DNA of 64,000 nucleotides from an uncultured Gemmatimonadales bacterium. Lineage in GTDB: Bacteria; Gemmatimonadota; Gemmatimonadetes; Gemmatimonadales; Gemmatimonadaceae. The stretch lies in the NCBI GenBank assembly GCA_963701965.1, contig OY969695.1, forward strand, positions 128,001 to 192,000, in the 5' to 3' direction. The translations under genes were made by a program, and so were the position numbers. The notes below the pieces were generated by a model. The model had not been told where the DNA came from. It was given only the letters and a program-made list of their open reading frames with translations, and made no database searches. This document shows, piece by piece, positions 1 through 64,000 of the stretch; the first letter of the stretch is position 1, and each line of letters starts with the position of its first letter.

Positions 1-783
1 GGCACCCGGCGCATAGGCGGAAAAATCGGTCATCCCCTCCTCGCGCAGCACCTCCTCGTCGATGAAGAAGTTGCCGCTGCACGTGCTGGCTGGCCGGGCG
101 AGGATCGCGTAGGCGGCGTCGGCCATGATCTCGGCGCTGCGGCAGTCGGCGGCCATCGCGTCGCCGCCGAGGGCGAAGCGGACTGCGGCGGTGTCGATCG
201 CGGTCAGCGGCCAGAGCGAGTTGACGCCGACCTTGCCCTTGAACTCCGCCGCCATGCCGAGCGTGCACAGGCTCATGCCGAACTTGGCCATCGTGTAGGC
301 GACGTGCGGCGCGAACCACTTCGGATCCATGTCGAGCGGCGGCGCGAGGTTGAGGATGTGCGGGTTGGCCGCCTCGAGCAGGTGCGGCAGGGTCAGCTTC
401 GAGCACAGGAACGTGCCACGCGCGTTGACCTGGCTCATCAGGTCGTAGCGCTTCATGTCGGTCACGAGCGTGCCGGTGAGCGAGATCGCGCTGGCGTTGT
501 TGACGCAGACGTCGATGCCGCCGAACGCCGCAACGCCCTGGGCGACGGCCGCCTTGACCTGCTCCTCGTCGCGGATGTCGCAGACCACCGGCAGCGCCTT
601 GCCGCCGGCGGCCTCGACCGCGGCGGCCGCGCTGTAGATCGTTCCCGGCAGCTTCGGATGCGGCTCGGCCGTCTTGGCAGCGAGGATGATGCGGGCGCCG
701 TCCTTCGCCAGCCGGCAGGCGATGGCCAGGCCGATGCCGCGGCTAGCGCCCGAGATGAAGATCGTCTTCCCCTGGAGTGTCAT
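1..783 (-). CDS. Short-chain dehydrogenase/reductase (HSDL2/citronellol-dehydrogenase-like); 3' end runs off the window
   Basis: Manual translation from ATG 783: MTLQGKTIFISGASRGIGLAI (GxxxGxG), NNAS, YTMAK (YxxxK), PHPKLPGTIY; absent from the ORF track because it has no stop in the window. Confidence 0.9.
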   Translation of the reverse strand, partial: MTLQGKTIFISGASRGIGLAIACRLAKDGARIILAAKTAEPHPKLPGTIYSAAAAVEAAGGKALPVVCDIRDEEQVKAAVAQGVAAFGGIDVCVNNASAISLTGTLVTDMKRYDLMSQVNARGTFLCSKLTLPHLLEAANPHILNLAPPLDMDPKWFAPHVAYTMAKFGMSLCTLGMAAEFKGKVGVNSLWPLTAIDTAAVRFALGGDAMAADCRSAEIMADAAYAILARPASTCSGNFFIDEEVLREEGMTDFSAYAPGA

Positions 784-911
784 CGCCGTCTCCCCCGGTC
801 GCTCGGCGCCGAGCGTTGTCCAGTTCGCCGCCAAAGTCAACTCGGCGCGGCGCCGTCCATCGGGCCAGTCCCTAGGCAATGGCAGGGGAATTGCTAATAG
901 AGTCGGCGCGC

Positions 912-1835
912 ATGGAGACCTTCGTCCAGCAGATCATCAACGGCCTGGTGCTGGGCAGCGTCTACGCGCTGGTGGCGCTCGGCTACACGATGGTCTACGG
1001 GATCATCAACCTGATCAACTTCGCCCACGGCGAGGTGCTGATGGTCGGTGCGCTGACGAGCTGGACCGTCGTCACCGCGCTCGCCGACTTCGGCCTGCCG
1101 GGCTGGGCGCTGCTCCTGATCGGCCTGGTGGCCGCGGTGATCGTCTGCTCGGTGCTCAACTTCACGATCGAGAAGATCGCCTACCGGCCACTGCGGAACG
1201 CGCCGCGCCTGGCGCCCCTGATCACCGCGATGGGGATGAGTCTCCTGCTGCAGACGCTGGCGATGATCATCTGGAAGCCGAACTACAAGTCGTTCCCGAT
1301 CCTGCTTCCCGGCGATCCGCACGTGGTCTTCGGCGCGGTCATCAACAACGTCCAGATCCTGATCCTGGTGATGACGGTCGTGACCCTGAGCGGGCTGATG
1401 TACCTGGTCAACCGCACCAAGCTCGGCCGGGCGATGCGCGCCACCGCCGAGAACCCGCGCGTCGCCGCGCTCATGGGCGTCAAGCCCGACACCGTCATCT
1501 CGGCCACGTTCGTCATCGGCGCCGCGCTCGCCGCGCTCGCCGGCGTCATGTACGCGGCGAACTACGGCTCGGTGCAGCACACGATGGGCTTCCTGCCAGG
1601 CCTGAAGGCGTTCACGGCGGCGGTCTTCGGCGGCATCGGCAACCTTGCCGGGGCGATGGTCGGCGGCGTCCTGCTCGGCCTGATCGAATCGCTCGGCGCC
1701 GGCTACATCGGCGCCCTGACCGGCGGCGTCCTCGGCAGTCACTACCAGGACATCTTCGCTTTCATCGTCCTGATCCTCGTGCTCACGCTGCGTCCGCAAG
1801 GGTTGCTCGGCGAGCGGGTGGCCGATCGCGCATGA
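912..1835 (+). CDS. livH: Branched-chain amino acid ABC transporter permease LivH
   Basis: METFVQQIINGLVLGSVYALVALGYTMVYGIINLINFAHGE; GLKAFTAAVFGGIGN. Confidence 0.93.
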   Translation: METFVQQIINGLVLGSVYALVALGYTMVYGIINLINFAHGEVLMVGALTSWTVVTALADFGLPGWALLLIGLVAAVIVCSVLNFTIEKIAYRPLRNAPRLAPLITAMGMSLLLQTLAMIIWKPNYKSFPILLPGDPHVVFGAVINNVQILILVMTVVTLSGLMYLVNRTKLGRAMRATAENPRVAALMGVKPDTVISATFVIGAALAALAGVMYAANYGSVQHTMGFLPGLKAFTAAVFGGIGNLAGAMVGGVLLGLIESLGAGYIGALTGGVLGSHYQDIFAFIVLILVLTLRPQGLLGERVADRA

Positions 1836-1845
1836 GGTCCCCCGC

Positions 1846-3059
1846 ATGACTCGATTCAGCGAAGCGACCCGTCAACAGAAGCTGGTGCGTCCTGATCGGC
1901 GCCGCGGTGCTGCTGTGCATCCTGCCGTTCGTGGTGCAGACGGCCGGCAACGCCTGGGTGCGGATCATCGACATCGCGCTCCTCTACGTGCTGCTCGCGC
2001 TCGGCCTGAACATCGTCGTCGGCTACGCCGGCCTGCTCGACCTCGGCTACGTCGCCTTCTACGCGGTCGGCGCCTACATGCTGGGCCTGCTCGCCTCGCC
2101 GCAGCTCACCGACACCTTCGCGACCTTCAAGGACGCCTTCCAGAACGGCCTGCACACGCCGTGGTGGGTCGTGATTCCGCTCGGCGCGCTGGTCGCCGGC
2201 GGGGCCGGCGTTCTGCTCGGCGCGCCGACGCTGAAGCTGCGCGGCGACTACCTCGCGATCGTCACGCTCGGCTTCGGCGAGATCGTGCGCGTCTTCCTGA
2301 ACAACCTCGACGCGCCGGTCAACATCACCAACGGTCCGAAGGGCATCACCGGCATCGACGAGATCTCGATCTTCGGCGTCTCGCTCGGCAAGACGCAGCA
2401 CTTCTTCGGCCTCGAATGGCCCAAGGTCACCAACTACTACTTCCTGTTCCTGCTCCTGGTCCTGTTCGCAGTGCTCATCTGCTATCGCCTCGAGCGCAGC
2501 CGGATCGGCCGCGCCTGGATGGCGATCCGCGAGGACGAGGTCGCGGCCAAGGCGATGGGCATCAACACGCGCAACCTGAAGCTGCTCGCGTTCGGCATGG
2601 GCGCCACCTTCGGCGGCGTCTCGGGGACGATGTTCGCGAGCTTCCAGGGCTTCATCTCGCCCGAGTCGTTCAGCCTGCAGGAGTCGATCATGATCGTGGC
2701 GATGGTCGTCCTCGGCGGCATCGGCCACCTGCCCGGCGTCATCGTCGGTTCCCTGTTGCTCGCCGCGCTGCCCGAGGTGCTGCGCTACGTCGCCGGGCCG
2801 CTGCAGCAGATGACCGACGGCCGGCTCGACGCGTCGATCCTGCGCCAGCTGCTGGTCGCGCTGGCGATGATCGGCATCATGCTGTCGCGGCCGCGCGGCC
2901 TCTGGCCTTCGCCCGAGCACGGCCGGATGCGCACCGGCGCCGACACGCCGGCGCCGCTGGCCTCGGTGGGCGAGCTGCCGGTCAAGCTGCCGCACGACCA
3001 GCCGCCGTCGACGCAGATCCCGCCGACTCACCGGCCACATCGTGCCGACCGATCGATGA
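1846..3059 (+). CDS. livM: Branched-chain amino acid ABC transporter permease LivM (frameshifts near both ends)
   Basis: LALGLNIVVGYAGLLDLGYVAFYAVGAY; LKLRGDYLAIVTLGFGEI; GRAWMAIREDEVAA in ORF 1907.. Confidence 0.9.
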
Positions 3060-3833
3060 GCGAGCCGATCCTGCGCGTGAGCGGCGTGTCGAAGCGATTC
3101 GGCGGCCTGCAGGCGCTCTCCGACGTCGGCATCACGATCGACGCCGGGCCAGGTCTACGGCCTGATCGGCCCGAACGGCGCCGGCAAGACGACCTTCTTC
3201 AACGTCCTCACCGGCCTCTACATGCCCGACTCGGGCAGCTTCGAGCTCGGCGGCAAGCCCTACCAGCCGAGCGCGGTGCACGAGGTCGCCAAGGCCGGCA
3301 TCGCGCGCACGTTCCAGAACATCCGCCTGTTCGCCGACATGACGGCGCTCGAGAACGTCATGGTCGGCCGCCACGTGCGCACGCATTCGGGCCTGGTCGG
3401 CGCGGTCTTTCGCACGCCGAAGTTCAAGGCCGAGGAAGCGGCGATCGCGGCGCGCGCGCAGGAGCTGCTCGACTACGTCGGCATCGGCGGCTTCGCCGAG
3501 TACAAGGCGCGCACGCTCAGCTATGGCGACCAGCGCCGGCTCGAGGTGGCGCGCGCGCTCGCCACCGACCCGAAGCTGATCGCCCTCGACGAGCCGGCGG
3601 CCGGCATGAACACGACCGAGAAGGTGACGCTGCGCGAGCTGATCGACCGCATCCGGAACGACGGCCGCACGATCCTGCTGATCGAGCACGACGTGAAGCT
3701 GGTGATGGGCCTGTGCGACCGCGTCACCGTGCTCGACTACGGCAAGCAGATCGCCGAAGGCACGCCGGCCGAGGTGCAGCGCAACGCCAAGGTGATCGAG
3801 GCCTATCTCGGAGCCGACCATGTCACCCACTGA
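3056..3833 (+). CDS. livG: ABC ATP-binding protein LivG (frameshift ~3148)
   Basis: MSEPILRVSGVSKRFGGLQAL, then [41 protein letters not shown]. Confidence 0.9.
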
Positions 3834-4587
3834 GGCCGGATCGGCGGTCACGCCGGCGGCGGCCGCGCCGGGCATGAAGACGCTCCTGCGCGTCAGCGCG
3901 CTGAAGGTCGCGTACGGCGGCATCCAGGCGGTCAAGGGCGTCTCGTTCGAGGTCCACGAGGGCGAGCTGGTCAGCCTGATCGGCGCCAACGGCGCCGGCA
4001 AGACGACGACGCTGAAGGCGATCACCGGCACCCAGGCGGCGGCCAGCGGCGAGATCGAGTTCATGGGCCGGAGCATCCGCGGCCAGGGGCCGTGGGAGCT
4101 GGTCAAGCAGGGCCTGGTGATGGTTCCCGAGGGCCGCGGCGTGTTCGCGCGCATGACGATCGTCGAGAACCTGCAGATGGGCGCCTTCGTGCGCGACGAC
4201 ATCAAGGAGATCGCGAGCGACATCGAGCGCGTGTTCACGATCTTTCCGCGCCTGAAGGAGCGCCGCAACCAGCTCGCCGGGACGATGAGCGGCGGCGAGC
4301 AGCAGATGCTCGCCATGGGTCGGGCGCTGATGGCGCGGCCGAAGGTGCTGCTGATGGACGAGCCGTCGATGGGCCTGTCGCCGATCATGGTCGACAAGAT
4401 CTTCGAGGTCGTGAGCGAGATCCACGGCCAGGGGACGACGATCCTGCTGGTCGAGCAGAACGCGAGCCGCGCCTTGCAGCTCGCCTCGCGCGGCTACGTC
4501 ATGGACAGCGGCGAGGTGACGATGAGCGGCGACGCGAAGGCGCTGCTCGCCGATCCGAAGGTTCGCGCCGCCTACCTCGGCGAGTGA
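3820..4587 (+). CDS. livF: ABC ATP-binding protein LivF
   Basis: [44 protein letters not shown]. Confidence 0.93.
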   Translation: MSPTEAGSAVTPAAAAPGMKTLLRVSALKVAYGGIQAVKGVSFEVHEGELVSLIGANGAGKTTTLKAITGTQAAASGEIEFMGRSIRGQGPWELVKQGLVMVPEGRGVFARMTIVENLQMGAFVRDDIKEIASDIERVFTIFPRLKERRNQLAGTMSGGEQQMLAMGRALMARPKVLLMDEPSMGLSPIMVDKIFEVVSEIHGQGTTILLVEQNASRALQLASRGYVMDSGEVTMSGDAKALLADPKVRAAYLGE

Positions 4588-4689
4588 GTCCGCTCCGGCG
4601 CCGCCTTTAGAATCGCGCCCGCTCCAGCAGCCGCGGCGAGTCGAGATCGGCACTTCGCGCAGACGAGCGCCGACTGGAGAATCCGGCCC

Positions 4690-6031
4690 GTGCAGCCCGC
4701 TACAACCCGCGCCGACTCTGTCATCGCCGACGCCGCACGCGAGTGCGACGTGCTCGTCGTCGGCGGCGGCCCGGCCGGCTCGACCATCGCCACGCTGCTG
4801 GCCGAGCGCGGCAAGGATGTCGTCCTGCTCGAGAAGGCGCACCACCCGCGCTTTCACATCGGCGAGTCGCTCCTGCCGGCCAATGCCGCGCTGTTCGACC
4901 GGCTCGGCCTGCGCGAGCAGGTCGAGGCGATCGGGATGCAGAAGTACGGGGTCGAGTTCGTCTCGCCCGATCACGACAGGCGCCAGTTCATCGAGTTCGC
5001 CGAGGCCTGGGACAAATCGATGCCCTACGCCTGGCAGGTGCGGCGCTCGCAGCTCGACGAGCTGCTCTTTCGCCACGCCGGCTGCTCGCGGCGCGCGCAT
5101 CTTCGAAGGCCAGCGCGTGCGCGAGATCGCGTTCGACGACGACGGCGCGACGGCACAGGCAGAGCTCGACGACGGCACCCGGCGCAGCTGGCGCGCCCGC
5201 TTCGTCGTCGACGCGTCGGGCCGGGACACGCTGCTCGCCAACCAGCTGCGCTGCAAGGAGAAGAACCCGCGCCACAACAGCTCGGCGCTCTACGGCCACT
5301 TCACCGGCGCCGAGCGCCTGCCCGGCAAGCTCGAGGGCAACATCACCATCTTCTGGTTCGAGCACGGCTGGTTCTGGTTCATCCCGCTGGTCGACGGCTC
5401 GACCAGCATCGGCGCGGTCTGCTGGCCGTACTACCTGAAGTCGCGCACCAAGCCCTTGCCCGAGTTCTTCCGCGACACGATCGCGCTCTGTCCTGACCTC
5501 GAGGCGCGCCTGGCCGGCGCGACGCTGATCGACGAGCGCGTCTACGCCACCGGCAACTACTCGTACACGAGCGCGAAGAGCAGCGGCGATCGCTACCTGA
5601 TGATCGGTGACGCCTACGCCTTCGTCGATCCGGTGTTCTCGTCGGGCGTCTACCTGGCGATGCAGAGCGCGTTCGACGGCGCCGAGGTCGTCGCCGCCGT
5701 GCTCGAGCGGCGTCGCGATGCGAAGGCGCTCCGGCGCGCGTTCGACCGCAGCATCCAGCATGGCCCGCGCGAGTTCTCGTGGTTCATCTTCCGCGTCACC
5801 AATCCGACGATGCGCGAGTTCTTCATGGCGCCGCAGAACCCGTTCCGGGTCAAGGAAGCGCTGATCTCGCTGCTCGCCGGCGACATCTACGGGCGGACAC
5901 CGATCTGGCGTTCGATCTTGATCCTGAAGACGCTCTATTACCTGGTCTCGATCGGCAATCTCGGCCGCACGGTGCGCGCCTGGCGGCGCCGGCGAGTCAA
6001 CATCCGCGACGTCGAGGTCCAGGCATCGTGA
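4690..6031 (+). CDS. FAD-dependent halogenase-like oxidoreductase (frameshift ~5085)
   Basis: GGGPAG, PRFHIGESLLP, MQKYG, WFWFIP (WxWxIP), GDAYAFVDPVFSSGV. Confidence 0.85.
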
Positions 6032-6943
6032 GGCGCCTCGCCGGCCGGCGGCGGGGCCTGGTCCTGTCGCTCGCTCTGCTCGGCGCGCTGACGTTCGCCA
6101 CGCGCGCGCGCGCCGACGAGCTGCCGACGCCCGGGCCGGTGGTCGAGGGACCGGTGACGCCGGCCGCGCCGGACGCCGTCGGCACCGAGCCGCTCTGGGA
6201 GCTCGGCGTCGGCGTCGGCGGCATTCCGCTTCGACGACTATCGCGGCTCGGACCACACCAACACCTATGTCTTGCCGCTGCCGTTCTTCGCCTACCGCGG
6301 CCCGATCCTGCGCGCCGACCGCGACGGCGCGCGCGCCGTGCTGTTCGAAGGGCGCCGGTTCACCGTCGACGTCAGTCTGGGCGCATCGGTCCCGACCAAG
6401 AGCAAGGACGACGAGGCGCGTCACGGCATGCCCGACCTGGCCGGCACCTTCGAGATCGGTCCCAACCTCGTCGCCGAGCTCTGGCAGTCGAGCGATCGCA
6501 AGCTGAAGCTCGAGCTGCGCATGCCGGTGCGCGAGGCGATCACGCTCGAGCGCTCGCCACAGGCGATCGGGCTCACGTTCTCGCCCAACCTGAACCTCGA
6601 CATCAGCGGCCTGCCCGGCAAAGGGAACCTGGGGCTGCTCGCCGGCCCGCTGTTCGCCGACCACCGGTACCACCAGTACTTCTACAGCGTCTCGCCGGAG
6701 TTCGCGACCGCAACGCGGCCGGCCTATGACGCGCCGGGCGGCTACGCGGGCTGGCGCGCCACGGCCGCCTTCTCGCGCCGCTTCGGCAATGCCTGGCTGG
6801 GCGCATTCGTCCGCTACGACGACCTGCATGGCGCGACGTTTGCCCCGAGTCCTCTCGTGCGCAAGGAAACCACCGTTACGGCGGGCTTCGGCATCTCATG
6901 GATCTTCGCGACTTCGAGTCAGCGCGTGCGGACCGACGACTGA
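6028..6943 (+). CDS. MipA/OmpV family outer-membrane protein (frameshift ~6225)
   Basis: Signal peptide, PLWELGVGVG, DYRGSD, LPFFAYRG, ARHGMPDL, FEIGP, C-terminal GFGISWIF beta strand. Confidence 0.8.
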
Positions 6944-7686
6944 GCGACGACGCCGAGCTGGCGCCGTCGCTCCGTCATCGCCTCCTGTTCGCGGCGGTCA
7001 TCGTCCAGCTGGGCGCGATGTCGCTCGTCTGGGCCCTGCTCGCGCCGCTGCTGGCGCTGCTGCTGCCGCGTCAGGCCGCCGGGCGCCTCGGCCGCTCGGC
7101 GGTGTCGTTTCTCTACCGCTGCTGCTGGGCCAGCGCGGAGCGGCTCGGCCTGATGAGCGTCGACTCGAGCGCGCTCGACGCGCTGCGCGACGAGCCGGGC
7201 GGTCTGATCGTCGCCGCCAACCATCCGACCATGCTCGATGCCTTGCTCGTGGTGGCGCGGCTGCCGCGCGGCGTCTGCGTCATGAAGGCCGAGCTGATGC
7301 ACAACATCTTCCTCGGCGGCGGTGCGCGCCTGGCGCAGTACATCAGGAACGACGTCGGCCGCGGCATGGTGCGCGATGCCGTGACGACCCTGCGCGAAGG
7401 CAACCAGCTGATCCTCTTTCCCGAGGGCACGCGCACCGTCGGCGCGACGGTCAACGCCTTCAAGCCCGGCATCACGCTGATCGCCCAGCTGGCGCAGGTG
7501 CCGATCCAGACGGTGGTGGTCGAGTCGTTCTCGCCCTACCTCACCAAGGGCTGGCCGCTGCTCAAGGCGCCGCCGGTGCCGGTCCGGATCCGGCTCACGC
7601 TCGGCCCGCGCTTCGCGCCCGATGCCGACCACCGCGCCCAGCTGCGCCGTCTCGAGATCTACTTCGCCGAGGCGCTGCGCCGGTGA
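6898..7686 (+). CDS. Lysophospholipid (PlsC-like) acyltransferase; true start probably near 6940
   Basis: ANHPTMLD (HxxxxD) and LFPEGTRT motifs. Confidence 0.88.
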   Translation: MDLRDFESARADRRLSDDAELAPSLRHRLLFAAVIVQLGAMSLVWALLAPLLALLLPRQAAGRLGRSAVSFLYRCCWASAERLGLMSVDSSALDALRDEPGGLIVAANHPTMLDALLVVARLPRGVCVMKAELMHNIFLGGGARLAQYIRNDVGRGMVRDAVTTLREGNQLILFPEGTRTVGATVNAFKPGITLIAQLAQVPIQTVVVESFSPYLTKGWPLLKAPPVPVRIRLTLGPRFAPDADHRAQLRRLEIYFAEALRR

Positions 7687-8477
7687 GCGCCGCCGCGGGC
7701 GTGGCCGCGTCGACCAGCCACGTGGTCGTCATCCCGAGCTACGACAGCGGCGCGCTGGTCTACGCGACGGTGCGCGCGGCGCGCGCCGTCTGGGCGCCCG
7801 TGTGGGTGGTCGTCGACGGCAGCGGCGACGGCACCGCCGCCGGACTGCGCGAGCTGGCTGCCGGCGACCCGCAGCTGCGGGTCGAGGTGCTCGCGCGCAA
7901 CCGGGGCAAGGGCGCGGCGGTCCTGCATGCGCTCGAGCTGGCGCAGGCGGCCGGCTTCACGCATGCGCTGACGATGGACGCCGACGGCCAGCATCCGGCC
8001 GATCTGATCCCGACCTTCATGGCGGCGTCGGCGCGAAACGCCGAGGCGATGATCCTCGGCCGACCGGTGTTCGACGCCTCGGCGCCGCTGCTGCGCGTGC
8101 GCGGCCGGCAGATCTCGAACGGCCTGGCCCGGCTCGAGACGCTCGGTGCCGGCATCGACGATGCGCTCTACGGCTTTCGCGTCTATCCGATCGCGCCGCT
8201 GGTCGCGGTGATGCGCGGCCAGGCCTGGATGCGCCGCTTCGACTTCGACCCCGAGGCGGTGGTTCGCCTCGCCTGGCGCGGCGTGGCGCCGATCAACATC
8301 GCCGCGCCGGTCAAGTACCTGCGCGCCGAAGACGGCGGCGTCTCCCACTTCCGCTACGGACGCGACAACGTGCTGCTCACCTGGATGAACCTGCGCCTGC
8401 TGCTCGGCTTCGTCGTGCGCTTGCCGATGCTGCTGCTGCGCCGGGCGCGGCGCCGACCGCCGTTCGGCCGCGCCTGA
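7683..8477 (+). CDS. Glycosyltransferase family 2
   Basis: VVIPSYD, VVVDGSGDGT, NRGKGAAV, TMDADGQH (DxD), GFRVYP, SHFRYGRDN; GTG overlaps the previous TGA. Confidence 0.9.
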   Translation: MSAAAGVAASTSHVVVIPSYDSGALVYATVRAARAVWAPVWVVVDGSGDGTAAGLRELAAGDPQLRVEVLARNRGKGAAVLHALELAQAAGFTHALTMDADGQHPADLIPTFMAASARNAEAMILGRPVFDASAPLLRVRGRQISNGLARLETLGAGIDDALYGFRVYPIAPLVAVMRGQAWMRRFDFDPEAVVRLAWRGVAPINIAAPVKYLRAEDGGVSHFRYGRDNVLLTWMNLRLLLGFVVRLPMLLLRRARRRPPFGRA

Positions 8478-8496
8478 CAGCGCGGCGCCGTGCCGC

Positions 8497-9236
8497 TCAG
8501 ATCATCGCGCCGTTGATCGACACGATCTGGCCGCTGATGTAGGCGGCCTCGTCGGAGGCGAGGAAGGCGACCAGCGCCGCGACCTCGTCGGCGGTGCCGG
8601 CGCGCTTCATCGGCACGAGCTTGTCGATCGTCGCGCGGTCGAACACGCTGCCGCCATGCCGGCGTCGATGATTCCCGGCGCGACCGCGTTGACGGTGATG
8701 CCGCGGCTCGCCAGCTCGAGCGCGAGCGCCTTGGTCGCGCTGTTGAGCGCGCCCTTGGCGGCGGCGTAGTTGACCTGGCCGCGGTTGCCGGTGAGCGCCG
8801 CGATCGACGAGACGTTGACGATCCGGCCCCAGCGGGTGCGGATCATCGCCATCACCAGCGGCTGGGTGACGTTGAAGAAGCCGCCGACCGAGACGTCGAT
8901 GACGCGCTGCCACTGCTCGCGCCGCATCGCCGGAAAGACCGCGTCGTCGTGGACGCCGGCGTTGTTGACGATCACCTGGACCGCGCCGCCGGCGAGCATG
9001 CGCGCGCACGCCGCGTCGGTGCTCGCGCCATCGGTGACGTCGAAGGCGATCGCCTCGCCGCTGCCGCCGGCGGCGACGATGCGCTCGACCACGGCCGCGG
9101 CCGATTCGATCCGGCCGTTGGCATGGGCGATCACGTGCAGGCCGGCGCGGCCGAGGCGCTCGGCGATCGCCGCGCCGATGCCGCCGCTCGCGCCGGTGAC
9201 GAGGGCGCGCCGGCGCGCGTTCGGGGCGTCGTTCAT
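8497..9236 (-). CDS. fabG: 3-oxoacyl-ACP reductase, cluster-specific FabG (frameshift ~8655)
   Basis: ALVTGASGGIG, NNAG, GQVNYAAAK, VNAVAPGII, YISGQIVSINGAMI. Confidence 0.9.
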
Positions 9237-9705
9237 GGCGCGCGCGCCAGGACGCGTGTCGAGCACGACCGCGACCCGGCCCGAGGCGAGCTCGCGGCCG
9301 CCGTGATGGAGGCGAAAGGTGCAGAGCAGCCGCGTCGCGTCGGCAGCCTGGCGCTCGCTCGTCACGACCAGCTCGTCAGGCGTCGTCCGGCGGCAGGTCG
9401 TCGAGGCGCCAGCGCGCGAGGCGGACGTCGCGCGCGCTGGCGAGAAAGCCCGGCGCCGCGCTCGCTCCGGCAGCGTCGGCGCAGAGCGCGCCGTGCACCG
9501 CCATCGCCTGCGCCGCGTACTCGATCGCCGTGCTCGCCAGCAGGCCGCTCGCGCTGCGCAGCGGGTGGCGCGGGTCGCGGTGGTTGACGGCGACGCACTC
9601 GATCCGCGTCGCGTCCCAGGCGACGACCCGATCGAGCAGGCACATCGGCCCCTGATGCGGGATCAACGCGGCGATCGCGGCGTGGTCAAGCGTCGCCGGC
9701 GCCAT
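9233..9705 (-). CDS. Hotdog-fold 3-hydroxyacyl-ACP dehydratase-like protein (ApeP-like; frameshifted)
   Basis: IAALIPHQGPMCLLDRVVAWD, IEYAAQAMAVHG, GFLASARDV, ASGRVAVVL. Confidence 0.82.
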
Positions 9706-10456
9706 CGGGGGCTCGCGGTTCAGGACCCGGCGCGCGCACGACGGTGCCGACGAGGAGGACGTTCGCGAACGGCGTGCCGCGGTGCATCGGCTCGCTCGCG
9801 ACCGCGAAGCCGAGCTCGTCCAGGCGCGCCATCCAGGCCGCGAGCGTGCGAGTGGCGGCGTGATCGACGCGCTGGCCGCGCGCGAAGCTGACGATGCGAT
9901 CGACCCAGCGGGTCGCCGTGGAGCGGTGCCGCGAGGCGGCATCGCCGACGCGCAGGACCAGCCGGCCGCCGTCGGGCAGCGCGGCGCGGACCCGCGCCAG
10001 CACGGCGTCCTGCTCGACGATGCTGACGTAGTGCAGGACATCGAGGATGACCACCGTGTCGACCGCGGCGAAGGCGGTGGTTCGCATGTCGGCGCAGACG
10101 AAGTCGGCGCTGTCGCCGAGGGCGTCGCGGGCGCGCGCGACGTCGCGCGCGCGCAGGTCGATGCCGCTGACGTGGGCGTCGACCGGCGCCTCGGCCCAGG
10201 CGCTCGGCCACCGGCCCTGGCGCGCCGCCTGGCCGGCGGCGCGAACCAGGCTGGCGAGCAGCCCCTGGCCGCAGCCGATGTCGAGCACGCGCGTTCGCGG
10301 CGCGATCAATCCGTGGGCGAGCAGATGGCCGAAGACCGGATCCCAGCGCAGCTTGCCGCGTGCGAAGTGCCAGGCGAAGCGGCCGGCGCGCTGGTAGGGC
10401 GCGCTCGCCGTCTCGACCAGCGAGCGCCAGGCGAGCGCCGGCGTGGCCGTGCTCAT
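9686..10456 (-). CDS. Class I SAM-dependent methyltransferase
   Basis: FARGKLRWDPVF, VLDIGCGQG, ILDVLHY, GTPFANVLL; ATG 10456 overlaps the deacetylase stop. Confidence 0.85.
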   Translation of the reverse strand: MSTATPALAWRSLVETASAPYQRAGRFAWHFARGKLRWDPVFGHLLAHGLIAPRTRVLDIGCGQGLLASLVRAAGQAARQGRWPSAWAEAPVDAHVSGIDLRARDVARARDALGDSADFVCADMRTTAFAAVDTVVILDVLHYVSIVEQDAVLARVRAALPDGGRLVLRVGDAASRHRSTATRWVDRIVSFARGQRVDHAATRTLAAWMARLDELGFAVASEPMHRGTPFANVLLVGTVVRAPGPEPRAPDGAGDA

Positions 10457-11325
10457 GCCGCTGCCGCGATCGTGTCCGCTGCGGCCAGCAAGGTCACCGG
10501 ACGAAGGCGCGCTGCCCGCACCCGCTCGAGCAGCGCCGGCAGGACGACGAGCGCGAGGGCACGGCCCTCGGCGTCGCGCGCGGCATGGCCGTCGTGGAGC
10601 AGCAGGATGTCGCCGCCGCCGAGGCGCCGGACGAGGCGCGCCAGGACCGCGCCGGCGTCGCTGCCGACGGTGTCGAAGCCGCGCCGGGTCCAGCTGACGA
10701 GCTGCAGGTCGAGGCGTTGCAGCACCGGCGCCAGGAACGGGTTGCGCAACCCGGCCGGAGCGCGAAAGAAACGCGGCGCGGTTCCCGTGATCTCGGCCAG
10801 GCTCGCCTGCGCCGCCGCGACCTCGCGCGCCATCGCCCGCGGTCCGAGCAGCGAGAAGCGATGCGAGTGGCGATCGCTGTGGTTCTGGACGCTGTGCCCG
10901 CGCGCGACGATCGCGCGGCAGAGCGCGGGATGCGCGCGTGCCCGCTCGGCGATGCAGAAGAACGTCGCCTGCACGCCGTGCCGGTCGAGCAGGTCGAGGA
11001 CCGCAGGAGTCACCTCGGGATCGGGGCCGTCGTCGATCGTGATCGCGATCTCGCCGCGTGCGGCCGCCGCCCGCCGGCAAGCTGCGTCCAGTTGCTGCCG
11101 AGCCAGCGCGAGCGCGGCCAGAGGCCGCCGGCGGTGAGGACAAGATGATTGGCGGCGACCGCACCCAGTGCCCACGGCCAGCTCGAGGGCACGAGCGCGG
11201 CGCCGGCGCCCGCCGCCAGGTGCCAGGCGAGGCTCGCCTTGGCATAGGCCGGCCACGCCGTCGCAGCCGCAGCCGGGCGGCGTGCCGGAGGCCGGGAGCA
11301 GGCCCTCGCCGGGAGTTGTCGTCAC
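10453..11325 (-). CDS. Polysaccharide deacetylase (NodB family) with N-terminal membrane segment (frameshifted)
   Basis: AITIDDGP, ATFFCI, NHSDRH, FFRAPAG, ILLLHDG. Confidence 0.85.
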   Translation of the reverse strand: MTTTPGEGLLPASGTPPGCGCDGVAGLCQGEPRLAPGGGRRRRARALELAVGTGCGRRQSSCPHRRRPLAALALARQQLDAACRRAAAARGEIAITIDDGPDPEVTPAVLDLLDRHGVQATFFCIAERARAHPALCRAIVARGHSVQNHSDRHSHRFSLLGPRAMAREVAAAQASLAEITGTAPRFFRAPAGLRNPFLAPVLQRLDLQLVSWTRRGFDTVGSDAGAVLARLVRRLGGGDILLLHDGHAARDAEGRALALVVLPALLERVRAARLRPVTLLAAADTIAAAA

Positions 11326-13748
11326 GCGGCGATTTTCCCATGCGTCCCGGTGGCCTGATCGCGCTCGCGCCGGCCGAGCCATGCCGCCGAAAAGACGCAG
11401 GCAGAGCAACGCTCCCGGCGCGACCACGATGCCGACCGCCTGAAGCACCGGAATGGGCGACGTGGCGAGCAGCGCGAACGACGCGACCGTCGTCAGATTG
11501 GCGAGCAGCAGCGAAGCGAGCGTGTCTTCGTCGACCGCTCGCTGCGTGCGCAGGTGATCGAAGAAGAGGGCGTAGTTCGAGCCGATCGCGACCGTCAGCA
11601 GCAGGCCGACCAGGTGCAGGATGCCGAGGGCGACGCCGGTCAGCGCCAGCGCCGCGAGCACGAGCAGCGTCGCCGCGGCGATCGGCAGCGCGACGGCGAC
11701 GAGGCGCGAGAAGCGCCTCAGCCGCAGCGCGAGCAAGCCGAGGACCGCGAGCGCGCCGAGCGCCGCCTGCCACTCGGCGGCGCCGAGGAAGCGCGCGTAG
11801 ATCGCATCGAGCTCGGCCTTGATGGCGACGACGCGGGCACCTGGAACGTCGGCGACCGCGTGGCGGATGGCTTCGGCGTCGAGCGGCCGGCCGCTCGCCC
11901 GGCTGCAGGTTGATGAGCGCGCGCCAGGGCCGGGTCGCGTCGCCCGTGACGCGCAGGGCATCGACGGCGACGCCGAGCGCGCTGCCGTCGAGGTCGCGGC
12001 GTTCGATCGGCGGCTCGCTTCGCGCGGCTGCGACATCGGCGATGAAGGGTGCTAGCCGCGCCGCGGGCAGCGGTCCGTCGACGGTCGCCTCGGCGAGCCG
12101 GCCGCGCAGGCTCTCGGCTGTCGGGCAGCGCGTCGCGCCGTCGCATCTGCGTCGCGATGCTCGGCAGGAGCCGCGCCGGCGAGTCGTAGCCTTGCAGGGC
12201 GCCGGCTGGCGACGAGCGTGTCGAGGCGTGTGCCGACGGCCTCGGCGGCCGCCAGCGCGCCTTGCTCGCTCGCCGCCGAGACGGCGACCAGCGTTCCCGC
12301 GTCGGCGGCGCCGAGGTCGGCACGCAGGGCCGCGTCGAGCGCGAGATCGGCGGCCGGAACCGGGCTGAGCGACGCCAGCTCGCCGCGCCAGGGCGAGGGC
12401 ACGACGGCGAGCGCGCCGACCGCCAGCGCTGCGAGCAGGACCACGGCGACCCGAGCGCGCGGCAGCAGCGCCGCGGCCGCGGCCATGAAGCGGCCGAGCT
12501 GGCGGCGAAAGCCGGCGCCCGGCGCGCCGTTCGGCGCGATCACCGGGAAGACGAAGCGCGTCGTCGCCGCCGCAGCGGCGAGGCCGGCGATCGAGAACAC
12601 GCCGAGCTGCGCCAGCCCGGGAAAGCCGGTGAAGAGGAGCGCGGCGAAGCCGATCAGCGAGGTGAAGAGGCCGAGCCGAACGGTCGGCCAGCTCTCGCGG
12701 CGCCAGCGCTCGCTCGAATCCCGGGCCGCCGCGCGCCTGGACCAGGAAGTAGATCGCGTAGTCGACCGCCTCGCCGATCAGCGTCGTGCCGAAGCCGAGC
12801 GTCATGCCGTGCACCTGGTCGAACGCCAGGCTGACCGCGGCGATGCCGGCGACGACCCCGGTCGCGACCGGCACCAGCGCGACCAGCAGTGCGCGCAGCG
12901 ACGCGAAGGCGAGCAGCAACAGAACGACGATGACCACCGAGCCGAGGAGGGCGAGCCGCTCGACCTCGGCCTTGATGCGCTCGCGCGATTCGACGGCGAA
13001 GCGGCCCGCGCCCGAGACCCGCAGGCGCAGGCCGGGCGAAGCGACCGCATCGAATGTCGAGCGGATCGCCGCCAGGGCGCGCTGCTGGCCGTCGAGGTCG
13101 GCGCCGTCGGCGCGGGTCGTCGCGAGCAGCAGCGCGCGCGGCGTCGTTCGCGCGACCCAGACGCCGTTCTCGATCTTCGGCGCGCGCGCCGGCGTCAGCG
13201 CCTCGGCGATGCGCACCGTCTCGCCGGTCGGGTCGCGAAAGAGGATCGGCTTGAGCAGCGAGCCTGCCGGCGTGCCGAGCAGCGCCACGGTCTCGTCGAT
13301 CGCAGCGCGCAGGCCGGTGACGCTGAAGCGCGCCGCGTCGACCGCCGGGCTCAGCAGATAACGGTGCTCGAACACGAAGTTGCCGGCGTCGGCCCAGGCG
13401 GCGCGCTCGCCGTTCTCGACCGAGGCGAACAGCCCGCTGGCGCGCAGCGCGGCGGCAAGCCGGCGCGATGTGTCGGCGCGCGCGGGAGCGGCGCCGCATC
13501 GCGTCGCCGTTCACGTCGGCGTTTGCCGGCGCGCCATCGATCGCGATCAGGATCAGGCGCGCGGTCGCGCCGTTCTTCAGCTGATCGAGCAGCACGGCCT
13601 GCTCGGGAGTAGGCGCGGCGGGGAGAAAGGCGGAGAGATCGGCGACGTAGTGGGCGCGCCAGGCGATCGCCAGACCGGCGACGAGCGCGCCGAGCCAGAG
13701 CGCCAGCGTCAGCGCGGCGCGCCGGCCGATCGGGGACGGCGCGGCCAT
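11322..13748 (-). CDS. MMPL/RND-family exporter of aryl-polyene/xanthomonadin clusters (multiple frameshifts; 3' end approximate)
   Basis: ADLSAFLP, LFRDPTGE, TLGFGTTLIGEAVDYAIY, FPGLAQLGVFSIAG, HLVGLLLTVAIGSNYALFF pieces across frames. Confidence 0.85.
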
Positions 13749-13752
13749 CGGC

Positions 13753-14390
13753 TCAGGGCGTGCCGGTGACCGGACTCGATCGTCATCACCGAGCGATCGC
13801 CGTCGGCGAGCAGGACCTGGACCTCGCGCACCGTCGCCTCGCGCCCGGAGAGTCGCAGCGACTGGACCTGGCCGCGCAGACGCAGGTCGCGCGGCACGAG
13901 CTCGAGCGTCCAGCGCTCGGGCGTGCCCGAGACCGTCGCCTCGAACAGGCGCTCGAGCGTGCCGCGGTTGCCGGTGAGCGTGCCGCGCACCGCCTCGACG
14001 ATCACCGACGCTTCGGGCGACGCGTCGAGCTGCATCGTCCGGCTGCGCTCGCCGAGCGTCATCGTCATGCGTGTTGCCGTCGACGGCGAGCTTCTCGTGG
14101 CGCGGCTTCAGCGTCTCGCGGATGAACGTGGTCGGGGGCGCGAAACGACAGTCGCCCCGACGACATCAGCGTCCGGTCGAGCATCTCGACGCGGCGTGTT
14201 TCGGTGAAGGTGGCCTCGCCGGATCGCGCCTGGCCGAGCAGCGCCATCAGCGCGCCGAGATCGAGCCCGGGCGCGGCAGCGGTCGCGCCGGCGAGCGCCA
14301 GCGTCGCGCCGGCGATCAGCCAGGCGCGGCGCAGGGCGCCGCGGCGCCGCTCAGGCCGGCCCTGGCAGGAGCTCGCGGGCGCTTCGGCAT
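13753..14390 (-). CDS. LolA-like periplasmic lipoprotein/lipid carrier (frameshifted; ends approximate)
   Basis: Signal peptide, ATFTETRRVEMLDRTLMSSGRLSFRAPD, RWTLELVP, DGDRSVMTI. Confidence 0.78.
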
Positions 14391-15326
14391 CGGCCCAGAA
14401 GTCGTAGAAGTTGAACCAGTTGTAGGGCGCCTCGCGGCACAGGCCTTCGAGCGTCGCGACGTAGCGCTCGAGCGCGGCCCGGATCGCGAGGTCGCGCGCC
14501 GCCGGCGGCGGACGCTTGCGTCTCGGCCGCGACGCCGAAGTCGGCGATCTCGATGAAGCGCAGGTCGTAGTCACGGCCGCCGCGATAGAGGCCGGCCATG
14601 AACACGACCTTCTGGCGCAGCATCGCCGCGAGCCGGAACGGGCCGTCGGAGAAGACCGCCGGCGCGCCGAGGAACGGCAGCGCGACCGACTTCGAGCGCT
14701 GCGAGTTGCCCGGCAGGGTGCGATCGGCGAGCAGGCCGGCGATGCCGCCGTCGTCGAGCCAGCGCCGGATCGCGAGCATGGCGTCGACGCGTCCGAGGCC
14801 GATCGTGTGCAGCTTGGCGCGCGGCGCCAGCGCCGCCAGCGTCTCGTTGATCAGGCGCGCGTTGTCTTCGTACATGATCATCGCCACCGCCAGGCCGCGC
14901 TCGTGGCCGATCATGCGCAGCGCCTCGAAGCTGCCGAGGTGGGCGCCGAAGGCGAGCACGCCGCGGCCCTCGGCCAGGCGCCGGTGCATCGCCTCGACGC
15001 CGCTGGCCGTGAAGGTGAACTCGTCGAAGCGCTCCTGCAGCAGGTAGACGCGATCGAGCACCATCGCGGCGAAGGTGAAGAGGTGGGTGTAGACGTCGCC
15101 CCAGGTCGCGGCTGCGGCCGAGCGCGCGCGAGAGATAGCGCGCCGAGTGATGCCGGGTCGACCGGTCGAGGCAGAAGAAGCAGACGATCGGATGAAGCAT
15201 CAGCCGCGCCGCGCGCCGCCCGGCGGTGACCGCGATCCAGCGCATGAGGCGCAGCTGCCACAGGCTGCTGCGCTCGCGCTGGCGCGCCCACGCGGTCGGC
15301 GGCGCGGTGCCGCTGCCGGCCTTCAC
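14351..15326 (-). CDS. LpxL-like acyltransferase (frameshifted)
   Basis: WARQRERS, VLDRVYLL, GAHLGSFEALR, GLLADR, PFLGAPAVFSDGPF, PYNWFNFYDFW. Confidence 0.82.
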
Positions 15327-15656
15327 GATGCGCTCCTCGGTGACGTCGGCGCGTGCGATCTCGCCGCTCGCGACAACGCGACCGGCCTCGTCGACGCGCC
15401 AGGCGAGCGAGCGAGCGCCGACGACGAACTCGAGCGCGAGCGTCGCGCCCGGACGGACGGCGCCGCTGAACTTGACCACCGACAGGCGTGGCGCATCGCC
15501 GAGCGACGCGCACAGAACCGGCTCGACACGCGCCGCTTCGAGCACTTCGGCGAGAAGGGCGACGCCGGGCAGGATCGGCTGCCCGGGGAAATGGCCGGCG
15601 AATGCCGGATGGTCGGGCGCGACCACGAACGTTCGCCGGAACGCCGCACCGTTCAT
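15323..15656 (-). CDS. FabA/FabZ-like dehydratase (ApeI-like)
   Basis: DHPAFAGHFPGQPILPGVALL, VKFSGAVRPG. Confidence 0.82.
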
Positions 15657-17012
15657 CGCCGGATCGCGCCGCTCTGCTGCGCCAGCTCGGCAAGGCGCGC
15701 CGCCGTCAGCTTGCCGGTGGTCTCGCGCGGCAGGGCCGGCGACGCGGACGATCCGGCGCGGCAGGAACGCGGCGTCGACGCGCTCGCGCAGCGCGGCGCC
15801 GATCTGCTCGTTCGACAGGCCCGGCGCGACGACGAAAGCCACCAGGCGGACGATGCCGAGCGCGTCGCCGCTCGTCTCGGGCGGCATCCAGAACGCGCCG
15901 TCGACGACGCCGTCGATCGAGTTGAGCTGGAAGTCGAGATGGCCGATCGAGCTGCGCTTGCCGGCGATGTTGATCAGGTCGTGGGTCCGGCCGAGCAGGC
16001 GGAAGGTATCGCCGCCGGTGACCTCGAGCACGTCGGCGAGCAGCGTCGGCTGCGGCACGTGGCCGCCGCTCACCGTGACCGCGTCGCCGTCGCCGGCGAG
16101 GCGGACGCCGTCGAGGGTCTGCCACTCGGCCCGGCAGTGGTTCGCCGCGACGCCACCTGGCCGGCCTCGGTGCAGCCGTAGATCTCGAGCAGCGGCGCGC
16201 CGAGGCGCGCCTCGGCCTCGGCCGCGAGCTGCGGCGCAAGCGGCGCGGTCGCGCACAGCACCAGCGTCAGCGGCGGCAGCGCCAGCTTCGCGTCGAGCAC
16301 CGTCCTGAGGTGAAACGGCGTCGTCACCAGCATGCGCGGCGCCGGCACGCGGCGCAGCGCCGCGGCGATGTCGGCGGGGAAGAACGGCCGGCTGGCGTCG
16401 AGGACGGCGCCGCCGTGAAGGGCGAGCAGCACGCTCGACTCGAAGCCGTACATGTGCTGCGGCGGCACGGTCGCGACCAGCGAGATGCCGGCCACGTCGG
16501 CGCGGCCCAGCGCCTCGGCCAGGCGACGCGCTTCGCTGCGGGCGTTGCTGGATCAGGAGGCCCCAGGGCTTGGCATGCGGCACCGGATCGCCGGTCGAGC
16601 CCGAGGTCAGCACATAGGCGGCGACGAAGTCGGGATCGATCTCGGGGATGGTGTCGATGCCGGCAACCTCGCCGTCGCGGTCGGCGTGCGTCACCGTCGT
16701 CAGGCCGTGACCGTCGTCGCCGTCCTCGACCAGCGCATAGACGCCGGCAAAGCGCGCGCGCAGGCGCGTCACCGTGTCGGCAACGTGGTTCGGCGGCAGC
16801 AGGCTGGTGTGGCCGCGCAGCAGCGCCGCGGCGAATCCGACCGCGAAGCGGTAGCGGTCGCTCGAGAGATTGAGCATCGCGCCGCTGGCGGGCAGCCGCT
16901 CGGCGAGCGCAACGGCGTCGGCAAGGAAGCGCCGGCGCGAGATCGCCCGTCCGGCACGGGTCGCGAACGCGGCGTCGAGGTCGCCCTCGGCGATGAGCGC
17001 GCTTTCAGTCAT
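15653..17012 (-). CDS. AMP-binding acyl/aryl-ACP ligase (XanA2/ApeH-like; frameshifted)
   Basis: LTSGSTGDP, ATVPPQHMYGFESS, EIYGCTEAG, LLGRTHDLINIAGKRSS, PRETTGKL. Confidence 0.85.
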
Positions 17013-17634
17013 GGGGCACGCCGCGGTCGGCATAGGCGCGCAACGCCTGGCTCAGCGTCGCCCGCTCGAACTCCGGGTGCAGTCGATAGCGCAGCAGGTA
17101 TTCGCCGACGAAGAGGGCGAGCATCGCCAGCGGCGTCGCCAGGTTCGCGAACGCCGCCCAGGTGGCGAAAGGCGCGAGCGCATAGAGGGCGAGCGACAGC
17201 GCGCCCATGGCGACGAAGTAGACCGTCCAGACGACGGTGACCTTGCGCGAATAGGCCGCCATCGCCGGCGTCAGCCCGCCGTGGACGCGGCGCGCCAGCG
17301 CGGTGATGAGCGACTCGCGGCCGCCGACCAGCGTCAGGCCGAACACGAACGCCAGCAGGACATGGATCGCGACGTGCTGGGCGACGAAGACCGTGCCCGG
17401 CGCAAGGCCGCCGCCTTGCCAAGCTTGCCACGCCAGCGCTGCCACCGCGAGGGCGGCCAGCGTCGCGAGCGGTCGCTGGCCGCGTTGCCAGGCGAGGAAG
17501 GCGGCCAGCGCCAGCATCGGCCCGACGATCGCGAGCGCGCTCCACGACGAGGTCGGCGCCCGCGTCATCAGCCAGTGCGAGGCGAGCACGTAGGCGATGC
17601 CTGCCGCTCCCGCTGCGAGGAGGCGGATGCGCAT
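17005..17634 (-). CDS. Integral membrane protein of xanthomonadin/APE clusters (ApeG-like)
   Basis: Multiple TM helices; FGLTL, ARRVHG, YSRKVTVVW, WAAFAN, FVGEYLLRYRLHP. Confidence 0.75.
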   Translation of the reverse strand: MRIRLLAAGAAGIAYVLASHWLMTRAPTSSWSALAIVGPMLALAAFLAWQRGQRPLATLAALAVAALAWQAWQGGGLAPGTVFVAQHVAIHVLLAFVFGLTLVGGRESLITALARRVHGGLTPAMAAYSRKVTVVWTVYFVAMGALSLALYALAPFATWAAFANLATPLAMLALFVGEYLLRYRLHPEFERATLSQALRAYADRGVPHD

Positions 17635-17640
17635 GGGCAG

Positions 17641-17910
17641 CTACCCCTGTCGGTTCGCGGCGATGTGGTCGGTCAGGCTCGCCAGCGACTTGAAGATGCG
17701 CACGTTGTCTTGGTCGTCCGAGCGAAGCTGGAAGCCGTAGCGCTGCGAGACGACGAGCGCGACCTCGAGGATGTCGATCGAGTCGAGGCCGAGGCCTTCG
17801 CCGTAGAGCGGCGCGTCGGGGTCGATCGATTCGGGAGCGATGTCGAGGTTGAGGGCCTCGACCAGGAGCGCGGCGATCTCGCTCTGCAGGGCGGTGTGGA
17901 CGGAGGTCAT
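17641..17910 (-). CDS. Acyl carrier protein
   Basis: LYGEGLGLDSIDILE with the phosphopantetheine Ser; 89 aa, acidic. Confidence 0.93.
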   Translation of the reverse strand: MTSVHTALQSEIAALLVEALNLDIAPESIDPDAPLYGEGLGLDSIDILEVALVVSQRYGFQLRSDDQDNVRIFKSLASLTDHIAANRQG

Positions 17911-17996
17911 GTCGGAGCGACGGGAAGCGGGAAGGCGGCGCGGAAAAGCCGGTCGAGTCTAGCAAACGGCCCTCGGCGCAGGCCTGCGCCGCCTAC

Positions 17997-18968
17997 TCAT
18001 TCGACGCGTGCGCCGGAGGCCTTCACGAGTGGCTCGTACTTGGCGTGCTCGCCCTTGACGAAAGCGGCGAAGCGCTCGGGCGACATCGGCATCGCCTCGG
18101 CGTAGAGGCCCGCCAGGCGGGCGCGCAGCTCGGCCGAGGCGAGGGCGTCGACGAACGCCTTGTTGAGCCGCGCCGTCGCCTCGGCTGGCAGGTGCGCCGG
18201 GGCGAAGATGCCGAACCAGGTGTCGATGTCGAACCGCGCCAGGCCGAGCCTGGCGCCGGCTTCGGCGATCGTCGGCACGTCGGGCATCGCGCTCGAGCGC
18301 TTGGCGGTCGTCACCGCCAGCGCCTTCAGCTTGCCGGCCTTGATGTTGGCCGATGCCGCGGCCAGGTTGTCGAAGTTGAGATCGACCTGGCCGGCGAGCA
18401 GCGCCAGCTGCGCCGGGTTGCCGCCGCCGTACGGGATGTGGACCATGTAGACCCCGGCCTGGGCCTTGAACATCTCGCCGGCGAGGTGGCCCGCGCTGCC
18501 GTTGCCGCCCGAGCCGTAGTTGAGCTTGCCCGGGTTCTTCTTCGCGTAGGCGACCAGGTCGGCGACGCTGGCGACGCCCAGCCGTCTCGCCGTCTCGGGG
18601 CTCATCACGAGCACGTTCGGGACGCGGGCGACGCCGGTGATCGGCGTGAAGTCGCGCAGCGGGTCGTAGGGCAGCTTCGCGTACAGCCAGGGGTTGATCG
18701 CGTGCGTCGCGACCGCGCCCATGACGATCGTCGTGCCGTCGGGCGCGGCCTTGGCGACGATGTCGGCACCGAGGTTGCCGCCCGCGCCGGCGCGGTTGTC
18801 GACGATGACGACGCCGAGGCTGTCCTTGACGCGCTCGGCCAGCGCCCGGGCGACGATGTCGAGCGGGCCGCCGGGCGGATACGGGACGACGAAGCGGATC
18901 GGCCTGCGCCTGCGCCCAGGCCGGCATGAGCGCGCCGAGCGTGGCCGCGGCGATCGTGCCGAGCGCAC
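17997..18968 (-). CDS. Bug/TctC tripartite tricarboxylate transporter substrate-binding protein (5' frameshift)
   Basis: IRFVVPYPPGGPLDIVAR, NRAGAGGNLG, YGSGGNGSAGHL, HIPYGGG. Confidence 0.9.
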   Translation of the reverse strand: MRSARSPRPRSARSCRPGRRRRPIRFVVPYPPGGPLDIVARALAERVKDSLGVVIVDNRAGAGGNLGADIVAKAAPDGTTIVMGAVATHAINPWLYAKLPYDPLRDFTPITGVARVPNVLVMSPETARRLGVASVADLVAYAKKNPGKLNYGSGGNGSAGHLAGEMFKAQAGVYMVHIPYGGGNPAQLALLAGQVDLNFDNLAAASANIKAGKLKALAVTTAKRSSAMPDVPTIAEAGARLGLARFDIDTWFGIFAPAHLPAEATARLNKAFVDALASAELRARLAGLYAEAMPMSPERFAAFVKGEHAKYEPLVKASGARVE

Positions 18969-18986
18969 CGCGCCGCCCCGAGGCGC

Positions 18987-19472
18987 TCAGAACTTCGGCT
19001 CCGGCACGCTGTCGTTGTCGCTCGGCGTGCAGTGCATCTTGAGGCGTCCGATCGAGCGATCGTTCACGTCCCGCATGTCGCCATCGAGCAAGGCCGTCTG
19101 CCGGTCGACCGAAATCCGCACCGTCTGCAGCTCGCGCAGGCCAGGACCCCAGACCAGGAGTGAGCCTCTGAGCCAATCGTAGTAGACGGCGCTGTTGGGC
19201 AGCGGCGCATGAAAGACCATCGAATAGAGCGCAGGCGTGATCTCCAGCTTCATCTTGTCGCCGACCGGCAAGATGTCGGAGCGCTGGATCAGCGCGAGCG
19301 AGCTGTTGCGCCGCAGGGCCAGATCGAGCTTGGCGTTCTTCGATTTGCCGCCGGCCTGGACCTGGCCGCTGCAATTCAGGTACACGCCGTACTCCTGCGC
19401 CACACCCGGCGCGACCACCAGCGCGGCCGTCGCGAAGACGGCCAGCCGGACAGACGCGGGAAGCACCTTCAC
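18987..19472 (-). CDS. Hypothetical secreted protein with two cysteines
   Basis: GTG 19472, signal peptide ending VA-QE, YLNCSG near the N-terminus and KMHCTP near the C-terminus. Confidence 0.65.
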   Translation of the reverse strand: MKVLPASVRLAVFATAALVVAPGVAQEYGVYLNCSGQVQAGGKSKNAKLDLALRRNSSLALIQRSDILPVGDKMKLEITPALYSMVFHAPLPNSAVYYDWLRGSLLVWGPGLRELQTVRISVDRQTALLDGDMRDVNDRSIGRLKMHCTPSDNDSVPEPKF

Positions 19473-19482
19473 TGCGAACGGC

Positions 19483-20295
19483 CTACTTTCCGACCTTCTT
19501 CGACGCAGCGGTTGTTCCGCCCTGCACCCCGAGCCCGCCACCCTCGCCGAGGCCGCCCTCGACGGTCTGCGCCTTGTACTGGCGCACCGCGATGACCAGC
19601 TTGTTGTAGGCGTCGAAGAAGGCGGCGCTGGCGAGCTTGCCTTCATCGGTGGTGGTGTAGGCGCTGCCGGCGAGCGCGCCGCTGCTGCCCAGGCCGATGC
19701 CGCCGAAGCCAAAGCTCGTGTTCTTCGAGTAGCCCTCGGCCGCGGCGAGTCGTACGGTCGATCGGATGTCGACCAGGGTCAGCACTGTGCCGACCTCGCT
19801 CGACTTCACGTTCAGGTTGCCGAGGACCGCGCCGGCCTTGCCGAACAGGCTACCGAGGCCCGCGCCACCCATCCGCGCCCCCTCGTTGTCCTTGTTCGCC
19901 ATCACTATCTCGGGCTTGAGCAGATAGTCGGCGACCACCTGCTGACCCTTGCCGCGCGTTCCGCTCTCGCGCGCCTCGTCGCTGCGGGCGCGCCGCGTCT
20001 CGTCGTTCAGGCTTTGCTCACCGGTTCCGCGCTCGACGACGACGAAGCAGTTGGACTGCAGGATCATCATGCTGAGCAGCGGGGCGCTCGAGCCGAGTCG
20101 GGGCCCGTAGTAGCGATACCACGGAGCCGTCGTGTCTTCCTGGATGCGCAACACGCCGAGCGTCTTGTTGCAGTGTTCCAGCGTGTCGCTGGCGCCTCCG
20201 CTGGCAGTGCCGGCCTGGCCGAAGGCGGCGGTCGTCGTGCCGAGGCAAAGGGTCAGGACGGCCGCGATCGAACCTCTGGATGCGTTCTTCCTCAT
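19483..20295 (-). CDS. CsgG/HfaB-family secreted protein
   Basis: LEHCNKTLG, MILQSNCFVVVERG, GQQVVADY, LTLVDIRSTVRLAAAEG, YTTTDEGK, AFFDAYNKLV; GGAG SD upstream. Confidence 0.75.
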   Translation of the reverse strand: MRKNASRGSIAAVLTLCLGTTTAAFGQAGTASGGASDTLEHCNKTLGVLRIQEDTTAPWYRYYGPRLGSSAPLLSMMILQSNCFVVVERGTGEQSLNDETRRARSDEARESGTRGKGQQVVADYLLKPEIVMANKDNEGARMGGAGLGSLFGKAGAVLGNLNVKSSEVGTVLTLVDIRSTVRLAAAEGYSKNTSFGFGGIGLGSSGALAGSAYTTTDEGKLASAAFFDAYNKLVIAVRQYKAQTVEGGLGEGGGLGVQGGTTAASKKVGK

Positions 20296-20417
20296 GGCGG
20301 GTCTCCCAGGAATCGCTCCATGTGGGGCCCAACGATGTTGCCAGAGAAGCCCTGCCAAAGCCATCTTTTGCCGCTTGCAAACTGGCGCTCTTCCGGGGGA
20401 GCGACGCTGCTCGGGTG

Positions 20418-21464
20418 CTAGCCCAACGGTCCGTGCTTGTCGGCCTCGGAGGTGAACGAATCGGCATAGAACTCGTCGTCCGGCAGGCCGCAACGGGCGA
20501 CGAAGTCGCGCTGCGCCGATTCGATCATGATCGGCGCGCCGCAGGCATAGACCTGGTGCTCCATCAGGCTCGGCAGGTCGTGCATCACCGCCTGGTGGAC
20601 CAGGCCGGTGCGACCATGCCAGTCGTCCTCGGCCTTGGGCTCGGAGAGCACCGGGATGTAGCGCAGGTGCGCCATGCGCTTGGTCGCTTCCTCGGCCCAC
20701 TCGTTCATGTAGAGATCGGCCCTGCTCCGGCAGCCCCAGTACAGGACGGCCTTTTTCTCGCTGCCCTTCCAGATCATGTGCTCGATGATTGCCTTGATCG
20801 GCGCGAAGCCGGTGCCCGACGCGAGCAGGACGATCGGCTTGGCGGAGTCCTCGTCGCGCAGGAAGAAGCTGCCGAACGGACCCTCGACGCGCAGGATGTC
20901 CTTTTCCTTCATCGCCGTGAAGACGTGGTCGGTGAACTTGCCGCCGGGCAGATGGCGCAGGTGCAGCTCGATCTGCGGCTTGTCGACGATCGTGTGCGGC
21001 GCGTTGGCCATCGAGTAGCTGCGCCGCGCGCCGTCGCGCAGGATGAACTCGACGTACTGGCCGGCGCGGTACTGGAACAGGTCGTTCGCCGGCAGCTGCA
21101 GCCGGAGCACGGCGACGTCGGGCGCGGGCTTGTCGATCGAGATGACGCGGCTCGGCAGCTTCCTGATCGCAAACTCGCCGGCGCCAGGCACAGTTCGCGC
21201 CTCGAGCACGACGTCGCTCTGCGGCGCCGCCTGGCAGCAGAGGATCAGGCCGGCGACTTCTTCCTCGTGGCTGAGCGCCTTCTGCTGATGTGCGCCATGG
21301 ATGACGCGGCCTTCGAGCATCCGGCACTTGCACGAGCCGCAGGCGCCGTCGCGGCAGCCATAGGGCAGGCCGATGCCCTGGCGGATCGCGGCGTGCAGGA
21401 TCGGCTCGTCGCGGTCGACGGTGAAGGTCTTGCCGCTCGGCTGGACGGTGACGGTGAAAGGCAT
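20418..21464 (-). CDS. 2Fe-2S/FAD/NAD oxidoreductase (CDP-6-deoxy-delta-3,4-glucoseen reductase family)
   Basis: PYGCRDGACGSCKC ferredoxin motif, RRSYSMAN, ASGTGFAP, VYACGAPIM. Confidence 0.9.
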   Translation of the reverse strand: MPFTVTVQPSGKTFTVDRDEPILHAAIRQGIGLPYGCRDGACGSCKCRMLEGRVIHGAHQQKALSHEEEVAGLILCCQAAPQSDVVLEARTVPGAGEFAIRKLPSRVISIDKPAPDVAVLRLQLPANDLFQYRAGQYVEFILRDGARRSYSMANAPHTIVDKPQIELHLRHLPGGKFTDHVFTAMKEKDILRVEGPFGSFFLRDEDSAKPIVLLASGTGFAPIKAIIEHMIWKGSEKKAVLYWGCRSRADLYMNEWAEEATKRMAHLRYIPVLSEPKAEDDWHGRTGLVHQAVMHDLPSLMEHQVYACGAPIMIESAQRDFVARCGLPDDEFYADSFTSEADKHGPLG

Positions 21465-21583
21465 GGGGGTCGGGACGAGGGCGTCGCGGGGCGCGTCGCC
21501 TAGACTCGGCCCGCGATTTTGCCCCGCGCCGGCGCCGACACGACCGGCGTGTCATTCGCAGCCGAGATTCACCCCGCTTCGCC

Positions 21584-22492
21584 GTGCCCGATCGATCGAC
21601 CCGAGCCAAGAGACCGGTGCTGCTGATCGTCGGCTGCGGCGACGTCGGCCTGCGCGTCGCGCGCCTCGTCGTCGGCCGCTGGCGCGTGCTCGCGCTGACG
21701 TCGAGCCCGGCGCGCGTCGCCGCGCTTCGCGGCCGCGGGGATCGTGCCGCTGCTGGGCGACCTCGACCGGCCGGCGACGCTGGCGCGGCTGGCCGATCTC
21801 GCCGACGCCGTGCTCCATCTCGCACCGCCGGCGCCCGCAGGCGACGCCGATCGGCGCACCGCCCACCTTCTCGCCGCGCTCGCCCGCTCGGCGCGGGTTC
21901 GCCGTGTCGTCTACGGCTCGACCAGCGGCGTCTATGGCGATTGCGCCGGCGCCCGCGTCGACGAGACGCGCACGCTCGCGCCGTCGACCGCGCGCGCGCG
22001 CCGACGCGCCGACGCCGAAGCCCGCGTGCGCGTCTTCGGCCGAAGCAGCGGCGTCGCGCGTGACGATCTTGCGCATCCCCGGCATCTATGCGCTCGACCG
22101 CAAGGGCGGCGACCCGCGCGAGCGCTTGGCGCGCGGCAGCCCGGTCCTTGCCGCCGGCGACGACGTCTATACCAGCCACATCCACGCCGATGACCTCGCG
22201 CGCGCGTGCGTTGCGGCGCTGCTGCGCGGCGGGCGCCAGCGCGTGCTCAACGTCGCCGACGACAGCGCGCTTCTGATGGGCGACTACTTCGACCTTGTCG
22301 CCGATCGCTTCGCCCTGGCGCGGCCGCAGCGCGTCACGCGGAGCGAGGCGGCGGCGCTGCTCTCGCCGACGCAGCTGAGCTTTCTCGGCGAGTCGCGCCG
22401 GCTCGTCAACACGCGAATGAAGCGCGAGCTCCGTGTCGCGCTGCGTTATCCGACCGTCGCCGACGGGATCCATGCGCCGGACCGACCGGTGA
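21584..22492 (+). CDS. NAD-dependent epimerase/dehydratase, atypical SDR (frameshifted; 3' end approximate)
   Basis: LIVGCGDVG, VYGSTSGVYGD, ILRIPGIY, SHIHADDLA, SFLGESRR, LRYPT. Confidence 0.83.
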
Positions 22493-22530
22493 CAATCGGC
22501 CCGCCATCGATTCCCTCGGAGGAGACTCGA

Positions 22531-23512
22531 ATGATTCGCAAGTCGATGCTGGTCGCCGCCGCCGTTGCGCTCGGTGCCGGCGGGCCGTTCGGTGCCGCGG
22601 CGCAGAGTGCCGCCTGGCCGGCCAAGCCGATCCGCGCTGGTTTCGCCGTTCAATCCCGGCGGCGCGATCGACGTCCTCAACCGGATCATTGCCGAGAAGC
22701 TCGCGCAGCGCCTCGGCCAGCCGGTCATCGTCGACGCGATCCCGGGCGCCAACACGATCAAGGGCGCCGACGTCGTCGCCAAGGCGCCTGCCGACGGCTA
22801 CACGTTCATGATCACGACGATGTCGACGCACGTGAACAACACCGTGCTGTTCGCCAAGCTGCCGTTCGATCCGGTCAAGGACTTCGCGCCGATCACGCAG
22901 GTGTCGCTCGGCAGCGTGCTGCTGACCGCGCCGGGCAACGCGCCGTATTCGGACCTGAAGGGCTTCCTCGCCTGGGCCAAGGCGCAGAACCGGCCGATCA
23001 GCTACGGCTCGTGGGGCGTCGGCTCGTCGGCCAACGTCTACGGCGAGATCCTGGCCAAGGACTATGGCGTCAGCCTCACCCACGTGCCCTACAAGGGCGA
23101 GCAGCCGGCGATCACCGACGTCATCGGCGGCAGCCTCGACGTCACCTTCGCCAGCCCGGTCGGCGCCAAGCCGCAGGTGCAGGCAGGCAAGCTCAAGGCG
23201 CTCGGCATGACCGGCCCGGCGCGCTCGGCGGCGATGCCCGACGTGCCGACCTTCGCCGAGCAGGGAATGAAAGGCTTCGAGCTGCCGATCTGGGTCGCCG
23301 CGTATGCGCCGGCGGGGACGCCGAAGGCGATCGTCGATCGCCTGCAGAAGGAGATCGCCGCCGTGATCCGCCTTCCCGACGTGCTGCCGAAGATGGTCGA
23401 CCAGGGCCAGACGCCGCTCGGCAACACGCCCGAGGAATTCGCGGCGGCGTTCGCGAAGGACGCGCCGACGTGGATCGACTACATCAAGGCCTCCGGAGCG
23501 AAGCCGCAATGA
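22531..23512 (+). CDS. Bug/TctC substrate-binding protein (frameshift ~22635)
   Basis: SD GGAGGAG, signal peptide, WPAKPIR, PFNPGGAID, HVPYKGE, PDVPTFAEQG. Confidence 0.88.
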
Positions 23513-24681
23513 GCGTGGATCAAGGCACCGCCTACGGCCTCGCGCCGGCGACGCACGACCGCGAGCTCACCGAGGTCGGCGCCGGCACGCCGATGGGCGA
23601 GCTGCTGCGTCGCTACTGGCATCCGATCGGGCTCACGGCCGACGCCGGCGGCGTGCCGCGCCAGGTGCGCGTGCTCGGCGAGGACCTGATCCTCTTTCGC
23701 GACGGCCAGGGCCGCGCCGGGCTGGTCCATCCGCGCTGCGCCCATCGCGGCGCCTCGCTCTACTACGGTCGCGTCGAGCACGAAGGAATCCGCTGCTGCT
23801 ATCACGGCTGGATGTTCTCGGTCGACGGCCACTGCCTCGATCAGCCGTGCGAGCCCGAGGGCGGTGCGCTCAAGGGCAACGTCCGCCAGCCATGGTATCC
23901 GCTCGAGGAGCGATACGGCCTGGTCTTCGCGTACCTCGGCCCGCCCGATCGGAAGCCGCTCCTGCCGCGCATCGACGTGCTCGACGATCTCGCTCTCGGC
24001 GAGACGCTCGAGGCCGACGACTCGAGCGTCGGCGGCGGCGGGCCGCAGATCATTCCATGCAACTGGCTGCAGCACTTCGAGAATGTCGTCGACAGCTTGC
24101 ATGTGCCGATCCTGCACGGCGTGTTTTCGGGCCACCAGTTCGTGCCGGCGATGGCGCAGATGCCGAAGGTCGAGTGGAGCGCGACCGAGCGCGGCGTCCG
24201 GGTCGAGAGCTGGCGCGACCTCGACGACGGACAAAAGCTCCGCCGCGTCACCGAGGCGGCGATGCCGACGCTGCGCGTCGTGCCGAGCCCGCGCCTCGGC
24301 AAGAGCGGCCCGGTCGAATCGATCGGCTGGGTGCTGCCGATCGACGACGGCCACTTTCGCATCTACGTCGCCGGCCGGGTCGAGCAGCCGGGCGACATCG
24401 GCCGCATGCGCTCGAAGATGAACGGCAAGCTCTGGTGGGAGCTGAGCGAGGCCGAGCATCGCGAATTTCCGGGCGACTACGAAGCGCAGGTCAGCCAGGG
24501 CAGGATCGCCGCCCATTCGGCCGAGCACCTGCGAACGAGCGACCGCGGCGTGGCGCTGCTGCGCCGCTTCCTGCGCGAGCAGCTGCGTGTCGTCGCCGAA
24601 GGCGGCGACCCGGCGTGCGTCGTCCGCAGCGAAGGTGATGCGACCTTGTGCTTCGCCAACTGCGGCAACTTCATGGCATGA
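23509..24681 (+). CDS. Rieske non-heme iron oxygenase alpha subunit (phthalate/chlorobenzoate dioxygenase-like)
   Basis: GTPMGELLRRYWHP, CAHR...CCYHGW, ENVVDSLHVPILH, EHLRTSDRGV. Confidence 0.9.
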   Translation: MSVDQGTAYGLAPATHDRELTEVGAGTPMGELLRRYWHPIGLTADAGGVPRQVRVLGEDLILFRDGQGRAGLVHPRCAHRGASLYYGRVEHEGIRCCYHGWMFSVDGHCLDQPCEPEGGALKGNVRQPWYPLEERYGLVFAYLGPPDRKPLLPRIDVLDDLALGETLEADDSSVGGGGPQIIPCNWLQHFENVVDSLHVPILHGVFSGHQFVPAMAQMPKVEWSATERGVRVESWRDLDDGQKLRRVTEAAMPTLRVVPSPRLGKSGPVESIGWVLPIDDGHFRIYVAGRVEQPGDIGRMRSKMNGKLWWELSEAEHREFPGDYEAQVSQGRIAAHSAEHLRTSDRGVALLRRFLREQLRVVAEGGDPACVVRSEGDATLCFANCGNFMA

Positions 24682-25577
24682 AGGTCCTGCTCGTCACCCA
24701 GCCGATGCCGGCGGCGGTGTTCATCGCTGCGATCCGTGCCCGCGCGCCCGAGCTCGAGCTGGTCGAGTACCGCTCGGCGTTGAGCGATGCCGAGCTGGCC
24801 GATGTCGACGTCGTCCTCGGCTGGCAGATGCCGCCCGGCCTGCCGGCGCGCCTGCCGCGCGTCGACTGGGTCTGCTCGATCGCGGCCGGGGTCGAGAAGC
24901 TGCTTGCTCCGGATCTCGCGCCGCACGTTCGCGTCTCGCGCATCGTCGACCGCGAGCAGGCCGCCGGAATCGCCCAGTTCGTGGTCGCGATGGCGCTCCG
25001 TCACGCGCGCGACCTCGAGCGCTACGAGGCGCAGCAGCGCGCACGCGACTGGTCGCGTCAGCCCGTGCCGATGGCGCGCCACTCGGTCGGCGTGCTCGGC
25101 ACCGGTGCCATGGGCGGCGAGATCGCGGCCTGGCTCGAGCGCTGCGGCCTGCTCGTTCGCGGCTGGAACCGGCGCTCGGGCGAAAGCTTCGAGGCCGTTC
25201 TCGGCGCGAGCGAGATCGTCGTCTGCGCGCTGCCCCTCACGGCCGAGACCGAAGGCATCCTCGACGCGCGCGCGTTCGCACTGATGCCGCGCGGCGCCTA
25301 TGTCATCAACGTCGCCCGTGGCGCGCACGTCGTCGAGCCCGATCTGATCGCCGCCGTGCGCTCGGGCCATCTGAGCGGCGCCGCGCTCGACGTGCAGCGC
25401 AAGGAGCCACTGCCGGCCGACGATCCGCTCTGGAGCGTCCCCGGCATCACGATCACGCCGCACATCGCGGCCCAGCCATCGACCGAGACCATCGCCGATC
25501 AGTTCGTCGCCAGCGTTCGCGCGCTCGAGCGCAGCGAGGCGTTGCCGAACCAGATCGATCGCAGCCGCGGCTACTGA
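24678..25577 (+). CDS. Glyoxylate/hydroxypyruvate reductase A-like D-2-hydroxyacid dehydrogenase
   Basis: GVLGTGAMG, LPLTAET, INVARG, LDVQRKEP, TPHIAA. Confidence 0.88.
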   Translation: MKVLLVTQPMPAAVFIAAIRARAPELELVEYRSALSDAELADVDVVLGWQMPPGLPARLPRVDWVCSIAAGVEKLLAPDLAPHVRVSRIVDREQAAGIAQFVVAMALRHARDLERYEAQQRARDWSRQPVPMARHSVGVLGTGAMGGEIAAWLERCGLLVRGWNRRSGESFEAVLGASEIVVCALPLTAETEGILDARAFALMPRGAYVINVARGAHVVEPDLIAAVRSGHLSGAALDVQRKEPLPADDPLWSVPGITITPHIAAQPSTETIADQFVASVRALERSEALPNQIDRSRGY

Positions 25578-25598
25578 GGCCGCGGCGTAGCGCTCCGG

Positions 25599-26732
25599 TC
25601 AGACGCCCTGCGGCCGGCTCAGCGTCTGCATCCGGTCGATCGCATGCACCGGCAGGCGCATGGTCATGCCGTCGCGCTGGATCTCGAGGATGACGTCGCG
25701 TTCCGGACGCTCGCCGCGCCAGAGTACGCGGTAGAACGACGCCAGGTCCTTGACCGCCGTGCCATCGACCGCGACCACGACGTCGCCGGGCATCAGGCCC
25801 GCGGCTTCGGCCGGGCTTTCCGGCGAGAAGCGCATCACGCGCAACCGACCGTCGATCTCGACGCAATTGAGGCCGAGCCAAGCGCGGCGGCTGTCGCTCG
25901 AGCTGCCGCGCGCCTTCAGCTCGGGCAGGATCGGCTTGAGCAGATCGACCGGGACGAACATGTTGCCGCGCAGCGCCGGGCCTTCGCCACGGGCGTTGCC
26001 GACGACCAGCGAGCCGACGCCGACGAGCTCGCCGTCGGCGTTGAAGAGAGCCGCGCCGCTGTGGTCGGTGCGCGCCGGCACGGTGAAGAGCGCGCCCTCG
26101 ATGTGGTATTCCCAGTAGCCGGAAAAGGCACGCCGCGAGACCATCCGGGCGATGCTGAGATCGGCGTCGTCGCCACCGCTTGCGATCAGAAGCGGCTCGT
26201 CGTCGGCGATCGCCGCGGAGACGCCGAGACGCACCGGCGCCAGACCGAGCGGTGCAAGCGCCTGGACCAGGCCGAAGCCAGACGCCAGGTCGTAGGCGAC
26301 GACGCGTGCCGGCACGTGCCGCCCGGGCGAGGGCACGAGATCGACGTGATCGGCCTCGAGGATCAGGTAGCCGATCGTCAGGACCAGGCCGTCGTCGCCG
26401 ATCAGGACGCCTGAACCCTGTCGCTCGCGCCCGAGCGTGGCGATCGAGCGCGCGTCTTCGATCGCCGTGACCTCGACGCCGACGACCGCGGCGTTGGCGC
26501 GTGCCAGCGCCTCCTTGTGGGCCTCGATGCGCTCGGCGACCGAGCGCAGGGTCGCCGGCATCGCCGGCGGCGGCTCGGCCGCCGCGGCGGCAACGCAGAG
26601 AACGAGGCAGGCGGCGAGGCCGAGCATCCAGCTCAGCCGGCGCGAGCCGAAGCGGCGCGAAGGACGGTGCGCCATGCGCCGAGCGAACGACGGCTGGACC
26701 ATACGAGCTCCCACGATCTGGGCATCAAGCAT
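25599..26732 (-). CDS. S1C (HtrA-like) protease-fold protein with PDZ domain and non-canonical triad; start uncertain
   Basis: GSGVLI, LTIGYLI, YDLASGFGL, DHSGAAL, RAWLG, SPAEAAGLMPGD; signal peptide. Confidence 0.85.
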   Translation of the reverse strand: MLDAQIVGARMVQPSFARRMAHRPSRRFGSRRLSWMLGLAACLVLCVAAAAAEPPPAMPATLRSVAERIEAHKEALARANAAVVGVEVTAIEDARSIATLGRERQGSGVLIGDDGLVLTIGYLILEADHVDLVPSPGRHVPARVVAYDLASGFGLVQALAPLGLAPVRLGVSAAIADDEPLLIASGGDDADLSIARMVSRRAFSGYWEYHIEGALFTVPARTDHSGAALFNADGELVGVGSLVVGNARGEGPALRGNMFVPVDLLKPILPELKARGSSSDSRRAWLGLNCVEIDGRLRVMRFSPESPAEAAGLMPGDVVVAVDGTAVKDLASFYRVLWRGERPERDVILEIQRDGMTMRLPVHAIDRMQTLSRPQGV

Positions 26733-26787
26733 GAGCGCTCACCGACGCCGTGCGCGCCGCAGGGGCTTTATGCGGACGATCGGGCGG

Positions 26788-27375
26788 TCAGCGCCGCCCG
26801 AACGGCGCCTGGCCGCGCCAGTAGCGGATCGTCAGCAGGCCGCCGAGCATTCCGCCGAGATGCGCGAAGTGGGCGACGCCCGAGTTCATCACGTAGACCC
26901 CTTGATAGAGCTCGATCAGCCCGTACAGCGCGACCAGGTACTTCGCCTTCATCGGAATGACGAAGAAGAGCAGGATGATCCGGTTCGGAAAGATCATCGC
27001 GAACGCCAGCAGCAGGCCGAAGAGGCCGCCCGAAGCGCCGATCGTCGGCGCCTGCGCGCCGAGCACGTAGTTGACGATCAGCTGGCTCAGCGCCGCGGCG
27101 ACGACGCTCGCGGTGTAGAACTGGATAAAGCGCTTCTGGCCCCAGACCTGCTCGAGCTCGCCGCCGAACATCCACAGGCCCAGCATGTTGAAGAACAGAT
27201 GGTTGAAGTCGAAGTGCAGAAATGAATAGGTGACGATCTGCCAGGGCCAGAAGCCGCCGCCGATCGGCCACAGCGCGAACAGCTGCACGAGGCTGTGGCC
27301 GAGCAGCTGGTCGAGAAAGAAGATCGCGACGTTGGCGAGAAGAAGCGCCTGCGTGACAGGTGGAAGCGGCAACAT
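26788..27375 (-). CDS. Rhomboid intramembrane serine protease
   Basis: HLFFNM, IGASGG, AHFAHLGG. Confidence 0.92.
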   Translation of the reverse strand: MLPLPPVTQALLLANVAIFFLDQLLGHSLVQLFALWPIGGGFWPWQIVTYSFLHFDFNHLFFNMLGLWMFGGELEQVWGQKRFIQFYTASVVAAALSQLIVNYVLGAQAPTIGASGGLFGLLLAFAMIFPNRIILLFFVIPMKAKYLVALYGLIELYQGVYVMNSGVAHFAHLGGMLGGLLTIRYWRGQAPFGRR

Positions 27376-27451
27376 GCAAGCGTCCGGCGAGTGAAGGTTG
27401 GCAGCTAGTCTACGGCCCGTGTGGCAAACTGACTGTCTGCTGCAAGCACCG

Positions 27452-27536
27452 GCCTCGGTGGCGAAATTGGTAGACGCGCGGGACTCAAAATCCCGTTCCG
27501 CGAGGAGTGTCGGTTCGATTCCGACCCGAGGCACCA
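27452..27536 (+). tRNA. tRNA-Leu(CAA)
   Basis: GCCTCGG/CCGAGGC acceptor stem, D loop AATTGGTAGAC, anticodon arm CGGGA-CTCAAAA-TCCCG, long variable arm, GGTTCGATTCC, encoded CCA. Confidence 0.96.
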
Positions 27537-27555
27537 GGCGCGGCGGCAACCTTCC

Positions 27556-28473
27556 ATGAGCGACTTCCCGCCGACCTATCCCACGATCGAAGACGTGATC
27601 GGCGCCACGCCGATGGTCCGCCTGGTGCGCTTGCCGGGCGCCGACAATGCGGCGCGCGGCAACGTCATTCTCGGCAAGCTCGAGGGCAACAATCCCGCCG
27701 GCTCGGTCAAGGACCGGCCCGCGATCAGCATGATCCGGCGCGCCGAGGAGCGCGGCACGATCAAGCCCGGCGACACCCTGATCGAGGCGACCTCGGGCAA
27801 CACCGGCATCGCCCTGGCGATGGCGGCGGCGATCCGCGGCTATCGCATGCTGCTGGTCATGCCCGAAGACCTGAGCGTCGAACGCGCGCAGACGATGAAG
27901 GCATTCGGCGCCGAGCTGATCCTGACGCCGCGTTCCGGTGGAATGGAATACGCGCGCGACCTGGCGACGCAGATGGAAAAGGACGGGAAGGGGCGCGTCC
28001 TCGACCAGTTCGCCAACGCCGACAACCCACGCATCCACTACGAGACGACCGGGCCCGAGATCTGGAAAGACACCGGCGGGCGGATCACCCATTTCGTCAG
28101 CGCGATGGGAACCACCGGAACGATCACCGGCGTGTCGCGCTTCCTGCGCGAGAAGAATCCCGCGGTCCGGATCATCGGCGCGCAGCCGAGCGAGGGCTCG
28201 CGCATCCCCGGCATCCGCAAGTGGCCGCAGGAATACCTGCCCAAGATCTACGACCCCAAGGCGGTCGACGAGCTGGTGCTGGTGAGCCAGAGCGACGCCG
28301 AGGAGGTGACCCGGCGGCTCGCGCGCGAAGAGGGCATCTTCGCCGGCATCTCCGCCGCGGGCGCGTGCTGGGTCGCGCTGCAGATCGCCGCGAACGTCGA
28401 GAACGCGACGATCGTTTTCGTCGTCTGCGATCGCGGCGACCGCTATCTCTCGACCGGCGTCTTCCCCGCATGA
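27556..28473 (+). CDS. cysM: Cysteine synthase B
   Basis: KLEGNNPAGSVKDR, EATSGNTG, MGTTGT, IPGIRKWP, CDRGDRYLSTG. Confidence 0.95.
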   Translation: MSDFPPTYPTIEDVIGATPMVRLVRLPGADNAARGNVILGKLEGNNPAGSVKDRPAISMIRRAEERGTIKPGDTLIEATSGNTGIALAMAAAIRGYRMLLVMPEDLSVERAQTMKAFGAELILTPRSGGMEYARDLATQMEKDGKGRVLDQFANADNPRIHYETTGPEIWKDTGGRITHFVSAMGTTGTITGVSRFLREKNPAVRIIGAQPSEGSRIPGIRKWPQEYLPKIYDPKAVDELVLVSQSDAEEVTRRLAREEGIFAGISAAGACWVALQIAANVENATIVFVVCDRGDRYLSTGVFPA

Positions 28474-29034
28474 CGCTTCGAGACCCGGTTCTGCGTCAAT
28501 TGCGCGACCGCGCTGGCGCCGGTCGCGACCCTGGAAGACGGCGGCACCAAGACCCGGCTGCGCTGCCCGGCATGCGGCTGGACGCACTGGAACAACCCGA
28601 CGCCGGTGCTTGCCGCGGTGATCGAGCTGCTCGACCGCGACGGCCAGGTGCTGCTCGCCCGCAACGCCGCCTGGCCGGGCAAGTTCTACGGCCTGATCAC
28701 CGGCTTCATGGAAGCGGGCGAGACGCCCGAGGAAGGGATCGCGCGCGAGGTCGCGGAAGAGACTTCGCTCACGGTCGAATCGCTGTCGCTGATCGGCGTC
28801 TACGAGTTCTTGCGCATGAATCAGGTCATCATTGCCTACCATGCGGCAGCGCGCGGCGAGATCGTGCTCTCGCCCGAGCTCGTCGCCTACCGCTTGTTCG
28901 CGCCGGCCGAGATCCAATGCTGGCCGGCGGGCACCGGGCGCGCGGTCGCCGACTGGCTGCGCTCGCGCGGCATCGAGCCGCGCTGGATGGAACTGCCGCC
29001 CGGCAAGCGGGCAACCGAAGTCGATGTGGATTGA
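28470..29034 (+). CDS. NUDIX hydrolase with N-terminal zinc ribbon (5' frameshift)
   Basis: CVNC...CPACG, WNNPTPV, GFMEAGETPEEGIAREVAEETSL Nudix box. Confidence 0.87.
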
Positions 29035-29043
29035 GGCCTGACG

Positions 29044-29271
29044 ATGGAAGCGCAAAAGGAAATCGATACCCGCGGCTTGAACTGCCCTTTGCCGATCCTG
29101 AAGGCGAAGAAGGCGCTCGCCGACATGTCGAGCGGCGACGTACTCAAGGTCGTCGCCACCGATCCCGGCTCGGTGCGCGACTTCCAGGCGTTCGCGCGCC
29201 AGACCGGCAACGAGCTGCTCGAGCAATCGAGCGCCAACGACGAATTCGTCCACTATCTGCGGCGCAGGTAG
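29044..29271 (+). CDS. TusA-family sulfurtransferase
   Basis: IDTRGLNCPLPILK, ATDPGSVRDF. Confidence 0.92.
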   Translation: MEAQKEIDTRGLNCPLPILKAKKALADMSSGDVLKVVATDPGSVRDFQAFARQTGNELLEQSSANDEFVHYLRRR

Positions 29272-29289
29272 CGACGACGCGCGCTTCAG

Positions 29290-29639
29290 CGCGCAGTTCG
29301 TGATGGCGCACCATATGGACCTCTTGCGCCCCCGAATTGCCCGGCGTGCCGCCGCCCGGATCGTTGCTGTCGGACAGGAGCACGTCGACGTTGAAGAAGT
29401 TGCCGCCTACTTGTAGCCGCTTGCGCGGGTCAGGCCGAAGATCTTCTTCTTGATGTCGATCGCCGAGCCGTCGGGATTGTTGTCGCAGGGCTCGTGGAAT
29501 TTCGTTCCGTAGCGAACGCTGAGCGAGGAGTCGCTCCAGTCGGCGCCATGGCGAGCGGCGCGGCCGCCAGACCGAGGAGAAGACCGAGCGCCGGAACGGG
29601 CGTGCGCGAACCCGCCTTGCGGCGAACCCTACCTGCCAT
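29290..29639 (-). pseudogene. Truncated Tsx-like outer-membrane channel remnant
   Basis: Signal peptide, then across frames ADWSDSSLSVRYGTKFHEP...IFGLTRASGYK*/GNFFNVDVLLSDSNDP...GAQEV; similarity ends after ~110 codons. Confidence 0.55.
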
Positions 29640-29727
29640 GCCTGCCCCTGTTTGTAATTGCGGGGGGACGTTCAGCACGATCTATGCCAAATCGATGGCA
29701 CCTGCAGCGCGCGTTCCGCGCGCGTTG

Positions 29728-30595
<868 letters not shown>

Positions 30596-30668
30596 TTATT
30601 TACAATGCCCAAAAAGTCGCCACGATTCTTGCACGCAGGATCGCATCGGCAGGGAAAGGAACGCTTCC

Positions 30669-31664
30669 GTGGACCTGCTCGTCATCGATCCGATCGACGC
30701 CGACGTGATGCGTTGGCTCGGGTCCCGGCATCAGCTCCGCTTCGCGCCCGAGCTCGCGTTCGCTCCGCGCGACTTTCGCCGTGCGCTCTACAACGTCAGG
30801 GCAGTCATCGTGCCGGCGTCGGTCGGCATCGACGCCGAGACACTCGACTTCGCGCCGGTGCTGCGCGCCGTCGGCCGGGTCAGCGCCGGCTCGGAGAACA
30901 TCGACCTGGAAGCGTGCGAGAAACGCAAGGTCGAGGTCGTTCGCAGCCTGACGGCGAGCGCCCGCGCCGAGGCCGAATTCGTGGTCGGCGCGATGCTCGC
31001 CCTGTTCCGACGTGTGCCGGTGCGCGCCTCCGACGGCTCGATCGCCGGCCGCGAGCTCGGCGGCGCGACCATCGGCCTGGTCGGCATGCCGCCGGCGGCG
31101 CGAATGATCGTCCAGCTGCTCGCCGGATTCGGCGTCCGCATCCTCGGCTACGACCCGGCGCTGCACGCGCGCGATCCGTCGTGGGTGCATTGGCAGGTCG
31201 CGCACGCCGGCCTGCGCGAGCTGGTCGAGCGCGCCGACGTCCTCTGCGTCCAGCTCGACTACTTCAGCCGCTACCACGGCCTGCTCGGCGAGCGGTTCCT
31301 GCCGCACAGCAAGATCAACCAGGTGGTCGTGAGCACGGCGCATTCGGGTCTGTTCGACGAGCATGCGCTGGCGACGGCGCTGAGGAGCGGCCGGATCGCC
31401 GCCGCCTGGCTCGACAGCGTCGAGCCTGGCGCCCTCGACCCGCACCGCCCGCTGCACGGCATCGAGACGCTGCAGGTGACGCCGCGGGTCGCGGCAACGA
31501 CGCGCGAGTCGCGTCAGCGCAGCGTCTGGGCGGTGGCGCGCCGGATCGACGAGCTGCTGCTCGAGACGGCGACGACCGTGCCGGGCGAGTTCACCCTGAC
31601 GACGCCCGGAGAGCTCAACCCGACGTCGACTCCAGGCGAGCTCGCTGGTCTCGAAGCCGAGTGA
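30669..31664 (+). CDS. D-2-hydroxyacid dehydrogenase-fold protein with degenerate active site
   Basis: [53 protein letters not shown]. Confidence 0.8.
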
Positions 31665-34491
31665 CCGTCGCCGTGAAGTCGGCGACGCGCTTCCTCTCCT
31701 GATCGACGACCGCGGCCGGGGCACGGCCGACGAAGCTCTCGTTGCCGAGCTTGGCGTTGGCCTTGCCGATCTCGCCGCCGAGGCGATCGATCTCCTTGGC
31801 CAGGCGCGCGATCTCGGCGCCCCGGTCGATCTTGACGTGCAGGGCGATCCGGGTCGCGCCGATCACCGCGACCGGCGAGTCGCGCGAGGCATCGGCGAAG
31901 CCTGAGTCGTCGTCGAAGATCGTCACCTCGGAGAGGCGCGCCAGCGACTTGAGCAGCGGCGTCGCGCCGCGCACGAAGTCGGCGTCGCCGATCGTGTTCA
32001 GCGGCACGCGTTCGCCTGGTGCCAGGTTCATCTCGCTGCGCAGGTTGCGGCAGCTGCCGACGATCGCCTTCAGCCGCGCCATCCAGTCGTCGGCGACCGG
32101 ATCGATGCGGTCGAGCTGCGCCTTCGGGTAGGGCGCGCGGACGATGCCGTGCTCCGTGCCGTCGACCTTGCGCCCGGCGACGACGGCGACCCGCTCCCAG
32201 AGCTCGGCGGTGATGAACGGCGTGATCGGATGCATCAGCCGCAGCACCGTTTCGAGCACGCGCAGCAAGGTGCGCCGCGTCGCGCGCTGCTCGGCCTCGT
32301 TCGTCGACTGCAGCTGGACCTTGGCGATCTCGAGGTACCAGTCGCAGTACTCGTCCCAGACGAACGAGTAGATCGCCTGCGCGACAGCGTCGAGCCGGTA
32401 TTCGGCGAAGCCCTGCTCGACTGCGGCTTCAACGCGCTGCAGCTCGCCAGTGATCCAGCGGTCGGCTTGCGAGAAGACGAGGTATTTGTGGAACGGCTGA
32501 CCCGGGGCGCACTCGGCCTTGGTGTGCTCGGCGAGGCCGCAGTCCTTGCCCTCGCAGTTCATGAGGACGAAGCGGGTCGCGTTCCAGAGCTTGTTGCAGA
32601 AGTTGCGGTAGCCCTCGCAGCGCTTGGAATCGAAGTTGACGTTGCGGCCAAGGCTGGCGAGCGATGCGAAGGTGAAGCGCAGCGCGTCGGCGCCGAAGCC
32701 GGGAATGCCGTTCGGGAATTCGGCGGCGGTGTCCTTGCGCACGCGCGGCGCTGTCTCCGGCCGACGCAGGCCGGTCGAGCGCTTCTCGAGCAGCGGCTCG
32801 AGGGCGATGCCGTCGATCAGGTCGACCGGATCGAGCACGTTGCCCTCCGACTTGCTCATCCGCTTGCCTTGGGCATCGCGCACCAGGCCGTGGATGTAGA
32901 CGTCGCGGAAGGGCACGCGGCCGGTGAAGTGCAGCGTCATCATGATCATCCGGGCGACCCAGAAGAAGATGATGTCGTAGCCGGTGACGAGCACCGACGA
33001 CGGCAGGAACAGCTCGAGCTCCTCGGTCTTCTTCGGCCAGCCGAGCGACGAGAACGGCACCAGCGCCGACGAATACCAGGTGTCGAGGACGTCGGGATCG
33101 CGCACCAGCGTGCCGCTGTAGCCGGCGGCCTCGGCCTTTGCCCGCGCCTCGTCTTCGCTGCGGGCGACGAATATCTGGCCGTCGTCGCCGTACCAGGCCG
33201 GGATCTGGTGTCCCCACCAGAGCTGGCGCGAGATCGTCCAGTCCTGGATGTTCCTCATCCACTGGTTGTAGGTGTTGACCCACTGCTCGGGAAAGAACTT
33301 GACCGCGCCGGTGTCGACCGCGTCGATCGCCTTGCCGGCGAGGCTGGTGCCGTCGGCGCCGGGCTTGGTCATCGCCACGAACCACTGGTCGGTGAGCATC
33401 GGCTCGACCACCTGGCCGGTGCGCTCGCACACTGGCACCGCGTGCTTGTGCGGCACCGCTTTCTCGAGGAAGTCCTGCGCCTCGAGGTCGCGCAGCACCG
33501 CCTTCCGCGCGTCGTAGCGATCGAGGCCCTGGTAGGCAGCGGGTCCGTTCTCGTTGATCTTCGCGTCGAGGGTGAAGATCGTGATCAGCGGAATGCCGTG
33601 ACGCAGCGCGCAGGCGTAGTCGTTGAAGTCGTGCGCGCCGGTGATCTTGACGCAGCCCGAGCCGAACTCGCGGTCGACGAAGTCGTCGGCGATGATCGGG
33701 ATCCGCCGATCGCAGAGCGGCAGGTCGACCAGCTTGCCGATCAGGTGCTTGTAGCGCTCGTCGTCGGGATGAACCGCGAGCGCGCCGTCGGCGAGCATCG
33801 TCTCGGGGCGGGTCGTCGCGATGTGCATGCCCTTCATCGGCGCGCCGTTCGCGTCGGGCTGCGGTCCGTCGCTGAACGGGTAGAGGATGTGCCACATCGT
33901 CCCGTCGCGCTCCTCGCTCTCGACCTCGAGGTCGGAGACCGCCGAGAGCAGCACCGGATCCCAGTTGACGAGGCGCTTGCCGCGATAGATCAGCCCTTCC
34001 TCGTAGAGCGAGACGAAGGTGTCGGTGACGACGGCCGATAGCCGCTCGTCCATGGTGAAGTACTCGTACTTCCACGCCACCGAGTCGCCCATGCGGCGCA
34101 TCTGGCGCGTGATCGTCGAGCCGCTCGTCTCCTTCCAGTCCCAGACCTGGTCGATGAATTTCTTGCGCCCGAGGTCGTGGCGGCCCAGGCCGGACTCCTG
34201 CAGCTGGCGCTCGACCACGATCTGGGTGGCGATGCCGGCGTGGTCGGTGCCCGGAACCCAGAGCGTGTTGTCGCCCTTCATGCGCTGATGGCGAATCAGT
34301 GCGTCCATGATCGTGTGCTGGAACGCGTGCCCCATGTGCAGCGTGCCGGTGACGTTGGGCGGCGGCAGCTGGATCGCGTACGACGCGCGCGTCGGGTCGA
34401 GGGTCGGCTCGTAGACGCCGCTTTCTTCCCAGAGCGGCCCCCAGTGCTCCTCGATGGCGGCGGGGTCGAATGACTTGGCGAGATCGGTCAT
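31615..34491 (-). CDS. valS: Valine--tRNA ligase
   Basis: [38 protein letters not shown]-terminal coiled coil. Confidence 0.97.
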
Positions 34492-34498
34492 CGTCCGC

Positions 34499-35476
34499 TC
34501 ACATCAGCAGATGCTCGCCGGCATTGTCGCCGCCGAGGATCACGTAGTTCACCTTGCGGATGTCGGCCAGACGGGTTCCGCCGGCGTACGAGATCGAGCT
34601 CTGCACGTCTTCCTTCATCTCGCGCAGCGTGTCCTCGAGCTTGCCCTTGATCGGCTCGAGGATGCGCTTGCCCTCGACGTGCTTGTACTCGCCCTTGTTG
34701 AAGTCGGAGGCCGAGCCGTAGTACTCCTTGAACAGCTTGCCGTCGACCTCGACCGTCTTGCCCGGCGACTCCTCGTGGCCGGCGAAGAGCGAGCCGATCA
34801 TCACCATGCTGGCGCCGAAGCGCACGCTCTTGGCGATGTCGCCATGGTCGCGGATGCCGCCGTCGGCGATGATCGGCTTGGTCGCGACCCGCGCGCACCA
34901 CTTGAGCGCCGAGAGCTGCCAGCCGCCGGTGCCGAAGCCGGTCTTGAGCTTGGTGATGCAGACCTTGCCCGGGCCGACACCGACCTTGGTCGCGTCGGCG
35001 CCCCAGTTCTCGAGGTCGATCACCGCCTCGGGCGTCGCGACGTTGCCGGCGATGACGAAGGCCTCGGGCAGCTTGGTCTTGATGTGCTCGATCATCCCGT
35101 GCACGGTGTCGGCGTGGCCGTGGGCGATGTCGATCGTGATGTAGTCGGCGCCGACACCGTCGCTCGCGAGGCGGTCGATCACCGCGTAGTCGGGCGGCTT
35201 GACCCCCGAGCTGAGCGAGACGTAGAGGTTCTTGGCCCGCATCCGCTTGGCGAAGGCGACGTTGTCGACGTCGAAGCGGTGCATGACGTAGAAGAAGCCG
35301 TTCGCCGCCAGCCACTCGACGATCGGCTCGTCGACGACGGTCTTCATGTTCGCGGGCACGACCGGCAGCTCGAAGCGGCGCGGCCCGAATTCCTGCGACG
35401 CGTCGCATTCCGAACGGCTCTCGACCCGGCACTTGCGCGGCAGCAGCAAGACGTTGTCGTAGTCGAAGATTTCCAT
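34499..35476 (-). CDS. guaC: GMP reductase (type 2)
   Basis: [44 protein letters not shown]. Confidence 0.95.
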
Positions 35477-35494
35477 GGTCTCGATCCAGCTAAA

Positions 35495-35530
35495 ACGGGC
35501 GCCTCGAAGAGCGCCCGTGACGGCATTCTA
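35495..35530 (-). promoter_or_regulatory. guaC -10 box followed by a GC-rich leader hairpin
   Basis: TAGAAT on the minus strand at 35530-35525; inverted repeat ACGGGCGC (35495-35502) / GCGCCCGT (35511-35518). Confidence 0.5.
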
Positions 35531-35568
35531 CGGAAGGGGATGAAGGTCCTCGCTCCTAGAATGGACAA

Positions 35569-37980
<2,412 letters not shown>

Positions 37981-38074
37981 CGCTCGGGCGACCGAGGCAC
38001 GACGCTTGCCTCCTTCCGACAGACCGTGCGCCGCCACGCCGGCGACGATGTTTTCATCCGCAAGGAGAAACGAC

Positions 38075-38705
38075 ATGACTGCTTCGATCACGCCATCGCA
38101 GCGCGCGTTGCGCGGCGGCGCGATCGCCGCGCTCGTCGCGCTCGCCGGCTGTGCTTCGACCCAGCTCGACGCCGAGTGGCGCGACCCGCAGCTGAGCGCC
38201 GGGTCGTTGCGCGGTGCGCGCGTGCTCGTCGCCTGCGACGCGTTCGAGGTGGTCGTCGTCCAGCTGTGCCGCGACCAGATCGCGAGCGCGGTCGGGGCCC
38301 AGGGCGCGACCCCGGTGTTCGTGCCGACGAACTTCCCGATCTCGCCGGCACGCGCGATCGATCCGCAACTCCTGCTCGCGGCGCGCGACGCCGGCGCGAA
38401 GGCGATGACTGGTGGTGACCGTCGCGGTCGCCTCGAGCAATGTCAGCCAGGGCATGTCGATCGGCATCGGCGGCTTCGGCTTCGGCTCGAGCGGCGGCGC
38501 CGGCATCGGCGTGTCCGCGCCGGTCGGCGGCGGCAACCTGAGCTCGGGCTACACCGCCAACGGCCGCCTCACGGATGTCGCGAGCGAACGGCTGCTCTGG
38601 ACCGCGAAGGCGACGTGCGCCGCCCTCGAGCGACGTCAACGCGCAGATGGGCGAGCTCTCGAAGACGCTCGTTCGACGGCGGCAACCAAGGCCGGCGCGT
38701 TCTGA
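38075..38705 (+). CDS. Hypothetical lipoprotein (frameshifted)
   Basis: SD AAGGAG, lipobox LAGC, W-x-DP, Gly-rich SIGIGGFGFGSSGG, LLWTAKA. Confidence 0.7.
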
Positions 38706-38737
38706 GCCCGGCCGGGCTCGACCGGGAGTCCCGCCGA

Positions 38738-40249
38738 TCAGGCCGCGATCGGGCCCGCGCGACCGGCGTCGACGACGAAGCGGGCCGCGGTCGTGACGGC
38801 GCTCTCCGGATCGAGTCGGCCGCTCGACCACCTGCAGCGCCGCGCGCAGCTGCTTCGCATCGAGCTCGAAGCTGCATGTAGCCGCGCTGGTCGCTGCGGC
38901 TGTAGTGGATGTGCGGGTTGAAGGGCCGCGCCGCGTCGAGGCGAGACTGCGGCAGCGAGAGGCTGGTGATCGAGGTGCCGCAGAACTCGCTCGCGACGAC
39001 CGGCGCCGCCGGGTCGTCGTAGTCGGGCTTGAGGTCGGCGACGTAGTTGCTGTGGACGTCGCCGCCGAGGACGACCACGCCGGGCACCTTCTTCGCCGCG
39101 ACCGTGCCGAGCAGGCGGTTGCGGGCCGGCGCGTAGCCGTCCCAGCCGTCGGTCCAGTAGACGCCGCCGCCGTCGGCCGGGTCGTGCCACGCGGCGCGCG
39201 CCATCAGCGTCTGCTGGCGCGACCAGATTCCACGGGCGCGCCAGGTCCCAGCCATCGGCAAGCCAGCGCTCCTGCTCGAATCCGAGCAGGGTTCGGGCCG
39301 GGTCGATGAGGCTCGGGCACTGCGCGAGCGCGACCGTGTTCGAGCCGCCACGGCCCGGCGCCGGGCAGACCTGCGGATCGCGGTACTGGCGGTCGTCGAG
39401 GAGATGGATCCGCGCCAGCGTGCCCCAATCGAGCCGGCCGACGATGCGCATGTCCGCGCCGGTCGGTCGCTGCGCCTTCGCGAACGGCATGTGCTCCCAG
39501 TAGGCGCGGTAGGCGGCGGCGCGGCGCGCGCGCATGTCGACCGCGAGGTCCTGGCCTTGCAGGTTGGCGTAGTCGTTCGAGACCTCGTGGTCGTCCCAGA
39601 CCAGCAGCCACGGCGCCGCAGCGTGCGCGGCCTGCAGCAGCGGATCGCTCTTGTGGGTCGCGTAGCGCGCGCGGTACTGCGCCAGCGTGAAGATCTCGCC
39701 GCCCTCGAGCGGGCGCACCGCGTCGCGGCGGGTCGCGTATTCGTAGATGTAGTCGCCGAGGAACAGCACCAGGTCGAGATTCGCGCCGGCGACGTGGCGC
39801 CACGCGGCGTAGTGGCCGACGTCGTAGCGCTGGCAGCTGGCGATCGCGAAGCGCAGCGTCGCCGCGGCGTCGGCGGCCGGCGCGGTGCGCGTCCGGCCGA
39901 CCGGGCTTTGCTGGCCGAGGGCGCTGAAGCGATAGAAGTACCAGCGATCCGGGGCCAGGCCGCGCGGCTCGGCATGGACGCTGTGCGCCCACTCGGCTTC
40001 GGCGCTCTCTTCGCCGCGAGCGACGACGCGCGCGAACTGCTCGTCGTCGGCCATCTCCCAGCGGACCGCGACGCGCTCGGGCAGCGCCGCGCCCATCAGC
40101 CGGGTCCAGAGCACCATGCCGTCGGCGCGCGGCTGGCCCGAGGCGATACCGAGCGCGAAGCGCGGCACGTCGGCGGCGCGCGGCCCGCTCGCCAACCAGG
40201 GCATCGCGACCAGGGCGGTCGCGCCGTTGACGAACCGCCTGCGCTTCAT
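38738..40249 (-). CDS. phoD: Alkaline phosphatase D family, Tat-exported (frameshifted)
   Basis: MKRRRF Tat signal, FALGIASG, VLWTR, GRTRTAP, LGDYIYE, WDDHE, LDDRQYR, DGWDGY, GGDVH. Confidence 0.9.
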   Translation of the reverse strand: MKRRRFVNGATALVAMPWLASGPRAADVPRFALGIASGQPRADGMVLWTRLMGAALPERVAVRWEMADDEQFARVVARGEESAEAEWAHSVHAEPRGLAPDRWYFYRFSALGQQSPVGRTRTAPAADAAATLRFAIASCQRYDVGHYAAWRHVAGANLDLVLFLGDYIYEYATRRDAVRPLEGGEIFTLAQYRARYATHKSDPLLQAAHAAAPWLLVWDDHEVSNDYANLQGQDLAVDMRARRAAAYRAYWEHMPFAKAQRPTGADMRIVGRLDWGTLARIHLLDDRQYRDPQVCPAPGRGGSNTVALAQCPSLIDPARTLLGFEQERWLADGWDLARPWNLVAPADADGARRVARPGRRRRRLLDRRLGRLRAGPQPPARHGRGEEGARRGRPRRRRPQQLRRRPQARLRRPGGAGRRERVLRHLDHQPLAAAVSPRRGAALQPAHPLQPQRPARLHAASSSMRSSCARRCRWSSGRLDPESAVTTAARFVVDAGRAGPIAA

Positions 40250-40273
40250 GGGAGCCCGTGACGGCTCGTGACG

Positions 40274-40984
40274 TCAGACGCCGACTTCGTCGATCTCGCG
40301 GTAGACGTCGCGCAGCCACATCTTGACGCGCTGCCGGTCCATCAGGCCGAGACCGGTCGGGTCCCGGTCCGAGGCCTTCGCCTTCCAGAACGTGCTGCTC
40401 GCGCTGTCGATCTTCTGGATCGCGTGCTCGTTGAGCTTCTTGACCGAGACGACGTGCGCGCCCATGGCGATCGCGCGCGCCTGCTCGCCCGACTGCTCGA
40501 GGCCGCTGAAGTCGGCGCCGCGCACCTGGTTGCGAACCAGGACGTACGCCAGCCCGGTGCCGAAGCGATCGAGCAGGCGGCGCAGCAGGTCGACCGAGTC
40601 CTTGCCCGAGTCCATCACGTGCCAGTAGAAGAGCTTCATGCCGAGCTCGTCGGCCAGGCCGATGACGCCGGCGTCCTCCATCCAGGTGGCGAGCGGGTCG
40701 TGCGTCTGCGCGGCGAGGTCGACCAGGATGCGCCGGCCCGGCTGATCGACCGCCGCCTCGACGATCGCGTCGAGCGACTCGACCTTGTCGATCGCCACCG
40801 GCGACGCATAAGCCGAATAGAAGCGCATCAGCGCGCCGTGCGAGCGGTCGGTGTCGAAGCCGAGAAAGGGCAGCTCCTTGTCGATCAGGTACTGGGCCAG
40901 CACGCGGGCCATCAGGGATTTGCCGACGCCGCCTTTTTCGCCGCCGATGAAATGGATGTTGGTCGTCATCGAGGAAGGGTTCAT
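40274..40984 (-). CDS. ParA/MinD-like P-loop ATPase ('mobilization protein'/MobD-like)
   Basis: Deviant Walker A GGEKGGVGKS, FDTD, ILVDLAAQ, LVRN. Confidence 0.75.
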   Translation of the reverse strand: MNPSSMTTNIHFIGGEKGGVGKSLMARVLAQYLIDKELPFLGFDTDRSHGALMRFYSAYASPVAIDKVESLDAIVEAAVDQPGRRILVDLAAQTHDPLATWMEDAGVIGLADELGMKLFYWHVMDSGKDSVDLLRRLLDRFGTGLAYVLVRNQVRGADFSGLEQSGEQARAIAMGAHVVSVKKLNEHAIQKIDSASSTFWKAKASDRDPTGLGLMDRQRVKMWLRDVYREIDEVGV

Positions 40985-41220
40985 TTCGCGGGCGCCGCGG
41001 GCGCGCCGCTTGGAGTGACAAGATCGATCGTCTTCTCGACCGCCTTGCCGGCGACCTTGACGGTGCTGCTCACGACCGCGCCGCCGACCGAGACCACGGC
41101 ACCGGCGGCTGCGCCGGCGACGCTGACGACGGCGCAGCCGGGCAGCAGCAGCGCGGCGACGAGAACGGGAGCGACGAGAACGGCGCGCTCACGCCGGCAG
41201 GGGCGAAGGTTCGAGGCCAT
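40981..41220 (-). CDS. Small Gly/Ala/Val-rich lipoprotein
   Basis: Lipobox LPGC then AVVSVAGAAAGAVVSVGGAVVSSTVKVAGKAV; TGA overlaps the ATPase ATG. Confidence 0.7.
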   Translation of the reverse strand: MASNLRPCRRERAVLVAPVLVAALLLPGCAVVSVAGAAAGAVVSVGGAVVSSTVKVAGKAVEKTIDLVTPSGAPAAPAK

Positions 41221-41312
41221 GCCGAAGATTGTCGCCGAAGGCTCGCGCCGCGACGGCGCCTTTGCATCCGTTGGTGACGGCGCACCGGCCCAACTTCGTC
41301 GCGCGTCGGCGT

Positions 41313-42062
41313 TCAGCCGCGGCCGACGAAGGGCATCTTCGTCGCCATGATGGTCATGAACTGGACGTTGGCGTCGAGCGGCAGGCTGGCCATGTGAACG
41401 ACGGCGTCGGCGACGTGCTGGACGTTCATCGTCGGCTCGACCGCGAGCGAGCCGTCGGCCTGCGGCACGCCCTTCTTCATTCGCTCGGTCATCTCGGTGG
41501 CGGCGTTGCCGATGTCGATCTGGCCGCAGGCGATGTCGAAGGCGCGGCCGTCGAGCGCGGTCGCCTTGGTCAGGCCGGTGATCGCGTGCTTGGTCGCGGT
41601 GTAGGGCGAGCTGAACGGGCGCGGCGTGTGCGCCGAGATCGAGCCGTTGTTGATGATCCGGCCGCCGCGCGGCGACTGGCTCTTCATCAGCACGAACGCC
41701 TGCTGCGTGCACAGGAAGACGGCGGTCAGGTTGATGTCGACGACCGTGCGCCACTGCTCGACCGTCAGCTCCTCGAGCGGGATCGGCGGCGCGCCGGTGC
41801 CGGCGTTGTTGAACAGCACGTCGAGGCGGCCGAACGTCTCCTTGACCGCGCCGAACAGCGCCTTCACCGCCGCCGGATCGGTGGCGTCGGTCGGCACGAC
41901 CAGGGCGCGGTCGGCGGCGCCGACGGCGGCCGCGCGGGTCGCTTCGAGCGCGTCGGCGCGGCGGCCGGCGAGGGCGACGTGAAATCCGGCCTTGAGCAGG
42001 GCGAGCGCGGACGCGCGGCCGATGCCGCTGCCGGCGCCGGTGACGATGGCGACTTTCTTCAT
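41313..42062 (-). CDS. SDR family oxidoreductase
   Basis: [37 protein letters not shown]. Confidence 0.92.
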
Positions 42063-42074
42063 GGCGAGCCTTTC

Positions 42075-42903
42075 GGTGAGTGAGTCGGTCGTTCCGGAAT
42101 CGTCGCGCGGCGCGGCGACGTCGCTGTCCGGCGCGAAGCAATCGGCGAACGTGAACCAGAGGCTGGCGTAGTACACGGTCAGGAAGATCAGCGTCAGCGG
42201 CGTCGCGACGAGCGTGAAGCGCTGCGGCCCGAACAGGCCGACGCCGATGCTGACGACGGCGAACAGGATCAGCCAGAGCACGAGCCAGCCGAGGCCGTAG
42301 AGCGTGAACGCGCCCTTGTTGCGCCAGAGCGCGACGCTGCTGAAGAAGAGCGACTTGGCCCAGCCCTGGCCGCCCGCGTAGACGAGCGCCGGCGCCTGCC
42401 AGAACGGAACCGAGAGCGCGGCGGCGAAGGCCAGGCGCAGCAGGATGCCGAACTGCACGCGCGGATCGGCGACGTGCGTCGCCGCGGTCTCGGTCGTCGG
42501 TCTTGGCGTCGGGCAGCGACTCGAGGAAGGCCTCGAGCGCGCCGCCGTCGAGAACGCCGGCGAGCCAGAAGACGAAGAAGCTGGCCGCGGCGTAGGCGAT
42601 GCCGAGCTTGAGCAAGGCCACGAGGCGCGGCCGTCCGGCGTGCGCGAGCTCGACGATGGCGGCCGGGATCGGTGCCTTGCCTTCGGTCGCGAGCCGGGTC
42701 GCGATCATGAACAGGAGCGTGCCGGCCGGCGGCAGGACGAGCAGCAGGATCGTGCCGACGAACGGAATCAGGCCGAGCAGCAGGAACACGAACAGGCACG
42801 CGGCGAACAGCGCCGCGAAGCCGAGCGGCTGGCGCGCGAAGATCTGGAAGCCCTTCCTCACCCAGGCCAGGCCGCGCCGCGCTGGCACGAGCTGCAGCTT
42901 CAT
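42075..42903 (-). CDS. BPSS1780-family membrane protein (frameshifted; 3' end approximate)
   Basis: [39 protein letters not shown]; usual position downstream of thrB. Confidence 0.75.
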
Positions 42904-43876
42904 GACGCCGCCGCTCCCGCCGGCCGCGGATGCCACGGCGTCTCGCGCCGCGCGCCGAGGACACGCTCGAAGTGGCCCGGATCGTGCGCGGTCAGGACGA
43001 CGGCGTCGCGCGGCAGGTGCATGTCCCAGACGCGCGAGAGCCAGAACCGGAACGCGGCCGCGCGCATCAAGGCCGGCAGCAGCCGCACCTCGGCGCTCTC
43101 GAGCGGACGCAGTGCCGCGTAGGCCGCCGACCAGCGCCTCGGCGCGGTCTTCGTCGAGCTCACCCGAGGCGAGGTCGATGCACCAGTCGTTGAGAGCGAC
43201 GGCGAGGTCGAAGAGCAGCGTGTCGACGCCGGCGAAATAGAAGTCGAACACGCCGGTAAGCGCGCCGTCCTGGAACATGACGTTGTCGCGGAACAGGTCG
43301 CCGTGGATGGCGCCGCGCGGCAGCGTCGCGTACGCCGGCGCCGCGGCCAGGTGGCGCTGGTAGGCGAGCTCGTCCTCCATCATCGCCGCGGCGGCCGGCT
43401 CGAGGCTGGCCGAGGACCACCGGCACGGTCGCGTTCCACCAGTCGAGGCCGCGCAGGTTCGGCTGCGCCGGAACGAAGTCGCGCGTCGCCAGGTGCATGC
43501 GCGCGAGCACGCGGCCGACGCTCGCGCAGTCGGCCGCGTCGGGCGCGAGATGGTGCTCGCCCGGCAGGCGGTCGACGACCGCGGCAGGCTTGCCCTTGAG
43601 CGCGAGCAGCAGCGAGCCGTCGCTGCCCGCATGCGGGCGCGGCACGGGCAGGGCGTGATCGGCGAGGTGCTTCATCAGCTGCAGGTAGAACGGCAGCTCG
43701 TCGGCGCCGAGCCGCTCGAACACGGTGAGCACGTAGCGGCCCGATGCCGTGTCGGCGAAGTAGTTGGTGTTCTCGATGCCGCCGGCGCACGGCGCGAGCG
43801 CCTGCAGGGCGCCGATTCCCAGGCCGTCGATCAGCGCTGCCGCCTCGTCGAACGACACCTCGGTGTAGACCGCCAT
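42900..43876 (-). CDS. thrB: Homoserine kinase type II (frameshifted)
   Basis: MAVYTEV, GGIENTNYF, IHGDLFRDN, FDFYFAG, AAFRFWLSR, HDP. Confidence 0.92.
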
Positions 43877-43889
43877 CCGCCCGGGCAGG

Positions 43890-44285
43890 TCAGAAGCGTA
43901 GGAGGTTCCAGACGCTCTTGCCGGTCGCGCCGCGCGGCGTGCCGGGCCCTTCGCCGCCGGAATGGGCGCTGTCGCCGAGCAGGACCTCGTAGCCGGGGAC
44001 GTCGCCTCTCGGGCTGACGGTGACCTTCTGCAGCTGGCCGCGGACGCGCAGCTCGTCGATGCGCGCCGTGCGGTCCTCGATGACGGTGCGCTTGACCGCC
44101 GGCTCCGGGAAGCGGCTCGGCTTCGGCTCGGCGTCCTCGAGCGGCAGTGCCGCGCTCGCAGCCGTCGCGGCGGGCGCGGCCTGCGCTGGCGCGGGCAGCG
44201 CCGGCGGCGCGTCGGCGGCGCTTGCGAACGACGTCGCCAACGCCGCGGCGCAGGCGGCAATAGCGGCGACGAGAGTGCGTTTCAT
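43890..44285 (-). CDS. Secreted hypothetical protein (DUF2782-like)
   Basis: Signal peptide, IEDRTARIDELRVRGQ, VWNLLRF; divergent from polA. Confidence 0.65.
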   Translation of the reverse strand: MKRTLVAAIAACAAALATSFASAADAPPALPAPAQAAPAATAASAALPLEDAEPKPSRFPEPAVKRTVIEDRTARIDELRVRGQLQKVTVSPRGDVPGYEVLLGDSAHSGGEGPGTPRGATGKSVWNLLRF

Positions 44286-44347
44286 GGCGCCGATTCTAGG
44301 CCGCCGGCCGCCGCGACGAGCGTGGCCCTTCCTTCACAATGGGCTGC

Positions 44348-47121
44348 ATGTCGGACCGGACCCTGTTGCTCGTCGACGGCTCGAGCTACCTCTATCGCGC
44401 CTATCACGCCCTGCCGGACCTGCGCGGCCCGGGCGGCGTTCCGACCGGAGCGATCCGCGGCGTCGTCTCGATGATGAAGCTGCTGCGCGAGCAGTACCCG
44501 GCGGCGCACGGCGCGTGCGTCTTCGACGACAAGGGCAAGACCTTTCGCGACGACTGGTACCCCGAATACAAGGCGACGCGAACGGCGATGCCCGACGACC
44601 TGGCGCTGCAGATCGAGCCGATTCACGAAGCCGTCAAGCTGCTCGGCTGGCCAGTGCTCACGGTGCCCGGCATCGAGGCCGACGACGCGATCGGCACGAT
44701 CTCGTGCATGGCCGCCAAGGGCGGCTTCCAGGTCGTGATCTCGACCGGCGACAAGGACCTGGCGCAGCTCGTCAACGAGAACGTCGTGCTGATCAACACG
44801 ATGAGCAACGAGCGGCTCGACGTCGAAGGCGTCGCCGCCAAGTTCGGCGTCGCGCCCGAGCGGATCGTCGACTACCTCGCCCTCATCGGCGACTCGGTCG
44901 ACAACATCCCGGGGGTCGAGAAGGTCGGTCCGAAGACGGCGGTGAAGTGGCTCGCCGAGCATGGCTCGCTCGAAGGCGTGATGGCCGCGGCCGGCGGGGA
45001 TCAAGGGCGTCGTCGGCGAGAACCTGAGGAAGGCGCTCGACTGGCTGCCGCAGGGACGGCGCCTGGTCACCGTCGCCACCGACTGCGACCTTTCCGGCCA
45101 CGTCATGGGCTGGCCCGAGTTCGACGGCCTCGCGCTGCGGCCGATCGAGGTCGATGCCTTGCTCGCGTTCTACGACCGCTACGGCTTCGCCTCGATGCGG
45201 AAGGAGCTCGAGGTCTCGCTCGGCCGCGCGCCGACCGCGGCGGCGCCGCCGGCGCGCGCGTCCGCGGCCGCGGCGACGATCGACGTTGCCGACGCCGTGC
45301 CCTCGGAAGACATCGTCAAGAACTACGAGACGGTGACGACGCTCGATGCGCTCGACGCCTGGGTCGCGCGCATCGAAGGCGCCGAGCTGACCGCGCTCGA
45401 CCTCGAGACCGACTCGCTCGATCCGATCCGCGCCCGCCTGATCGGCATCTCGCTCTCGGTGGCCGTCGGCGAGGCGTGCTACGTCCCGATCGGCCACAGC
45501 TACGCCGGTGCGCCCGATCAGTTGCCGCTCGAGACGGTGCTCGCGCGCCTCGGGCCCTGGCTCGAAAGCCCGGCCGCCGCCAAGGTCGGCCACAACACCA
45601 AGTACGACGCGCAGGTCCTCGCCGGCGCCGGCATCGCCGTGCGCGGCTACGCCCACGACACGATGCTCGAGAGCTACGTCTGGGAAGCGCACAAGGCGCA
45701 CACCCTCGAGAGCCTGGCGTTTCGCCATGTCGGCCGGACCGCGCTGACCTACGAGGACGTGTGCGGCAAGGGCGCGAACCAGATCCCGTTCGCGCAGGTC
45801 GAGGTCGGCCGCGCCGCCGCCTACTCGTGCGAGGACGCCGACATGGCGCTGCACGTGCATCAGTCGCTCTGGCCGCGGATCGAGGCCGACCCGGGCCTGG
45901 CCGACGTCTATCGCCGGATCGAGATGCCGACCTCGGAGGTGCTCGGCCGGATCGAGCGCACCGGCGTGCTGATCGATTCGGCGCAGCTCGCGGCGCAGAG
46001 CCAGGAACTCGCCGAGCGCATGGCCGCGCTCGAGCAGGAGGCGTTCGCGATCGCCGGCCAGCCGTTCAACCTCGGCAGCCCGAAGCAGATCGGCGAGATC
46101 CTGTTCGGCAAGCTCGGCCTGCCGGTCGGCCGAAAGACGGCGAGCGGCGCGCCGTCGACCGACGAGGACGTGCTGCAGGAGCTCGCCGCCGACTATCCGC
46201 TGCCCGGGAAGCTGCTCGAGCACCGCAGCCTGTCGAAGCTGAAGGGCACCTACACCGACAAGCTGCCGCTGATGGTGAACCCGGCGACCGGGCGCGTCCA
46301 CACCACGTACGCGCAGGCGGTGGCGGTGACCGGGCGGCTGTCGAGCAACGACCCGAACCTGCAGAACATCCCGATTCGCACGGTCGAAGGCCGGCGCATC
46401 CGCGAGGCGTTCGTCGCGCCCGAAGGGTCGGTGATCCTCTCGGCCGACTACTCGCAGATCGAGCTGCGCATCATGGCGCACATCTCCGCCGATGCCGGCC
46501 TGCTGAGCGCCTTCGGCGGCAACATCGACATCCATCGCGCGACCGCCGCCGAGGTCTTCGCGGGCGGCGATCTCGAAGCCGTGACCGCCGAGCAGCGGCG
46601 CTTCGCCAAGGTGATCAATTTCGGCCTGATCTACGGCATGAGCGCGTTCGGCCTGGCCGCCAATCTCGGCATCGAGCGCAGCGCCGCGACCGCCTACATC
46701 GAGCGCTATTTCGCGCGCTATCCGGCGGTCAAGCGCTACATGGACGAGACGCGCGCGTCGGCGGCCGAGAAGGGCTACGTCGCGACGCTGTTCGGCCGGC
46801 GCGTCTATCTGCCCGAGATCAACAAGCCCGGGCCGCGCAAGTCGGCCGCCGAGCGCCAGGCGATCAACGCGCCGATGCAGGGCACGGCGGCCGACCTGAT
46901 CAAGCTGGCGATGATCGCGGTGCAGGAGATGATCGACCGCGAGCAGCGCCGGACGCGGATGATCATGCAGGTCCACGACGAGCTCGTCTTCGAGGTGCCC
47001 GAAGGCGAGCTGGCGTGGGCGCAGCGAAGCGGTGCCGCGGGTGATGGCGAGCGTCGCGACGCTGGCGGTGCCGCTGGTCGCCGAGGTCGGCGTCGGCGCC
47101 AACTGGGACGAAGCGCACTAG
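44348..47121 (+). CDS. polA: DNA polymerase I (frameshifts ~44998 and ~47025)
   Basis: LLVDGSSYLYRAYHA, EADDAIGT, GDSVDNIPGV, LDLETD, TGRLSSNDPNLQNIP, ADYSQIELR, QVHDEL. Confidence 0.96.
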
Positions 47122-47251
47122 GTCGCGACAGGCGACCGGTCCAGCCCGGGGACAAACCCGGAGACCTAGGGCAAGACCTGTTCCATTCGGATCGGCGGCC
47201 CCTATGGTGCGGCATCGCATTTCCGGTCGCGCCCGGCGCCGCCGTCGCCTG

Positions 47252-48023
47252 ATGTCCGAACCGCTCCTCCTGGTCGAGAACGTGTCGGTCCGCTTCGGCG
47301 GCATCGTCGCGCTCGACCGGGTCTCGTTCGCCGTCGCGCGCGGCCACATCGTCGGCCTGATCGGCCCGAACGGCGCCGGCAAGACGACGATGTTCAACTG
47401 CCTGTCGCGCCTGTATGCCTTCAGCGAAGGCCGGATCGCGTTCGAGGGCCGGTCGCTGCTCGAGACGCCGCCGCACGGCATCGCCGCGCTCGGCATCGGC
47501 CGGACGTTCCAGAACCTGGCGCTGTTCCGGACCATGAGCGTGCGCCAGAACGTGCTGCTCGGCGGCCACGCGCGCAGCCGGAGCGGCTACGTCGCCAATG
47601 CCTTGCGCCTGCCGAGCGTGCGACGCGAGGAAGCGCGCCTCGGCAGCGCCGTCGATCGCCTGCTCGCGCTGCTCGACCTCGGCGCGCTCGCCGACGTGCC
47701 GGTGATGGACCTGCCGTTCGGCACCCAGAAGCGGGTCGAGCTCGGCCGCGCGCTGGCGAGCGAGCCGAAGCTGCTGCTGCTCGACGAGCCCGCGGGCGGC
47801 CTCAACCACGAGGAGGTCGAGACGCTGATGGAGCTGCTGCGCCGGATCCGCGTCCGAGCTCGACCTGACGATGCTGCTGGTCGAGCACCACATGAACATG
47901 GTGATGCGCATCTCCGACCGGGTCGTCGCGCTCGACTTCGGCAGGAAGATCGCCGACGGCACGCCGGCCGAGGTGCAGGCCAACGACGACGTCATCCGCG
48001 CCTATCTCGGGGCCGCCGCGTGA
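47252..48023 (+). CDS. Liv-type ABC ATP-binding protein (LivG-like; frameshifted)
   Basis: [29 protein letters not shown]. Confidence 0.88.
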
Positions 48024-48748
48024 ACGCGCGGCGGTCCCGCTCCTCGACGTGCGCGGCCTGGCGGCGCAGTACGGGCCGACGCGGGTGCTGCACGGCATCG
48101 ACTTCGCCGTCGCGCGAGGGCGGCATCACGGCCATCCTCGGCGCCAACGGCGCCGGCAAGACGACGCTGCTGCGCGCCGTCTGCGACATGATCAGGACCA
48201 GCGGCGAGGTGCGCTTCGCCGGCACGCGGATCGACGGCCAGGCGACCGAGACGATCGTGCGCCTCGGCATCGCCCACGTTCCCGATGGCCGCGGCACGTT
48301 CATGAACCTGTCGGTCGAGGAGAACCTGCGCCTCGGCGCGCTACTCGCGCCGCGACCGGGCCGCGGTCGGCGTCGATTTCGAGCGCATGTACGCGCTACT
48401 TCCCGCGCCTGAAGGAGCGGCGCCGCCAGCAGGCCGGAACGCTCTCGGGCGGCGAGCAGCAGATGCTCGCGGTCTCGCGCGCGCTGATGCTGCAGGCCGC
48501 GCCTGCTGCTGCTCGACGAGCCGTCGTTCGGCCTGGCGCCGCTGATCGTGCAGCAGCTGTTCGAGATCCTGCGCGAGATCAACCAGAGCGAGAAGATCGG
48601 CATGCTGCTGGTCGAGCAGAACGCGGCGATGGCGCTCGCTCTCGCCGACACGGCCTACCTGCTCGAGACCGGCCGGGTCGTGATGTCGGGCCCGGCCGAG
48701 ACGATCCGCAGCGACGAGTCGGTGCGCCGCTCGTACCTCGGCTACTGA
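48020..48748 (+). CDS. Liv-type ABC ATP-binding protein (LivF-like; multiple frameshifts)
   Basis: [32 protein letters not shown]. Confidence 0.85.
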
Positions 48749-48761
48749 ACGGCGCGCCGCG

Positions 48762-49631
48762 ATGGATCAGTTCCTGCACCAGGTCCTGTCGGGCCTCGCC
48801 ACCGGCGGCATCTACGCCAGCGTCGCGCTGGCGCTGGTGATGATCTACCAGGCGACGCACCTCGTGAACTTCGCGCAGGGCGAGATGGCGATGTTCACGA
48901 CCTATCTGGCCTGGGCCCTGCTGCAGGCCGGGGTGCCGTACTGGGGCGCGTTCGCGATCACCGTCGTCGGCGCGTTCGTGCTCGGCGTCGCGATCGAGCG
49001 GATCGTCATCCGACCGGTCGAGAACGCGCCGATCCTGGCCGTCGTCATCGTCTTCATCGGTCTCCTGGTGATCTTCAACAGCGTCGCCGGCTGGATCTTC
49101 AGCTACACGATCAAGCCGTTCCCGAGCCCGTTCCCGACCGAGCCGCTGTTCGGCAACTCGTACGTCTCGTCGCACGAGCTCGGCTCGACGGCGATCACGC
49201 TGGTCGTGCTGCTGCTGCTGTTCGCCTTCTTCCGCTTCACGCCGCTCGGCCTGGCGATGCGCGCGGCGGCGCAGAACCCGGTCTCGAGCCGGCTGGTCGG
49301 CATCCGCGTCGGCTGGATGCTGGCGCTCGGCTGGGGCCTGGCGGCGGCGATCGGCGCGATCGCCGGAATGATGGTCGCGCCGATCGTCTTCCTCGAGCCC
49401 AACATGATGGGCGGGATCCTGCTCTACGCCTTCGCCGGCGCGCTGCTCGGCGGCATCGACAGCCCGGGCGGCGCGGTCGTCGGCGGCTTCATCGTCGGCG
49501 TGCTCGAGAACGTCGTCGGCGCCTACGTCGGCACCGAGCTCAAGCTGACGCTGGCGCTGGTCGTGATCATCGGCGTGCTCGTGGTCCGGCCGTCGGGCAT
49601 GTTCGGCAAGGTCCACGTGGTGCGGGTATGA
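48762..49631 (+). CDS. Liv-type ABC permease (LivH-like)
   Basis: [35 protein letters not shown]. Confidence 0.9.
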
Positions 49632-50656
49632 GGCAGCATCCGCATGCCGACCGTCAGGCTGCATCGGCGTCGCGCTGCTGCTGGTCGCCGCCTGCGCTGC
49701 TTGCCGTTCGTGCTCGGCAGCAACTACCGCGTCTTCCAGCTGACGCTGGTCCTGGTCTACGCGATCGCGCTCCTCGGGCTCAACATGCTGACCGGCTACA
49801 ACGGCCAGATCTCGCTCGGCCACGGCGCGTTCTACGCCATCGGCGCGTACAGCGCGGCGATCCTGATGGACAAGCTCGGCGTGCCCTATTGGGCGACGAT
49901 TCCGGTCGCCGGCGCGCTCTGCTTCGTCGCCGGCTTCCTGTTCGGCCTGCCGGCGCTGCGCCTCGAAGGCCTCTACCTCGCGCTGGCGACGTTCGCGCTC
50001 GGCGTCGCGATGCCGCAGATCCTGAAGCACGAAGCCCTCGACAAGTGGACCGGCGGCGTCGCAGGGCATCGTCATCGTCAAGCCCGACGCACCCGAATGG
50101 AGCGGCCTGTCGCAGGACCAGTGGCTCTACTTCTTCACCCTCGCGTGGGTCGTGATCTTCTTCGTGCTCGGCTGGAACCTCCTGCGCGGTCGGATCGGCC
50201 GGGCGCATGGTCGCGATCCGCGATCAACCCATTGCGGCCCAGGCGATGGGCGTCAATACTTCGCTGGTCAAGTCGCTGACCTTCGGCGTCACCGCCCTGT
50301 ACACCGGCGCGGCCGGCGCGCTCGGCGCGATCGCGGTCCAGTTCGTGGCGCCCGATTCGTTCGACATTTTCCTGTCGATCACCTTGCTGGTCGGCGTCGT
50401 CATCGGCGGGCTCGCGTCGATCTCGGGCGCGTTCTTCGGCGCCTTGTTCATCCAGTTCATCCCCAACATCGCCGATCAGATCTCGAAGGCGGCGCCCTGG
50501 GCGATCTACGGCGTCGTCCTGATCGCCTTCATGTACCTGATGCCGAGCGGCGTCGCCGGGCTCTTGCGTCTGGCGCGGGCGCGCTGGGCGCGCCGACGGC
50601 GGTCGGTGCGCCGCACCGATCCGGTTTCCCCAGTCACTCAACGGAGCGAGACATGA
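49628..50656 (+). CDS. Liv-type ABC permease (LivM-like; frameshifted)
   Basis: GLNMLTGYNGQISLGHGAF, LRLEGLYLALAT, AIRDQPIAA, VIGGLAS. Confidence 0.87.
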
Positions 50657-51887
50657 ACCACACCTTCAACCGCATCACCCGTCGCGCCGCCTTGGCGCTG
50701 GCAATCGGCGCCGCATTGGCGGCGCAGGACGCGACGGCGCAGGCCGCCAAGTACGGGCCGGGCGCCTCGGCGACCGAGATCAAGCTCGGCCAGACGATGC
50801 CGTACAGCGGCCCGGCTTCGGCCTACGGCACGATCGGCAAGGTCGAGCAGGCCTACTTCAAGATGATCAACGACAACGGCGGCATCAACGGCCGCAAGAT
50901 CAACCTGATCAGCCTCGACGACGGCTACAGCCCGCCGAAGGCGGTCGAGCAGGTGCGCCGCCTGGTCGAGCAGGAGGAGGTGCTGGCGCTGTTCCAGACG
51001 CTCGGCACGCCGAGCAACTCGGCGATCCACAAGTACGTCAACGCCAAGAAGGTGCCGCAGCTCTTGCTCGCCACCGGCGCGACCAAGTGGGGCGACCCGA
51101 AGGACTTCCCGTGGACGATGGGCTTCAACCTGAGCTACCAGTCCGAGGGCCAGATCTACGCCAAGTGGCTGCTGAAGAACAAGCCCGACGCGAAGATCGC
51201 GGTCCTTTACCAGAACGACGACTACGGCAAGGACGTGCTGAAGGGCGTCAAGGACGGGCTCGGCGCCGCCGGCGCGAAGATGATCGTCAAGGAGGCGACC
51301 TACGAGGTCACCGACCCGACCATCGACTCGCAGATCCTGACGCTGCAGGGCTCGGGCGCCGACACCTTCATCAACATCACGACGCCCAAGTTCGGCGCCC
51401 AGGCGATCCGCAAGGCGTTCGACTCGGCTGGAAGCCGCTGCACTTCCTCAACAACGTCAGCGCCTCGATCGGCTCGGTGCTGGTGCCGGCGGGCGTCGAG
51501 AAGGCGGTCGGCGCGATCACCGTCGCCTACTACAAGGACCCGAACGACCCGCAGTGGAAGGACGACCCGGCGATGCTCGAATGGCGCGCCTTCATGGGCA
51601 GCTACTACCGCGAGGGCGACCCGAAGGACGCGAGCAACCTCTACGGCTACCTCGCGGCGCAGATCATGGTGCAGATCCTGAAGCAGTGCGGCAACGACCT
51701 GACGCGCGAGAACGTGATGCGCCAGGCCGCGAACCTGAAGAACTTCAAGCTGCCGCTGCTCCTGCCCGGGATGACGCTCAACACCAGCCCGACCGACTTC
51801 TTCCCGGTCCAGCAGGCGCAGCTGCAGAAGTTCACCGGAACGCAGTGGCAGCTCTTCGGCGAGCTGATGAGCACCGACGCGCGCTGA
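50653..51887 (+). CDS. ABC substrate-binding protein, PBP1/LivK-like fold (frameshift ~51427)
   Basis: TEIKLGQTMPYSGPASAY, GGINGRKI, DDGYSP, YQNDDYG, LTRENVM. Confidence 0.88.
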
Positions 51888-51925
51888 GCGCGCGGGCGCC
51901 GGGGGTCGGCGGCGGCGCCGGACCC

Positions 51926-51960
51926 CTGTCATGAAGCTGTCGCGAAAAACATCCTAGACT
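51926..51960 (+). promoter_or_regulatory. Putative Pho box plus -10 element of ppk1
   Basis: CTGTCAT-gaag-CTGTCGC (11-bp period, 51926-51943), 11 nt upstream of TAGACT (51955-51960). Confidence 0.6.
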
Positions 51961-51967
51961 CGCAGGG

Positions 51968-54026
51968 ATGACTTCTTCAGTCGCCACGCCAGCCGTGGCG
52001 ATGCCGCGGCTTCTCAACCGCGAGCGCGCAATCCTCGAGTTCAACCGGCGCGTCCTGGCCCAGGCGCGCCGCGACGACGTACCGCTGCTCGAGCGGCTGC
52101 GCTACGTCTGCATCGTCTCGTCGAACCTCGACGAGTTCTTCGAGGTCCGCTTCGCCGACTGCCTCGAGGCCTCGCGCCAGCCCAATACCGGCACGACCGC
52201 GGCCGACATCGAGGCGCTCGCCGCGGCGGCGCACGCGCTGATCGACGACCAGTACGCGGTCTTCAACGACGAGGTGATGCCGGCGCTGGCCGCGAACGGC
52301 ATCCGGATCGTCAACCACGCCGACCGCGACGAGGCCGAGCGGCGCTGGGTCGGCCGCTTCTTCGAGACCCAGGTGCGGCCGCTGCTGGTGCCGGTCGGGC
52401 TCGATCCCTCGCATCCATTCCCGCAGGTCGCCAACAAGTCGCTCAACTTCATCGCCCGCCTCGCCGGCAAGGATGCCTTCGGCCGGCGCAACACGGTGGC
52501 CATCGTCAAGGTGCCGCGCGTCCTGCCCCGGGTGATCCAGTTGCCGCGCTCGCGCCGGCGCGGCGGCCAGTCGTTCGTGCTCCTGACGAGCGTGATCCGG
52601 GCCCATCTCGGCTCGCTCTTCCCGGGCCGCGAGGTCGAGGCGTTCTCGCAGTTCCGGATCACGCGCGACTCCGACCTCGAGGTCGACGCCGACGTCACCA
52701 ACCTGCGCCAGGCGCTGCGCCTCGGGCTGACGACGCGCCACTTCGGCCAGGCGGTCCGGCTCGAGGTCGTCAACACCTGCCCGAGCGAGCTGTCGCAGTT
52801 TCTGCTGCAGCAGTTCGGCCTCGCCGAGCCGGCGCTGTTTCGCGTCAACGGGCCGGTCAACCTGGTGCGCATGAACGAGCTGATCGACCTCGCCGTTGCG
52901 CCGGCCCTGCGCTTTGCGCCGTACACGCCGGCGTGGCCGGCGACGCTGTCGCGCCAGGAGACGATGTTCGAGCGCATCAGGAAGGGCGTGCTGCTGCTGC
53001 ATCAGCCATTCGAGTCGTTCGATCCGGTGATCGAATTCCTGCGCGAGGCCATGCTCGACCCGTCGGTGCTGGCGATCAAGCAGACGATCTATCGCGCCGG
53101 CAGCGTCTCGCCGCTGATGGATCTGCTGATCGAGGCGGCCAAGCGCGGCAAGGAAGTGATGGCCGTGGTCGAGCTGAAGGCGCGCTTCGACGAGGAGGCC
53201 AACATCAACTGGGCCGAGCGGCTCGAGGCGGTCGGCGCGCAGGTGGTCTACGGCGTGGTCGGCCTGAAGACGCACGCCAAGCTGCTGCTGGTGACGCGGC
53301 GCGAGCGCAACGGCCTGAAGCGCTACGCGCATCTCTCGACCGGCAACTACAACCAGAACACCGCCCGGCTCTACACCGACCTCGGCTACTTCAGCGACGA
53401 CGCCGACCTCACCGCCGACGTCGACGCCGTGTTCCAGCAGCTCGCCAGCCTCGGCCGCACCCGGCCGCTGAAGGCGCTGCTGCAGGCGCCGTTCACGCTG
53501 CACAAGCAGACGCTCGCCAGCGTCTCGCGCGTCGCCGAGGCCGCGGCGGCGGGCAAGACGGCGCGCATCGTCGTCAAGATCAATGCCTTGACCGACAACG
53601 CCCTCATCGAAGCGCTGGTTCGCGCCGGCCAGGCCGGTGCGCAGATCGACCTGATCGTGCGCGGCGCCTGCATGCTGCCGCCGGGAATCGAAGGCGTCAC
53701 CGATCGCATCCGGGTGCGCTCGATCGTCGGCCGCTTTCTCGAGCACTCGCGCGTCGCCTATTTCCGCTGGGGCGACGAGCGACGACGACGAGGCGGTCTA
53801 TCTGTCGAGCGCCGACTGGATGGGCCGCAACATGTTCGGCCGGATCGAGATCGCCTGGCCGGTGCCCGACCGGGCCCTGCGCCAGCGCATCATCGACGAA
53901 TGCCTGGTGCCGTATCTGCTCGACACCAAGGACGCCTGGTTGCTGCGCAGCGACGGCACTTACGAGCCGAGGACCGGCGGCGACCACTCGGCGCAGAAAT
54001 CGCTGATGGGCCTGTACGCGCACTAG
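51968..54026 (+). CDS. ppk1: Polyphosphate kinase 1 (frameshift ~53780)
   Basis: LERLRYVCIVSSNLDEFFEVR, HPFP, IKQTIYR, ELKARFDEE, KTHAK, STGNY, GRFLEHSR, SADWMGRN. Confidence 0.95.
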
Positions 54027-54037
54027 GAGCCAGCAAC

Positions 54038-54500
54038 GTGGACCTCATCCTCTGGCGCCATGCCGAAGCCGAAGAAGCCGATTCCGGCGAAGACGACCTG
54101 AAGCGCTCGCTGACGAGCAAGGGCGGGCGCCAGGCCGAGCGCATGGCCGAGTGGCTGAACCATCGCCTCACGCACTCGACCCGCGTGCTCGTCAGTCCGG
54201 CGCTGCGCTGCCAGCAAACCGCGAAGGCGCTCGGGCGCAAGTTCCGCACCGCCGATCGCGATCGGCCCGGGCGCGAGCGCGGAAGAGCTGGTGGCGATCG
54301 CCGGCTGGCCCGACGCCAGCCAGCCGGTGCTGGTCGTCGGCCATCAGCCGACGCTCGGCATGGCCGCGGCCTTGCTCCTCGCTGGCGCGCCGCAACCCTG
54401 GGCGATGAAGAAGGGCGCGGTCTGGTGGCTGCGCCATCGGCCGCGCAGCGACGACGGCGACATCGTCCTGCAGGCGGTGCAGTCGCCGGACAGCCTCTAG
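54038..54500 (+). CDS. sixA: Phosphohistidine phosphatase SixA (frameshifted)
   Basis: LILWRHAEAE, SPALRCQQTA, VVGHQP. Confidence 0.88.
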
Positions 54501-54524
54501 CGGCGGCTCTCGCCGCCGCAGCGA

Positions 54525-56053
54525 TCAGGCGGCAGCGAGCCGCGGTGCGAGCACGCCGGTCTTGGCCCAGGCGTCGATCTCGTCGCGCAGCAGGTGCAGC
54601 GCGCGCGGATGCGACTCGGCCCACGACGGCGCGAGCGTGACCGCCGGCGCGCCGCCCTCGCTGCGGAGCGCGATCGCCGAGCGATCGACGTCGTCGCGGG
54701 CGTGGCAGACGATCACCGCCAGGCGCAGGCAGAGCAGGTGCAGCGCGAAGCCCGTGCTTTGCAGCGACGTCTCCATCTTGCGCAGCCCGCCGCGCTGGCC
54801 GAGGACGAGTTCGCCGATGCGCCTGAGCTGGCTCTGCGAGAAGCCGGGAGCATCGACGTGGCCGAGCAGGTAGGCGCTGTGGCGGTGGTGGTCGTGGTGC
54901 GAGATCATCATCCCGGCCTCGTGCAGCGCCGCCGCCCAGGCGAGCTCGCGCGCAGCCTCGCGGCCGGTATCGGGACTGGCGCTGCGCAGCAGTGCAGCGG
55001 CGATGCGAGCGACGCGCTCGGCCTGCGCGACGTCGACCTGGAAGCGCCGCTGCAGCTCGCGCACCGAGGCTTCGCGCAGGTCCTCGCCGCCGGCGCGGCG
55101 CTCGGCCGCCTGGCGCGCGGCGAGGTCGAAGATCACGCCTTGGCGCAACGCGCCGCGCGCCGGCTTGAGCTCGGCGATGCCGAAGTGCGTCGCCAGTGTG
55201 TAGAGGATCGACAGGCCGCCGGCGATGACGACGCGGCGCTCGCTCTTCAGGCCGGGCAGGGCGAGGCGCTCGCGCTGCCGGCCTCGAGGCAGCGCTCCAT
55301 CAGCCAGCGCAGGCCGGCGGGCGTGATGCGGCCGTCGCTGACGCCGCTGGCGGCGAGCACGCTCGAGACCGCGCCGACCGTTCCCGACGAGCCGAGCGCT
55401 TCCTTCCAGTGGCTCGGCGCGAACGGCGCCAGGGCTTCCTCGAGCTCGGCGCCGGCGGCGATCTGGGCCTCGCGGAAGGCGCGCTCGCTGAAGCGGCCGT
55501 CGGGGAAGTACTTCATCGACAGGCTGACGCTGCCGACCTGGAACGATTCAGCCTGGCGCGGCCGCGTGCCGCGGCCGACGATCATCTCGGTCGAGCGGCC
55601 GCCGATGTCGATCACCAGGCGCGACACCGTCGATGGCTGGAGCCGGGCGACGCCGGCAAAGATCAGGCGCGCTTCCTCGCGTCCCGAGATGATCTCGATC
55701 GAGTGGCCGAGGACGGTCTGCGCGCGCAGCAGGAAGGCGTCACGATTGCGCGCCTCGCGCAGCGTCTGGGTCGCGACGGCGCGCACCTGCGTCGGCAGGA
55801 AGCCGTCGAGCCGGCGGGCGAAGCGCGCCAGGCAATCGAGGCCGCGCCCGGCCGCCTCCTCGCTCAGGAAGCCGGCGGCGTCGAGGCCGCCGCCGAGGCG
55901 AACGGTTTCCTTCAGGTAGTCGATGCGCCGGTAGCGTCCGCCGGCGAGCTGGCCGACCTCGAGGCGGAAGCTGTTCGAGCCCATGTCGACGGCGGCGAGC
56001 TGTCCGGGCCAGCGCGTTTCGACGGCGGCGCTTGGCGAGGAAGCAAGAGGCAT
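54525..56053 (-). CDS. ppx: Exopolyphosphatase Ppx/GppA (frameshift ~55265)
   Basis: AAVDMGSNSF, ATQTLREARN, SGREEARL, DIGGRSTE, GALRQG, LHEAG. Confidence 0.93.
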
Positions 56054-56188
56054 GCGCCGATTGTCGCGGCACGCCGTCGCACTCGGGTCGGCGCGAAGCT
56101 TCCTAGAATGCCTGTCCGGCGCCCGCCGCTACGACTTTCGCGCCATGCCGCGTTCCGACCTCGACGCCGTCGCTTTCGCGTTCTCCGT

Positions 56189-56958
56189 GTGACGCTCGCC
56201 TGGATCGTCGTCGCCACCGGCGTCGGCGGCGTACTGTCGGTGCTGGTCGCCGCGGCGCTGACGCTGGCCGTGCTGTCGAAGGTCGTGCATCACCTGGTGA
56301 GCCTTTCGGCGGGCGTGCTGCTCGCGACCGCGCTGCTCGACATCCTGCCCGAGGCGTTCTCGGCCAAGGCGCCGCCGCAGGCGCTGTTCGCGACGCTGCT
56401 CGGCGGCCTGCTGTTCTTCTTCCTGCTCGAAAAGGCCGAGCTCTACCGCCACAGCCACCACCACGAGGGCGACGAGCACCACCATCATCACGGCTTCGAC
56501 CGGCAGCAGGCCGGGCGCGGCGGCTGGAGCGTGATCCTCGGCGACAGCATCCACAACTTCTGCGACGGCATCATCATCGCCGCCGCCTTCCTCGCCGACA
56601 CGCGGATCGGCATCGTCACCTCTCTGGCGATCATCGCCCACGAGATTCCGCAGGAGGTCGGCGACTACATCGTCCTTCTCAACGCGGGCTTCTCGCGCGC
56701 CCGGGCGCTGTTCTTCAACGCCGTCTCGGGCTGGCGGCGGTCGTCGGCGGCGTCATCGGCTACTACATCGTCGGCCCATGGCACGGCTACTTCCCGTACC
56801 TGCTCGTGATCGCCTCGAGCAGCTTCATCTATGTCGCCGTCGCCGACCTGATCCCGCAGCTGCAGCATCGATTGACGCTGGGCGAGACGGCGGCGCAGCT
56901 GTTCTGGCTCGCCGCTGGCCTGGCGATCGTCCTCGTCGCGACGACGCAGCTGCGCTAG
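56189..56958 (+). CDS. ZIP family metal transporter (frameshift ~56730)
   Basis: SAGVLLATA, His-rich loop HSHHHEGDEHHHHH, DSIHNFCDG, AHEIPQEVGD. Confidence 0.9.
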
Positions 56959-56963
56959 CCGTT

Positions 56964-57959
56964 TCAGCCGAGGCGCTCGCTCGGTCGCGCGGTAAGGAAC
57001 ATCATCTGCGGCGACGTGATGCCGCGCAGGAACTTGACCGCGCAGTCCTTGTGGATCCGGCTTTCGCCGAGCGTCTGGTGCAGCGCGTCGACCGAGTCGA
57101 TCAGCGCGCCGTCGACGCCGAGCAGGATGTCGCCCTGGCGCAATCCGGCGAGCGCGGCCGGGCTCTGCGGATCGATCGAGACGACGCGCACGCCGTGCGT
57201 CTGCTCGAGCCCGTGATGGACGACGACGCGGCGATCGAGCGCGACCGACTGGCCGCCGAGGCCGAGGTAGCCGCGCCGGACGCGGCCGTGGCGCAGCAGC
57301 TGCGGGATCACCCAGGCGGCGGTGTCGACCGCGACCGCGAAGCAGATCGACTGCGCGCCGCGGATGATCGCGGTGTTGACGCCGACGACCTCGCCGCGCG
57401 AATTGAGCAGCGGGCCGCCCGAGTTGCCGGGGTTGAGCGCGGCGTCGGTCTGGATCACGTCGGGGATGAGCCGGCCGGTGCTGGCGCGCATGCTGCGCCC
57501 GAGGGCGCTGACGATTCCCGCGGTCACGGTGTGCTCGAAGCCGAGCGGGTTGCCGATGGCGATCGCGATCTCGCCGCGCTTGAGCAAAGCCGAGCGACCG
57601 AGCAGCGCCGGCGCGAGGCTAAGGCGCGAGGCGTTGCCGATGCGCAGGAGCGCGAGGTCGGTGTCGGGGTCGTCGCCGACCCATTCGGCGGCCGACTCGG
57701 TGCCGTCGCCGAGCGCCACCGCGTAGCGCAGCGCCGGCCGCGTCGACGTCGGCGGCCGGCCGGCGCGAACCACGTGCGAGTTGGTGAGCAGGTAGCCGTC
57801 GGAGGTGAAGACGAAGCCCGAGCCGCTGCCGCCCTCGCCCTCGCTGACGTCGCCGCTGCCGCCGATCCGGACCGCGGCGACGCTCGGGCCGACGCGCTCG
57901 ACGATCGCGCTCACGGTCTGCGAGTACGCGTCGAGCAGAAACGAATCGGTCGCGCCCAT
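56964..57959 (-). CDS. HtrA/S1C serine protease with PDZ domain, no signal peptide
   Basis: LLTNSHVV, DLALL, IQTDAALNPGNSGGPL, PDZ GYLG. Confidence 0.92.
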   Translation of the reverse strand: MGATDSFLLDAYSQTVSAIVERVGPSVAAVRIGGSGDVSEGEGGSGSGFVFTSDGYLLTNSHVVRAGRPPTSTRPALRYAVALGDGTESAAEWVGDDPDTDLALLRIGNASRLSLAPALLGRSALLKRGEIAIAIGNPLGFEHTVTAGIVSALGRSMRASTGRLIPDVIQTDAALNPGNSGGPLLNSRGEVVGVNTAIIRGAQSICFAVAVDTAAWVIPQLLRHGRVRRGYLGLGGQSVALDRRVVVHHGLEQTHGVRVVSIDPQSPAALAGLRQGDILLGVDGALIDSVDALHQTLGESRIHKDCAVKFLRGITSPQMMFLTARPSERLG

Positions 57960-58064
57960 GGGATCTCCTGAGCACGCAGCTAAGGTCGCGCCAGGCCCGG
58001 CACAAGGCCGTGTGCCGGGCGACCCGGCCGATCGGCCAGGGAAGGGTGTCGGCCGCCGACGGCC

Positions 58065-58500
58065 TCAGCGCACGACGAGCACCGGCAGCGTCGTGTGCTT
58101 GAGCACGTCCTGGGTCTCGCTGCCGAGGAAGAGCGAGGCCAGGCCGCTCCGGCCGTGCGAGCCCATGACGAGCAGGTCGCAGCGCTGCTCGGCGGCGTGC
58201 GCGACGATCGCCTCCCACGGCTGCAGGCCCTCGATCGTCTGCGCGTGGCAGACGATGCCGGCAGCATCGCAGGCGGCGATCACGTGCGCCGACGTTCTTC
58301 GCCGCGGTGCGCTCCTGGGCATCGAAGAACTCCTGCGGCGGCGTCGGCTGCATCTCGGCGACCGCGCCGTAGGGGAACGGCTCCTTGACGCAGAGCGTGA
58401 AGATCTCGGCGCCGACCGCCTTGGCCAGGCCGAGCGCGGTGGCGACGGCGTGGCCGGTGATCTCGGAGCCGTCGGTCGGAACGAGGATTCGCTTGAACAT
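58065..58500 (-). CDS. Universal stress protein (frameshift ~58290)
   Basis: MFKRILVPTDGS, DLLVMGSHGRSG, LGSETQ, PVLVVR. Confidence 0.92.
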
Positions 58501-58571
58501 CGGGACACCTCCGCGGGTCGGCGCGATCTTCGCATCCGCGCCGCCTGCGCGGCAACCGGAATGTCGCGGAC

Positions 58572-59428
58572 TCAGCCGCGGGCGATCGGCCGATCCGGGT
58601 CGGCGGACCACTCGCTCCACGAGCCGGGGTAGAGCAGCGAGCCGTGCAGGCCGGCGTGCTCCATCGCCAGCAGGTTGTGGCACGCGGTGACGCCCGAGCC
58701 GCACGAGTGGATCACCTGGTCCGGCGTGCGGTCGCCGAGGGCGGCGACGAACTCGGCGCGCAGCTCGGCCGGCGACTTGAACGAGCCGCCGGCGTCGAGG
58801 TTGGCCTTGTGAAAGCGATTGAGCGCGCCTGGGATGTGCCCGGCGACCGCATCGATCGGCTCGACCTCGCCGCGAAAGCGCTCGCCGGCCCTCGCGTCGA
58901 GCAGCGCCTGGCGCGCGCGGCTCGGGTTGCGACGCCGACCGCGTCGACGGTCTGCGCGAGCGAGGGCCGCTCGGGATACGCCGGCCCGTTCGGCTGCGGC
59001 GTCGGCTCGTTCGTCAGCGCGCCGCCGGCGCTTTGCCACGCCTGCACGCCGCCGTCGAGGACGGCGACGTCGCCGTGGCCGAGCCAGCGCAGCATCCACC
59101 ACAGGCGCGCCGCGTAGACGCCGCCGTGCGCGTCGACGGCGACGACCTGGGTGCCGGGCGCGACGCCGAGCGCGCCGATCGTGCGCGCGAAGTCGGCGCG
59201 CGCCGGCAGCGGATGGCGGCCGTTGCGGCCGGTCTTGGCGCCGCTCAGGTCGCGGTCGAGGTGCAGGTAGTGGGCGCCGGGGAGATGCGCGTCGCGGTAG
59301 CGGCGCTCGCCGGCGGTGGTGTCGGCGAGGTCGAAGCCGACGTCGATCACGACCGGCGCGGCGGCGGTCGGCCTGCAGGGCCGCGAGCTCGGCGCCGTGA
59401 TCAGGGTCGTGTGCGCGGTCGGATTCAT
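58572..59428 (-). CDS. Tandem-rhodanese sulfurtransferase (SseA-like; frameshifted)
   Basis: HLPGA, GRHPLP, AARLWW, LDGG, GHIPGA, CGSGVTAC, YPGSWSEW. Confidence 0.9.
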
Positions 59429-59450
59429 CGCGGTCGGGCCTCGGCAACGC

Positions 59451-60576
59451 TCAGCGCATCGCCTTCTGGTACCACTCGTGGAACTGCTGCATGCCGTCTT
59501 CCATCGGGCTCTGGTACGGCCCGAAGTCGTCGTCGCCGCGTTCCATCAGGGCGCGTCGGCCGGCGTCCATGCGCAGCGCGATCTCGTCGTCTTCGGCGCA
59601 GGTTTCCCAGTACGCGGCCTGCTCGGCCTCGACGAACTCGCGCTCGAAGGCGTGGATGTCCTCGGGGTAGTAGAACTCGACCACGTTGAGCGTCTTCTGC
59701 GGCCCTTTGGGCACCAGCGTCGAGACCACCAGGACGTGCGGATACCACTCGACCATCGTCGCCGGGTAGTAGGTGAGCCAGATCGCGCCGTGGCGCGGCA
59801 CCGGGTCGGCGAAGCGACCTTCGCGGTAGGCGAGGACGGCGTCGTGCCACTTGCGGTACGCGGGCGACCCCGGCTTGGCGAGCTCGTTCTTCGGGCCGAC
59901 GGTCTGCACCGAGTGGTGCGGGCCGAACTCCCAGCGCAGGTCCTCGCAGGTGACGAACTGGCCGAGGCCGGGGTGGAACGGCGCGACGTGGTAGTCCTCG
60001 AGGTAGACCTCGATGAAGGTCTTCCAGTTGTAGTCGCACTCGTGCAGCTTGACGCTGTCGAAGACGTAGCCGGTGAAGTCGAGGTCGGCGCCCGGGCCGA
60101 TCCGCGCCAGCTCGGCGGCGACGTCCCGGCCGCCGCGCGCTGGCGCCGTCGAACAGCATGCCGTTCCAGGTCTGCAGCGGGTAGTTGGCGAGGTCGCGGC
60201 ACGGGTCGTCGGCGAAGTGCGGCGCACCGACGAGCTGGCCGCCCAGGTCGTAGGTCCAGCGGTGCAGCGGGCAGACGATCTGGCTGCCGGTGTTGCCGCG
60301 ACCACGCAGCATCACCGCCTGGCGATGGCGGCACACGTTCGAGACCACCTGCAGGCCGGCCGGCGTTCGCAGCAGGGCGCGGCCTTCGCCTTCCTGGGGC
60401 AGCGCGTAGTAGTCGCCGAGCTCAGGGACGGCGAGCTCGTGGCCGAGGTAGCGCGGGCCGCCTTTGAACAGCGTCGCCTGCTCGCGGGCGAAGAGGGTCG
60501 AATCGAAGTAGCTGCGAACCGGCAGCTGCGACAGCGCAGGCGCGAGCGCCTCGCGGGTAACTCGCAGGTCGGACAT
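59451..60576 (-). CDS. Rieske oxygenase, probable putrescine 2-hydroxylase family (frameshift ~60140)
   Basis: NVCRHRQ...[43 protein letters not shown]; divergent from xseB. The Rieske call is firm; the substrate call is inferred. Confidence 0.8.
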
Positions 60577-60804
60577 GGCTCGGGAAATCCTCCAAAGGGG
60601 GCGTCGGCCAGCGTGCGGGAATGGCTGGCGAGTGGCTCGCCCGCCGCGTCGATCGAAGGGTCGCGGATTGTACCCAGCAGGCCTCGGCAAACCGCCGGCC
60701 CGGTCCGCGCTGGCAAGGGCGGCGCCGGGCGGCGCTTCCGGGCTGCCAGCGCGCGAGAGATGGAGCTCGATCGGCTGACTACAATCAGCTCTTTTCAGCG
60801 TTCA

Positions 60805-61047
60805 ATGACGACCGACCCGAGTTCCGGCCAGCCAGCCTCAGCGCCCGCGAGCTACGAAGTGGCCCTGAGCGAGCTCGAAGCCTTGGTCGCTTCGATGGAA
60901 GCGGGGCAACTCCCGCTCGAAGGCCTGCTCGCGAGCTATCGCCGCGGCACCGAGCTGCTCCAGTACTGCCGCTCGCGGCTCGAGGCGGTCGAGCAGCAGG
61001 TCAAGGTGCTCGAAGGCGGCCAGCTGAAGGCCTGGCCGCAGACATGA
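60805..61047 (+). CDS. xseB: Exodeoxyribonuclease VII small subunit
   Basis: [24 protein letters not shown]...YRRGTELL...VEQQVKVL. Confidence 0.93.
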
Positions 61048-61934
61048 AACGCGACGCTTTCGATACCTGGGCCTTGGCCGAGCTCGATCGGGTCGAGTCG
61101 GCGCTCGACGCCTGCGTTCCCGCCGACGCGCCGGCCGGCCTCGGCGACGCGATGCGCTACGCCGTTCTCGACGGCGGCAAGCGCCTGCGGCCGCTGCTCG
61201 TCCTCGCCGCCGCCGACGCGGTCCATGGCGACCACGGCGCGGCGCTCCGTGCCGCCTGCGCGGTCGAGCTGATCCACGCCTATTCGCTCGTCCACGACGA
61301 CCTGCCGTGCATGGACGACGACGTCCTCAGGCGCGGCAAGCCGACCGTCCACGTCCGCTTCGGCGTCGCCCAGGCGATGCTCGCGGGCGACGCGATGCAG
61401 GCGCTCGCGTTCGAGGTCCTGACGCCCGACGACGGCAGCGTCGCCCCGGCCCTGCAGGCACGCCTGTGCGGCCTGCTGGCGCGCGCCGCCGGCGGTGCCG
61501 GCATGGCCGGCGGCCAGGCGATCGACCTGGCGAGCGTCGGCCAGCCGCTCGACGAGCGCGCCCTGTCCGACATGCATCGGCGCAAGACCGGCGCCTTGCT
61601 GCGTGCCAGCGTCCTCATGGGCGCGGCGTGCGGCCGCACCAGCGAGCGCGAGTGGAGCGCGCTGGCCGAATACGGCGCCGCGATCGGCCTCGCGTTCCAG
61701 GTCGTCGACGACATCCTCGACGTCACCCAGGCCTCGGCCACGCTCGGCAAGACGGCCGGCAAGGATCTAGACAACAACAAGCCGACCTACGTCACCGTCC
61801 TCGGCCTCGCCGCCGCGCGCGCCCATGCCGAGGAGCTGCGGCGCGCCGCGCATGCGGCGCTCGACGGCAGCAGCATGGCCGACAGCGACCAGCTGCGCGA
61901 GCTCGCCGACCGTGTCGTCGAGCGCGACTCCTGA
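61044..61934 (+). CDS. ispA: Farnesyl diphosphate synthase / polyprenyl synthetase
   Basis: [47 protein letters not shown]. Confidence 0.94.
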
Positions 61935-61946
61935 ACAAGCAACAAC

Positions 61947-63855
61947 ATGACCAAGCTGCTCGACAAGATCGATGTCCCCGCCGACGTGCGCCGCCTGTCG
62001 CGCAGCGAATTGCCGCAGCTCGCCAAGGAGCTGCGCGAGTTCGTGGTCCAGATGGTGTCGCAGACCGGCGGCCACTTCTCGTCGAACCTCGGCACGGTCG
62101 AGCTGACGATCGCGCTGCACTACGTCTTCGACACGCCGCACGACCGGCTGGTCTGGGACGTCGGCCACCAGACCTATCCGCACAAGATGATCACCGGCCG
62201 CAAGGACCGGATGGCCACCTTGCGCCAGCTCGGCGGCATCTCCGGCTTTCCGCGCCGCGACGAGAGCGAGTACGACACCTTCGGCACGGCGCACTCGTCG
62301 ACCTCGATCTCGGCCGCGCTCGGCATGGCGGTGGCGGCGAAGATGAAGGGCGAGAGCCGAAAGTGCGTCGCCATCATCGGCGACGGCGCGATGAGCGCCG
62401 GCATGGCGTTCGAGGCGCTCAACAACGCCGGCGTCTCGCTCGCCGACATGCTGGTCGTCCTCAACGACAACGACATGTCGATCTCGCCGCCGGTCGGCGC
62501 GCTGAACCGCTACCTGGCGCGCCTCATGAGCGGCAAGTTCTACGCCGCCGCGCGCGACACCGCCAAGACGGTGCTCAAGAACGCGCCGCCGCTGCTCGAG
62601 CTCGCCCGCCGCTTCGAGGAGCACGCCAAGGGCATGGTCGTTCCGGGAACGATCTTCGAGGAGTTCGGCTTCAACTACGTCGGCCCGATCGACGGCCACG
62701 ACCTCGACTCGCTGATCCCGACGCTCGAGAACCTGCGCGACCTGAAGGGCCCGCAGTTCCTGCACGTCGTCACCAAGAAGGGCTACGGCTACAAGCTGGC
62801 CGAGGCCGATCCGGTCGGCTACCACGCCGCCTCCGGCAAGTTCGATCCGGCGGTCGGCTTCGTCAAGCCGAGCGCGCCGGCGAAGACCACCTTCACGCAG
62901 GTGTTCGGCCAGTGGCTGTGCGACATGGCGGCCAAGGACGAGCGCCTGGTCGCGATCACGCCGGCGATGCGCGAGGGCTCGGGCATGGTCGAGTTCGAGA
63001 AGCGCTTCCCGAAGCGCTTCTTCGACGTCGGCATCGCCGAGCAGCACGCCGTCACCTTCGCCGCCGGCCTCGCCTGCGAGGGCCTGAAGCCGGTGGTCGC
63101 GATCTACTCGACCTTCCTGCAGCGCGCCTACGACCAGCTGATCCACGACGTCGCGATCCAGAACCTGCCGGTCGTGTTCGCGCTCGACCGCGGCGGCCTG
63201 GTCGGCGCCGACGGCGCGACCCACGCCGGCTCGTTCGACATCGCCTACCTGCGCTGCATCCCGAACGTCAGCGTGCTGACGCCGGCCGACGAGAACGAAT
63301 GCCGCCAGGCGCTGTACACCGCGTTCCTGCAGGACCACCCGGTCGCCGTGCGCTACCCGCGCGGCAGCCGGCGCCGGCGTCGCCCAGCAGGCCGAGATGA
63401 CGGCGATCCCGTTCGGCAGCGGCGAGATCCGGCGCGAGAGCAGGCGCACCGCGGCGCAGCCGGGCAGGCGCATCGCGATCCTGGCCTTCGGCACGCTCCT
63501 CTATCCGGCGCTCGCCGCGGCCGAGCGGCTCGACGCGACGGTCGCCAACATGCGCTTCGCCAAGCCGCTCGATGTCGCGCTGGTGACTGATCTGGCGCGC
63601 CGCCATGATGCAATCGTCACCGTGGAAGAAGGGACGATCCTGGGCGGCGCCGGCAGCGCGGTGCTCGAGGCGCTGGCCGAGGCGCGCATCGAGATCCCGG
63701 TGCTCACGCTCGGCCTGCCCGACGCGTTCATCGAGCACGGCGACCCGGCCAAGCTGCTGGCGCAGTGCGGCCTCGACGCCGCCGGCATCGAGCAGTCGAT
63801 CCAGCGCCGCTTCGGCGCGCCGCCGGCGCTGCTGCGCACCGCCGTCGGGCAATAG
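61947..63855 (+). CDS. dxs: 1-deoxy-D-xylulose-5-phosphate synthase (frameshift ~63365)
   Basis: [46 protein letters not shown]. Confidence 0.96.
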
Positions 63856-63955
63856 CGCCGGTCGTCGCGACAAGGCCGGTGGCCGCACGCGCGCGCCGGC
63901 ATCGGTTTGCTGGCATGCTTGCGGCGCTTTCCGGGAAGAGCAAGACGAACCACCA

Positions 63956-64000
63956 ATGACCAACCTGATCGACGCCCTCCACATCCCCGACACGCAATCG
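63956..64000 (+). CDS. folE2: Probable start of GTP cyclohydrolase FolE2 (partial)
   Basis: MTNLIDALHIPDTQS resembles the FolE2 N-terminus, and folE2 usually follows dxs in Burkholderiales; only 15 codons visible. Confidence 0.55.
   Translation, partial: MTNLIDALHIPDTQS

Follow-up and report, generated by a model that had tools for sequence, protein, structure and literature searches.

A main aryl polyene locus lacking a ketosynthase–chain-length factor pair in a Caldimonas-like soil bacterium, with elongation likely supplied in trans

The 64-kb stretch of DNA analysed here (the window), which comes from a Caldimonas-like soil bacterium, very probably carries the main locus of its arc/xanthomonadin-like aryl polyene cluster, for which elongation would be provided in trans by the ketosynthase (KS)–chain-length factor (CLF)–halogenase cassette that its relatives hold at a second locus. 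The gene content, a real junction lacking KS–CLF, the second locus of the relatives and the complementary distribution of the two pairs are direct observations; because close relatives keep KS–CLF at a second genomic locus, elongation is likely to come from there. An earlier note had described a complete-looking cluster without a KS and offered three explanations: KS/CLF acting in trans, elongation borrowed from primary fatty-acid synthesis, or an undescribed, non-elongated glycolipid. The relatives' cassettes favour the first, and the last has little in its favour. The main correction is that the complete-looking, KS-less cluster very probably represents the larger part of an aryl polyene pathway divided between two loci, a known type of yellow pigment-lipid system in an arrangement tabulated in 2014.

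All 16 genes listed by the earlier note were found, arranged in two convergent runs at 4690-8477 on the plus strand and 17910-8497 on the minus strand. In a locus comparison, their order and flanks match the Rhizobacter Root404 locus (L026), minus KS, CLF and XanB2. The starter module typical of arc/xanthomonadin-like clusters is present on the minus strand as a dedicated acyl carrier protein (ACP; ArcV/XanC type, 17641..17910; NF006617 (PRK09184) at 139.9 bits with a cut-off of 70; 83% to Root404) and an AMP-ligase (ArcT/XanA2 type, 15646..17012, end approximate; PF00501 over cut-off; three frame changes), together with a membrane protein (ArcU, 17005..17634, minus; weak PF04279 match; 54% to Root404). 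The same clusters' reductive enzymes, also on the minus strand, are represented by a FabG-like ketoreductase (ArcH/XanH, 8497..9236; NF004200 E 2.9e-76 for its first piece; one frame change near 8645) and two hotdog dehydratases, ArcI (9233..9705, end approximate; 65% and 51% to the Root404 orthologue; one frame change near 9385) and ArcS (15323..15649; 52% to the Root404 orthologue). The dehydratases are identified by homology and order only, with labels following the gene order in PMC3949708, and the first piece of ArcI gave no match in Pfam and NCBIfam searches. A lipid attachment and export module comprises a GT2 glycosyltransferase (ArcE, 7683..8477, plus; matches to GT2 families; 75% to Root404), a PlsC-like acyltransferase (ArcD, 6898..7686, plus; TIGR00530 E 3.8e-17, below cut-off; 60% to Root404), an LpxL-like acyltransferase (ArcR, 14351..15326, minus, ends approximate; PF03279 over cut-off; two frame changes), a LolA-like carrier (ArcQ, 13709..14350, minus, start approximate; PF19574 over cut-off; two frame changes) and an MMPL-like exporter (ArcP, 11390..13748, minus, end approximate; in pieces, 56-66% to Root404 and 60-78% to L159; at least four frame changes). 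The remaining genes encode a SAM methyltransferase (ArcM, 9686..10456, minus; methyltransferase families matched below cut-off; 63% to Root404), a polysaccharide deacetylase (ArcN, 10453..11300, minus, start approximate; PF01522 over cut-off; one frame change near 11065), a MipA outer-membrane protein (ArcC, 6028..6943, plus, start approximate; PF06629 over cut-off; one frame change near 6225) and a flavin-dependent halogenase-like protein (4690..6031, plus; one frame change near 5075; 76% to the Root404 orthologue). The halogenase-like gene is assigned to the ArcA/Xcc4013 type from gene order and size; its top NCBIfam match is the CmlS halogenase, below cut-off, and it contains the motifs GGGPAG and WFWFIP.

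Most relatives have KS–CLF (ArcK–ArcJ) at the methyltransferase/dehydratase junction. At this position in the window (9686..9705, minus), the end of the methyltransferase gene (stop 9688-9686) runs 20 nt into the dehydratase gene (start 9705) without a remnant, an overlap that the earlier note had read. Its statement that the cluster lacks a KS also holds for all six frames of the whole 64 kb: profiles built from 98 KS and 126 CLF sequences found nothing (top score 0.7 bits), while the control locus L026 scored 651 and 367 bits. As the assembly, G000, is chimeric and indel-rich, an assembler might have dropped about 2 kb with KS–CLF here, a collapse that the earlier note had raised. We consider the probability of this negligible, as contigs from three of four independent runs span the junction at about 95% identity (X1, 9412-10108, no gaps; X2, 9274-9858, one gap; X4, 9542-10618, no gaps) and the junction is common to a ten-member clade with a support of 1.0. 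For run X3, none of the listed pieces spans it. Methyltransferase/dehydratase junctions in relatives are also short or overlapping, with frequent 4-nt stop/start overlaps, and the KS-less junction is common to 19 of 80 related genome loci. The junction without KS–CLF is thus real. That the cluster is a decaying remnant, which lost KS/CLF and was then pseudogenised, could be suggested by its frame changes, at least 16 in 9 of the 16 genes. This too is highly improbable: the housekeeping neighbours ftsK and the liv genes are likewise broken, the relative L159 has the same KS-less layout with intact frames, the layout recurs both in the genome loci and in 26 of 80 metagenome loci, and two X1 contigs have one extra base at the FabG break at 8645. 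The frame changes are likely consensus errors.

The window is a Caldimonas-like block within an assembly of another organism, and G000 contains only about 0.2 Mb of the window organism's DNA; the absence of a gene from it therefore weighs little, and a whole-genome absence is meaningless. KS2, CLF2 and the second halogenase of the relatives' cassette were not found in this assembly, with its 0.2 Mb or so from the window organism, and neither were Caldimonas-type pepP and gap. A PF13723 search of G000 gave no match, but its controls were also silent; a custom CLF profile, run alongside a positive control, likewise found nothing in the chimeric assembly. Three intact FabF-like genes of G000 were set aside, as they are located in the other organism's DNA. 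Metagenomes were scanned as well, but no long contig came close to identity with the window (best 80%, one segment), so no single molecule could be used to connect the main and second loci. When runs X1-X4 were compared with the second locus of the relative G006 (L118), contigs crossed KS2, CLF2, the halogenase and pepP at about 81-90% identity; these contigs cannot be tied to the window strain, and the observation has no evidential weight.

By the earlier note's own account, its reading would be refuted if the genome held an APE-type KS/CLF pair at another position. Such a pair, detected as a CLF match with an adjacent KS, is present in 18 of the 19 genomes with the KS-less junction, the KS2 being 68-72% identical to that of Root404, and a second halogenase follows it in 16 of the 18. 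In the window's own clade, eight of the nine other genomes carry the cassette, always adjoining the same MFS gene; none was found in the ninth (G005, 4.1 Mb, of unstated completeness). In G019, it sits within the KS1-less cluster itself (L126). KS2 and the in-cluster KS both score over the NF006618 cut-off, CLF2 scores over that of PF13723, and KS2 retains the ACSSS motif. The top PDB matches of KS2, ahead of FabF, are 6qsp and 7f28, which we take to be ApeO. Among genomes keeping the in-cluster pair, KS2 at 69% identity or more occurs in 7 of 51, or in 10 of 51 with three sister-clade copies. The 51 are 50 genomes searched and Root404; the search covered 50 of the 53 loci with methyltransferase–KS order (other than that of Root404), plus L073, and two of the 50 searched loci gave no match at E 1e-70 even for their own KS. 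The two distributions are opposed (Fisher p 3e-10 with the count of 7 and 9e-9 with that of 10, values overstated by kinship). On a concatenated tree of 72 of 81 rows, which leaves out eight loci with other or truncated gene order and one with too few residues, the in-cluster KS–CLF was lost in three independent events, and each of these lineages has the cassette. Three losses are few independent events. The KS tree was built by FastTree, and its frameshifted rows L065 and L088 have long branches.

A different source of elongation lies close by. An ACP and a FabF-like KS (KS3) are located at G000:C1:124954-126478, about 1.5 kb ahead of the window's first base and about 6.3 kb from the halogenase; these, or the primary FabF, might elongate without a CLF. 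KS3 retains an active-site Cys motif, arc-type clusters frequently contain members of its clade (e.g. L023, L029, L031, L034-L038, L050, L054 and L075), and in G003, too, KS3 lies near the cluster. We nevertheless regard this as very unlikely, given that KS3 falls outside the APE KS clades, matches FabF structures best, has its own ACP, and occurs in clusters or genomes that also hold KS1–CLF1 or KS2–CLF2. In Acinetobacter baumannii, moreover, only a KS–CLF pair makes the full polyene and a homodimeric KS merely raises output, according to the available part of PMC8358021. An accessory role for KS3 is more likely. Alternatively, the main locus may not elongate at all and instead make a short (halo)aryl or acyl glycolipid, with KS2–CLF2–halogenase serving another pathway. 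The presence of KS2 together with KS1 in 7-10 genomes means that KS2 may have a role of its own, and the failure to find XanB2, UbiC or DarA in the nine clade genomes is also in keeping with this alternative. FabG and dehydratases, however, act on elongation intermediates, and the KS-less loci retain FabG and both dehydratases. Conversely, the KS2 cassette comes without its own ACP, reductase or dehydratase in 18 mapped stretches, unless it lies within the main cluster, and in three lineages it is present where KS1 has been lost. A main locus without elongation is accordingly improbable in our assessment.

The starter is a further point against elongation in trans within an aryl polyene pathway. 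The XanB2 chorismatase is absent between mipA and the halogenase in the window, and neither a protein query nor TIGR04444 recovered it from the nine clade genomes, which are incomplete MAGs (one weak partial match to the protein query, E 8e-4; Root404 and Variovorax controls matched). As XanB2 and UbiC were found in none of the nine, the usual starter supply is unexplained; UbiC was not found in Root404 and G019 either, so its absence is not clade-specific. By the XanB2 criterion, the window's system is not classed as a strict xanthomonadin producer. DarA, a query labelled by the gene order in PMC3949708, matched in none of the nine and in 5 of 21 genomes overall. Because searches of the window's clade recovered neither ArcB (XanB2) nor DarA, we do not expect the product to be a DAR ester of the arcuflavin type. 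Two halogenases are predicted, one in the window with both motifs and a second in the relatives' remote cassette.

Based on the functions of homologues, the AMP-ligase would load a hydroxybenzoate-type starter onto the ACP, and the remote KS2/CLF2 would extend it with malonyl units; a polyene would arise as the local FabG and hotdog dehydratases reduce and dehydrate the chain after each extension. This product may be modified by the methyltransferase and by one or both of the flavin halogenases, and the two acyltransferases and the GT2 would join it to a lipid anchor. MMPL, LolA and MipA are candidates for its transport to the envelope, where the pigment is predicted to protect against light and oxidation. 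More tentatively, a widespread soil Caldimonas lineage could possibly make a halogenated aryl polyene lipid that is new, built on a starter of neither known chorismate route (e.g. scavenged plant or soil benzoates). It would have exchanged its in-cluster KS/CLF for an unlinked, paralogous KS/CLF/halogenase cassette; such an exchange is seen three times in Burkholderiales and may affect both halogenation and the length of the chain. The new points are small: two paralogous KS/CLF modules that nearly complement each other in their distribution over 70 genomes, and a lineage without a recognised starter enzyme. Together, they offer a clean way to test if one KS/CLF module can replace another and if these modules determine the length of the polyene.

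No paper on an aryl polyene in Caldimonas was found in the literature. The layout itself is known, being already tabulated for Variovorax paradoxus S110, with a main cluster (Vapar_2669-2682) and a remote Vapar_0260-0262 (PMC3949708, Tables S2 and S4). Like the window, the S110 main locus has ACP, membrane protein, ligase, acyltransferase, exporter and deacetylase, and a methyltransferase directly before the dehydratase (Vapar_2676 adjoining 2677; PMC3949708), then FabG, glycosyltransferase and acyltransferase, while KS, CLF and halogenase lie at a separate locus, as in the window's relatives. S110 differs in that its main locus includes a chorismatase, its methyltransferase is UbiE-like and it has a DAR cluster; the window lacks the chorismatase and has MipA and an ArcA-type halogenase, neither listed in the S110 main locus. 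In the available part of PMC3949708, the xanthomonadin-like assignment of S110 is bioinformatic. The remote halogenase–CLF–KS are 55%, 53% and 62% to Xcc4001, Xcc3999 and Xcc3998 (PMC3949708), which form the sub-module closest to the Variovorax cassette among the four tabulated genomes. The pig cluster of Xanthomonas campestris (Xcc3998-4015) and ORF1-17 of Lysobacter enzymogenes share the window's enzyme set (PMC3949708 Table S4, PMC3691225, PMC6859482), but each is a single contiguous cluster with XanB2, and Table S4 lists no deacetylase, methyltransferase or MipA. Gammaproteobacterial ape clusters, as far as the available part of PMC8358021 describes them, differ in layout, yet their elongating unit is a KS with a half-size CLF (ApeO–ApeC), as in KS2–CLF2; their helper homodimeric KS, ApeR, may parallel ACP–KS3, although the best PDB matches of KS3 are FabF. 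The arcuflavin (arc) cluster of Azoarcus sp. BH72 has a counterpart for every window gene in the same order (arcV-arcM, arcI-H, arcE-D-C-A; PMC3949708). Azoarcus has ArcB (XanB2) and DAR genes, unlike the window's clade as searched, and its pigment is non-brominated despite arcA (PMC3949708). Its pathway is also split, with KS and ligase in unlinked loci, polar insertions in either of which abolish the pigment (PMC3949708), but the split point differs from that of the window, as arcK/arcJ remain with arcI/arcH.

The main locus comprises 16 genes in two convergent runs (4690-8477 on the plus strand, 17910-8497 on the minus strand), and the positions assigned by the earlier note were confirmed. 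Family scans back the ACP, AMP-ligase, LpxL-like and PlsC-like acyltransferases, LolA-like carrier, deacetylase, methyltransferase, FabG, GT2, MipA and halogenase-like flavoprotein, while both dehydratases and the exporter were assigned through homology to the Rhizobacter Root404 locus (L026) and the gene order available from PMC3949708. Using profiles built from 98 ketosynthase (KS) and 126 chain-length factor (CLF) sequences, a six-frame search showed no whole or remnant copy of either in the window, in line with the earlier note's reading of the cluster; the same profiles scored 651 bits (KS) and 367 bits (CLF) at the control locus L026. Root404 shares the window's flanking genes but also carries KS, CLF and the XanB2 chorismatase, the three genes missing from the window. 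Relative to the intact KS-less locus L159, 9 of the 16 genes are broken by a total of at least 16 frame changes. They are likely consensus errors, because the housekeeping genes flanking the cluster are broken too.

The methyltransferase stop and dehydratase start do overlap, by 20 nt (9686..9705). A check for an assembly collapse found the junction crossed by contigs from three of four runs (soil or unlabelled) at ~95% identity with gaps of 0, 1 and 0. The junction is genuine. The methyltransferase query led to 80 genome loci: directly behind this gene lies the dehydratase in 19 and a KS in 53, and 8 are truncated or rearranged. In 80 metagenome loci, these three classes number 26, 35 and 19. 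In many relatives, a 4-nt stop/start overlap couples the two genes.

The assembly itself (G000) is a single contig of 5.12 Mb. About 50 bins of 4 kb are compositionally unlike its remainder, nearly all within the first 330 kb; they include the window's block (~92-210 kb), part of which served to train the composition model. RarA of this block shares 94% and 88% identity with its counterparts in two members of the window's Caldimonas-like clade, versus 53-55% in three genomes of the G000 genus. In G000, ftsK (45%), rarA (54%) and trxB (36%) each occur a second time as distant copies. The closest cluster loci, with DNA identity up to 84%, are labelled Caldimonas; for the cluster ACP, five genomes of the G000 genus gave no match and 30 relatives a single partial one. 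G000 is chimeric, with ~0.2 Mb from the window's organism. As it holds only roughly this much of the organism, the absence of XanB2 and of a second KS/CLF pair (KS2/CLF2) from G000 is uninformative. The foreign-block mosaic, free of N gaps, covers G000:C1:1-335000 and about 5112000-5116566, ~0.2 Mb of it Caldimonas-like, and features of other windows in this stretch are not attributable to the assembly's named organism. One gene of the same foreign block, G000:C1:118231-119535, ~8.5 kb before the window, presumably encodes a DesA-like acyl-CoA desaturase, judging by its translation.

Among 19 genomes with a KS-less junction, 18 gave a CLF match with an APE-type KS adjoining each (cut off by the contig end in G010); neither was found in G005. 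The second-locus KS copies are 68-72% identical to Root404's second KS and distinct from its in-cluster KS, and a halogenase-like gene of ~540 residues follows the pair in 16 of the 18. This cassette sits behind one common MFS gene in 8 of 9 other window-clade genomes, several also behind pepP, and in G019 is part of cluster L126, from which the first pair has been lost. In a KS tree, KS2 and the in-cluster KS1 form sister clades separate from FabF; both pass NF006618, and the CLF partners of both pass PF13723. The best structure matches of KS2 are 6qsp and 7f28, which we take to be ApeO structures. At ≥69% identity, KS2 occurs in 6 of 50 genomes keeping the in-cluster pair, 7 of 51 with Root404, and 10 of 51 if three sister-subclade copies are included. 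Fisher tests of KS2 against the in-cluster pair gave 3e-10 and 9e-9, yet related genomes do not count as independent, and many of those used are incomplete MAGs. Losses on a tree are the fairer count. In a 72-row tree the in-cluster pair was lost three times, in the window's ten-member clade (support 1.0), in Variovorax plus L081, and in L036, and the cassette is present in each lineage. Separately, two KS/CLF pairs lie in or near one cluster at L084 (G066), L086 (G068), L148 (G064) and L223, the second from a divergent KS2 sister subclade with a halogenase-like gene next in L084 and L223; such genomes may make two polyenes.

The earlier note had left several readings of the KS-less locus. With a second-locus pair in nearly all KS-less-junction genomes, elongation in trans by that pair is favoured, and we consider it highly probable. 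That the main locus instead makes a novel, non-elongated lipid is very unlikely. The cluster belongs to an already-known type of pathway. A further candidate, an ACP with a frameshifted FabF-like KS (KS3), is encoded between lolA and rarA, shortly before the window begins (G000:C1:124954-126478). The KS3 clade often occurs within arc-type clusters, among mapped genomes always alongside a KS/CLF pair, and its best structure matches are FabF. By analogy with ApeR, KS3 is possibly a helper rather than the elongating enzyme. The ACP-KS pair between lolA and rarA is conserved in the window's clade (L135, L136, L138, L140), and many arc-type clusters contain related pairs, which in L023 and L036 are preceded by an uncharacterised gene of ~200-290 residues.

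By homology to characterised enzymes, the AMP-ligase would load a benzoate-type starter onto the ACP, as PMC6859482 describes for XanA2/XanC; substrates that PMC3949708 gives as adenylated by ArcT include 3-hydroxybenzoate and 4-substituted benzoates. KS2/CLF2 would then elongate the chain in trans, FabG and the dehydratases would complete each cycle, and the other cluster genes would decorate, anchor and export the polyene. The Lysobacter pigment, according to PMC3691225, requires the CLF. The likely product is a xanthomonadin-like pigment with a lipid anchor; arcuflavin is disfavoured because DarA was found in none of nine window-clade genomes. XanB2 and UbiC were not found in these nine either; across G001-G009, G019 and G020, UbiC (PF04345) had no match in any of the 11 and XanB2 none in 10 of them, which leaves the 4-hydroxybenzoate for ubiquinone, too, without a recognised source there. 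Starter supply from outside or by a side route is plausible by analogy, since loss of the XanB2 homologue in Lysobacter leaves ~10% of the pigment and fed 3-hydroxybenzoate rescues it (PMC3691225). In Methylibium, two loci have a run of DAR-type genes inserted into the aryl polyene operon: in one (L027:992-3170) it separates the exporter gene from the deacetylase gene, and in the other (L031) it precedes the deacetylase gene.

Our literature search, with subscription papers and preprint supplements outside its scope, found no paper on the pathway in Caldimonas; aryl polyene pigments from V. paradoxus B4 were reportedly described in 2016. The Variovorax brevis cassette (L113) neighbours a gene that we take to encode something like a muropeptide transporter. 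For V. paradoxus S110, Table S2 of PMC3949708 places methyltransferase Vapar_2676 beside dehydratase 2677 in the main locus, and lists halogenase, CLF and KS as Vapar_0260-0262, adjoining a muropeptide transporter; in Table S4 these three are the S110 best matches to Xcc4001, Xcc3999 and Xcc3998. From gene order and genus, we infer that KS2 is orthologous to Xcc3998. Azoarcus, as described in PMC3949708, has two unlinked arc loci, both required. As far as these tables go, S110 resembles the window's relatives, with the methyltransferase beside the dehydratase in the main locus and KS, CLF and halogenase at a separate one.
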